Shown: positions 1-64,000 of the stretch, piece after piece
How positions within the stretch are numbered: position 1 is the stretch's first letter
How the letters are laid out: every line of letters begins with the position of its first letter
Origin: Octopus sinensis
Taxonomy: Eukaryota
Length of the DNA: 64,000 nucleotides
Assembly (NCBI RefSeq): GCF_006345805.1
Contig: NC_042997.1
Span: forward strand, 47,926,001 to 47,990,000
Direction: 5' to 3'
Translations under genes and position numbers: made by a program
The notes under the pieces: model-generated
Database searches by the model: none
Told to the model about the DNA's origin: nothing
The model's input: only the letters and a program-made list of their open reading frames with translations

Positions 1-264
1 TCATAAGGATTTCTTTTTAAAATGTCTTAAATTTAGAGATTAAGTATTGTGGAAGTTATTGACAAGTAGTGGTTAGTAACTATGTTCGCAACGATAAATG
101 TTATAGTTGATCTAGCGGGCAAAAGGTAAAGTTCGGTAACTAAGTGTAATTGGGACAATTGATTCCTAATTTAACCTCAAGATCAAGAGTTCTTGACGGG
201 AATTTTATTTTATCGAAATAAAGTCGACCTCAGAATATAAACATTTGTATTGACACATGAATAC

Positions 265-376
<112 letters not shown>

Positions 377-577
377 CATAAATAATATCAGGGTGATAAA
401 AATTATAGAATTTTTTACTACCAGTGGCCTAACGTACAAGAAAATTAGTCAATAGACTATATATTATTCATATAAAATACAGTGTACATTCCTATGATGG
501 AAGCCTCTTAATGTGTTTTAACGTACACTGTATTTTATATTAAGTATATATATATATATATATAAATATATATATAT

Positions 578-616
<39 letters not shown>

Positions 617-699
617 TTTGTATCCTTATGAAAGCAATAATAATTATAATAACTTCTAATTAAGTCCAGGGTAAGTAATTATTTTCAGGCTAAGGGCTG

Positions 700-1012
700 T
701 AGCTATTATTATCGACCGGTACTTCAATTTGTCGCTCTTAGAGGGCTGAAATGCAAGTGATTACAACGATGAAATTTGAACCTAATACATAAAGAGCGAG
801 AAGAAATAGCAAAAGTTATTTCGTTTAGCGTTCTAACGATTCTTGCCACCCACAAAATGTTTCTAATTTAGAAGCTAGGCAGGAACTATTGGTTTCAAAT
901 TTTGGCAGGTCAGCAGCTTTGGAGAGGATAGAAATCGATTACATCGACCCCAGTCGTACTTATTTTCTCAACCTCGAAAGTATAAAAGATAATATCGATC
1001 TCGGCAGAATGC
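700..1012 (-). mobile_element. Two degenerate SINE fragments (family A, Meta-domain-like)
   Basis: Contains 'tcgattacatcgaccccag...tacttattt', the reverse complement of the core of the well-preserved + copy at 38184-38412. Confidence 0.65.
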
Positions 1013-1099
1013 AAGGTCAGATATATTGATGGGATTATTTATTCGATACCTTCAACCCACTAGGAGACATGTACCTTATGGAGAAATAATAAGCAAAGT

Positions 1100-1295
1100 T
1101 TCCAACTGTGTATTTGATCTAAAAATGTAAAGAGTTTGGGACTTTGATTTTCAGACAGACAGAGTGTTAGTGCACCGAAGGCCGGATATAGTAACCTCTA
1201 GGAGGGACAAACAGGAGTGCCTAATAATCGATGTAGCAGCGCCAGGAGAACAACATATCATCATGAAAGAAAGAGACAAAGTTGATAAATATGGA
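1100..1295 (+). mobile_element. R4/Dong-like LINE restriction-like endonuclease fragment
   Basis: Manual translation WDFDFQTDRVLVHRRPDIV...CLIIDVAAPGE...KVDKY matches the RLE PD-(D/E)xK domain. Confidence 0.75.
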
Positions 1296-3460
1296 TTTTA
1301 GAAAGTATTGAGCTGGTACAGGTGTCTGATAACATATCAAATTTTATTAGGAGATCAATGAAAAACAGGAATACAGAGTTAACTTCATTTTGGAAAATTT
1401 TGGTGGCGGTTAACATCAAGACAGGTATATTTCAGGGAGATAGCCTATCACAGGTGCTATTTGTCATTTGTATGATACCCTTCACACAGATACTATGCAA
1501 AGTTGTATCGGGGTGCACCTTGAAAAGTGGAGAAAAATTAAATCATGTTATATATGGGGGATTCACAGATCTTTGGAAAGACCGAATGTAAAATAAATGA
1601 CCTAGTCTCAACAGTGCAGATATTAGTAAGGATATCGGAATGGAATTTGGAGTAAAAAAGTGTGATATGCTTACAATATAAAGAGGTAAAATAGTGTCGT
1701 CTGATGGTGTAGGGCTACCCAACGGCTAGAAAATCAAGGATATTGAGACTAATGGGAATTTGGGAATACGATAAAATCGAGGAAAGTGAAAGAAAGCTTT
1801 AAGCGAGAATATTTCAGAAAAACCAAGTTAATTATCGGAAGTAGATCCAATGGCGAAAACAAAATCATGGCAATGAACACATAGGATGTTACCTTAAAAC
1901 GATAGAGCACAAGTGTTGTTAGGTGGACACAGAACGAGCTTGAAGAAATGGACAGAAAAATAGAAAAATGATTACTCTTTTTTCTCGCGGTATCATCCAG
2001 TCAGGCTGATTGCCCGGGCCAGCCTGACTATCTCTCTCTATCCCTCCTGATCTTCCATTAGTGTTTTTAGGTCTTCAAATTGGCATCCACCATCTTCTGC
2101 AAGCTGTTGTAAATAAATACGTCTTCTGTGGTCTTCCAGCCGCTGTGGTACCTTGATTTGGTGTCCACAGCAACACATTACTCACGAGTGCTTTACTTCT
2201 CCAGCAGTGGCAAGCAAAACTCAATCTTGGATGGTTGATGAGAAAGGTGGTACATTCCCATATAACCATTGTGTTTTGGGGTGCTCCCTTCAAGAGATGT
2301 TGAGCACTGCACGTAAAATTCTGTGTAGGCTCCGTCCGGCAAACACCTGAGTTTCTTTGTGAGAGTCCAAGTCGGAGATCCATATACAAGCACAGATTCA
2401 ATAACTGCTCCGTTAATTACATTAAAACCAATTGCAGCGAAGATTTACAATGCACTGCTACTCAATCGAATCCAACCTCAAATTGAAAGAGCTCTTAGGA
2501 GAAATCGATATGGATTCAGGAAGAGACGTTCTTCATCTGGATGATAATTAACAGAAAAGCGTGGTGAAACAGGTCTCATAGGACGCAAGATGTGTGTTCT
2601 CAACGAGGAGAACAGTATGGGATGGCACATCAAACAGCAGAGTGAATCCTTGCTTACCACTGTTAGAAGATTAACAATATAATACCTACTGAAGATGTGG
2701 TGCACCCACAATAATTTGAGAAACAAGATGAAGAAGAAAGAGTAAACAACTGGAAAATGAAACCACTGCATGGACAATACCGCAGCGAAATCGAAGGAAA
2801 AGACGAGATCAACATTTGGAGATGGCTAAGAAAAAGTCATCTGAAAGGATGCACTTAGGCATTCATATACAGCGCCAACGAATAAGCTCTGAGTACAAAT
2901 TACACCAAGTTCCAAATACAGAAGTGTAGTGAATCGCACCTTTGTAGGATGTGTGTCCAGCAGAAACGAAAGAATCTCAGATATTGTCAGTGAGTGTTGA
3001 AAGCTGGCCCAAAAAAACACTACAAAAAGAGGCACGATTACGTGGCTAAATTCATCCACTGGAGGCTATGGGAAAAGTAGGGCCTGAACAAAGCACAGAA
3101 ATGGTACTAACACGAACCAGCAGAAATCACCGAGAACAAGGAGCATAAGATTCTGAGGGATTTTGAAATCCGGTGTCACTACATAATCGAGGCTCGGAGA
3201 TCAGATATTGTTGTGGTAGATAAAGGAAAAAAAGAAACCAAGATCATAGATATTGCAACACATGGGGTTGCACGCATAAGTGGCAAGGAACTGGAAAAGA
3301 TTGAAAAGACTGAAAAGAATGTGGACTACGAGGAAAGAGTGTCATTCCAGTAGTTGTAGAGGCTCTGGGCGCACTAACAACCAAGTTCGAGAAATATATC
3401 AAAGAAATCAGAATTGACTTGTGAGCAGAGTAAGCCCCAAAAACTGCTCTGATAGGGACA
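1296..3460 (+). mobile_element. Decayed R4/Dong-like non-LTR retrotransposon (RT, CCHC knuckle, RLE), interrupted by an RTE fragment
   Basis: ORF 1322-1591 has the GIFQGDSLS RT motif; CRMC near 2940; 'RHDYVAKFIHW' near 3030-3060; 'EARRSDIVVVDK...IID' near 3190-3255. Many stops and frameshifts. Confidence 0.85.
1980..2545. mobile_element. RTE-clade LINE fragment with internal inversion
   Basis: Minus strand 1990-2405 gives (L)VYGSPTWTLTKK and LLWTP...GRPQKTY (RTE C-terminal region). Plus strand 2405-2540 gives ITLKPIAAKIYNALLLNRIQP...GFRKRRS (RT N-terminal region). Confidence 0.75.
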
Positions 3461-5077
3461 TACATATATATTTTTATATGTATGTGTATGTATGCTTGTG
3501 TGCGTGATTTTCGTTTTTGCTTTTCTTTCGTGTTTGAGAGTAATTAAAATTCCATTACAGAATTGAAATTCTGTCTAACGTAGTCTACTGGAGGTTTGTC
3601 GCCATTCACTTCCTCGTCCAATATTAATTCCGATTATTGAACCTTCGCAACACATTGTTTGTCACAAGGAAAATATAAATAGTTCGTTAAGGTAATTGCC
3701 ATATTTATATTGTAATTCGCTTTGAAACTCATAGTTTTAACTTCCTTTGATGCCGTTTAAAACTTTATGTCGTCTCATTTTCAGAGGACAGTCGAAGCAT
3801 ATCTAAAATCCATAATTGGCTTAGCACAGAAAGCTAATAATGATGTATCACATTGCCACACATTTGTATAACGTGAGCTTTCGTATGTTGACTTTATCAC
3901 GAGATATTTCCATATTTTTTCCTCTCCCCTCAAATGTAACTATTATTTGAACTCTGTATTTAAACATTGAATGAGAAATTCATACACTGTAAACGACTGC
4001 AACAATTTATTCCACTCCACTACTGAAATAAATTTAATAATAATCAATAAACATATGAATTTTAACAGATGATAGTCGTTGCAGAATGTAATCATAATTT
4101 ATATCACCTGTTTTTTTTTTATAATTTATTTTTCTCATGTAACGCTAGTATTACTAATACCTCTGCAATAATAGAATGACTAAAAAAAATTAGTTGTCGC
4201 TTCATTTCAATGATTGTGAAAGCACTGAGAGATTTAACACGAAGTAAAGCGAAGTTTACACGCAAAATAATTCCAACACAATTTCCAAGCAGCTTTAAAA
4301 TTTAATGTTTTTTTTGTTTTTGTTTTGTTCTGTTTCGGCATTGTTTTTAGACGTTTTCATTGCTGAAATATTTCACGTGTTTGAAAGTATCTTCTAACAT
4401 CATAATTTTAAAATTATCTGTTGAAAACAAGAAACTCATCAACTAACAAGTTCTGTAAGAAACAGTGTTAAGTGCAACATCCATTCTATACAGTAACAGC
4501 GATTCAAAAAAACTTAAAAACGCAGTTCCCATATGGAAACATAATAGCGCTGGTTGCTATACCTACCAGCCTTTAATAAGGATGCATTACATTATAAGCT
4601 CACACCATATTGTTACCAAAATGTATTTTCTAATTCGGTAGGGGAAGTATAAGTACCAGTCTTGCTGAAAGTTAACGTCATTGATTGTCATTTACGGTAA
4701 CCCTTGCTACACGGACAAAAACACTCATTAATATCTGTAACATCACAATTACTTCACTTTGAACTGACGTTTATGTAACAATGTACGTATTTACGCACGA
4801 ACACATGCTATTTCATATGTAGATGTGTCGGGAGCGTGTCTTTATTCATATATGCACAAAACTAAAACTTTTCGATAGTGCGAGTGGGAATGAGTGATGT
4901 TTTTGTTTTCTTTTTTAAGAAAAGACTTTCGATGCTGAACTTAGACCAGGATCATAGACGGTTCATATGGCGAGTATATAATGCACGCATGAACGTATAT
5001 ATACATATAATATACATACACACATATGTATATGTATGTATTGACACACACACACATGTATATATATATATATATAT

Positions 5078-5111
<34 letters not shown>

Positions 5112-5114
5112 CAC

Positions 5115-5220
<106 letters not shown>

Positions 5221-6168
5221 CTGTGTGTGTGTGTATAAATACAATTCATTCCTATAGCTCGAATTCTCAAAGATTTTCAGTAATCTCAGAGCGACAATAA
5301 TCTTTCGAGACAACATTGCACACATCGGAATGCATAATCATCTTAGATCTAAGAAGAATAAACCATTTCTAGAGCAGATGATAAATCAGTGAACTGTGAA
5401 ATATATGGATATGTGTGCACGATAATTGGATCTGAGACTTTAAACCCTGAAAACCATGACATTTCCTACTTAAGTATGTATGTATACACACACACACACA
5501 TACGTATATATACATATACATACATTGATGAGTGTGTTTACGCACGCAGGTGTATGTGTGTGCTTGTGAATGTGTGCGTATGTGTGTGTGCTGATGTGTG
5601 TGTGTGTGTGTGCTGGTGTGTGTGTGTGTGTGTGTGTGTGTCTATGTGTGTGTAATTATGATATGCATGTATGTATGAATGTACGTATGTAAAACGTTTA
5701 CTGCAGCCAGATGGTAGTAACTGATGCATGCTAGCATTAGAATATTTCGTATATTATTTCGCATTTTTATGTATATATATCACACGAAATAGAGCTATAT
5801 TTTACTTGTTCCTTTCTCTACTGTTATACTGTCCGAGATTTGTCATGATGAAATGTTCAGAATTAGAAATAATGCTCAAACATGAAGGCACTGGGACAAC
5901 TACTGACCTACTTTAACAAAACTACTGCTAAAATGCTTCGGTTTGTTCGTACTAAGCAATCTACGTAATCTATATACATACGCGGGAACACACAAATACA
6001 TGCTCACAGACACATATACCTACATATATGTGTGTATGTGTGTGCGTATATATGCATTTAGGCGTACACATATTTAGTGCATATACGTATGTGTGCGTGC
6101 GTGCGTATTCTTTTGTCTTTTGGTTGGTCCAGTCATTTTGATTAGGGCCATGCTGGGGCATATATATG

Positions 6169-6207
<39 letters not shown>

Positions 6208-6526
6208 ATAAATTAGAAAAAAAACACACAATAAATTAGAAAAAAAACACACAATAGTGAAAAATTAAATTAAAGATATATACCAAATATATACGTTTTA
6301 TATATTATTTTGCAAATTACTTAATCTTCGTTTTATGTCTTATCTTATATTTAATATTTCTATAATATGTAATTTTCTGGATGGTGTAATTTAATTTTTC
6401 ATTATTGCATTGATAAAAGGTTGTTTTTTTCTAATTTATATATATATATTATATTATATTTTGTGAAATTTGAGTTAGTGTTTCTAAATTGAATTTTTCT
6501 CTGTAAGTTTGTAATAATGTTATATA

Positions 6527-6560
<34 letters not shown>

Positions 6561-6586
6561 CATACATATATACATACATATATATT

Positions 6587-6796
6587 GGTTTCAAGTTTCG
6601 GCACAAGGCCAGTCATTCTGGTGGAAGCAGAAAGTCGATTACATCGACCGCAGTGTTCTAGTACTTATATTATCGACTGAAAAAAGATGAAAGGCAAACT
6701 CGACCTCCACATAATTTAAAATCGGACCGTATATGCGAACAAAATGCGCTAAGTATTGTGCCTGCTATGCAAACGATATGGCCAACTCACTGCCTT
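6587..6796 (-). mobile_element. SINE family A copy
   Basis: Reverse-complement similarity to 38184-38412 (gtcgattacatcgacc...gaaaggcaaactcgacctc). Confidence 0.75.
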
Positions 6797-7199
6797 GGTT
6801 TACAGGAAAGTATTGGTATTAATATTATCATGTGAACCGTTAAAGGTTGAACGCTTTCTCAGTATCCTTTGGGTAACTGAAGGTATTGACGGAAACTAAA
6901 AAAGCATACCAGCCTCAGATCACTCACATGCACACGCATACACACATACATACAAATATATATATATATATATATATATGCAAATACTTTTGTATGCATA
7001 TTAAACGCCTATATAACCATATTCAGATGTCTCATTTAATCATACGAGGCACAACATTTCGTTTTCACATTAACAACCACTGTATATTAAATATATATCA
7101 CACACTCGTATCTAAAACACGAATAGGACAAACCTCTTCATATCTATAGATTTGAACTTTAATATGGTTTTGCTGAACGTGTTTCATCCATAATGAATA

Positions 7200-7599
7200 T
7201 CATTATATATACAAGTGAGGTTGTGTGCTGTCTGTCTCCTACGATTTAGATTCCTAACTACTCCCACATTTTGCGGTGCAGTTTAACCAAAACCGGGTAT
7301 CTTATAGTCGTGATTCATATTGAGCCCTTCTGGGTATTAGCGCGCGTCTACGATGAGTCTACGATTTTAAAAATAATTTACCATCAATTTTTCCCATTTT
7401 TAATGCATTTTTGACATATATAAGGGAAGTAACTCTCTAAAAATTTATTATTAAATCTCAGAACATAAAAAGCTACAGTAACAACTCCCCCACTTTTGTG
7501 GTTAGCCATATTGAGATGGCTATTATACTTTACATCTCTAAAAATGCTTATATAGTTATTTCCCTTACAAACCCGAGCAACGCCGGGCAATACTGCTAG
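7200..7599 (+). mobile_element. Non-autonomous Helitron
   Basis: 5' TC preceded by A, 3' CTAG followed by T, and a subterminal GC-rich hairpin (cccgagcaacgccggg) about 10 nt before CTAG. Confidence 0.85.
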
Positions 7600-8210
7600 T
7601 TAAATATACATCACACACTCGTATCTAAAACATGAATAGGAACAAACCTCTTCATATCTATAGATTTGATCTTTAATATGGTTATGCTGAACGTGTTTCA
7701 TCCATAATGAATATTAATCATAAATAGATTATTCTGTTTATATTTTAATAATAAATCTCAACTCTACAAATCCTACCTTTGATGTGAGTTAATAAACGTT
7801 TACAACTGTGGACATTGAAAATCACTACCTACCGGCTAATTTGTTTACTAATTAGCTTCAAATCAGGTTTAAAGGAAGCAGATATATTTCATGTCCATAT
7901 TTTTATAAATGTCAAAGAATCCTACTCACGACACTTCTAACTAAACCTTCTCACACATACGTTCATTTACAATACACACACGCACACACTCATACACACA
8001 CACGCACACACATACACACCTATATATACATATATATATATATATTGATGAGAAATCCTTGCAATACACCACGACGTCAAAAAACCTTTGAACTTTACGT
8101 AAAACTGTTATTATTGTCATTACTTTATTTTCATATTTATTTTTATACTTTCTGGACTTGATCGTTAGCCACTACACACATTTTTTTCTCTCCTTGTTTT
8201 TTGTGTGTCC

Positions 8211-8246
8211 CTTTCTGTAGAAGAGCTTAGGCTAGAAACGTAAAAT
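8211..8246 (+). ncRNA. Degenerate minimal hammerhead ribozyme in a short Penelope-terminal-like repeat (~8150-8340)
   Basis: cttt-CTGTAGA-a-gagc ttag gcta-GAAA-cg-TA-aaat. Core has A6->T and stem II has a closing mismatch. Confidence 0.5.
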
Positions 8247-8349
8247 ACTTTTTCTATTCCTGAGCGTTATACTAATACATTTGTTTGTTTTGTACACCAC
8301 CTGTCTTCGTCTTTTGTTTTTTTTCGTAAGCTCTCCCTATATATATATA

Positions 8350-11300
8350 TGTAGTGTAAACAATTTTAGCGGTTATAATAATCGACTAAGGGACAAAATA
8401 TCCATATATACTATCGGTATCCGTTACCCGTGTTATCCCTGAGCACTGGTGTTCAGGCATACTATGCACGTAGCGTGCCGGCAACAAAAGGATAAACAAG
8501 AGTTTATCAGGAACCAATGAAAATAATCAGAAAATAGAGAAAACCCCAGATTAACAAGCTCACAGATTGGACCGCATTTATAGCTTATTTTTAATACAAA
8601 GCATGTCATAACAAATAGATGACGTAACATATCTTACGGCCGTTGCCGATCCGTTGCCAAAATGCTGTCTGTAAATAAATGCGAGAATAAAGTTCTTCAT
8701 CTTCATAGGACATTCGAATTAAGGTACGGAGCTTCATCAGAGTAAAAAACAAGACCATACAATATAAACAAAGGGGGAAAAGGAAAAGGAAAGAAAACAA
8801 AGCCTAGAAACAAGTCTAGAAGCCCAATATGTTAAAAGCATATAATCTACCATCTAGGGGCTACGAGGTTCGTAGGTAAAGAATGAGCTAGTAATGGTCT
8901 ACGGAATACTACAATTTGTAACAGGTAATTGCAATTTAAAGGATGGAGGCAGAATGTTTAAAAAATGTTATCAATGAAATATATATAAGGAAAATACTAA
9001 CATGATTATCAAAGGGCGATACCTATGCTAACGAGGTAAACTCTAGTAACTGCTTAAGAAAATTTATCACAGAAATTATTACCGAGAATCCCACCTATGT
9101 TCCAGCGGTCTCTACAATTGGTCAGGTACAATTTAAACCGAGGTCACAGGTTAAAACCTTTCCAATGGATTTGTCAATAAAATATACAAGAAAAGAAAAA
9201 AGTTCCGGAGTAGAAATCAATGATATAGGTGGTGTGGGGTCGCTTATGTCCTTCAGCATATTAATGTTATAACATGCATGAGGGAACAATGAAAAGAGAA
9301 AGGATCCACGGGTTGCGGTTATGGTAATTCCGCGATTCAATTAACGCTACGAGGAATTGAAATTGGACTAAACGCCATATATAGCGAATTGTGGTAATAA
9401 TTAGATATACAGGTGCGCAAGAAAGATCCACCTTATAGGTACACTACAATGCACGAATAAAAAATCACTTACAATTAAGCGGTTTATATTTAAGGCCAAA
9501 TCACATGTTGATAATTATCAAATAATGAAATACCCTAGTTGCCACAATATACTAAATATGCTTAATACGCAGTACATAGTCATTAAAGTTATATAGTTCC
9601 TATTACTGTAAAACAATTTACAAGAGTATATTGGCACTATATGAGTACAGTTAATACCGGGTCCGCTGGAAAATTAGTACTATGAGAAAAGTTACCTTAA
9701 TTGAAACAATTTACTAAACATACTTAAAAGCAATAAGAAATACCCTATGATAAGAATGAAATGCTAATCAAATCTGAACATTAAAAATTATAAACAAAGT
9801 TATAATAACTCAAAGTTGTTGCAAAAAATACTATTACAATCAATAGGTTGTGCTTATATCACATTACCCTCAAATTAGATTATTCTTATCCAAAAATCTA
9901 ATAATTTTAAATTATAATCAAATAATTAAGTGGGTGCAGCGATACAATTTCAATCAACGGGCAACACTTACCATTCTACATAGTACAACAGATTTATACA
10001 AATATCTTCTGGTAAGCCCAACTAACATAGTTCCACAAACAAACAGACACATACAATGCAAGGTGGGGGACGGTGGACATAGAGTATAATAAAATAAAGA
10101 AAAAGTAGCATATAATGAAAAATAAAATGAAAAAGTTCAATAAATCAAACATAGGGCAAATATTGTTCGCAAACATGTAGGGCTAATGACGTACATTAAA
10201 ATGGGGGAAAGGTAATGGGTGGAGGAAAGAATATCTAGTTAGTAGCGAAATAAGTCCAAATTCCAGCAAGGGCCGACAAATAATACATCCATGGGGTAAA
10301 AGGTGCTAGAGGGTAAAGAAAGCAAAAAAGATAGGAAAAGCTAAAATTGAAATTTGAATAAGATTTAGCATTTGAAGTAGTTATTAGGGGTAAAAGACTA
10401 TATGGTAGAAAACCTAAGGTCTTTGTGTTCTCGGATCAGTTTTAGTAGAAATAATAGGCATTAATACAAGGGGTTAGGGGATGATAATATTGGGAAAACG
10501 CTAATTGGTATAAGAAATAGATAACAGATATGGGTGGAGGGGATCATTTAAAACTTAGGAAAAGGGTAAGAGGACGGGTTAATTATTTGAATATCTACAA
10601 TAGTCTCAGTTATTCCTTACAAAACCAAATATAAATTAAGAAGTAAGATGCATAACTTACGTTATACTATCAAGGGCTACTATTATGGGGTAGTATAAGT
10701 ATTTCTAGTGTTATTTACATTTATCGAAAGTAGACCTCTCTTTGTGCAGGCAAGCTGCACTTTGCTCATCTCTCAAGTTCACTAGCGGATTGCATGCTGT
10801 TAGAATGTAAAAAAAATCGTTAATGCAAAGATAACATTTCCTTTTACTTTTATTATACGAAGTTGCAGTAACGAGGATCTCTAAATTTACTGTGAAACTA
10901 GTGTTACTATCTTTCAGCTCCCAAATCTACCTACTTAAACCTGTCGAATTAAGTTTCTATTTCTAAAATAATATTGGTACGTGGCTAGTCTTCATTTTGG
11001 GTTGCTCTAACGTAACTCATTTTGGTTGACTGTGTTATGACTGTACATTGGTAAATAACATCCTTAACTCTACAGCTGTTACCAAAGGCATAATTATTCC
11101 TGTTCCTACAGTTACATAAGTTATGCTGTGAGTGGGAAGTTGCTACCTAGTGGAGTAGGATTAGGTCTATTCACGTTAAATTGGTTATTTTCAGTTCTCA
11201 GAGTATTCTGTACTAAGGTTAGGGTAGTGTTTACTGTTATTGTTACTACTAATACCGCCGCCGATGCTATTTTTGTTTCTATTTGAGTAGAAAGCATCTA

Positions 11301-11905
11301 TTTTTTTCATTATTCAGGGTGGATATTATGCTTCCTAAATTATGTGTACTACTATTTATAAGTTTAGAATACCTATTATTCTTATCAAAATGCCCATTAA
11401 CAACTTTCAGTAATTGCTTAGCTATTTTAGTCCTTCTTTGCATTGCAAAAGAGATTATAAACCACATCTTATCTCCCGATTTTCCAGTAGATTCTTCGTG
11501 GATGGTGTGCTTATTGATATTATTTTTCCCGCGTCCATTGTCCCTCGTAGTTCTACCTAGTATGTCACTATTGTTTTCGTAGTTATTCATACAGTTACTA
11601 AATCTTGTCTTATTAGTATCATTTGCTGCTACTGCTGCTATCTGTGTATTTTTACAATGCTTGGGTGTATGACCATGCGCAATAATGTTGCGGTTAGCAT
11701 ATTCGCCATTACTACTGTCCATTTCACGCTCGTGTGGGAAATATTTAATTCGTTTTCCATACTCCGCCTCCATAAGTGTCTTATCGTATATATCCTTATG
11801 ACAATTAAATATGCCATCATTAGCTAAGAGATAGGAAATCCTTTTGCTAATGCCTCTAATTACTGATTATGGATGGTTACTTTGATAGTTTATATTCAGG
11901 TTCTA
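8350..11905 (-). mobile_element. 5'-truncated, decayed Penelope-like retroelement (RT thumb, CxCx5Cx5C-like zinc finger, GIY-YIG endonuclease, ~2.4 kb putative 3' UTR), probably Naiad clade
   Basis: Minus-strand translations: NINYQSNHP*SVIRGISKRIS (~11890-11830); WFIISF...KIAKQLLKVVNGHF (ORF 11279-11773); CNC-RNRNN-Y-AFGNS-C-RVKDVIYQC...SYVRAT (11116-11000); STGLSR*IWELKD...KCYLC...CLHKER, with stop near 10711. Both ends lie near (TA)n. Confidence 0.85.
8630..8744 (-). ncRNA. Degenerate hammerhead ribozyme near the 3' end of the Penelope-like element
   Basis: Minus strand: ct-CTGATGA-a-gctccgt...long loop...acggatc-g-GCAA-cggccg-TA-ag. Palindromic stem III ACGGCCGT; GAAA is mutated to GCAA. 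Confidence 0.6.
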
Positions 11906-11937
11906 TTTGCTAAGAATCCACCCTTTTAATATCTATG

Positions 11938-11980
<43 letters not shown>

Positions 11981-12121
11981 ATGAGGGTGTCTAAAAGACA
12001 CCAACATGCCGAAATAGCAGTCGAAATTCTGACTATAAAACCACGTGCACACTTGCACACACACATATATGTATACATACACATGCACAACGCACACATA
12101 TACATATGTACGTAATATATT

Positions 12122-12427
12122 ACCGTGATCACCGTGACCGACCAGGCTATCAGATATTGCTACACATCGCTGGTCACAATGCGCTTCGCATTGTTTTAGG
12201 CTTCAAATGACGCCACCCCGCTGGCTAAGCGAGCAGGCCAACAGAAGAAAGAGTGAGAGAAAGTTGCGGCGAAAGAGTACAGCAGGGATCACCACCACCC
12301 ACTGCCGGAGCATCGTGGAGCTTTAGGTGTTTTCGCTCAATAAGCACTAACAACGCCCGGTCTGGGAATCGGAACCGCGATCCTACAATCGCGAGTCTAC
12401 TGCCCTAACCACTGGGCCATTGCCCCT
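12122..12427 (-). mobile_element. tRNA-derived SINE (family B)
   Basis: Minus strand starts with a tRNA-like head (ggcccagtggttagggcagtagactcgcgattgtaggatcgcggttccgattccc, A/B boxes); similar to 39075-39381. Confidence 0.8.
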
Positions 12428-12428
12428 C

Positions 12429-12465
<37 letters not shown>

Positions 12466-12557
12466 TATATATATATATATATAAAATGCAAAATGGGACA
12501 AGAACGCAAAACATCCGGACAACTATATATATATACAGAGGCATACGTACACTTGGT

Positions 12558-12672
<115 letters not shown>

Positions 12673-13930
12673 CTCGTAAGGTAATAAAATAGGGCACTCA
12701 GCTCTAGCTTGTGAGATTCCAGGCTACTTTTCAAAATTCTTCAGGTGTTGGAAATCCTGGTTTCCCGACGGTAAAACCGTTTTGTGTGTTTGCCGAAGAG
12801 TATAATGTAATCAGAGAAAGAGAGATTTCAGCACACCATTAATGAGCAATTACAATTGCTTCAAAAGTCCCAAGTAAAAATTTACGTAATATTTGCCGCT
12901 TTCAATGTGTGTGTGTGTGTGTGTCACTTCTTCAGAAGGCGCGCTCTTTTATTGTGAGATGACAGACGTGGTAAAGTTGATTGTTGACAATCAGAAACAA
13001 TACGTTAAATAATTGCTGTGGGAGCCCTCGTTCGGTTTCATATTGAATTATTCTTGGTTTACTGAACCTCGAATAATTCAATCAAGAAATTGAAATTAGC
13101 GCAGGATTTGCTTTTTACGATATACAAAAAAAATAATGTTTTCTTTCCTGTTTGGTTAATGATTCTGAGAGTGAATTTTCGTTGGCATGAATTAGCTAAA
13201 TTTCGCTCGCAGAGTGGATAAGCAATAGATATTAGCGTAAAATTGTAAGTGAATGTATTTTCTTGACGATAATGTAGTTTATTGGGAGAATATTTAATTA
13301 TTATTTTCTGTTGGTACTTGATTTGTTTCGTTGATCTGAGCTGTGAGCAATTTAGGGTCAATAATACCTCTGGTGATAATATAATGAGTCCGTCTAATTC
13401 ACAATAGACTTTCTCGAAGAAAATATCAGCATTGCTTCTAAGGAAGACGTCATGCATGAGTATATATATACACACACGTATGCATGCATATATATGGAGG
13501 GATGATAGACGTACATGTGTATATGTGTGCGTTGTGCTTGTGTATGTATACATATGTGTGTGTGTGCAAGTGTGCACGTGTTTATGTGTGTGTGTGCGTG
13601 TGTGCATGATCAATATGTACACTTGGGTGTTGCTTAAAGAGTAAGATGATTATTCGAGATTGCTAGTAATGTTTATACTATAATTTTTCACAGCTATATG
13701 AACGGCAACTATTGTACTAATGATCACTGATATCCGCTAGCATTTTGATGTGATATAGTGTTATCTCCACATCACCGGTGACTCACATAACGACGCTAAG
13801 CTAATGATGAATCCTTAACACTTCGATAAAGGCTTTATCGTTTATCGCTGGCAATATGAAATCTTCTTCTTGCCAATAAATTATCATGAGAAAATGTAGT
13901 TAGGAATCAACATTAAATCGTTTACATACC

Positions 13931-13987
<57 letters not shown>

Positions 13988-13988
13988 C

Positions 13989-14068
<80 letters not shown>

Positions 14069-14084
14069 CAACATCAATATTAGC

Positions 14085-14400
14085 AGTTGGGGTGCAGTTG
14101 CCAGCAACAGTGGAGATTGGTGACGTACCGTAAAAGAGGGAATACAAAGGAATGACAGAGAGAGAGAGAGGAAAAATGGAAAGACAAGAAAAGACGTCAA
14201 CAAGAGACTATGGCATTACAACCAGCCAGGAACAGTCTTCGCTACATTTGCGGTACCTGCCAGAGGGGGTGTTTGTCCAGGATAGGACTACACAGCCACA
14301 GCAGGAAATGTATCAGGGCATGAAATGTAAAAGCCAGACTGGACTATTTTATGCGCAACTCCATTGTCTCCCGAGACAAAAAGGATGCCAACATATATGT
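14085..14400 (+). mobile_element. RTE-clade LINE 3' end
   Basis: Translation CNINISSWGAVAS...YICGTCQRGCLSRIGLHSHSRKC matches the C-terminal zinc-finger-like motif of RTE ORFs. Confidence 0.7.
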
Positions 14401-14419
14401 GGTTAGGATGCCAACATAT

Positions 14420-14745
14420 CAGTGGTTAGAGCGTCGAGCTTACGATCGTGAGGTTGTGAGCTCGAATCCCGGACCAGGCTGCGTGTTGTGTTCTTGAGCA
14501 AGACACTTTATTTCACGTTGCTCCAGTTCACTCAGCTGTAGAAATGTGTTGCGACGTCACAGGTGCCAGGCTGTATCGGCCCTTGCCTTTCCCTTGGACA
14601 ACATCGGTGACGTGGAGAGGGGAGGCCGGTATGCATGGGCGACTGCTGGTCTTCCATAAAATAACCTTGCCCAGACTTGTGCCTCAGAGGGTAACTCTCT
14701 AGGTGCAAACCCATGGTCAGTGTCTGACCGAAGGGGGTCACCATC
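14420..14745 (+). mobile_element. tRNA-derived SINE (family B, CORE-like)
   Basis: agtggttagagcg...tcgaatccc head, then ttgagcaagacactttatttcac...ccagttcactcagctg; near-identical in reverse to 60700-60975. Confidence 0.85.
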
Positions 14746-15050
14746 ACCATATATATTCATTTTATGATAACATGTTTGGCCATTGATATATTTATAAATA
14801 ATCTTAATTACTCATAATATATCCTTCGTACTGCTTTTACATTACTTTCTACTTATTTCAATTTTCCTAACTCATATCTGGTGATTTTGACGTGGCTCGA
14901 GATTACCAATCTTTGTACACAAGCGCTGTGCAAGGCATATGAATTTAAAACTTGATTGTGTTGATAGAAGTAGAAACATTTCTATTGCTAGCCGGGATTC
15001 AAGCTAACCGCAATGTAAAGTCTTGTTTTGATTTGTATCTATAGGAATAT

Positions 15051-15112
15051 TTCCCCTGACGAGGCGAATGGGTCCCTTAAGTTGTCCCTAACGCCGAAAT
15101 TGCAATGGGGAA
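15051..15112 (+). ncRNA. Minimal type-I hammerhead ribozyme, cleavage triplet AUG (probably inactive)
   Basis: ttccc-CTGACGA-ggcg...cgcc-GAAA-ttgcaa-TG-gggaa. Stem I 5 bp, stem II 4 bp, palindromic stem III ATTGCAAT. Confidence 0.75.
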
Positions 15113-15370
15113 TTAACCAATTATTTTCAAGTTGTGGATTCTATTTGCCATGTCGCCTGAAGACAGTTTTTATCGGAGGAGGAATAATATGATTGATATG
15201 ATGGCGTTGTAGCGGTTTTGGCGGCTGTTTTTAACATGTAAGAGTTTTAACCGTCTTAGTTATAATTGTGGCTTGTTCACAATTATAAACGTCATTTCTT
15301 CTTTATATTTTATGATAAGAGGTTTGGTCATTGATATATTCATAAATAATCTTAATTATTTATAATATAC

Positions 15371-15516
15371 ATTATTTACATTTGACGGATTATTTGTCCT
15401 CATCTTGTTTGTTTTTAACAGAAAGTTTCGGCTGATATGCTCTCCAGCCTTCATCAGGTATCTTGGGGAATTTCGAACCTGGGTTCTCATTCCTAAGGTA
15501 TATTTCGATGTTGTTG

Positions 15517-15555
<39 letters not shown>

Positions 15556-15628
15556 TATTATTATATTATTATTATTATAATATTATTATTATTTATTATT
15601 ATTATATTATTATTATTATTATTATTAA

Positions 15629-15684
<56 letters not shown>

Positions 15685-15745
15685 GTAGTAGTAGTAGTTG
15701 TAGTATCATTTATTATTATTATTGTTATTGTTGTTGTTGTTGTTA

Positions 15746-15797
<52 letters not shown>

Positions 15798-15957
15798 CAT
15801 TATTATTATTATTATCATTATTATTATTATTCAGATGAACTCTGGGGGTGTATCAGCCGAAACGTTGTATTAAAAACAAAGAAGATGAGGACAAATATCC
15901 GTCAAATGTAAATGATGTAAATAACGTGCATAATTCCATATCTCTTAAATATAGAAC
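15371..15957. mobile_element. Inverted pair of hammerhead-bearing repeat ends around an (ATT)n microsatellite
   Basis: 15371-15457 is approximately the reverse complement of 15832-15916. Minus copy: atac-CTGATGA-a-ggctg..cagcc-GAAA-ct-TT. Plus copy: CAGATGA...cagcc-GAAA-cg-TT-gtat. Confidence 0.75.
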
Positions 15958-16116
15958 TTTATTTATGATATATCCTTCCTAATGTTTTTACATTACTCTC
16001 TACTTATATATGTGTGTGTGTTTGTGTGTGTGCGTGTGTGTGTGCGTGTGTGTGTCGATCTTTCTATCTATATACATATATTCATATATATATTTATACA
16101 CACACATTTATATATA

Positions 16117-16303
16117 TGGCTAGGGTGTCAGCATCGTGGTCGTAAGATTGTGGTTTCGATTCCTGGACCGGGCGACGCGTTGTGTTCTTGAGCAAAACAC
16201 TTCATTTCACGTTACTCCAGTCCACTCAGCTGGCAAAAATGAGTAACGCTGCGATGGACTGGCGTCCCGTCCAGCTGGGGAGCACATATGCCATTGAAAC
16301 CGG
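16117..16303 (+). mobile_element. tRNA-derived SINE (family B)
   Basis: ggtttcgattcctggaccgggcgacgcgttgtgttcttgagcaaaacacttcatttcacg; homologous to 59560-59810 (minus). Confidence 0.8.
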
Positions 16304-16479
16304 TATATATATACATGCATATATATATATATGTGTGTGTGTGTGCTCATCATCAGGCTTCTCCACAACACCACTGAGCTGCTCTCCACAAACAAATGGA
16401 ACGTCATCCAGTGCAGTGGGATTTCAGAGGTGCTGTTGCACCAACTTGACTGGTAACGTGTGTTATGTTCCTTTTTCTT

Positions 16480-16545
<66 letters not shown>

Positions 16546-17049
16546 GAAAGCACAAGCAAAGCGACTTTTGTGTAAGAGATTAATAATGAGATACTTTTTT
16601 TCGGAATCATCTGCGGAAACAGTAAAATAAGAAAAATCCCGTTCTAGTTTTACAAATAGGTTTTCTGGTTGCTCGTTGTTCCACCTATTTAATTTGAGTA
16701 TAAAAAAGGTTCTCTTGGGAGGTATTTAATCAGAATTATTATAAGTTGTGATTCAAATTTGCGCAGAAATGGCAGGAAGTCACGCGTTAACAATAAATTT
16801 AAGAAATATGCTTTCAAATTATTTTCAAGCGAAAACAAAGTATGTTATATAAGAATGATAGAAAAGTGATCAAACTGACAAAGTTTGAGTTTAGCCCTTG
16901 TAGTTGTAACGCACACAAACTTGCGCGTGCGCACAGAGCAATACTGTTGAAAATCCTAAAGGAAATTATAGAAAGAGTAACAGTTCAAGCAGCCACGACT
17001 ACTTCGGAAAATGTGACATTTCATATGCTGCAAACCGACACGAGACAGT

Positions 17050-17450
17050 AAATGGAAAAACTGAGATGTTTGTTTATTTGTCACAAAAATTTACCAGGAA
17101 ATGGCAACGAGCAAAGCGATGTAGATCTATCGGAGGTGGTTTCTATAAGAACTTGTAAAAGTGTTAGAAAGATCCCTAGCCAACACGCAGCAGATTGTGT
17201 ACGCCAGTTACCGATTCAGAGTACGCGGAAGTGTATGTTTGGTTCAAGATCCAGAACCAGCTATGAAGATAAAAAATCTCGGGTGAGTGTTGCAGTACAC
17301 AGGTCATAAGGATATGGATATATCATTGGAAAATGTAATAAACCTTGTATTGGCAGCTTTGTACAACAGCAAATACAACCATGTTGCCAGCAGCAATATG
17401 TACGCTACATGAGGAAGTGAATTTGAATTAGCTTCAGCAAAAAGTGAAGC
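17050..17450 (+). mobile_element. Possible decayed DNA transposon ORF fragment
   Basis: Frameshifted peptides RVR..C.VQDPE..MKI, DM..LE..K...C and LAALYN resemble, from memory, the 'DxIAxEAKYHxxCLxxLYN' region of uncharacterised CXC-domain transposon proteins. Confidence 0.3.
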
Positions 17451-18265
17451 TGTATTTTTGAATTTCTATACTGTTAATCATAACATTTTTCATTCTTTCC
17501 CACTTACATTCTTTACTTTCCTTGCATATATTAATTAATGATTTAATTAATTAGGCCAACAAAAATTTTCCAGGCAGATTATTATTTTTTTTAAAGTTAA
17601 TTACATAATTGCGTTAATTGATACACATATATCTACAAAGTTAAAGATTTTAAGGAATGTCTTACGCATGGATAAATCTCGATTCAATTATCAAATTATA
17701 CGTCGGTAAATCCCTTATTGTAAGAATAGTTAAATAGAATTTCAATAAAGGCTTCATAAAAAGCAGCATATCAAGAAACAAATAATGAATAAAAGTGGAA
17801 CAATTTAACAGATCAATGATCATGACTAAACAAGCTCAACTAATTCGTAGAATAATTTGCTTTTATTTAAGCAATCCACTATACAAATGTCAAAATATTA
17901 AAAAAAAATGAACAAGTTTTAAAAATAGGAAATCAAAAAGAAACTTCAAGCGTAGGATTATTGGGAAAGAAATCTGTTTATTTAAATGTTTAAGCACATC
18001 AAAGAAATCTCAATGTAAAATATTGCTCTTTAACAAATGTTGCATAATAATTAAATTTAACAACAAATTCCAAAGTAGTTCATACATATATGAGTGAATC
18101 CACGACCTATTTTCATGCGCACACATACATTAATTAGTAGCATACATTACAAGCACCACTTTTTAATTTCTTGTGCAATGTATATGTATATGTGTATATT
18201 TATGTATATATAAAGAGAGAGAGAAATACATGGCTGAATAGATATATATACACATATACATATAC

Positions 18266-18325
<60 letters not shown>

Positions 18326-18429
18326 GCCTTTGTGTGTGAATGTATATATTGACCATATGGACGGGTAGGATAAAGTCCCTTGTGTGAGTGTATATACGAG
18401 CGGCTGTGTGTGCAAATGTGTGTATACGC

Positions 18430-19250
18430 GTCCCGACCTCAGCTAACAAGCTAAACAAGCTTTTGCCCCTAGACATTCAAAGAGTAAGGCTTCCCCGCCA
18501 GTACGACCTGAGAGCGTGGCCGCAGCGGAGGGGTCATCTAACCAGAGACGCCGTTTATTATAGTGGTCGGGGCCACTCACCCCGAAACTACGCGCTGATC
18601 AGGATGCTCTGGTTTTTGCAGTTGGCAGCGCCTCCGCCGATTTTCTGCGAAACTTCGAGAGATCGAGCGAAGGAACAAGCAGGGCACCGATTTTCGTGGA
18701 CGAAACCACGCGTCCAGAGGGTGAATCCATCTGCCTACGGGATCGGTCGCAGACCCCTCGATGCACGGATCGTAACCTCACCTAAACGCCCGGTGTTTTC
18801 GAATGGCCGGTGCCACCTGGAACCAGAGGCTGCGCGCTAGCCGGATCCATCTAACCATCCCCGGGTGCGGCTATAATTGGGGTGATGCAGTATTGGGCCC
18901 CTAACAGGGGATCGCCGCATGCCCACATATTAACACCCGTCCACCTCAGGTGAGGTGAGGGTCTACGTACAATTGCGGGACCTCCAGCTTTCGTGGTTAA
19001 CCACGCGTCCAGGGGGAACGCCTTCGCGCTACTCTGTATTGACAGACGCCACGACAACGACCTTACCTAAACCCTTGGTGTAAATGGATGGAGCGGTGCC
19101 ACCGGGGCCGCCAGGAAGTCGTACTGTCCCGGGATCGACGCCGGTGCGGATCCACGGCAACGAGTTGCAGGCCGGTGCCAAGTTGGTCGGCTCGCACCCG
19201 AGGGCAGTCCCGACTGTGACTTATCCCACCGGGTGAGCGTCGTTTGGGAT
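18430..19250. repeat. GC/CpG-rich segment with diverged ~300-bp internal direct repeat; identity unknown
   Basis: aaccacgcgtccag at 18704 and 18999; acctYacctaaac at 18775 and 19060; cggtgccacc near 18808 and 19094; catctaacca at 18535 and 18848. Confidence 0.6.
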
Positions 19251-19875
19251 TTAAATGGCATAATTTGTATATACAGTTATGTTGAAGTAGGTCATGCAAG
19301 AAAGTGCAGCATTGACGGCAAAACATTTGTGGAGTAAATGAGAGTCTAATTTGACTAAGCGATATGTAATACGTCTGTTTGGAGGATTCCAAGAACTAAC
19401 TTACCATGGAAAATTGGGAGTGGGAAGGATATGTAATTTTTAAGCCCACCGAAAAGCTGTCAGTGGATATACTCGCCTTTGAGGCGGTCGACACTGCGTC
19501 TAACAAGTCCCATGGTATGGATCACAGTCAAATGAATGGAGGTATAATGGACATATTGTACGTAAATGGGCTGCAATGGCAGACAGCAACGGAGAAGTGA
19601 ACTGTTGAAATTCTGCAGAAGGCGAAGGGTTGACATTGAATTGCTGGTGTGACTGTAGAATCAGAAACATAAAGTGAGCTTATGCAGTTACATGAGAATA
19701 TATAGTAATGAATTACTTGAAAAAATGAAGTATAATGGCTTCCAGCGTAGCGCGTATATTGTATGTCTGCATTTTTGTATGCAGTGTAAATTAAACACAC
19801 TATATGTATGTGATGGCTGCTCAGTGCCCATACGAATTAAAACAATAGAAAATTTCATAGAGATAATCTTTCTAT

Positions 19876-20553
19876 CACATTTTGTATATGGCTATATAAG
19901 TGTATGACTGTGTATATGTCTCATGGTGTATGTGTCTTTCCACGTTATGTACGTTATTAAACAAACACACACCTACACATACATATGTAAAGGTACGTTA
20001 CCAAGCATACACATCTACACGTACATATACATATGTGGCGACTGAGGTTTGTGTGTAACTGTACGTGCGTATATACATCTCATAGAGTGTGGGTCTTTTC
20101 GCGTTATGTACGTTATTAAACATACACACATCTACAGATGCATATACATATGTAACGGTACGTTATCAAACACACACATCCAAACATACATATGTGACGT
20201 TTGACAATAACGATGACGTCACATTTTGTATATGACAGTGTATCTCTCAGTAAATGTATGTGTGTGAGTATACGAGTGTGTATAGGTTTCACAGTGTGTG
20301 TCTTTCTGCGTTATGCGTCTCTGATGAGAACCCAATCAGGTCCGAAAATCGATTAAGGTCGTTCATCATCTTTTGAGTCTGCGGAGAAATGGCTAAAATT
20401 TGCCCTGTTTATAATCATGCCATATGTTACATTTAATAACCTACCTAACGCAGAATGACACACACACACACTGTGAGACATATACACACTTATACACTCA
20501 CGCACACACATTCACAGACAGATACAAAGCCATATACAAAACGTGATGTCGTC
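19876..20553. repeat. Diverged ~170-bp tandem array plus one inverted copy enclosing a hammerhead
   Basis: Unit motifs cacattttgtatatg (19876, 20220) and cgttatgtacgttattaaac (two copies); 20212-20313 is the diverged reverse complement of 20446-20553. Confidence 0.75.
20316..20359 (+). ncRNA. Minimal type-I hammerhead ribozyme (slightly degenerate)
   Basis: gtct-CTGATGA-gaacc caatca ggtcc-GAAA-atcgat-TA-aggt. Palindromic stem III AATCGATT, UUA triplet, one mismatch in stem II, weak stem I. Confidence 0.7.
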
Positions 20554-20944
20554 GTCATCAGAATTATAAATAAGAGTAGAATTAAAAAGAAAAATTAGAA
20601 TTAAAAGTAAAAGTTAAACAATATATCACATTACAATATAGATCCTATTCTTTCACTTTTGACATGTAATACGGAACCAGTGTCAATGTTGCATTGCTTT
20701 AATCCAAAGAAATTACATGCTGACACTCAAGGGGTATCAATAAGAAAAATTTGATTTGATTCAGTTGCGCCGCTTTAGAGTGAATTGGAAACAGACCGAG
20801 AGACAAAAGCATTATATATATATGAGATAGATAGATAATAATTGAAATTTGTTGCAATGTTTCCGTCACTAACATGGCAGGCATATAGCTATATGCCATC
20901 TAAAACTCAAGATTTTTAGTAAGACATAATTTTATGTGTGGATG

Positions 20945-21043
20945 TACCTGATGGGACCCACACTGCAAAATGTATGTAGCACATGTTGATCGGAGACCCA
21001 CCCATAAGGGACAGTAGCAGGATGGGTGGAAACGGCCGTTGTA
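20945..21043 (+). ncRNA. Degenerate hammerhead ribozyme with long loop 2
   Basis: tac-CTGATGG-gaccca...tgggtg-GAAA-cggccg-TT-gta. A9->G, 10.1-11.1 mismatch, palindromic stem III ACGGCCGT. Confidence 0.5.
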
Positions 21044-21094
21044 GGAAATAGAGATTCATATCAATCCACCTTCTGGTTACTTAAGAAATTATTA

Positions 21095-21638
21095 TTATTA
21101 TTGAGTGAGAGAGCAGTGCATGCCATCAAATGACACTGGGGTAAAATATACGAAGCCCAATATACCCATCATGACTACCTGTCTGATAAGGGTACACCAG
21201 GCACATGCATCACAACCATATGTGCGCGACATGGTGATCTCATATCAAGATAAACAGCACATGACCTTGCAGGTGGGGCCCAGTTAGAATTTTCTTCAGG
21301 TTGAGTAACCCATCTCGCTCAAAAGGTCCCTGAATAAGGATTGTTTAAGGATGTTGAACGAAACACCCATGTTTCAAGAGGTGAATTATTCAAACCCCAA
21401 AGAATATCTCTCAACACATGGCCATTATGCTCCCCCACTACTTCTGCTCGTGATCAGAGATGCACATATTGTCAGCCACTAAGGGACATGCTCAACGGGT
21501 TACGGTCAAACAACTGACAAGCAAATCTGTGGTATTGAGCAGAATATTTGCTGTAGCCCATCTTTTATACAAAGACAAAGCAATGTACGTGATAACACTT
21601 CCAATCAGTTAAGATCAGAAGACACGAGAGCCACTGCA
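21095..21638 (-). mobile_element. ~540-bp non-coding interspersed repeat associated with (TAA)n (family D)
   Basis: Reverse complement aligns by eye over its whole length with 53533-54085; (TTA)n abuts the left end. Confidence 0.85.
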
Positions 21639-21841
21639 TCATCATCATCATCATCATCATCTGCTGCAGCAGCAGCAGCATCTCCTCAACTAATACAGCA
21701 GAGTTTCTGAAGTAGATCCAACGGAAATATACTCCGACTGCGGATGACACCAGATAGCAGAAACTGTGCCAGTGCACTACGCAACACTTCAGCACACTAA
21801 TGGACATATTCAACATACACCATTAGTACAAAGTATTAAAC

Positions 21842-21881
<40 letters not shown>

Positions 21882-21942
21882 TTCTCTCTCTCTCTTAACA
21901 CACACATATATATATATATAGAGAGAGAGAGAGGCAGAGAGG

Positions 21943-21988
<46 letters not shown>

Positions 21989-22149
21989 TGTGCATCTATG
22001 TATGTATGCATACGGATATCGGTACAAAATTGTGTGTGTGTGTGTGTGTGTGTGTGTGCTCGTACGCGTTTATATGTGTATGTAGGTGTGTATAGTTGCA
22101 TGCAAATATGCCCAGAGGTGAAAAATCAATGAAATATGTTACTTCACTC

Positions 22150-24400
22150 ATCTAACTAGACTGGAAATGTCGGCTTTTAAATAACTGGTCGAAGGCCAGA
22201 AATATTTGGCGATCAGAAATATAAATCTATTGTTCAAGTTTTCACACCTAAATGTAAATGCTATCATTGGGTCAATTTCAGCTTTAAATTTGCTGCTTGG
22301 TCTTACTTATAACTAATGTTTGAATAAGTACAGACGCGATGCCGGAACGGCAAATAGTCTTATGCTTGAAGAATATCTATATCTACGTTGACGAGTAGAT
22401 ATAACGTCTGTTTTTATAGATTACCAATTCTGTTTGATTACAATTTCTCCAGGTACAACATCTTATTGCTTATAAGGCCTACAGTCATGCAAGTCTCCAC
22501 TGATGTTTTCACTGAGAATATGTAAAGTATTTTTAGTGTATTTAACCACATAAAATTTATTAAAATCTCACGCTTCGGTACAGCACTTAAAAATTTTGAC
22601 AAGGCATAGGAGCAGGCAGAAGGAAGATGATTTTAAAATTATGTCGCTGAGGGCTGCGAGCTGGCAGAATCGTTAGCACGCCGGACGAAATGCTTAGCGG
22701 TATTTCGTCTGCTGTTTCGTTCTGAGTTCAAATTCCACCGAGGTCAACTTTGCCTTCCATCCCTTCGGGGTCGATTAAACAAGTACCAGTTACGCACTGG
22801 AGTCGATATAATCGACTTAATCCGTTTGTCTGTCCTTGTTTGTCCTCTCTGTGTTTAGTGCCTTGTGGGTATTAAAGAAATAGGTATTCGTCTGCCGTTA
22901 CGTTCAAATTCCACCGAGGTCGACGTTGCCTTTCATCCACTCGGGGTCAAAGAAATAAGCACCAGTTGCGCACTGAGGTCGATGTCATCGACTTAACCCC
23001 TTTGTCTGTCCTTGTTTGTCCCCTGTATGTTTAGCCCCCTGTGTGCAATATTGATCGAGATGATAACCATTAGGTATTGTTAAAATTAATCTCTGAATCT
23101 TCATTGATTAAATCCTTCTTGCTGTTGACTTGAAATTGCTGAAGAATCTCTATTACATGAGCATATAATTGTCTTTGAACTTTGGGAATTCTTCCCTCAC
23201 TAACTTGCAAACAGAATGATATGTCAGTCAAGCTTGAGAGGTAGTATCATTATTGCTGATACAGTTTTGCACTCACTTATTAGTGGTGAGATGAAGTACT
23301 TCTCATTCGTGCCAAATTATGGATTTTTTCCAAACATGCTCCAATCAGAGAAGACCTTTGTGCTCTTCGAACCACTGGAAGAATTTGACGAAAATCACCA
23401 CCTAAGATTATCAATTTGCTGCTAAAAATCAGGTCGTTGCTCAATACATTTTTCAGTGTTCGATTCAGCGCTTCAAATAGATAATGATGACACATTGGTG
23501 CCTCGTCCCAAACAATCAAGCGTGCATCATGGAGCAAACGGCCAGTGACATCGAGAGGAGATATTTTGCATGTTGAATTACAGTTTATCGGTATGGAGAG
23601 CTTGAATTGAGAGTGAGTAGTGCGACCTAGCTTCAAAAGAGTCGCAGCAATGCCTCATTATGCTGTCGCAATAACTAGTTGGTTGTTTTTGCGCACATAA
23701 AGCAGTAATTTATTAAGAAGAAAAGTTTTTCCAGTACCTCGGGGTCATCAATAAATATCAAGCCACCTTCACTTCTATCAATTTTCTATTGAATATTTTC
23801 AGAAATGATTCTCTGGTCATTATTTAGCTTATGGATGTTAGCATTGAAAAACTCAGGGATATTTTCAATTTTTATCATACCTGATTTACTGCATATACCA
23901 AAACTGGGATTGTTCACTGTTCCTCCCGTACGCTCTCCAATAAACATCAAAGCATTGCAATTGTAGCAACGCACTTCGACGAGGCCGCTACTATGGCGAG
24001 CAACGTCAACGGGAACCTGTAGAAGTCCACCTATATCATATTGTCGAGCTATATTAAGAGTCAGCCTATCATTGACTTGCCGACGTGTTCTGTGTTATGA
24101 TGCATTTTGTTCTAATATCTGCTCACGTTGTTCTTGTGACAGTTGTGGTCTTGCATCTCTATGCTGAGCAGCATCTAGTTCTATAATTTGCTTTCTTCGC
24201 TTCTGTGACTGCGCTAAACGGAGCTGACGCTGTCTTTTTGTGTTCCATTTACGTTGCTCTTCCTTCCGTTCTTGAGTTTGCTTCTATCTTCGTAATTGCT
24301 GACTCAAACATTTCGCAGTTCTTCTATAATTGGACATTTCCTTTTCTATAGACATAAATCTTAATTAAATATTTATCAATTAAATAGAATAGTATGAAAA
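22150..24400 (-). mobile_element. Internally deleted, decayed Helitron (N-terminal charged region, zinc finger, PIF1 helicase fragment)
   Basis: ATG at 24355 starts an R/Q/E-rich N-terminus; ORF 23786-23974 RCYNCNALMFIGE...C.KSG; frameshifted Walker A IFID.PG.TGKTFLL (~23760-23715); ORF 23280-23636 GRTTHS.FKL...LIVWDEAPM...GGDFRQILPVV; candidate CTAG|T 3' end near 22156. Confidence 0.85.
22650..23050 (+). mobile_element. SINE family A, full copy plus tandem partial second copy, nested in the Helitron
   Basis: gcgagctggcagaatcgttagcacgccgg...gagttcaaattcc...ccttccatcccttcggggtcgat, repeated from ~22885. Confidence 0.85.
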
Positions 24401-24658
24401 TAAAAACATAATAGTGAGAAGGCGATTGTATTATGATGACAATGTTGGTATCTTATTTACACAGCGTGAGGTATAAAAATAAAGAAAATTACAAACATTT
24501 ACATAGATACTTTCACGCACGTGTAATTATATATGTGAAAGTGTAAGTATGTATGTTCTAAAAAATGAAACAAGAACGCAACTTGTGACAATAAAGCAAC
24601 AGACGACAATAAAACATCCGGACAGATGTTTTCTTGTCGTCTGTTGCGTTCTTTTCCA

Positions 24659-24728
<70 letters not shown>

Positions 24729-24898
24729 TATATATATATATATATAATATATATATATATGTATATGTATGTATGTATGTATATATGTATGTATCGACTT
24801 AACCACTCCTACGAAATTGCTAGCTTTGGGAAAAATTTGAAATCATTGTCGTCATCATAATTAATATTAATATTATTATTATTATTATCATTATTTAT

Positions 24899-24899
<1 letters not shown>

Positions 24900-24979
<80 letters not shown>

Positions 24980-24980
24980 T
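24900..24980. repeat. (TAA)n microsatellite, insertion site of the adjacent Dong-like LINE
   Basis: Direct reading. Confidence 0.95.
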
Positions 24981-25575
24981 ATTCACAGACATGACGGAGT
25001 TGGAACCTACATACACTGGAAGCTATGCCAACATTATGGAATAACAACAGAAAAAAGATGGTATAGGCACACACCAGAAAAGGTCACAGAAAACGAGAAA
25101 GCAACCATACTCTGGGATATGCCGATACACACAGACAGAGTAATTAAGGCCAACAGACCAGATATAGTTGTCAAAGATCATGAAGAAAAAAATGCTTTCT
25201 AATTGATGTATCAATACCGGCAGATGACAACGTGTCTCTAAAAGAAATGGAGAAACTTTCAAAATACAAAGACCTGGAAATAGAGATAACCAGAATGTGG
25301 AATCTAAAATCAGAAACAATTCCTATCATAGTAGGCGCATTAGGCATGATAAAAAAATATTCAGACAAATACATAACACAAACACCAGGACTTACAAACA
25401 CATATAACATACAGAAAATTGCACTACTAGGGACTGCACACATCCTACGCAGAACACTTTCCATACAATAACCATCAGAGCATCACAACAAATCACAGCA
25501 CATACCCAAGGCACACAGAGCTGCGCTCGGTAGTGAAGTGAAATCACGCTATAAAAATAAAACTACTGAATGATA
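24981..25575 (+). mobile_element. 5'-truncated R4/Dong-like LINE 3' end (RLE domain plus 3' UTR), relatively young
   Basis: RHDGVGTYIHWKLC...ILWDMPIHTDRVIKANRPDIVVKD...IDVSIP..., then ORF 25232-25471 KLSKYKDLEIEITRMW...IVGALG...ALLGTAHILRR*; TAA repeats on both sides. Confidence 0.9.
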
Positions 25576-26022
25576 ATAATTTTTACCCTCCACGAAGTGT
25601 ACACGAAATTACCCACCGGAAGAATTCACGGAGCGACTAACAACTAAACGTAGTCACAGACGTTATATACTGATTGTTGCGGTTAGCCGTTAACTGAAAC
25701 TTAGCTGAGAACTAATATATCCTTTCCAACTCATTTATATATATAGGGAGAAAAAAGGAGAAAGGGGAGAGGGAGAAATCCGAGATCTGGAATTATCCAG
25801 TAATATTTTGATAGTTTTTTGTCTTCCCTCCTTGTGGTGTATGAACATTTAATGTGGTTTTAGAGTCAAGTTTTGGCTGCTATTTCCATCGTGGAGGTAT
25901 CTCTTAGATAGCCTTAATAATAATTTTAATAATAATTATTACCTTTGAGGGTTTTTATTTCCATGTCGGAAATTTCCACTTGATAAGATCGATATTTAAA
26001 TTTACGATCTTATCCTATCCTT

Positions 26023-26100
<78 letters not shown>

Positions 26101-26219
26101 ATGTATGTATGTACATATATATATACACATATAAATATATGTATATATATATATATATACATACATACAAACATACATACAACAAACATACATACAAACA
26201 TACATACATACATATATAT

Positions 26220-26252
<33 letters not shown>

Positions 26253-26447
26253 ATGTATGCATGTATGTATAAAATTAGAAATGGAAACCAAAATAATAAA
26301 TTGAACAATTAAATAATTTAATCACTTTATGATATAAATTCAATCCTATTATTTTATGCAAACAAATGACACATCTATTAAATTACAGCTATTTCTACAC
26401 CATTAAAAAAAAACAACAGGTTTTTCAATAATAATAAGATATATACA

Positions 26448-26668
26448 CACGAGTTGGGTGCTGAAAGGTTCGTGACTGTAAGAGTATCGCGAAAGGCCTC
26501 GTTGGAGGTCCAACCTCCGGTATTCTTTTTCAGGGTTTAGGAAAACTGAACGACCGAAGCGGTTTGTGTGTGAATCTGAGAAGGGAATATGTTTAATACA
26601 CTCATGAATAACTTATCCTCCCGTATTTTCTTTTACACTAAGCCAGTAACTTTTCAGCATCCCTCGTA
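26448..26668 (+). mobile_element. Mariner/Tc1-derived MITE
   Basis: Imperfect TIRs: left cgagttgggtgctgaaaggttc, right (reverse complement) tacgagggatgctgaaaagttac. Internal CVNLRREYV resembles the mariner transposase C-terminus. Confidence 0.7.
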
Positions 26669-27093
26669 CATGTATGCATGGATGCATACATACATGCATA
26701 CATACATACATGCATGAATGCATACATACATACATGCATGCATACATACATACATACATACATACATACATACATACATACATACATGCATGCATACATA
26801 CTTACATACATACATACATACATACATGCATACATACATACATACATACATGCATGCATACATACATACTTACATACATACATACATACATACATACATG
26901 CATACATACATACATACATGCATGAATGCATACATACATACATGCATGCATACATACATACTTACATACATACATACATACATACATGCATGCATACATA
27001 CATACATACATACATACATACATGCATACACACATGCATACATACATACATGCATGAATGCATACATACATACATGCATGCATACATACATAC

Positions 27094-27124
<31 letters not shown>

Positions 27125-27169
27125 CATGCATGAATGCATACATACATACATGCATGCATACATACATAC

Positions 27170-27200
<31 letters not shown>

Positions 27201-27285
27201 CATACATGCATGCATACATACATACATACATACATACATACATACATGCATACATACATACATACATACATGCATACATACATAT
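26669..27285. repeat. Long (TACA)n microsatellite with recurring variant blocks
   Basis: Direct reading; variant units tgcatgaatg and tacttaca recur at intervals. Confidence 0.95.
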
Positions 27286-27873
27286 CCTTAGTGATCCATA
27301 AAGAAAGGATAAGTATGCACGTGTGGTTTATTTAGAGTGACACTAAGTGGTTGACATATCAGAAATAGAGCCTAGAAAACATTAAAAAAAAAAAACATGT
27401 GTACAAATATCGTAAAGAAAGGTAAGGCTTCAATTATAGCTTTTTCTTTCTTCGGAAAATGCAGAAATGCTTTTAACGGTTATAAATACAGAGGACGACT
27501 ATAAGAAAGCTTGTGTACACAGATGATTGAGGGAGAATGTCCCTTGACACAAGAAGGATGCAAAGAAATATGATATGAGTAACAAAACAAATATATTTAA
27601 AAGTAATATATACAAAGTAAAATTGCGTGCCACCGTCATTGCGTGTCTATACATATATATATACACACATATATATACACACACACACACATATATATAT
27701 ATATATGTTGATATGTGTGTGTATACACGTATATACATGTATATATATATATGTATTATGCATACATATATATATGTATGTATATATATGTATATACATA
27801 ATATGTGTGTGCGTGTGTGAGTGTGTATTCACGTACATACATGTATATATGTATATATATACTTATATATATG

Positions 27874-27937
<64 letters not shown>

Positions 27938-27965
27938 ATATATATATATATATATTATATATATA

Positions 27966-28008
<43 letters not shown>

Positions 28009-28283
28009 ATATATATATATATATTTATATACATATATATACATATACAGATATATATTCGTATGTATACATATGCCTGCATAGATGCACATATGTATAT
28101 ACCTCAACACATACACACACATATATGTATATATAACAAATACAGTGATATTATAGGCAATATATTATACACATATAACGTTTATTCTTGTAGTTGGTAT
28201 TATAAATAGAATCAACATCTGTATCATCAGCGTCAGCATTGTTCTTATTTCCATTCTGAGTCTTGTTATTATTCCATTAATGA

Positions 28284-28500
28284 AGACGGTGAGCTGGCAG
28301 CATGGTGAACACGCGAGACAAAACGCTTAGTTGAACTCCTTACAGCTTCACTGTCTAAGTTCAAATTCTGCTGAGATCAACATTGACTTCCATCAGTTCA
28401 GTGTTGATAAAATAAACAGTTACCAGTTAAGTTGTGCAGTCGAACGTTATAGATTAGCGAACTCCACAAAATGTAAGGCCTTGCGTGTATATTAGAAATT
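28284..28500 (+). mobile_element. Degenerate SINE family A
   Basis: ggtgagctggcag...gttcaaattctgctgagatcaac...gttgataaaata. Confidence 0.65.
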
Positions 28501-31144
28501 ATTATTATTACTAATAATAACTTTTTATATCTCTATGTATGGGTGTAATTTTCTCATTTCATTATATTCTCATTTCTGTTCGTCCTGGTTTTCTTCTTTA
28601 TTCTGTCTCCAGTCTTTCCATTCGGTTATCTTTTTTCCAAACTTATCACAGCTAATTTCACCCCCACCCACTCTCTACTTCAAATCTTATTTCTTGCATA
28701 ATGAATTGTCTTGTCCTAAACTTGCGAGAGTCTTCTTTCTATGTTTGTGCCTCGCACGTATCATCCCTCACTAACTTCCACGAAATGCTTTTAACTCTCA
28801 ACACAGAAATACTTTCTTTGTATACTTGTGTTTTTCCTTTCAAATATTTAGACTAACACAACAATTTTAGCACAGAAGATGGTTTTATTTGCATGAATAT
28901 ACCTTTCCCCATAGATTTCTCTGTTTGTCATTGTCTCTACTTTTAAAGGATATATTCTATTACAATAAGTCTCTAGAGAGAGTTCTATTGTGTGACGAAG
29001 TTATTGTTTGCACGTGTCGAAATGAATAGATTGGATAAGTTTGGCTCCTGTTTGTGAGTTCAAAAATATTATGTTGCAACAAGGTATGTGTGGCGACAGA
29101 GTTGGTAATTGGTAATAAGTATATATTTAACAGTGTAAATAATAATTAAAAAAATAGGGTATCCCTTCCATTGTCTTACTACATGCAAATAAAACTGCAT
29201 GTATATGAGTTAATTATCTCGCCAAATTCACATGACACTTCAAATCAATCCCTTTTAGTGTTATAACTTGATTCACAAGTAGTTGTGCCGTAGATATATC
29301 TACAGCATGACAAATAGTTATTTTAACGAGTGCAGATACACATACGAGTTTTCACAATGGAAAACATAGGTATGAAATATTGTCTGTTGTCGATTTATTA
29401 ATTTCAAATAGCAACTTGTCGAATAGGAGACAAATTAGATAAATAAGACAAAGTAGAGAAATTATTCAACTGGTAGACCACGAGGTGCCGGTTTGTACCC
29501 TGTTATCAGCAATCTACTTGATATATATCCAGCAAGTCTTTGCGCTTAATTTTCAAAACATATTCATGTATAACACATCGGATGAAAATCTAATTCCTAC
29601 AAGCATGTGCGGTATGATAAAGTTGACGTGCACTCTTTTAGACATCAGTGGTGAACTAAAACTTTGCATAGTAAGAAGCGGATGAGATACGCAAGCAATG
29701 TCAACTTTATATAAACATGACATATTCAGTGTTAGCGACATTACGTAATGGCATGCGCGGCTCATCATCACCTTATATGTAAATCTAAACTATCACAGGC
29801 ACATATCGGAAATGCTGTTGGAAAAAAACTTCTTTCGTTCAAAAAGGAACGATGTCATGACATGTAGGTTATTCAAATTGAGAACCTGATCCGTCTGTTT
29901 ATTTGGGTTTTTTTTCATATGAACACAATGCTTGATTGGAAAAATATCTAATTTGATTTCTAATACTTCCTAATTGCAGTCTACAAATGAACGAACTGTA
30001 TACAGCGCATATTTATTTATTCAACACTCATCAATTAAAACAACATTGGTGGAATTTTGATTGGCGCTGAAATTAAAGAGAAATGAAATAACATGAAATA
30101 TTCAGTCGTAAGGAATAAAGTAATACCTAGATCTTCCCCTAAAATATCTTCTGATTATGCTATTGTTGTATACAAAGTACTGAGGTAGTTTGTAGACATA
30201 GAACTTCTTTATACAGTTTATTTAACGTTCCAAATAAGAAGCTCGACTGGTTTCTCGAAAATGTAATTAAAAGCATTGCTGAAATTGCACTCATACCTAA
30301 TATCATGTTAACAACTCTGCCCTCACAACGATGTTCTTTTCGAGTGTGTTGAGGTAGCCCGTAACATTTATTGTAACAAAAGTCAACACAAAATTCACAG
30401 CAAATAAAACCAGTATACTCAGTAATGCAATGAGAATCAGTAAATCTAATGAGGAACATAAGTTGAAATTACAAATGCTTTAGAAATAAATGAATATCAC
30501 ATAAGAATAATGTAAGTCTGAAAGAACTAAGGTGTAACACGTCTGAGAGCATGTACTCGTATGGCTTCCAATACCGAATTTAAACATTAAGAAAAAACAA
30601 ACTATTAATCTCATTATTTCCATTTCTCTCTCTTTACTTCTAAATATTTGATTTCCCGAGAGCTAATGTGAAATATATATCTGTTCATTTTTAAATAGAA
30701 ATACAGCTGCCGTTTATTTTAATATTTCGTATAGTGCTAATATGGACCATGAACTATTAATTTTATTAACTGACTAACTGAAAACAAATAGTGTGTAAAC
30801 GGTAATATTCACATTTATTACGGAGTTTATTACTTACTTAGTTCAATTAGCAAAAGTCGAAAATTATTTTCTTTCAATTACACATAAACGCATTTCAACA
30901 TTTTTCTTATTCTCTCTTTCTTTTTCTACCTCCTACCCACACGCACCATGACCACACACACACCAAAGCATAAGCACTTTAACACCTTTCTATTTATTCG
31001 TATGAAGAAATCTTTAACACATGAGATACTCTATTTCCTAAGACTATTGCGGTATAGATGCAGGATACCAATATAATAATAAGTTTATGTATGTATATAG
31101 GGCCTGCGTAAGCATAGAAGCATATGTATTTGTGTGAGTTTATG

Positions 31145-31198
<54 letters not shown>

Positions 31199-31262
31199 CA
31201 CGTGTGTACCGTTGGCGATTTTTTGCTCCGTCTTCCCTTCCTTGGATCTTTCCTTTTCCTAT

Positions 31263-31297
31263 GTTTCTGACGAAGAACTCCGCACGAAACGTTAAAT
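31263..31297 (+). ncRNA. Degenerate minimal hammerhead in a short repeat (~31200-31370) flanked by (TA)n
   Basis: gttt-CTGACGA-a-gaac tcc gcac-GAAA-cg-TT-aaat. Core intact, stem II decayed. Confidence 0.55.
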
Positions 31298-31365
31298 CCT
31301 TCTTCTTTCCTTCCTTTCCTGGGCGTCCAATAACACTATACTTGTTCCACGTCCTCGCGTTGTAG

Positions 31366-31397
<32 letters not shown>

Positions 31398-31426
31398 TCA
31401 TATATGTGTGTGCGCGCGTGTATACA

Positions 31427-31590
31427 GGTGCAGGAGTGACTGTGTGGTAAGAAGATGCTTCCCAACCACATAGTTCTGGGTTCACTCCCACTGCGTGGCA
31501 CCTGAGCATATGTCTTCTACTTTAGCTTTGGGCCGACCAAAGCATTGTGAGTGGATTTCGTAGACGAAGACCGAAAGACACCTGTGGTAT
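31427..31590 (+). mobile_element. tRNA-derived SINE (family C) 5' half
   Basis: gcaggagtgactgtgtggtaagaag...gggttcactccc...gtgagtggattt; homologous to 61318-61714 (minus). Confidence 0.8.
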
Positions 31591-31619
31591 ATACATATAT
31601 ATGTATATACATATATACA

Positions 31620-31686
<67 letters not shown>

Positions 31687-32069
31687 ATATATATATATAT
31701 ATATAATATATATATATATGTATGCATGTATGTACATATATATGTGTGTATATAGATATGTATGTGTGTGTATAATTATGTCAGCACCGTTATATTTATG
31801 CTCGCATATGCGTAAGTACGATCGATTATGCACATATGTGTAGGAGACGTAAGGATGTCGGAGTGTGAAGGTGAGGGCTGTATGTATGCCTGCTTTGTGT
31901 AAATGTGAGTGGTTTCATCTGTTGTATAAAGGTAGGTGTACATTGCAAAGTCCACTATTACCCTTTAGCAATGTCGATGCCTGGAAGCTACAGTAATGTC
32001 GGTCAATAAATAGTTTAAGATCGAAGAAGTAAATTATCACCTATTCACATTCAAAACAGAATGTAAGCA

Positions 32070-32300
32070 GAAAGGGGAAGAAGGGCAAGAAAGAAAGAAA
32101 GAAAAGAGAAAGAAAGAAAGAAAGACTAGAAGGAAGTGGTTGAGATAGAAGAAGAAAAGAAGAAGAAGATGGAGAAGCAGGAGCAGGAGCAGGAGGGGAG
32201 AAGAAGAAGAGAAGAAGAAGAAGAAGAAGAAGAAGAAGAAGAAGAAGAAGAGAAGAAGAAGAAGAAGAAGAAGAAGAAGAAGAAGAAGAAGAAACGACAA
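32070..32300. repeat. Polypurine (GAA)n/(GAAA)n tract
   Basis: Direct reading. Confidence 0.9.
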
Positions 32301-32964
32301 GGAAATAGAGATATTGTGAAAGAGAAAGAGAAACAGTATGGAATAGACCCCGTTAAGAGAGATGTAATCCCCTCGTTCAAATCGCTCTGCGTAGTTTAAG
32401 AATAATTCAGTTTGCTCAAAGTTTCCTACGGGAATATATATATTCATAATATTAATGCAAACAAAGCAAGATGTGTTTAAGAAAATTTATACGTTAGGCA
32501 CTGGAGTGAAAACCAAAACACTGTAATTTTCAATTATATGCCAAGGCGGTTAAATGGGCAGAATTTCAGATCGTAGATATACATTTTAATTGCTGATCCG
32601 GTATCGACACTTGGTTACAATTCTGTTTTAAAAGATGTATGTCTAGTTAATCAGAGAATTGTTCAACGTGCTCACTCGATCTGTTATAGATAAGAACCAG
32701 ATTTATCTTAAATTACTGATAGTATTATAGAGATTAATATTATACATAGATTAAAGTAGTTCCAATTTAAAAATTTTGAAAATATGATGATATGAATGAG
32801 GCTAAAACAATTTTAATAATAATCATCTGCAAGAGGATTAATAACTGGCGCTGTAATATAACACCTTACACACTAGTTAAACAATTGCAACCACGTACTA
32901 CATTTTTACTGCCAACATTATAAAAACACCAAAAGTTTTAGACTTATTATTTATGAGTCATTTA

Positions 32965-33178
32965 GGGCGGCGAGCTGGCAGAATCGTTAGCACACCGGCA
33001 AAATGCTTAGCTGTATTTCGTCAGCCGCTACGTTCTGAGTTCAAATTCCACCAAGGTCAAATTTTATCCTTTAGGTGTTGATAAAAGGATAAGCATCAGT
33101 TATGCACTGGGGTCGATGTAATAGACTAGCACCATTTCCACAAAAATTTTGAAGGCCTTGTGCCTAGAGTGGAAATAA
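32965..33178 (+). mobile_element. SINE family A
   Basis: ggcggcgagctggcagaatcgttagcac...gagttcaaattcc...ggggtcgatgtaat. Confidence 0.85.
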
Positions 33179-34305
33179 TTATTTATAGTTATATTCACTG
33201 AAATATCTTCCATATTTGATAATTTTAAGTTAGTGGTGATGCGAAAAGCAAAATGTTATAGTCTTGCTCATCGTTGTCCATTCCTAAGATATATTATGTA
33301 GGAATATATAATCCAACATGCCCTTACTTTAAGATGGTGTGTTGCGATTTCAAAGAGATTTAGTGGTTAGTAGTAAAAAGGCAAGCAGCGATCCCTACGT
33401 TTGCCTCAATGAGCTCTCGTTACTCATTGGCTCGTTAATCACTCTGATTTGGAGAACTTTCTTAAATTATATTACCCTAGGCTTTGCTTCTTTTTTTTTC
33501 TTTTTGAAAATAAATGTAGATTAGAGAAAAAATTCTACTGTTTATTCATAAAATTCTTTTGAAGACCCATGATATATACTTGTATCACTATAATTGGATA
33601 CAATTTTTCAAAAGTGCTTTGGCCATTGATATTAATGATGTCAGAATGATATTCAAATCAATTTGTTATTGTATACAAATAAGGAATTTAGAAATCAAAA
33701 TGATTTATAAGCAAATGACTGAAACATATGTTAACTACGTTCCAAAAATGTTAATAGGGTTATTTAGCATACAACAAAAACAGAAACAGTGATATTGCCT
33801 GTAGATTCATTGCTATATACATGTACATTAGACAGCTCAATTATTCAAATCCGTTTCACTTTCAGACGAAATCTTTTCAGTGGTGAAGCGAATATATTCT
33901 GGGTAAGACATTCAACAATCAGACAGAATATATCAGCATTAATGAATTTCGTAATAATAACACATTGCTGAAGATTCAAGGTTTTCTTTCGTAAACGTAG
34001 ACGACTTACTAATAATAAACATTTGCATTTCTATTAATTTTATCGATATATATTACATCGTAATTATATACATAATGTGTTTTTGTCGCAGTAAAAGTTG
34101 ATGACAACGATTACGTTTATTGTGAACAGGGTCGTTCTCATAAAGAAAATATTATTGCAATATTTTAACAAAAGAAAATCAAAGTCTCTCACAATGATTT
34201 ACATAAATTGCAAAAACACACGCGCGCACACACATACACACGTATACTCAAAAACACGTGTGCATGCACGTTCATATATATATATATAATATAATATGAT
34301 ATATA

Positions 34306-34375
34306 TCCGCTGATGAGAGCTTCGCCTAGCAAATTATTTTATTTGCTAATTAAAAGTTCGAAACCTAGGTCCGGA
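34306..34375 (+). ncRNA. Apparently intact minimal type-I hammerhead ribozyme
   Basis: tccg-CTGATGA-gagctt[cgcc tagcaaat tatttt atttgcta attaa]aagttc-GAAA-cctagg-TC/cgga. All core nucleotides present, G10.1-C11.1 pair, palindromic stem III ACCTAGGT, GUC triplet with predicted cut after 34371. Confidence 0.88.
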
Positions 34376-34568
34376 AAAATATATTAAATTTTTCTATTTT
34401 TTTTATTACCTCTGAAATTGCTCTTAACTGTGGTTTGAACTTTGACTTCTAGTATGTAAGGCGTTCTGTTATGGTCACCGGTTTTGTGTTTAAATGTACA
34501 CTAATTTTGTATGTGTTTATAAATATATATATATATATAAATTTATATGTGTCTCTGTGTGTGTATGT

Positions 34569-34803
34569 GAGGGCGTGTGGCTTAGTGGTTAGGGCATTCG
34601 CCTCACAATCGTAAGGACGTGAGTTCAAGTCCCGGCGACGCGTTGTGTGCTTGAGTAAGACACTTTATTTCCCTTGCTCCAGTCCACTCAGCTGACAAAA
34701 ATGAGTAGTACCTGTATTTCAAAGGACCAGCCTTGTCCCACTCTGTGTCACGCTGAATCTCCCTGAGAACTACGTTAAGGATACACGTGTCAGTGAAGTC
34801 CTC
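34569..34803 (+). mobile_element. tRNA-derived SINE (family B)
   Basis: ggcttagtggttaggg...gagttcaagtccc head (A/B boxes) and the shared core ccagtccactcagctg. Confidence 0.85.
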
Positions 34804-36678
34804 TTTTACGAATGTTGAGAAACTTGTAGGGAACAACAAAACACTGATTGTAAAACTCAATAGATACGGTAGAGTAAAATTTATTGATTCGTCTGACTGA
34901 TCTATTTTCACCTGGCTCAAGAAGCCGTCAAACGCAAAACTTGAATCCCTGCAAGATCTTTATTATAGATATACACACACTGACACACACACACACGTCT
35001 GTGTGTGTGTATATATATATCATGCATACATATCTTGAGAAAAATGAAAGTTGGAGAGAAATAGAGATAGTTTTACCTCATTCATTGGTGTCGTTACTAA
35101 TTATAAGAAGTTCATCATTTTATTGCAAAACAGTAATCAAAGATTATTTAGCTGCGCCCTTTCTTTTCTGTCTTCATTTTTCGGTATATAACATATTTCG
35201 GACTACAGTTTACAATTCGTCCTGAACTTAAGTACTTCCATATCATATAGTCAAATGCCATTTGTTAGGAAAATAACAATTTAAATCCTAGGAATACATT
35301 TGCATAATCTATAGTCGATTAAGCGTAATAAATACCACAAGTAGGAGATGTACATTATTTTAACAATGATTTCTATACTCTCTCACATTCTATATGAGGC
35401 AGCAATAATTGGAGAAAGCATAATCTACAATGACCAGCATCACAGATACAATAATATTTTCTTAATTCTTAGATGTTAACATCTATAATGATTTATTTAG
35501 GACTTTAGATTTTCAAATGGCCAACGAAATATCATATACCTATCATCACAAATCTTCAGAATATTGCAGAATTTGAAAACAAGACAGTGAATGCAGAGAA
35601 ATCTGGAAACAATATATGTCATAAACCACTGTGTTTTCGTGTAAATAATCATATATTAACCTATGTATAGATATATGTTTTAGATGCGTTCATCTCGATT
35701 AATGTTACCAAGTAAAATTCAATAACTGCTGCGAAAATTTTACATCTGCACATAAATAAAAAAAAAAGTAACTGAATAACGAATTATCAAGAAATGTGAT
35801 TTATTCCGTTACCAAGGAAAGCATGGTGTATCACCTCCTTTTTCGTGAAAGGTATATTTCCTATTCAAATACGCCAGTTTGGAAGCAAGAGAAAGATCAA
35901 TTTCTGCAGGGCACAGAATTTGTTATAACATATACTGCGATTTCAGTCAACAACCGGATATTAGTCTCTTGAACAAAGTGTATCATTTGTCTACTTTTCA
36001 GAAATTAAATGTCCTGGCAAATATGCAACTTATTGAGAAACGATATATGTGGGTGTATGTATGTATGAATGTATTTATGTATGTATGCATGTATGTATGT
36101 ATGTATGTATGAATGGATGAATGTATGCGTGTATGTATGTATGTATGTATGTATGTATGTATGTATGTATGTATGAATGTATGTATGTATGTATATGTGT
36201 ATGTATGTATGTATGTATGTATGAATGAATGAATGTATGCGTGTATGAATGTATGTATGTATGTATACAAACAATTAATCTCCGTCTTTCAGTTCGTGAT
36301 ATTCGTCTTCAAACTTACAGAATGACAAGGTAATAACGTCTGTTAAACAAGCACTCTTGTACGATTGAAGATGACAAACGAATTATAAGAATCTAGTTAA
36401 TGGAGGTATGAAGACATGTTTAGAAGTTCAGAAGTTCAATATGTAATTTGATTTCTATTAATGCATGAACTAAAACGATCAAGTTCTTGCCATCAAGAAC
36501 TAATAAAATATTGACACTTTTAGGTCGACCAGCTATAGCACATCGTCTCATAGTCACTACAACCTCAGTACTGACAACCGACTTATCTGTCAGTCTATCT
36601 ATCTATTTATCTCCTTATTTACCTGTATGTATGGCTGTTTATCTATCGATTTACTTGTATACTTGCTCCTTTCTTTGT

Positions 36679-36714
<36 letters not shown>

Positions 36715-38183
36715 AATAACAGATGAGGTTACCATAAAGAGATATCTATACGCCATTGAGTTGTGGTGATAAATGCTTGTACAACACCTGTATTCAGTCA
36801 TTCTTGCCCTACCCGTCTCCCCTCATCATTCAATTTCTTGCGTCCAAACTGCCAAGCCCCACTCAAACAGACTCGCCCATTCTTTCTGTATCAAAACATT
36901 AGTCGTTTGCAATTTTTAGCATGTTCGTATGTATTGTACAGGAATTAGCTTGCAAATGTTCAAGTTCTTCTTAACCATCTGTAATTTAACTTTGGCATCC
37001 GATTAACCAGCCGAGAAGAAACTCGTAATTCGATGAGTATAGTACCGGCCTTGGAAGCCCGAAAGAAAATTATAATTCCTCTGCTGTTCTACAATATTTA
37101 TTGCGCGTTCGAGTCTGTCTTTCGAAGTGTTCAATAATGTTTAACAAAGAGAATGATTCTTCAAATTCAATTCATTTAAAGATACTGTCATGTGCTGTAG
37201 TTACGGTCATACAAATTTGAGAGCAGTCTTTAACATGCTTCACTGCATTCTTCGCTTGAAATGTTACACTAATTTAAAACATGTACTAAGCTCGGTGCAA
37301 TATTCGAGTATGAGGTGCACTCGGCAACAATTTCATTTACTTTAACTTTATTTGACTGAGTGCTAACGTACGGAGGTAAAAACATTTCAATCGATAAACA
37401 TTACTTTTGTAGTGATGGCAGTAAATTAGACATAGCAAATTTGGTTAAGACAATGAGGCAACAATACCGAAATTTTAATTATGTATGCAGAAATGAAATG
37501 TAAAAAAATAACATTCGTTCGAGGAGCTATATTTCATAAATTTGAATTCGTTTTACTCCCCACATTACACATATTTGCATTATTTGCATTCTAAACTTAT
37601 ATAGACATGTGCTATTTTTAGAGCCTCAAATATAGTCACTCGCAGAATTTGCTCCACCTCTCTTCGCTCTGAGTTCAAATCTGAGTCAGGTCAATTTTGT
37701 ATTTCGACCTTTCAGTATAAAGGCAAATTTACCCCACCCAACACCACCACCACCAAGATGGTGTATTGGTAGAACGTCTCACCGAATTCCTTGTGTTATT
37801 CGTTCCAGTTCTTTTCATTCTAAGATCAAATCCCATCAAGGGATAGTTCGGTTGTTCACTTAATCCCCCACTCAGTTTCACGCCATCTCCTAGCGCTGAG
37901 TGACTTTATCGGAGTTCAATTTGTTAAGAGGAGTTGCGCTTCGTTTTCAGTTTGATAATACCGTTTTATTACCCTACCTCCAGTTTTGGATGCCGTGGAA
38001 TGTATCATGAACACTACGTTGCCTCTTGATTAAGTGAAGAAAAAAAAACACACTCAAATTTTTCGTTTCGTGAGGATGGTGTATCTAGTTAAATTTTCAC
38101 CTTTAATCTTCTAAGATGTTGGAAAGATTACATTGAATCACAAACTTAGCATTAAAATGCGAAATATATATATGATCTATCTA

Positions 38184-38412
38184 GGCGGTGACTGGCAGAA
38201 TCGTTAGCACGCCGGGCGAAATTCTTAGCGGTATTTCGTCCGCCGCTGCGTTCTAAGTTCAAATTGCGCCGAGGTCGACTTTGCCTTTCATCCTTTCGGG
38301 GTCGATAAATTAAGTACCATTTACGCACTGGTGTCGATGTAATCGACTTGATACCTATGTCTGTCCTTGTTTGTCCCCTCTGTGTTTAGCCCCTTGGGGT
38401 AATAAAGAAATA
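38184..38412 (+). mobile_element. SINE family A, well preserved
   Basis: tggcagaatcgttagcacgccgggcg...gttcaaatt...gcctttcatcctttcggggtcgataaattaagtacc (Meta-domain-like core). Confidence 0.9.
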
Positions 38413-38969
38413 GATATATCTATCAATACTGATATATTTCACGCTACTCTATAGTTTAAATGAAGCAAATATACCACTGGTACTTATATTATTGTCCTTA
38501 AAATGATAGTGTAGTTTCCGGCAAAAACTGAAGGAAGGTTATACTAAAGACCGCAATGCAGTGAAGTATACCACTCTACAGATTTACATATCCAAGAGTA
38601 TTTTCCATCAATAGTGATTAATTTCTTTAAACCACGACCACCAGTTGTATGCAAATAGAATTTGCTGCAATATATTATTTATGTTATCATCCCTGTGGAT
38701 TGCTATTATTTATATTATCGGTAGCGAAGTTAGAAAAACTAACGTCTGTCGAGGATGTATAATGAGCTTTTTTTTTTTAATGTTACATATTAAAAGCAAA
38801 CGTTCATCCGCTTGGGCCACTTAGATGCGCTCAATAATTTTCACATATATTTTAACAAATTCCACTCTTTCATCTTGAGATATTCTTCAACTTTTTGGCG
38901 CACACACTCACTAACATATACACACATATGCATACATTAGCACCCCGAATCCCAATACATGTATATATG

Positions 38970-39065
<96 letters not shown>

Positions 39066-39074
39066 ACGATAAAC

Positions 39075-39381
39075 GTCGCCCATTTCAAGCCTATCCAGGC
39101 TCATGGGCCCGGTTTCTCCGTTTCTGTGGCGTATGTTTTCTCCCCCCCCCCCCCCACCAGCTGGACGGGACGCCAGTCCATCGCAGCGTTACTCAAGAAA
39201 CAGGAAGAGGGAGTGAGAGAATGTTGTGGTGAAAGAGTACTACAGGGGTCGTCACCACCCCCTACCGGAGCCTCGTGATGCTCTTTAGGTGTTTTTGCTC
39301 AATAAACACACACAACGCCCGGTCTAGGGATCGAAACTGCGATCCTCCGACCGTGAGTCCGTTACCCTAACCACTTGACCA
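39075..39381 (-). mobile_element. tRNA-derived SINE (family B)
   Basis: Minus-strand tRNA-like head; shares body with 12122-12427 and tail with 59560-59660. Confidence 0.8.
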
Positions 39382-40042
39382 TATGTATATATACATACTC
39401 ATATTTTGGAAGAATAATGAATTACAGATATGTTTATATCACAAATTTATTAATAACTGCATCGAGTGACACCAAAGTATATTTCTTTCTAGTCCACAGC
39501 TATACACATTAATGATTCGCAAACCTAACTTCAAAAATAACAAACAAAATTTTAATTGACTTTCAGATATTCAAACGTGTATTTTTTTCAATTTAAGGAA
39601 TCTCACTTCGCTTTTAATAAATGTGGCTCTGATAAAATCTGAGTACATGCTTTTCATAATATTTAATTTCTTTTTTCTCAAAACCATTTCTACTACCAGA
39701 TGAGAAGCAAATATACGCATTGAACTAATAGATATACAGCGATATTCAAATCATATAAATGTGTACATATAGGATCGGTTCGTCGCGTCAGACGTGCTAA
39801 TATCAAAGCTCAAAAGAGTATATGGAAAGTTCGAAGGGAGAAATCGAAATGAAAATCCAAATGTAAAGATTATCGTATACATCGTACGGCCATCTCTGGA
39901 ATACATACACACACACAAACACACACACACAACAACACACACACACACAAACACACTCACACACACACATATGTATATATAAATATATATATATATATAT
40001 TTTACTACGGATTGCTTGAAGATAACTTCAATCTCTGGATCT

Positions 40043-40090
<48 letters not shown>

Positions 40091-40310
40091 TATACATACG
40101 TATGTATATGTATGTATGTATATATGTATGTTTATATATATGTGTGTATGTGTGTATGTGTGTATGTGTGTGTGTTTGTGTGCATGTGTGCGTGTCTCAA
40201 CCCATATTTCGGAAGCGAGATTCTTAACTACACAACCTCGTTTAAACATACATACATACATATATATTGTACTAAGAAATGTAAACATAAATAGATATCT
40301 ATATGTGTGT

Positions 40311-40522
40311 GGCAGACCGTTAGCACGCCGGGCGAAATGCGTAGCCGTATTTCGTCCGCCGCTACGTTCTGAGTTCAAATTCCGTCGAGATCGACTTTGC
40401 CTTTCATCCTTTCGCGGTCGATAAATTAAGTACTAGTTACGAACTGGGGTCGATGTAATCGACTTAATCCGTTTGTCTGTCCGTGTTAGTCCCCTCTATG
40501 TTTAGCCCCTTGTGGGTAATAA
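40311..40522 (+). mobile_element. SINE family A
   Basis: Highly similar to 38184-38412. Confidence 0.9.
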
Positions 40523-41665
40523 ACATATATATATATATATATATATATACAGTGCATGCACACACACATTCACATGAAAAATAGAATGCGCGTTTAGGGG
40601 AGAGAGAATACGTGCGTGAGAGATGACGAATAGGAACGTGTATTTGGATAGAGATACATGTGTATGGTAAAATACAAAGGCTTAACGTGTGTGAAAGTGT
40701 GCTTGACGTAGTATGTTATGAATACTATAGCGAATATTCAACGGGCTTTATTCGTTTAACGGAGAGAATTGTATGTGTGTTATTGTGTATAACCCTGTGT
40801 GGGGGTGATTATTTTAGATTTAAATTTACGTGCGTTTCTGAAAATCGATCTCTGCGACTGTTTGAGAATTACTGATCATATGTTTTCCTGTTTGATTTAT
40901 TTTTCATCTTTTCAAAATTATTTAAGATATAAAAATATACATAATTTAAAACGGAGAATGTTCATTCTAAATTTTAATGATGTGTATACAATTTCTCATA
41001 AGTGGTGTTTACTTCTCGTATACTCATATTTCTTTTTTATTTCTTCTTTTTTTTTCTAAAGCAATCTTTGTCACATAACTTGTTCCTTCTCAAATTCTTT
41101 CTGAAACATAATTAGTTTATATCAACAAATATAATTCTACCTAAATCAATATTTACGCATATGAAGTTTATCCCAAGACAATCCCAGATCAGAATTCAAT
41201 TATCTCGATAAATAGAATTGTTTTGAATTACTTTTAAGAACAAATGTATGTATGCTTATGGACATTTCCGATTGGCGATGAGAAAATAATTTCAGATTAT
41301 CCAGAATTTCGCCAGTAACAATATTTATTCTTCGTCGATGACTTAGAGCTAATTATTGTAAATCTATAGACACTTTTATGGGAATGTAGAGAAAATATAT
41401 TCTTACTGTGATTTTTTACAGACGAGTACAACCAATGTTGAGCGATAAGGATAAATCCATGAAATGAAGCTGAAGCTATAATCAATACATACTGTTTATA
41501 AAGAGACATGAATTTCATACATTTGCTCACACTTTTATCTTCTTGAAAGGTATCATGAAAGACACACGTATGTGCATTTATAGGTAGCAATGGATTTCAT
41601 AAATTTACTCATATTTTTTACTCTTACATACACTCTCATGCAAAAACATTTACGCTATTTTCACG

Positions 41666-41708
<43 letters not shown>

Positions 41709-43091
41709 CTCTCATTCTCTTCGTCTCGTACATCCCCTTAGACATGACCAACTTTCCAAATGTTACCTCTGACTAAACACTCTTTGAAGCACATACACGT
41801 TTGATTTCTCTCTCTAACTCATCTATCTGTATCTGCATGTCAATTCATAATCGTGTATCTTATAAATGAATACAAAGAATACGAATTTGCAGTCGGAAGT
41901 TCTGCCATATCTTACAATAGTTAGAAAGCTAGGGGAACTATTCAGCTTCCTCAAAGTACTAATCTATCGAGCGTTTTTCGAGAGCATCTAACAGCTGCTG
42001 AACTGTGAATGAATTGCAAAAGTAAGCTTCTGTAATTCCGATATCACAACGTTCATAGACCACAATATTTTCGTACTGAGACTAAGATGTTTCCTTTTGA
42101 TGAGTAATATTTCAAGAATAACTAGATATTTAACTGCCAAAAATATTCAGTCTGATTTTGTTATAGAAAAATACTAATATTCTCTATCAAGTCATTCATT
42201 AACATACTTCGAGATTTATCTATGGTACCGTCTCTAGCTTATTCCCTTACAGCACAAGATCCTGAGTTCATCTTGAGTAGTTCACTAAATATCATTACCC
42301 GATAGGCCAGCCCCAAAAAACTCATCCCTCTTATTTCCACAGCCTTTATTAAGTCACCCCGTAAAGATTCCCCACACAAACTCCATACGTTGCATTTGTG
42401 AAAGAGATATAAGTCAATGTATACGTGCTGTTTTAAATGACTCACTAGGTCTGTACATTTAATAAGAAAAAATGTTTTTTTCTGTATGAATAAATGTGCA
42501 AGAGAATAAATATTTGTTATGTCATGAGAAGACATCGCAAACAGTTCTTAAAAGTTGCAAATCAGATTGAAATCATGTGAATACTGGAAATGACTATAGA
42601 AATTATTCACCTAATGTTTGGTGTTCTCATTGTTCATAAATATAATTAATTAACTTGAGTTAAAATTTCTGAATGGAAGCAGTATTTCTAACCGGATACA
42701 TTATGTGAGAGGAGATAGAACACATAATTGCGTCAACAAAGGCTAAGAAGAGCATGAAGTGGTGAATGAATAAAAGAACGTGGTTAAAAAGTTATTAGAA
42801 AAAGATGTATGAATTATACTAAATAAGGAAATTTGAATCTTCTATATGGATGCTTTACTAATAACGGGTATAGAGTTGTTTAAAATGAGATAGATAGATA
42901 GATAGATAGATAGATACATACATACATACATACATACATGAATGGATGGGTAAATAGATAGATATACATATATTTAGATATATATATATGTATACGTTTA
43001 TATGTATATTTATACACATATATTTATACACACATATACACGTTTGTGTGTTTGTGTGCGTGGTTGCGTGTGTGTGTATGTGTGTGGGTGC

Positions 43092-43140
<49 letters not shown>

Positions 43141-43696
43141 GTTGCGTATGTATACAGAACAAGTGCTTTGAAGTTTTTCGTAATTATATTACTATGTTAG
43201 TAGAACATTCATTATTACCATCGAAAGTTGAGTTCTAATAACAATTGCTCTCACATCTTTCCTAAGACATTTCACTAAGACAATCAATATGACCTTGCCG
43301 CATAGTATAGTATTTGACGTATGTATAGGCTTATATATCGATGCCTTTACACCGAAACAGACTCATGAACGATAGCGACCTTTAAAAAAATCAATTTCAT
43401 TCGCGGCTAAAGAATACTTTAGGTGATATTGCAAAGAAGGTGAGGAAGTAACTTTTTGTGAAGACAGGGATATCAGCTAGAAAAAGTAATAAAACGAATA
43501 TTCTTCAAGTTCAGCCCAGCAGTGGAAGTTTAATCCAAACAAAATAGAGAAATCATATACGCCAGTCCTGACTTGATTAACCTCCCAAATATAATACTAC
43601 TTTCCATAGCAATAGCAGGCAGAAGGCTGAGATGCCTTATATGTGAGTATTAAAACATCTAAATGTTTTCTTCTCACTACGAAAGAAAACTAAGAT

Positions 43697-44700
43697 GTAG
43701 GGAGGCTCCATTTGCTGCCGATCAGCTCATCCTAAGAGCAACATCAGTAGAAATAGCAGCAGCATCTCTAACGCCAAGAGGTAGAGTAGCAGTACCAAGG
43801 CCGGCGTTATCAAAAGCAGCAGCAACAGCCGTTCAAGAATTTGGACCTGGAGATCTCCATTTCCAGCGACTTCGAGGGCCACCACCCAGTGGTGTCGGGC
43901 GTCATCGAAGAGCCCTCGACTACAACAAGACGACCAAAGTTGTTTTTTTTTCCAATGTCTGGGGTCTCCCGCCCCTAAGCCCTAGACCATCACCTAATCA
44001 CCCTTACCCGTCTTGTTGCTTAACAACAACAAGAACAACAACAGCAACAACACCAAAAGAAACAGTAGAATCATACACACACATGCACACACTCACAACA
44101 CACACACATACACACGCACGCCCACAAACATCAGCAAACACCAACACTACAAGGCAGGAGAAAGATACTATCAACACCAACGCAACTCAAATGGACCCAA
44201 CCCTTACTATTCAATCAGACTACATACACAGATATATTCAATTGCGCAAAAATCACTAACTGCAGCAACAAATCTCCCGCGAGAAAATCTAAGGGAAATA
44301 ATCCTCAGAATAGCTGCTTGTGAAAGGTAAGAGTAGAACCTGGGAAAGCTAAAACTTACCAGTCATAAATGAACAACTTATAAGAGGAGACATAGCAACG
44401 AATAAACCCCACACTTCAACACCGATGCAACCAAAAACACCAGCAACGTTAGAAATGCAAACAACAATATAAACAACACAAGGGGAAGCACAAGCCAGTT
44501 CTCTCCAACATGATCAGCACCCCGAACAAACAAAAGGCATCACCAGCTATATGGTCAGAGACACAAGCAACGTGGACGTAAAACATCAATACCCAAACGT
44601 TACACACAATGAACAAATCATACCACAATATAACAAGCCAACTCATTGAGAAATTATAGAAGTAACGATATAATCTATAAGAAAATGAAAGCAAATTATT
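43697..44700 (+). mobile_element. Possible 5' UTR/ORF1 remnant of a non-LTR retrotransposon
   Basis: Abrupt switch to a GC-richer 5' part, then a strongly A/C-skewed strand with broken ORFs. No diagnostic motif recognised. Confidence 0.3.
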
Positions 44701-44739
44701 TCAAGGAGCGGGAAGTCTCCAAGAGATTATAAAGGTCCC

Positions 44740-45555
44740 AAATTTTGTCAACTTGACAGCAATTTTAGAGGTGGAGTAAATCGATTTCATTAACCCAAGT
44801 GCTCATACATTGGCCCTAATGCTCACGTGATATTGCTTTTAATGACCTGAAAGGACGAAAGATAAACTTGATTACAGCGGAATTTCAACTCAGAACTTAA
44901 AGATCAAGAAGAATTTCATCAGGCTAGTTCCCGAGTCTACAAGCTTGTTGACCGTCCAACGGATTATAAATTCTCTGTGCCAAGTCAGCAGAATCGTTAT
45001 CACGTCGAACATGCTTGACGACATTTTGTCCGGCTCTACATTCAGGGTTTTAAATTCGTGCTCCTCCTCCTCCTCATCATCATCGTCGTTATCGTCGTTG
45101 TTTTAAATTCGGTCGACTATGCCTTTCATCCTTTCGGGTTCAATAAAATAAGTATCAGTCGAGTACTGCTGTTCATATATTCTACTTCTTTCATGTATTC
45201 TGCTTCTTTGAATTATAGGCGGCCAGTGTCTGCATCTGTATGGTGGGCTCCATGCATCGTTATGAGAATTTTTGACTTCCTGTCAATCTCCGTTAGATTC
45301 TCTTGCGTCCACTTCAGGTTTCGAGTGCCATAGCGAACAACTACGACTGCGCGCGAGTTTATTGCCGAAAGTATGATTATTTCATTCAAATTTGAAGCCA
45401 ATATTTTTGTCACTCGCCGAAAGTACCCTCTTTTTGTCTTTTCCTTCATGTCGTTGTGTTTAATTCATTAAAGTACCATTTGAGTACTGAGGTCGATGTG
45501 ATCAACTGTGCCCCTCCCTAGAAAATCCAGGTCTCCTGTCTATAGTAGAAAGGAT
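44740..45555. mobile_element. Two SINE family A copies (minus 44740-44945; plus 44985-45555, interrupted)
   Basis: Core gcctttcatcctttcgggttcaataaaataagta at 45121; the tail resumes at 45471. Confidence 0.7.
45169..45470 (-). mobile_element. Internal R4/Dong-like RT fragment
   Basis: ORF 45213-45449 YFRRVTKILASNLN...AINSRAV...YG...KWTQENLTEIDRKS...HGAHH. Confidence 0.75.
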
Positions 45556-45557
45556 TA

Positions 45558-45618
<61 letters not shown>

Positions 45619-46083
45619 CATCTTTCAATTCTGTTTCCATTTCTTGCCGAGTGTCTTCTTAACATCTAGGGCAGTGAAACGTACTGTATACATTGGCTGG
45701 CCATTAAAATAAAAACAACGGCTTGTTCATTTAGAAAGTCATGTGATACAGAAGAGGGGGAAGAAAGAGAAAACGATGAAAATAAAAAAGAAAATAAACA
45801 AAGAAAATAAAGGGGAACATTTTTTGCTCTTCTTCATAACAGGATGAAGCTTCTCACGTCTTACATGGTTTTCAACGAACTTTAGCATCCAGTCCTTAGT
45901 TGCTTCAAGATATTTTGCCAGTCCAGTTGTGGTGGTTTTGCAAGAGATGCCGCAGTTGATATTCATATTTTTGTGGTTAGTATTCCATTAGAGTTGTATA
46001 TTTGCAGATTCGTATTCCACATGACATGTTGTGCTTCAGGAAGCTTGAAATCACAGAAGAAATTTTGAAGATATTCAGCGATT

Positions 46084-46135
<52 letters not shown>

Positions 46136-46165
46136 CTATCATTATTATTATTATTATTATTATTA

Positions 46166-46196
<31 letters not shown>

Positions 46197-46203
<7 letters not shown>

Positions 46204-46500
46204 TCCGCCTTAGCGAAGGTATTGTTTCAGTCGCGTTTGTTTGTCCGTGGACAATATATCTCAAGAACCGATAGATAGATTCGGATGAAACTTTCAGGGA
46301 TGTTTGACCTCGTGATTGGCACGAATTGATTAGATTTGGGTATCGATCCGGTACCGGACAAGGATTCTGGGTTATTTTTCTGTTTTTTTTTTTTACTTAC
46401 TTTTTGAGAGCGCTCGGGTTCAATTTTAGCATTTTCGTTTGTGACAACAGACGAGTTTATTTCAGATATTCTCATTTTAAAAATCATTTCTGGCTAATCC
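46197..46500 (+). mobile_element. Non-autonomous Helentron/HINE-like element, 3'-truncated
   Basis: Starts ttacctccgcc..aaggtattgttt, followed by gtttgtttgtccgt and gattcggatgaaactttcagg motifs I recall as typical of HINE-like elements. Confidence 0.6.
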
Positions 46501-46699
46501 TTGAGAGGATGCTGGTGTTGCCTTGTTGTTGATTTTATTATTGTTGTTGTTGTTGTTTTTCTTCTCGGAATATTTAGTCTTGTTTGCTCTGGTAGGTTCT
46601 GTGAGAGCAGACAGCAGTCTGCTGTCAGAGGTCTCTCTCATAAGGTCTCTTTCTGTCATTATAAGCATTGATACCTGGTTGTTAATTATTCAACATCCA

Positions 46700-47195
46700 C
46701 GTACCAATCCCAAAATCCTAGCTATCCCCAGCAGAGCAGTTTTGGGGCTTGCTTTGTTCTCATGTCAATCCCGATTACTCTGATATTATTGCCCCGAGTG
46801 CCCCTACAACAACTGGAATGACAAACACTCACCTCATAGTCCACATTCTTGCAACTTCGTCTTTTAGTAGTCTGTATTTTTATCACTTATGTGTGCATCG
46901 CCGGATATTGCAATATCTATAATCTTGATTTCGGCTGGAAATCTCCATTTTTCCTATACCTAGCACAATATCTGGTCTCCGAGCATAGATTAGGGAGTCA
47001 TATTGGATTGTAAAATCCCACAGTACCTTATACTCCCTGTTTTTGGAGACTCGTTCTGGTTCATGTTCGTACCATTTCTTGTTCAGGCCGTACTTTTTAC
47101 GCAGCTTCCAGTGGACGGACTAACCCTCGTTACCGTGCCTCGATTTATATTGTTTTGGGGCCAGCTTGCTACACTCACTCACAATATGTGAGATT
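46700..47195 (-). mobile_element. R4/Dong-like LINE 3' fragment (CCHC end plus RLE)
   Basis: Minus strand TISHIVSECSKLAPKQYKSRH, LWDFTIQ...ARRPDIV and IPVVVGALG. Confidence 0.8.
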
Positions 47196-48285
47196 GTTTG
47201 TTTGTTTGTTTGGTTTTTTGGCCTTCTTCTTCTTCTTCTTCTTCTTCTTCTTCTTCTTCTTCTTCTTTTCTTCTTCTTCTTCTTCTTCTTCTTTCTTCTC
47301 CTTCTTTTTCTTCTTCTCGTCGTCGTCGTCGGCGTCGTTGTTGTTTTTGTTGTTGTTATTATTGGCCTATTCCAAATCATAAATCATTGTAAATACCAAA
47401 GAGATGATAAAGCAAGACCCAACCAACTTTTTACTGAAATATTCCTAGAAGAAAACATAATACCCGTTTCTGAAATTTAATTTACTACTTGCCGACAGAA
47501 CGTCATAATTTAAATTGTCAATTTTACTTTTCCAGCCGAAAGAAAGACGCCATACACGAATATTATCATAGTGTAATACGAATCTGTTAGATACTTTTCC
47601 TGCTTATTATTTGCAGTATATATGTGATTACGTATGATATGCTTCTTATAATATTGATTCTTATTGGCAAAACAACAATAATCAATATTTTTGAGTACCA
47701 TAGGAAATTATTTACGGTGCACTGATCTGACGCTTCTTTAGGTTTTATTTTTTTATTAATTCATTTTCAATTCTGCGGAAGTCACCGGCTGCTTTGATTA
47801 TACCACCTTCATTGACTGGTCCTTAGAAATAAATGAAGTTATCTTTATTATTATTGTTGTTGCCATTGTTGTTGTTGTTGTTGTTGTTATTGTTGTTGTT
47901 GTATGTTGTTGTTGTTGTTGTTGATGCAGCGAGCTTGCAGAAGCGTTAGCTTCTATTTATCTGTCTAAACTGTCCTCAATTTCAATACAAACATCTACGA
48001 AAGTAAGTCCTCTTCCTCTATTCATTACTACATATCTTGCGGCGAGTATCAAAATATTTTCTTTGCTTGTAGTGTATTTTAGGCATTTTTCCTTTATAGG
48101 TTTTGTTTTGAAACTATTGATAATATGCAACAAAAGTTTTGTGTTTAAAATCTCATCGTATTCTCATCAATATATTTTCGGTACAATTTTCGCAGAATCT
48201 TGTTGCATTTTCCAGAACTTTTATCTAAACAGTGTACTTTTTCTTCATGTAACCTTGTTACTTGCGCATTTTAATTATTATTTCA

Positions 48286-48600
48286 TCAGTCGTTTGAAGT
48301 AATTCTAATTCGTCTGCGACTACTTTTTGTGACTTTAGCAGCCTCTTTCACTACTTCCTCTTCAGGTTGATTTCCAGCTTTTATTCTGATTTCCTCAATT
48401 TCAATTTCAGTCAGCCATTTATTAGTTCTAATTGCTCTAACCTGATCAGCTAACCTTTGTCCAGTGACCTTGATAAGACCTTTTCCCTCACATATTAGTT
48501 TCATCCTGTGTCTGTAACCCCTTCTGCTTGGTTCACTTCTAATACAATACTTCAAGACAATTTATTGATCGTCTTTTTTCCATTTCAACTATAACCATTC
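48286..48600 (-). mobile_element. R4/Dong-like LINE N-terminal ORF fragment
   Basis: ORF 48286-48555 SEPSRRGYRHRM...QRLADQVRAIRTNKWLTEIEIEEIR matches the N-terminal motif I recall for these elements. Confidence 0.65.
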
Positions 48601-49097
48601 TGACCAGAAGTTTGACGATCAACTGCAGAAACCTTCCCTACCTCTCCTTATCCACATGTCACTATTTCAAACCCCATTTACAGTTTCAGTTGTATTCAAC
48701 ATCTATTTTTCGATTACATAGCTTTTTTTCTCGTAGTGATTTTAACGAGGCACCATCACTTGGAAGAATGTTTGCCCACGTCTCAAGATCACATCCTACC
48801 ATATAATGACTATTACTCCTTGCTGGACATCAAACCGCTACTTTTTAAATATCATATATTACTTTCATTATAGACCTCTCCCTGCCATTAAAAGATTACC
48901 TTCACCACGGCTTTGGTATCCGTTAGTTGTGCATTTATTGATTTCACTTAATACACCCACTTAGCGACAGGTTTCGTTTTAGGCCTCAGGACACTAAAAC
49001 CTGTCACCGTAAGACCATCACTACCTCTTTGCTAAACAACTTTGGTAACGTTGGTGAATTAGTCAACCACGGCCCGACTATGCGACAGATTTTTTTA

Positions 49098-49460
49098 AGG
49101 CGGTGAGCTGGCTGAATCGTTAGCACGCCAGGCAAAATACTTCTCGGAATGTCGTCTGTCTCTACGTGCTCTAAGTTCAAATTGAGCTTGGGGCGACTTC
49201 GCCATTCAATCCCATCGGAGTCGATAAAATAAATATCAATCGAGAATGTGTATCTGTTTCTATGTGTGCATGGCAAAAACTCGAGAATTGCCCAACCGAT
49301 TTCATTCAAATTTTACACATACCTTACTTCGGATTCATGCAGGGTCAAAAAGATTTTCAACTTTTTGCCTAATGCGAGTTCGGAGCAATCTCTTATCTCT
49401 TACATTATTTCAGTATTATGTGCCAAAAGTGAAAGATGCTTTCAGTTTAATACTATTATC
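49098..49460 (+). mobile_element. SINE family A fragment (49098-49235) followed by a Helitron-like non-autonomous fragment
   Basis: ggcggtgagctggctgaatcgttagcacgcc...; then a caaccgatttcattcaaattttacac motif. Confidence 0.55.
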
Positions 49461-49521
49461 TCACATATATACATGCATACACACACATGTATATATATAT
49501 ATGTATATATGTGTGTATATG

Positions 49522-49574
<53 letters not shown>

Positions 49575-49690
49575 GTGTATGTGTACATATACATGGTTCG
49601 TTTCATAAGCTTTTACACAGAAACCACAAAGCAGATGTGTCAATTCGTCCCACAAAATAGAAACATCGCCATATTTTAATCTATATCGAC

Positions 49691-49775
49691 TACCTCTGAT
49701 GAGAGCAGGGTTACATGATTGAATTGTTACCTGGCGTTCCATTATATCCCAAGTGCGAAACTGATTGGTAAGATA
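49691..49775 (+). ncRNA. Degenerate hammerhead ribozyme with long stem/loop II
   Basis: tacct-CTGATGA-g...gtgc-GAAA-ctgattgg-TA-agata. Stem III is consistent with a CpG-decayed palindrome ACCGATCGGT; GUA triplet. Confidence 0.6.
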
Positions 49776-49946
49776 CGCTCTAATTGATATATAATACTGT
49801 AAACCAGATAATATATATATGTATATATTTTTTTTCATGAAATAAAAGCAGCTCTAGTATAATAAATTTCATTAAATACATGTATGTATGCTTGTATATG
49901 TGCGTGTGTGTGTATAAACATATATATATAGATAGATGGATAAATC

Positions 49947-50026
<80 letters not shown>

Positions 50027-50414
50027 TAAATATATACACAAACACATAAATGTCTATATACAAACAAATATTTATGTTTCATTTATACATTTAAGTTTCC
50101 TTCTAGGCAAAGCAATGTTCCGAATTTTCTCGCAGATAAAATACTAAGCCGACGTTTTTCAAGGCCTTTCCCTGCCGACTCCTGTTGCGAATCGTACACC
50201 AACTAATATTTATTGAGTTCTTCCTCTTTCTCATATAGGTAGTAGTAGTAGTACGCACTATCCACTAAGTTGTCTTCTACCTTTCTCACTCTGTATATAC
50301 ACAGGAATATATATATATATATATATATATATAGATATATATATATATATATACATGCACACACACACACACACACACATACACACAGGGATATATGTGC
50401 GTGTATATTCTATG

Positions 50415-50472
<58 letters not shown>

Positions 50473-53400
50473 TCTGCGTGTTTGTGTTTTTGTGTGTGAG
50501 TTTGTGTGTCTGTGTGTCTTTATACATAAGCATTTATTTAGCAAACCATATTATATATACACAAACAGTCATATATTATTTCTATTTGTGAGTATGTGCG
50601 TGAGAGTGAGAGAGAGAAACAGAAAGAAAGACAGAGGCAGAGAACATGCAAGTGAAAGTATTCGATTTGATTTACCACTCTCCTGCGGAATGAACATGAA
50701 GTTATGAAATCACAAATCTTATCGATAAACCATTAATCATTAGATAAACCTAAGATAATAATGTCATGTTGAAAAGATCTTATGTTAAAGAAATGACTTC
50801 TTTACAAGGGAACAAATCTTGGCTTGACGCCTATTTCTGTGTAATGGCGACAACGTATAACGCTTCCATCGAATTATTATTCCAGTTCTTATGTTTTTAG
50901 TTTTTGTTTTTTAATATCTTATTTTCTCCCGTTTGTTACTCTCTTCCTCGCGTTAATTGCTGAGAGTTTGTTTGCATTCGAGAAATAACCAACTTCATTT
51001 TAATATTAAGAGTAATATTAATTTCGCTTTAATATTTCAGTTGTAGTTTTGTTTTTTTTTCAACTAGAATTTAGATTTCACCGAGGAAAAATATGATTAA
51101 AATGCCTGAGTCAAAAGAGTCCCTACTTAGGGCTATAGTCTGAAATGCATGGTTTTGATTATTGTATTTTTTTTTAAAATTAGTGTTAATGTGTAATTTC
51201 AGAGAAATTTAGTATTGCTCGTTGAACATTCGACTGCATAGAGACACTCTTATTGGCCTTAAAGTTAGACTTACTGGTAATTGTTGTTGTTCAACCATAA
51301 GTCACCTCTGAAGGAAGAGACATACGATCAAAGCCATTCCAGTTATAAACAACTCCTCTTTTTGTATTTCATGTAGCGAAATGTCCAAGTCTTGTGATAA
51401 TAACATGTGAATTGTGAAAGATTTAGTTTATATTTCTAGCTAAACTACCAACCATATAGACGCCCTTTTGTTACCTTGTGAGACCTACTGGCGTTAGTGA
51501 TAGCGGTAGAAGTGAAGGAGATATAATGATGCGGAAGAATTCTGTATATCAATTTACTTCACATGAAATCTGAATGATAGTAGTTGAATTAGAAGAAAAA
51601 AATGCGTCTTTCATAATTTGTAACATCGGCTTCCAATGTGCGTTAAAGTCTACCGTAATGTGTATATATGTCGGTTCTTCAAAAGAGTAACTTATATTTT
51701 AGTTACCTTTAACGGCAATAAAATTCAAACTGGAAGTTAGGAATCACATCATCATTGAGTTATTATATCCTGCAGCGTTTCATGATTGATTCAAACTTAA
51801 GGGATATATAATACTGAAAAATCTATATTATTATCTGTGATCATTCTGTTACTAAAATTTATTGAACATATAACGTGATATTTTAAATAATAAATGTTTT
51901 TCTTTTCATCATCGAAGAGTATATTTTTAACTCTGAGCAAGTTTTATCACTTAATATGTTAATAGCTTATTCCACAACACAGTAGTGTTTTTAAATAGAG
52001 AATGATATCATTTGTTCAGTGCATATTTTCCTTTTTTTATTCGTCTACCGCTACATGAAATTTTCCTAGGAATATTAGATTGTTCAATATTAGAGCTTAT
52101 CAATTCTGGCGTTATTATATTAACGACTTATCATCGAAAGTATACCTGACAACTTGAATCCTTATCTCAGTATCTCACTTATTGTCGAATTCACTATTCT
52201 TCCTTCATACCTAGCAAAACCTCCTTACCTATATAACCTCTTTTTTTAAATGCCTGTCTTGTTACTTGTATGTCAGCCAGAGTCCATTACGACTGATCGT
52301 GCTTTTGGACATGTACAACCGGTGCAGTCGTTTTCTATCTCGAACACGTGTATGAAAAATGGTTAAAAGAAAATTTTTTTTAGAATATTCTAGAAGTTTT
52401 AATTCTAAGAGGAGAGTAGAATGTTTACTGTAAGGCTTAGAAAGTCAGCACGGCAACAATAAAAGTGGGAGGGAAGTGTATGTAGGTCGAGTGGACCTAA
52501 GTATGTAGGCTATGCTGAAGATTTCGAAAAAGAAGACACCTTAGTAATCACGGTTGAAAGTACAAAGAAACAAAGGCTGAGCATCTGACTGCTATTGATT
52601 AGAATTCAATATTTAATTTGTCGTAATTCAATGCATTTCATTTGCGTGTCGCGTAAAAAAAACAAAGCGTGCAACAGCACAATCGTCGCAATTTAATGCT
52701 ATATAACTTGAAACCTACGTATAGCTCAAATCAAGAGCATTTTTACATTTATTTTAAGAAACTAAGTGAATTTGAGTCGGATTTTATCCCACATCAACTG
52801 CCCAAAATGTAATAAAAGTAAGATAAATATACATAAAGACTCTCACTATATACACAACTTTTCCATAATGGAGGAGCTTTTACATGGAGAATAGTTTATC
52901 AACAAAATTCCATAACAGTTTTGGAGGCACGAACTATCAAATCTAGCTAGTTATTAAGGCTTTGAACCCTAGCAAGAAGTGAACAAAAAAGAAAAGAAGA
53001 AAAGCGTGGGAGTGCTCTATGGTAATTATTGTGAGAAATGAAAGACAAAATGAATTATAGCGCCAAATTAATTTCTTTCCCATGATTTCTGAAGCTTAAA
53101 CACACTAAACTACTTTTAAAAGAATCATAAGGATACAGCTTATCCACTGGAAGCATTTTCTCTCTCACATCATTCTTGGGAATAGATTTGAAGAATATGC
53201 ATAGAAATTGTATATAAGAGCTTTGCGAAATCAAATTCATATTAACGATTTAATTAAACAAGCTGTACGAGGAAAATATAGAATTGAATGAAGAGATATT
53301 CTTTTTTTTGTATTTTTGTTATACTCAGCTTAGAAGACAAAGAAAAATTTCATTGTACTCACATATAACATAATTAGATTTCATTGTTTTAGCCTCAACA

Positions 53401-53489
53401 AGCGCTGTACTTACCTAAAAGAAAGAGACGAATAATAATGATAATAATGATTATAATAATAAGAAAGAAGAATGATAATAATAATAATG

Positions 53490-53524
<35 letters not shown>

Positions 53525-53532
53525 TATAATTA

Positions 53533-54085
53533 AATGCCCTGATGCAGTGCCAGGCAGTGGCTCTCATGTCTTCTGATCTTAACTGATTGAAAGTGTTATC
53601 ATGTACATTGTTTTGCCTTGGTATAAAAGATGGGCTACAGCAAATATTCAACTCTATACCACAGATTTGCTTGTCAGTTGTTTGACTTTAACCAGTTGAG
53701 CATGTCCTTTAGTGTCTGACGATATGTGCATCTCTGATCACGAGCAGAAGTAGTGGGGGAGCAATCATAGCCATGTGTTAAAAGGAATCCTTTGGCGTTT
53801 GAGTAATTCACCTTTGGAAACAAGGGTGGCTTGTTCAACATCCTGAAACAACCCTTATTCAGAGACCTTTTGAGCCAGATGGGCTACTCTACCAGAAGAA
53901 AATTCTAACTTGGCCCCCACCTGCAATGTCATGCGTTGTTTATCTTGATCACCATGTCGTGCTCATATGGTTGTGATATATGTGCCTCATTTACCTTTAT
54001 CAGACGAGTAGTCATGATGTGTATACTGAGCTTCGTATATTTTATCCCAGTGTCACTTTGTAGTCATGCACTGCTCTCTCATTCA
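53533..54085 (+). mobile_element. Family D interspersed repeat, inserted in (TAA)n
   Basis: Inverse copy of 21095-21638; TAA repeats on both sides. Confidence 0.85.
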
Positions 54086-54402
54086 ATAATAATAATATAA
54101 AGAAGAAGGAGAATGATTTCATTTATTTGCAACAGAGGCGAAAGATGGGGCGGAGCAATACCGAGACAAACAATAAAGTTTAGGGGTTTACATATAATGA
54201 AGTGCGAAAAAGGAAAGTAAGTATACACGGTATACACTGAAAAACAAGGGACATATGCATAGCATATACAGGTTTAGAAAAAGGTGTCGGGGTTGATGAT
54301 GATGAGGAGGAGGAGGAAGAGGAGGAGGAGGAGGATGGGCATTATGATGATGATGATGATAATGATGATGATGAAAATAATAATAATAATAATAATATAT
54401 AT

Positions 54403-54436
<34 letters not shown>

Positions 54437-54912
54437 CCATCCATCCATACTGTCACTATAGATGTATGGGTGTTTGTCTATATGTGTTTTGACAGTGTAT
54501 ACGTATGTTCCTATAACTATGAGTCTATTGTGACATATCTTTATTTTCAAATTAAATCTGTCTATTTTGATCGAAGATTATAATTTGTATAGGGCTGTAA
54601 ATTCTTAAAGATATTGAAAATGTATTTATATAATATATTACGAAGGAAACTCTTGATGAATTATATAAAGTATTAGATTATCAGCATTATTGTATTTTTT
54701 GGTCCCGGTTTGTATATTATTGGAAAGTTTTAGGCTTAATATAATTACTTGTTTGTTTCATTATATTTCATAATAGAACAAATTTCTTTTCATAATATTT
54801 AATAAATTTAAAGACATATAGGTAAAACTATGAATAGTCATTAATCTTTTTGAAGTGAAATGTAATTTACGAAATGAAATTTCCATCACATTGCAATAGT
54901 CATATATATATA

Positions 54913-54986
<74 letters not shown>

Positions 54987-55005
54987 GTGTGTGTGTGTGT
55001 GTGTG

Positions 55006-55038
<33 letters not shown>

Positions 55039-55086
55039 TTTATATATATATACATATATTATATATATATATTATATATATATGTA

Positions 55087-55118
<32 letters not shown>

Positions 55119-55121
55119 AAC

Positions 55122-55160
<39 letters not shown>

Positions 55161-55404
55161 TATATATATAAACATTTATATATATATATAGGTGGTGCTA
55201 TTAAGTTAGACATGGCCTGGGCCAATAATGGCCGAAATCTATCAAAGTATCAAAGTATATATATGTATATATATACACTTATGTATACTAGTTTGGTACA
55301 TCACAACCAAATCATTTGAAATATAAATACTGCACGCTTGATTTTCATTTGTGATAACTTGATTCGTTCAGGATTACGGGCTTTTTATTTTTATTGCCGA
55401 ATGA

Positions 55405-55790
55405 TGCAGGCGTGGTAGTATGGGAAGAAGTTTCTTCACAACCACATGCCTCCGGGTTCAGTCCCGATACGTGGCTTTTTTCTTTCTTATACTGGCAAGT
55501 GCCGTATATTGCAGCTCCAGGGGGACTCAAATTTTTTGAGTGGATTTGTTGAACGGAAACTGAAAGAAGCATGTTTATTATATGTGTTTGCGTCTGTGTA
55601 CGTTTGATTATGTCTATCCCCACCACCGCTCGACAACCGGCGTTGGTTTGTCTATTCTCCGTATATAGCGGTTCGGCAAAGGAGCATCGTTAGAAATAGT
55701 AGAAGGCTTAGAAAAATTTATAAGGCGTCCACTAAACCTTCCATAGCGGTGTCTCAGCATTACTGCATCTAAGGACTGAAAAGTTAAATA
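55405..55790 (+). mobile_element. SINE family C, degenerate
   Basis: gcaggcgtggtagtatggg...ccgggttcagtccc...gagtggatttg...gcggttcggcaaa. Confidence 0.75.
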
Positions 55791-58219
55791 AGAAAAAATA
55801 ATTGTATTTAGGTTTCATGCGTGAATATATATGTGTGAGTATGGGCGTGTGTTGTGTGGACACACACGCACACAAATATATATATATGCAGGACTTTATA
55901 AAGGTGTTTCTGTGAGTGTGTTTGTGGAGTGCACGAATTGATATATATATATAAGGCTGTATTTCTGTCTGTATGTCAACTAAATTTTACTGACAAATAT
56001 GTGTGTGTGTGCGCGCGCGCGTGTACTCGCGTGTGTGTATGCAAGATTTTATGTTGTTGTGCACAGATTGTAATCTTTTGACCTTTCATCTCTCTTCTCC
56101 ACTCAAATTCTTTCTGCCATTGTCTGTTTTTATGAGCCCAAGGCTTAGAAACTTGCTCTGCTTAGCCCACATCAACATACACCTGCGATTTATCTACTTC
56201 TCGATCCCATATGTATGTGTGAGAGTGTATATGTCTGTGTGTGTGTATGCATTTATGTATATTAATAGGTATGTGCCCGTCCACACAAACACAGACACAC
56301 ACACTATAATCCTTTTAAATATAATTTATGCTACCTTTCTGGTAGCCAAGGTTTTTAGCTGAGAGAAACCAACATTTATTCCACTAAAAGTCAAATCACA
56401 AATGACACTCCCTTTCAGTAGTCTGTAACGTGTGATACAAAATCAAGTGTATTGCGACCCTTTGATGTCATCAGAGATGCTTTTCATCCATGTTTTTTGT
56501 AGAAGGAAATAATCATTGAATGATAGTAGTTTTTTTTATTTGTTTACTTCTTTGTAGTCCATCATAAAAGTTACAATATTTAATTTAAATAACCATGCGA
56601 TGTTAAAAGAACAGTCGGAGATTTCTAATAGGAAATTAAGAGGTATAAAATGAGAATGGAGAACAGAAGTTGAGGAAAGCCAGGTGAAAATAAATGCTAT
56701 AAAAGCTGGTATAAAGTTAATATATGAAAAACATAATTATTGTAATTAAATAATTTATTGCATCAACGAACGTAGAAATGTAGGGACTGTAAATATATTC
56801 CAATTTGTATATGTATGTTGTGCATGTGTGTATGTGTGTGTGCGTGTGTGTATTGTCGAGCATAAATATGCATATTGTCACTTGATTCTGATTTTTCCCT
56901 CTTGTACGGTAACTGGAACAATGCTATACGATAGTTTAAATAGTTATTAATATTCTGCATGGGAAATTGTGATGTTGTTGCATTTGGATTCAATAATCGA
57001 TGCAATTAATTCATAATTCTATTTTACCGATCTCAACACCTATGTTGCATGTTGGCATGATTGCTGGCGGAAAATAAATTAATAACACCTAATTTTATAA
57101 ATAACCTCTGTTTATATAAATTTTATTTTTATGTGTTTTGTATTGCACGCTGAACATGTGGGCTACTCATCGTGATTATATTATTTGTCATCATTAATTA
57201 CTAGTAATTAAAAATATCTTCCGAATAGGAAATAAGAAATGCGAACTGGGGTGTTGATTTTTAAGTTGCGTGCAAACAAAGACTTCAAATTAGAACATTT
57301 TTTTTTTCTTTTCTTCGGGAATATTGCTGATTTAATTTTTTTTAAGAAGTAATGGATTCTATGTATGAAACTATTTAGGTACATTGAAAATTCTTATCTC
57401 ATCTGGCCAAAATCATACAACATTTAATCTCACCCTTGTACATTCCAATTTCATCTTCGTCTTACATATCTCCAGATATATTTTCTTGAAATATTCAAAT
57501 GAAATTCTGATGGCATTAAATACGATATTTTCTTATATGTGTTTCTTGATAAATATTTCAATATGGTATGTTTTAGTTAATCAATTCTCGATGAATATGT
57601 CTAGCATTCTCTGAAATACATCATATTCTGTATCAATATGACGGTAAATACAAATTGCCCTGGAGTTTTGGTGTTGGAAAATAGTGAATGTTGTCTATTT
57701 CATATTGCATTTATCAAAAGTGTGATTTTGATGGAACTCATAGCATCTTCTGTCATCTATGGAACTTTATTATACCTTTCAATTAAGAACAAGGAGAATA
57801 CGCACGCGCAAACTGTGAAGAAACTAATCACGATGATGTTCCTTCAAAATCAACGGAGCACTAATTTAATGACACTTTTGATGTTGAGACACAACGGTTA
57901 GGCTGTGATATTTATACATATTCGCTGTTTCCTATACATGGCGAGGCACGAATTTCATTTAAGCAGGTGACAATCGTATCCGCATTCACTAGTTTCTTCA
58001 AGAGTGAAAAAGATCTTCCGTTCTTGTAATGTCCGTCTCCCTAGGATACATTGCAATTTTAACAACTAGATTACAAAGAGATTTTAACTCAGATTTTCCA
58101 CGGCTTCATGCTTTCTAACGCTGTATATGTATATACAGTGCTACACAGTTTGGTGTATATATATATATATATAGGTCTGTGTCTGTGTGTGTGCGCGTGT
58201 GACTATGTGTGTTTGTGTT

Positions 58220-58250
<31 letters not shown>

Positions 58251-59422
58251 GGTGTGACTGTATGTATGTGTATGTTTGTAGGAATTAATGATGTTTGCAT
58301 TCAGTAAGTTGAAGTTACATCTTAGGAAACAAGTATCGACTGTGATATTTGAAGTCACGCTCAGCTCTAACCTGATAAGCAAATTCGACTCCACTAAACG
58401 TTAAAAAGTCCCACCACCAGTAAATATTTGTATTTTTTCTTACATATTCTTTCACAGTAAAAACACAGAATAATTATGTCTGTTTGTCAGTGCGTATGCG
58501 TGTGTGTGTGTGCGTGTAGAAGTATGTGTGCGTATGTGTATAGATGTACGTGTGCGTGTGTTAATGGGGTGTTTGTGCATGAGTAATTGTCAGTTTCCAA
58601 CGAAGTCCATAACAAGAATCTGGTTTAATTTACATCTTCCACCAGAACTGAACACCTGTATAGAGCTACTACATATTTTATCAATATTTTCATATCAGTT
58701 TACTCTCACTGTTCAGGAAAGTAACAGTCTTTTGTTTATTTTTGTCTCCTGTATGCTATACTTCATTTTCTCAATTGCTGTACCTTCACACGAATCTCCT
58801 CCAAACTAAAAAAAAATATACACTTCATTTCTTTGATATTGCATGCACAACGGCATTAATTTGTTTTACAAGCAGTAGTGAATGGAATAAAAAAAAATGA
58901 TATCTGTAAATCGGATCATCGACGGATGAAAAATAAATGTACGGAGAGCGTTTGCTTTCATCTGCTGCCTATTAACACAGGAATATTAAACAAATATATA
59001 AACCAGTTCGATTTCCCTTGAGAAAGAGAAGTGTCCAACACTTTGGATGGAAAAAAGATGATAGCAAGCTTTTTATGTTCTAACAATTGAACAGTAGAGG
59101 AGGAAAAAAGATAAAAAATAAAACTAAAGAATAGAACCTTGTAAAAGTATAGCAAAGGAAATTAACGAGAAAATACTCAACCAAAATTTAATAACGAAAC
59201 AAAGAGGACACCATATACTCATCTGTCACAAAGACTTTTCTATTCAATTCAGAGGAAACAAAGAGCAAGATAGAACATGGTAAACTGAAATTTTCGATAT
59301 ATCTACAATGATCGTAGACATATCGAGGTAACCTAATAGTTGAACTTTATACGGGTTGGTAACTAATCAGCATTTTCATTGGATTTTATTATCGCTTAAT
59401 GATGCTTATAACATTTATTTGA

Positions 59423-59490
<68 letters not shown>

Positions 59491-59509
59491 TATTTCTATT
59501 TTCTCTCAC

Positions 59510-59810
59510 TAGTTTCAGCTCAGAGCTGCGGCCATTCTGATGCACCGCCGTTTAAAAATAAATGCGTCCTTTTGAAGCCTAGCCTGGCTCATGGGCCCGG
59601 TTTCCCAGTTTCTATGGCGTATGTGTTCCCCAGCTGGACGGGACGCCAGCCCATCGCAGCGTTACTCATTTTTGCCAGCTGAGTGGACTGGAGGAACATG
59701 AAATGAAGTGTTTCGCTCAAAAAGACAACGCGTCGCCCAGTCCAGGAATCGAAACCACAATCTTACGATCATGGTGCTGACATCGTAACCACTAAGCCAC
59801 GCGCCCCCAC
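59510..59810 (-). mobile_element. tRNA-derived SINE (family B)
   Basis: Minus strand ggcgcgtggcttagtggtta...ggtttcgattcctgg head plus the shared core. Confidence 0.85.
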
Positions 59811-60333
59811 AACTGTTTATTTTATTTTCTCATACATTTGTAGCGTACTAGTTTATTCTTAAATAAAATTGTTGTTGACAGTAACTTCGAAGACTCGACC
59901 AAGTTAAACCATCGTTGGATTGAGGATGGCTTAACATATGTATTCAGTGAGTGGGAGGGAGTGGGAGACAGAGGATCTGTGTGTCTGTGATACATGTTTT
60001 TGTGTGAATATTTGTAAAAGAAGCGTGGGAGGGAAGGAAGCAAGTAGGATTAGCGGCATTTACACATCTTAGTGTTGGTGCGAAATGAAGATTTAAAAGA
60101 AAAAGGCAAAAGTAAAGAGAAAAGTGATGCAAAGCCGAAAATAAAGGGAGAGGGAAATTGAGCTTGATTGTATTAGCGTACTAGAAAATAAAATTGTGTA
60201 TTATACACATGCGTGTATTCAAATACTAACGTGTGTGTGCAGATGTATGCTGATTCACACACTCTCACAGATATTTGTGTGTTTTTGTATATAAGTATAT
60301 ATATGTTTGCATATGAATGTATACATTTATATT

Positions 60334-60383
<50 letters not shown>

Positions 60384-60486
60384 TCCCATTCGTCGGACAG
60401 TTTTGTTAAATAAACCATATTACTCTACCTCCGGTATTTGAGTACTCTTTTTTCCACCTTGTTTCACATTTATGTGTTTACTCCGC

Positions 60487-60558
<72 letters not shown>

Positions 60559-60699
60559 AGTGTGTGTGTAAAGTTGGGAGTAACAACACGAGTAAAAGTA
60601 GAAGGAAAAGAATCTGACAATGCAGGAGTGTTTTAAACGTATTTATTAACTTAACCGGTTTCACTTTACATATATCAACTACACACCCACATAATACTA

Positions 60700-60975
60700 C
60701 TGCTGAGATCCCCTACGGTCATGGGCTGACCATGGGATTGAACCTAGAAAATTACCCTCCCAGGCACAAGTCCGGGCAAGGTTGTTTATGGAAGACCAGC
60801 AGTCGTCCATGCATACCGGCCTCCCTTCCGCGCCGTCGCAACTCATTTCTACAGCTGAGTGAACAGGGGCAGCGTAAAAAAAAGTATCTTGCTCAAGAAC
60901 ACAACACACAGCCCGGTCCAGGATTCGAACTTACGATCGTAAGCCCGACACTCTAACCACTAAGCCATGTGCCAT
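60700..60975 (-). mobile_element. tRNA-derived SINE (family B)
   Basis: Reverse-complement homolog of 14420-14745. Confidence 0.85.
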
Positions 60976-61317
60976 CACTATTCACATATTGATATCTAAT
61001 TATATATGTGTGCGTATGTCTTTTTATATATATGAGCGTGTGTGTGTGTACGCGCGTGCGTGTTGTTTGTATGCGCAAAAGATAAGATCGAAGGACCGAG
61101 GTGTAGGAAAATAGTAGGCTTCGAGCAGCCCGTAGGGGTTATAAAATACAACTTTCAGAAACAATAGTGGTTTTGACGTAGAAAGTTGTGAATGTTTCCC
61201 GTATCGAAGTTCGATAAGCTGAAAAGAAGCTATTTTATCGTTTACGGTTAGCAGCAGGGGTTGCTGTGTATGCGAATAGAAATACAAAATTAGAAATCCA
61301 TGTAAATATATATATAT

Positions 61318-61714
61318 ACTCTTTTACTCTTTTACTTGTTTCAGTCATTTGACTGCGGCCATGCTGGAGCACCGCCTTTAGTCGAGCAAATCGACCCCGG
61401 GACTTATTCTTTGTAACACGAGTACTTATTCTATCGGTCTCTTTTTGCCGAACCGCTAAGTGACGGGGACGTAAACACACCAGCATCGGTTGTCAAGCAA
61501 TGCTAGGGGGACAAACACAGACACACAAACTCACACACACATACATATATACGACAGACTTCTTTCAGTTTCCGTCTACCAAATCCACTCACAAGGCATT
61601 GGTCGGCTCGGGGCTATAGCAGAAGACACTTGCCCAAGATGCCACGCAGTGGGACTGAAACCGGAACCCTGTGGCTGGTTAGCAAGCTACTTACCACACA
61701 GCCACTCCTGCGCC
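61318..61714 (-). mobile_element. SINE family C, full length
   Basis: Minus strand ggcgcaggagtggctgtgtggtaag head, internal (TG)n and a tail ending tgactgaaacaagtaaaagag. Confidence 0.9.
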
Positions 61715-61869
61715 TTTATATATATAAACAATTGCAGCGTGGAAGGTGTTTATAAGCCATTTAAGAAACACACAAAACCGTTCACTTCAACATTTAAATT
61801 TAATTTGTCAAAATATTTTCGTCGCTTTGAGACCGCGACCTACTTTTATCTTTATCTTTTCTCTCACTC

Positions 61870-62079
61870 ATAGAACATGCTGGGCAGGGGCATCCTTTAA
61901 AGTGTTTTAGTCGAACGAATCGACCCAAGTGCTTATTTTTTGAGGCCTGATACCTATTCAATACACACTTTTGCCGAACTGCTAAGCTACTGGACGTACG
62001 CAAATCAACACCCTTTGTCGAGCAGTGGTCGGAAGAAACCTACACACACACACAAGCATACCCACACATCTCACACCTC

Positions 62080-62110
<31 letters not shown>

Positions 62111-62290
62111 CATACATACATACATACATACATACATGCATACATACATACATACATACATACATACATACATACATACATACATACGTACATACATACA
62201 TACATACATACATACGACAAACGTCTACCGATTTCACTCACAAGGCCACAATCTGTTGGTTGATGTGGATCTTTAGTAGAAAAAACTAGC
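61870..62290 (-). mobile_element. SINE family C, degenerate, with expanded (TACA)n
   Basis: Shares ttttgccgaactgctaag and gtctacc...cactcacaagg with 61318-61714. Confidence 0.7.
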
Positions 62291-62649
62291 CCAATTTCCT
62301 TCCTTGGGGACTCAATGCAGCACTGCGGTTTTGAGAATCAAATACGTAAAGAAGCATACAAATAAAACAAGCAAGTTTCTAAAACTTTATTTAAGGTGTT
62401 CAGACAGTCTTTACAAAAGCTTCCGAACTGTAACTTAAACCACTAAGGCTCTGTGTTCAATTTAATTCTTCAAATCACTCCAGTAAATGAAGCCTTATGA
62501 TTCTGTTATATATCATATTTTCATTCATTGTTTCTTCTTGCCTGTCTCAATTTCTCTTGGTATTCCACTCATCATACGGATTTCGCCCTGATATTTCATA
62601 TATCTCTAGATAAAGATTTTGACAGTTTTACTTGCATGTCATTCGAGAA

Positions 62650-63930
62650 GCATGTTGTATTTGCTATTACAGAAACAAGTAGTACATGTTTTGTATTTTG
62701 CTAGGAAATTTGAATGAGTATATGGTATCCTTTTTGTTTCGTTATCTGAAGTGTATCATTTCTTAACATATTCTATGCTTTGTTTTCAGATGGACTATTT
62801 TCCTTTTCTGTGCCACTTGCTGGAGCACTTGGCGGAAAGCCTTTTTAACCCTTGATATTTATTCCATTTCAATTCACACGAATAAAAATCAACCAGCCAG
62901 CCAGAATTTCCTCCATTTTAAGTGACCACTAGACCGCGTAACTTTATGCTTATTTTCCTTTCATTTCCTTTTTCTATTATTGATTCGAATATGCGAAGTG
63001 GTACGTTGGAAGTTTCGTAGACTTCACAGCCTTCTGTACATTGCTGACAATTAGCGGCGGGAAGGATTTAATTCTATTATTTCCACAACATTAAACAAAG
63101 TATAACTAGCAAGCAAAAATTTGCGAGAATATGTGAAAGAAAGCGAGTAGGCAATCCTACCCAATCTGATTCGCATAATTCAGACTGCAATAAATTTCCT
63201 CATAATTTTGTCATGAAACCAGTGTAACTCGCCATAAGTAATGATGAGAAAGCAATTTCTAAAAAATGTCTTCATATCTCTGGGATAGCTGTGTTAGCAA
63301 ATTAGTGATTGGCAAACTTCTAAGCAGGAACATGTCAGACGTTCATCAACATACAAGGGATTTTATTGTAATCCAGCTGGTTTATTAATATTTGGTTCAC
63401 TATTCCAAATTGCGGAATTACATGAGATTAGCTATAATTAGGTCTTATGAAACGTAATGTCGTTCTATGCCATCATCCTGAAGTAATGTACTTTTTTCTG
63501 TATTTCTTTTTCTTTTCTGCTTTTCTTTATTTTTTGTCACTGATAGGATAATGTACTGCGGAACAATATTTCGGACACACTTTTCTGAGTTGTTATTTAT
63601 ATTTGCAATGAACTTCATAAACATACATTTGTTGGAAAAATGTGAAAAGTATAAAAGTAACTCAGAAGCACTGATCTAAATACGAACTTCTTTGCGGACA
63701 AAAATACCTATAAAATAAAAAAAATTCCATGATTTTGAACTTTCAACTGTTGCAGGGATGGCGTGAAACCAAGGCTCAAACTTGATTACAAAACAGTAAA
63801 TCAAAGAACAACAATACTGTCTTCTGAGCAACATCAGTATCAATCACTAGCTCTTATCAGACTTACGCCAAGGAATACTGCTGGTACCTAGGAATGAATA
63901 AGATTCTTATTCATGAGATTTATACAGGAA
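62650..63930 (-). mobile_element. Possible highly decayed DNA transposon ORF (HEEADT/DTDV-type, C-terminal Cys-rich)
   Basis: Scattered frameshifted minus-strand peptides in the expected order: SHE../LIH (~63900), LIRASD/IDTDV (~63840), LAFFHIFS (~63130), GW (~62895), CTTCFC (~62680). Confidence 0.25.
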
Positions 63931-64000
63931 TGACCTAGACACAGAACATATCTATTTAATAAAAGCAAATATTCACAGATTTGCTGAAATAAATTTACTG

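Follow-up and report, generated by a model that had tools for sequence, protein, structure and literature searches.

Does the hammerhead-like sequence embedded among TA repeats at this locus still encode an RNA that cuts itself, and what kind of element left it there? The answer depends on how complete the motif is, on how its transcript is predicted to fold, and on what can be read from the DNA around it. All positions refer to the window, the whole 64-kb stretch of Octopus sinensis DNA that was analysed. Two published groups of hammerheads serve as the reference. Canonical metazoan hammerheads have a helix I of 6 bp, a helix II of 4 bp and loop-loop contacts, whereas in those of Penelope-like retroelements (PLEs) helix I is short (4-5 bp), helix II is long, helix III is palindromic and A9 is usually followed by an extra base (PMC4209133). 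The accessible portions of two reviews, PMC6765202 and PMC7761336, agree with the general picture of hammerhead elements.

Architecture of the motif

Direct reading and a descriptor scan place a type I hammerhead motif at 34310-34371 on the + strand, held between the two strands of helix I. Its parts are as follows.

34306-34309 (+): 5' strand of helix I, 4 nt, partner of 34372-34375; present in the MFE and centroid folds and in the descriptor scan
34310-34316 (+): catalytic core C3 to A9, CTGATGA, the extra nucleotide before G10.1 being absent; direct reading and descriptor scan
34317-34359 (+): helix II overall, 6 bp, a 4x5 internal loop and an 8-bp hairpin
34360-34363 (+): core G12 to A15.1, GAAA; direct reading and descriptor scan
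34363-34370 (+): palindromic helix III, ACCTAGGT, 8 nt; 2 bp and a tetraloop in a monomer, an 8-bp duplex between two molecules
34369-34371 (+): GUC triplet with C17 at 34371; cleavage predicted 3' of 34371, a position taken from the hammerhead consensus
34372-34375 (+): 3' strand of helix I; in the MFE and centroid folds and in the descriptor scan

The elements CUGANGA, GAAA and UH follow one another in the order that defines a type I core. Three helices surround them, with helix I open-ended and a G10.1-C11.1 pair in place; helix III is marginal in a monomer, where it is limited to 2 bp and a 4-nt loop. The 6 bp of helix II (34317-34322/34354-34359) include one G-U pair and end in G10.1-C11.1 as the closing pair, and the two strands of the 8-bp hairpin that extends the helix (34327-34334/34341-34348) are 100% complementary. 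The perfect core, the stems I to III, the palindrome of stem III and the GUC site that the original prediction had described are all confirmed by the reading and the descriptor scan.

A strict descriptor, requiring at least 4 pairs in helix I, 4 in helix II and 3 in helix III, finds this motif as its sole match on both strands of the window and matches 0 of 100 block-wise dinucleotide shuffles, its criteria having been chosen after the motif was seen. A looser 4/3/2 setting matches one of the 100 shuffles. A looser core pattern gives 15 matches in the window against a shuffle mean of 6.4 (5/100 shuffles), and it failed to catch the focal motif because the spacer is 43 nt long. The Rfam scan of the window returned 0 matches at the gathering score. 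The best model of the hammerhead clan CL00010, RF02275 (Hammerhead_HH9), matches weakly at 34295-34394 (+): it scores 17.7 bits (E 0.35) where 52 are needed, so that by Rfam's rule the motif does not belong. Of the hammerhead-like cores in the window, this one is the most intact, and it is a genuine type I motif.

Predicted folding and cleavage

The predicted fold of 34300-34380 (MFE -16.5, centroid -14.6) contains helices I and II, and helix III is absent from both structures. Forming the 2-bp helix III costs +0.6 kcal/mol in a monomer, whereas the palindrome duplex between two molecules has an energy of -11.4 kcal/mol; action as a dimer is therefore favoured. Two segments downstream of the cut site are predicted to interfere with the active fold.

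34373-34395 (+): predicted hairpin of 8 bp, -4.0 kcal/mol, which would sequester the 3' side of helix I
34432-34443 (+): putative masking segment, 12 nt, complementary to 34353-34365 except for a bulged G12; in the predicted folds it covers helix II and GAAA

Helix II combined with the hairpin comes to -16.8, about 2 kcal/mol below the fold with helices I and II, the two values being taken over different end points. By eye, helix I may extend outwards past an A-rich bulge. In a growing transcript that starts at 34308, the probability of helix II stays at 0.87-0.97 until 34410, has fallen to 0.01 at 34430 and is 0.00 from 34445 on, where 34432-34443 is predicted to be paired with 34353-34365. 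Most folding runs began at 34308 and therefore do not include the outer two pairs of helix I.

The motif on its own is thus predicted to cut poorly. The claim that it is still active is not supported by these folds, in which the monomer is predicted to lack helix III, the hairpin competes for helix I and helix II is predicted to be lost past about 34430. Weak activity is itself a prediction, because ViennaRNA ignores tertiary contacts and Mg2+. By analogy, monomer cleavage in vitro is quite possible, because monomeric cutting is known from invertebrate hammerheads whose helix III is similar (PMC7229834). According to that paper, retrozyme motifs with a helix III of 2 bp and a tetraloop cut as monomers, the coral one at about 0.8 per min and the mussel one at about 0.1 per min, and 22% of an axolotl motif with a 2-bp helix III is cut in an hour. 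PLE-type hammerheads favour dimers and are described as weak in vitro, their minimal motifs having no monomer activity and little activity as dimers in the assays covered by the accessible text of PMC4209133.

Flanks, boundaries and copies

TA-rich repeats lie immediately upstream of the motif, and the following features lie downstream of helix I.

34376-34522 (+): non-coding AT-rich tail, likely the rest of a pseudo-LTR or repeat unit, with a boundary inferred from the microsatellite only
34523-34538: (TA)8 run, the likely insertion target, beginning 152 nt past the cut site
34566-34707 (+): tRNA-like SINE head, directly after the module and outside it; 23.3 bits with the tRNA model, cut-off 29

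Delimited by these flanks, the unit measures about 215 bp, has a G+C content of 31% and contains no ORF of at least 100 codons. A module of about 220 bp in (TA)n had been proposed; the TA repeats are present on both sides, but the limits stay putative, as there is no second copy in the window to define them. Comparable runs (at most 40 nt upstream and at most 230 nt downstream) surround about 1% of the non-repeat positions of the window. The flanks form a compound microsatellite, CA-rich, then TA, then TG-rich, of a kind common in the window, and this composition is consistent with insertion.

Neither a tandem unit nor a second copy of the module was found within the 64-kb window. The best local alignments of the tail against the window score at most 42, with a null of 40-57 from 25 shuffles. 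Two look-alikes, at 512-540 and 32854-32876, were rejected as second copies because their tail alignments fall within the shuffle null and are no better than shuffles. The idea that the tail is an old inverted duplicate of the ribozyme was likewise rejected, as 757 of 2000 shuffles align equally well, and the tail alone gives a z of 0.06 as a structured RNA. Four copies related to the SINE head occur in the window, with identities of 72-88%.

Beyond the window, five sequencing runs from four studies and two organisms hold 0.39-0.78 of 18 sampled module words, and the best holder may be the source. Nine of the 24 rows hold part of the module, with four shares below 0.2 left unused, and no RNA run is listed among the sequencing runs that hold module words. 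These matches suggest real, shared DNA, in which word shares do not separate the locus from family copies.

Scans for the core with its palindrome in viral, metagenome and prokaryotic collections returned five viral, two metagenome and two genome loci. All nine were rejected as homologues, with nothing beyond the pattern or chance-level matches to the module, and in one of them the match lies inside a long ORF. A Legionella waltersii contig carries a complete type I hammerhead motif at 2001-2036 (+), in which helices I and II are 5 bp each and the 8-nt palindrome is identical to that of the octopus motif; it was found through that shared palindrome and is not homologous to the octopus module. 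A metagenome contig of 32% G+C has the same core and palindrome at 382-433 (+), with a possible 4-bp helix I and a poorly paired helix II.

Origin of the module

A mobile element inserted in (TA)n is the best account of the origin, as the first reading held. We consider it probable that the module is a lone pseudo-LTR left by a PLE or by a non-autonomous derivative of one, adapted to act as a dimer and predicted to be weak alone. In the parent element, two hammerheads would have paired through the palindromic helix III and cut the RNA after GUC, as the palindrome and the published PLE hammerheads suggest. Reverse transcription, presumably primed at a microsatellite, would have stopped just past helix I and left about 215 bp. 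At the present locus, cutting would be confined to a short window of transcription, before the predicted refolding of the RNA by the hairpin and the 12-nt tail segment, and no effect on a host gene would be expected. The motif is predicted to cut weakly because it has no partner copy. Several PLE clades are biased towards insertion in microsatellites (10.1101/2021.04.23.441226), and 31 PLE families have been active recently in O. vulgaris (PMC13282606).

The architecture argues for this origin in several respects. The PLE pattern of a short helix I, a long helix II and a palindromic helix III is found here as 4 bp in helix I and 6 bp plus 8 bp in helix II. The octopus motif thus shares with PLE hammerheads (PMC4209133) the type I topology, the 4-bp helix I, the long helix II and the small palindromic helix III, together with AU-rich flanks and a dispersed single copy. 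In that paper most PLE hammerheads occur singly and dispersed, and the 3' hammerhead is the only one left in PLEs truncated at the 5' end. The Drosophila willistoni PLE hammerhead also has an 8-nt palindrome, and one from Saccoglossus (2) combines, as in octopus, a helix I of 4 bp with the lack of an extra nucleotide after A9 (PMC4209133). Unlike PLE hammerheads, the octopus motif has a helix II extended by an internal loop and an 8-bp hairpin. It also departs from their consensus in that the extra nucleotide between A9 and G10.1 is absent, a feature that two published examples share (PMC4209133), and unlike PLE elements it has no adjoining PLE ORF. By analogy, the motif functions in the manner of a PLE or retrozyme hammerhead; it is not established as a member of either element family, since the 64-kb window has no tandem unit and an adjoining element ORF was not found for this copy.

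No adjoining RT/GIY-YIG ORF and no second pseudo-LTR for the focal motif was found in the window. The nearest PLE-like remnant lies about 22 kb away on the opposite strand, in a decayed ORF at about 10710-11930 (-) that starts at an (AT)n run. Its motifs are those that we take to be a PLE linker and a C-terminal endonuclease. For the remnant at 11282-11866, Pfam returned 0 families, a homologue search found none among 415 candidates, and the Atlas gave only matches under 0.9. The descriptor finds no hammerhead core downstream of the decayed ORF.

If the module is such a PLE remnant, the locus matters little, since motifs of this sort number thousands in animal genomes (PMC4209133, PMC7229834) and four cores occur in this window; cephalopods would be added to the list of hammerhead carriers. 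Our literature search found no paper on octopus hammerheads, and the supplementary lists of earlier surveys may include cephalopod cases. The words "hammerhead" and "ribozyme" have 0 occurrences in the accessible main text of the O. vulgaris repeat annotation (PMC13282606), and no cephalopod is among the species given in the accessible part of supplementary file 2 of PMC4209133, where "octopus" has 0 occurrences.

Alternative readings

The strongest alternative, possible though distinctly less likely, is that a non-LTR retrozyme left the module behind as a solo monomer. Its tandem copies elsewhere would give transcripts that are cut into monomers of about 215 nt and circularised, and the tail would fold back onto the core and so prevent the circle from being cut again. 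A retrozyme monomer fits the size and the 31% G+C equally well, which counts against the PLE reading: published units measure 150-450 bp with a G+C below 50% (PMC7229834), and solo monomers are common (10.64898/2026.07.22.740005). The octopus module has in common with metazoan non-LTR retrozymes (PMC7229834, 10.64898/2026.07.22.740005) the type I topology, a helix III of 2 bp and a tetraloop, the unit length, the low G+C, the absence of an ORF and the occurrence as monomers. It differs from them in that the 64-kb window holds no tandem array of the unit and in helix sizes that are not the canonical 6 bp and 4 bp. This reading overlaps that of a PLE remnant, because retrozymes have been proposed to derive from pseudo-LTRs (10.64898/2026.07.22.740005).

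The pairing between the ribozyme and its tail is the further point in favour of a retrozyme. This duplex has an energy of -32.1 kcal/mol, matched by 3 of 1000 and 2 of 500 shuffles. For the 3' half alone, 20 of 2000 shuffles reach the duplex, as do 5 of 857 genomic pieces, and none of six other cores tested for tail pairing is similar (56-359 of 500 shuffles). Against this, 2 of 89 arbitrary genomic pieces reach an equal z-score, and the tail-pairing test was chosen after the fold had been seen, which leaves its significance modest. Shuffles equal the 12-bp run in 11 of 300 cases, and the fold of the whole module is unexceptional, 27 of 200 shuffles folding as well in linear form and 37 of 300 in circular form.

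The same pairing could be read as an off-switch. A cephalopod retrozyme family that targets (TA)n would cut briefly during transcription, and the 12-nt tail segment would then lock the circle of about 215 nt; we regard this model as quite unlikely. Such locking would be as in plant retrozymes and viroids, whereas most metazoan retrozyme circles are predicted, in the accessible text of PMC7229834, to leave the core free. How animal ribozyme circles avoid re-cutting is a question left open in that text, and a tail that proved to be a selected blocker would provide a testable answer to it.

It is also improbable that the motif acts on the host by efficiently cutting a + strand transcript across the locus, be it an intron or a long non-coding RNA, and was perhaps retained for that purpose. 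Its core is undamaged while the other cores of the window fail the strict scan, near-identical sequence is present in the five runs described above, whose best holder may be the source, and the predicted stability of helix II up to about 34410 would leave a window for co-transcriptional cutting. The predicted competing folds speak against it, as do eight of nine predicted Xenopus dimers, which did not cut (10.64898/2026.07.22.740005), and so does the gene content of the window. Among 218 stop-to-stop ORFs of at least 55 codons, a set from which low-complexity ORFs and those overlapping 34200-34600 were left out, one passes the Pfam cut-off, a PIF1 helicase fragment at 23283-23654 (-). The upstream ORF 33520-33789 has a Pol_BBD match with an E of 0.0085, below the cut-off, and was treated as noise.

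No + strand host gene was thus found in the window among ORFs of at least 55 codons with Pfam. A host intron is unsupported rather than excluded, because exons of fewer than 55 codons escape the scan. The one gene model that was mapped runs on the - strand. It belongs to CAI9716818.1, a hypothetical protein of Octopus vulgaris retrieved through the ORF remnant 11282-11866, which maps (-) in three colinear pieces, 30459-30298, 24355-23738 and 11797-11552, with identities of 98, 81 and 91%; the model starts 3.85 kb from the hammerhead. Through this match the window can be placed as octopus DNA, at the corresponding locus of O. vulgaris or a closely related species. CAI9716818.1 is probably a spurious gene model assembled from transposon pieces, because it ends in the PLE-like remnant and runs beside the PIF1 fragment. 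The proposal that the ribozyme would cut any + strand transcript, for example a host intron, is unsupported.

A chance arrangement in AT-rich repeat DNA would account for the scores below every Rfam cut-off and for the lack of a homologue in the window and in the viral, metagenome and prokaryotic collections, but it is hardly credible. None of the 100 shuffles yields a match under the strict descriptor, and cores that have G10.1-C11.1 and at least 4 helix II pairs number four in the window, against a mean of 0.08 in 200 shuffles, 0 of which reach that number.

Other hammerhead-like cores in the window

Three of these four cores (15056, 20321 and 34310) carry an 8-nt palindrome, for which a by-hand estimate gives a chance of about 1 in 64 per core. 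The palindromes all differ in sequence, and the cores have no extra base after A9. This points to selection for dimer pairing, because the palindrome recurs in three of the four cores and is different in each.

A stretch of about 170 bp at 31199-31372 (+) lies between two (TA)n runs and has a minimal hammerhead-like core at 31267; it has no second copy in the window. Both this stretch and the focal module end in GTGTTT ahead of a TA run. Helix III of the near-intact core at 20321 (+) is a different 8-nt palindrome; position 17 is an A there, and helix II contains a single A-C mismatch.

The cores at 15056 (+) and 15457 (-) lie 400 bp apart in facing orientation, beside a (TTA)n array. The core at 15056 should not cut, because position 17 is a G, despite its 8-nt palindrome. 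Parts of the block around this pair recur nearby, at 14759-14821 and 15834-15922, as direct (90%) and inverted (86%) repeats. The layout of the facing cores resembles a complex PLE insertion, and facing pairs have also been reported for PLE hammerheads (PMC4209133).
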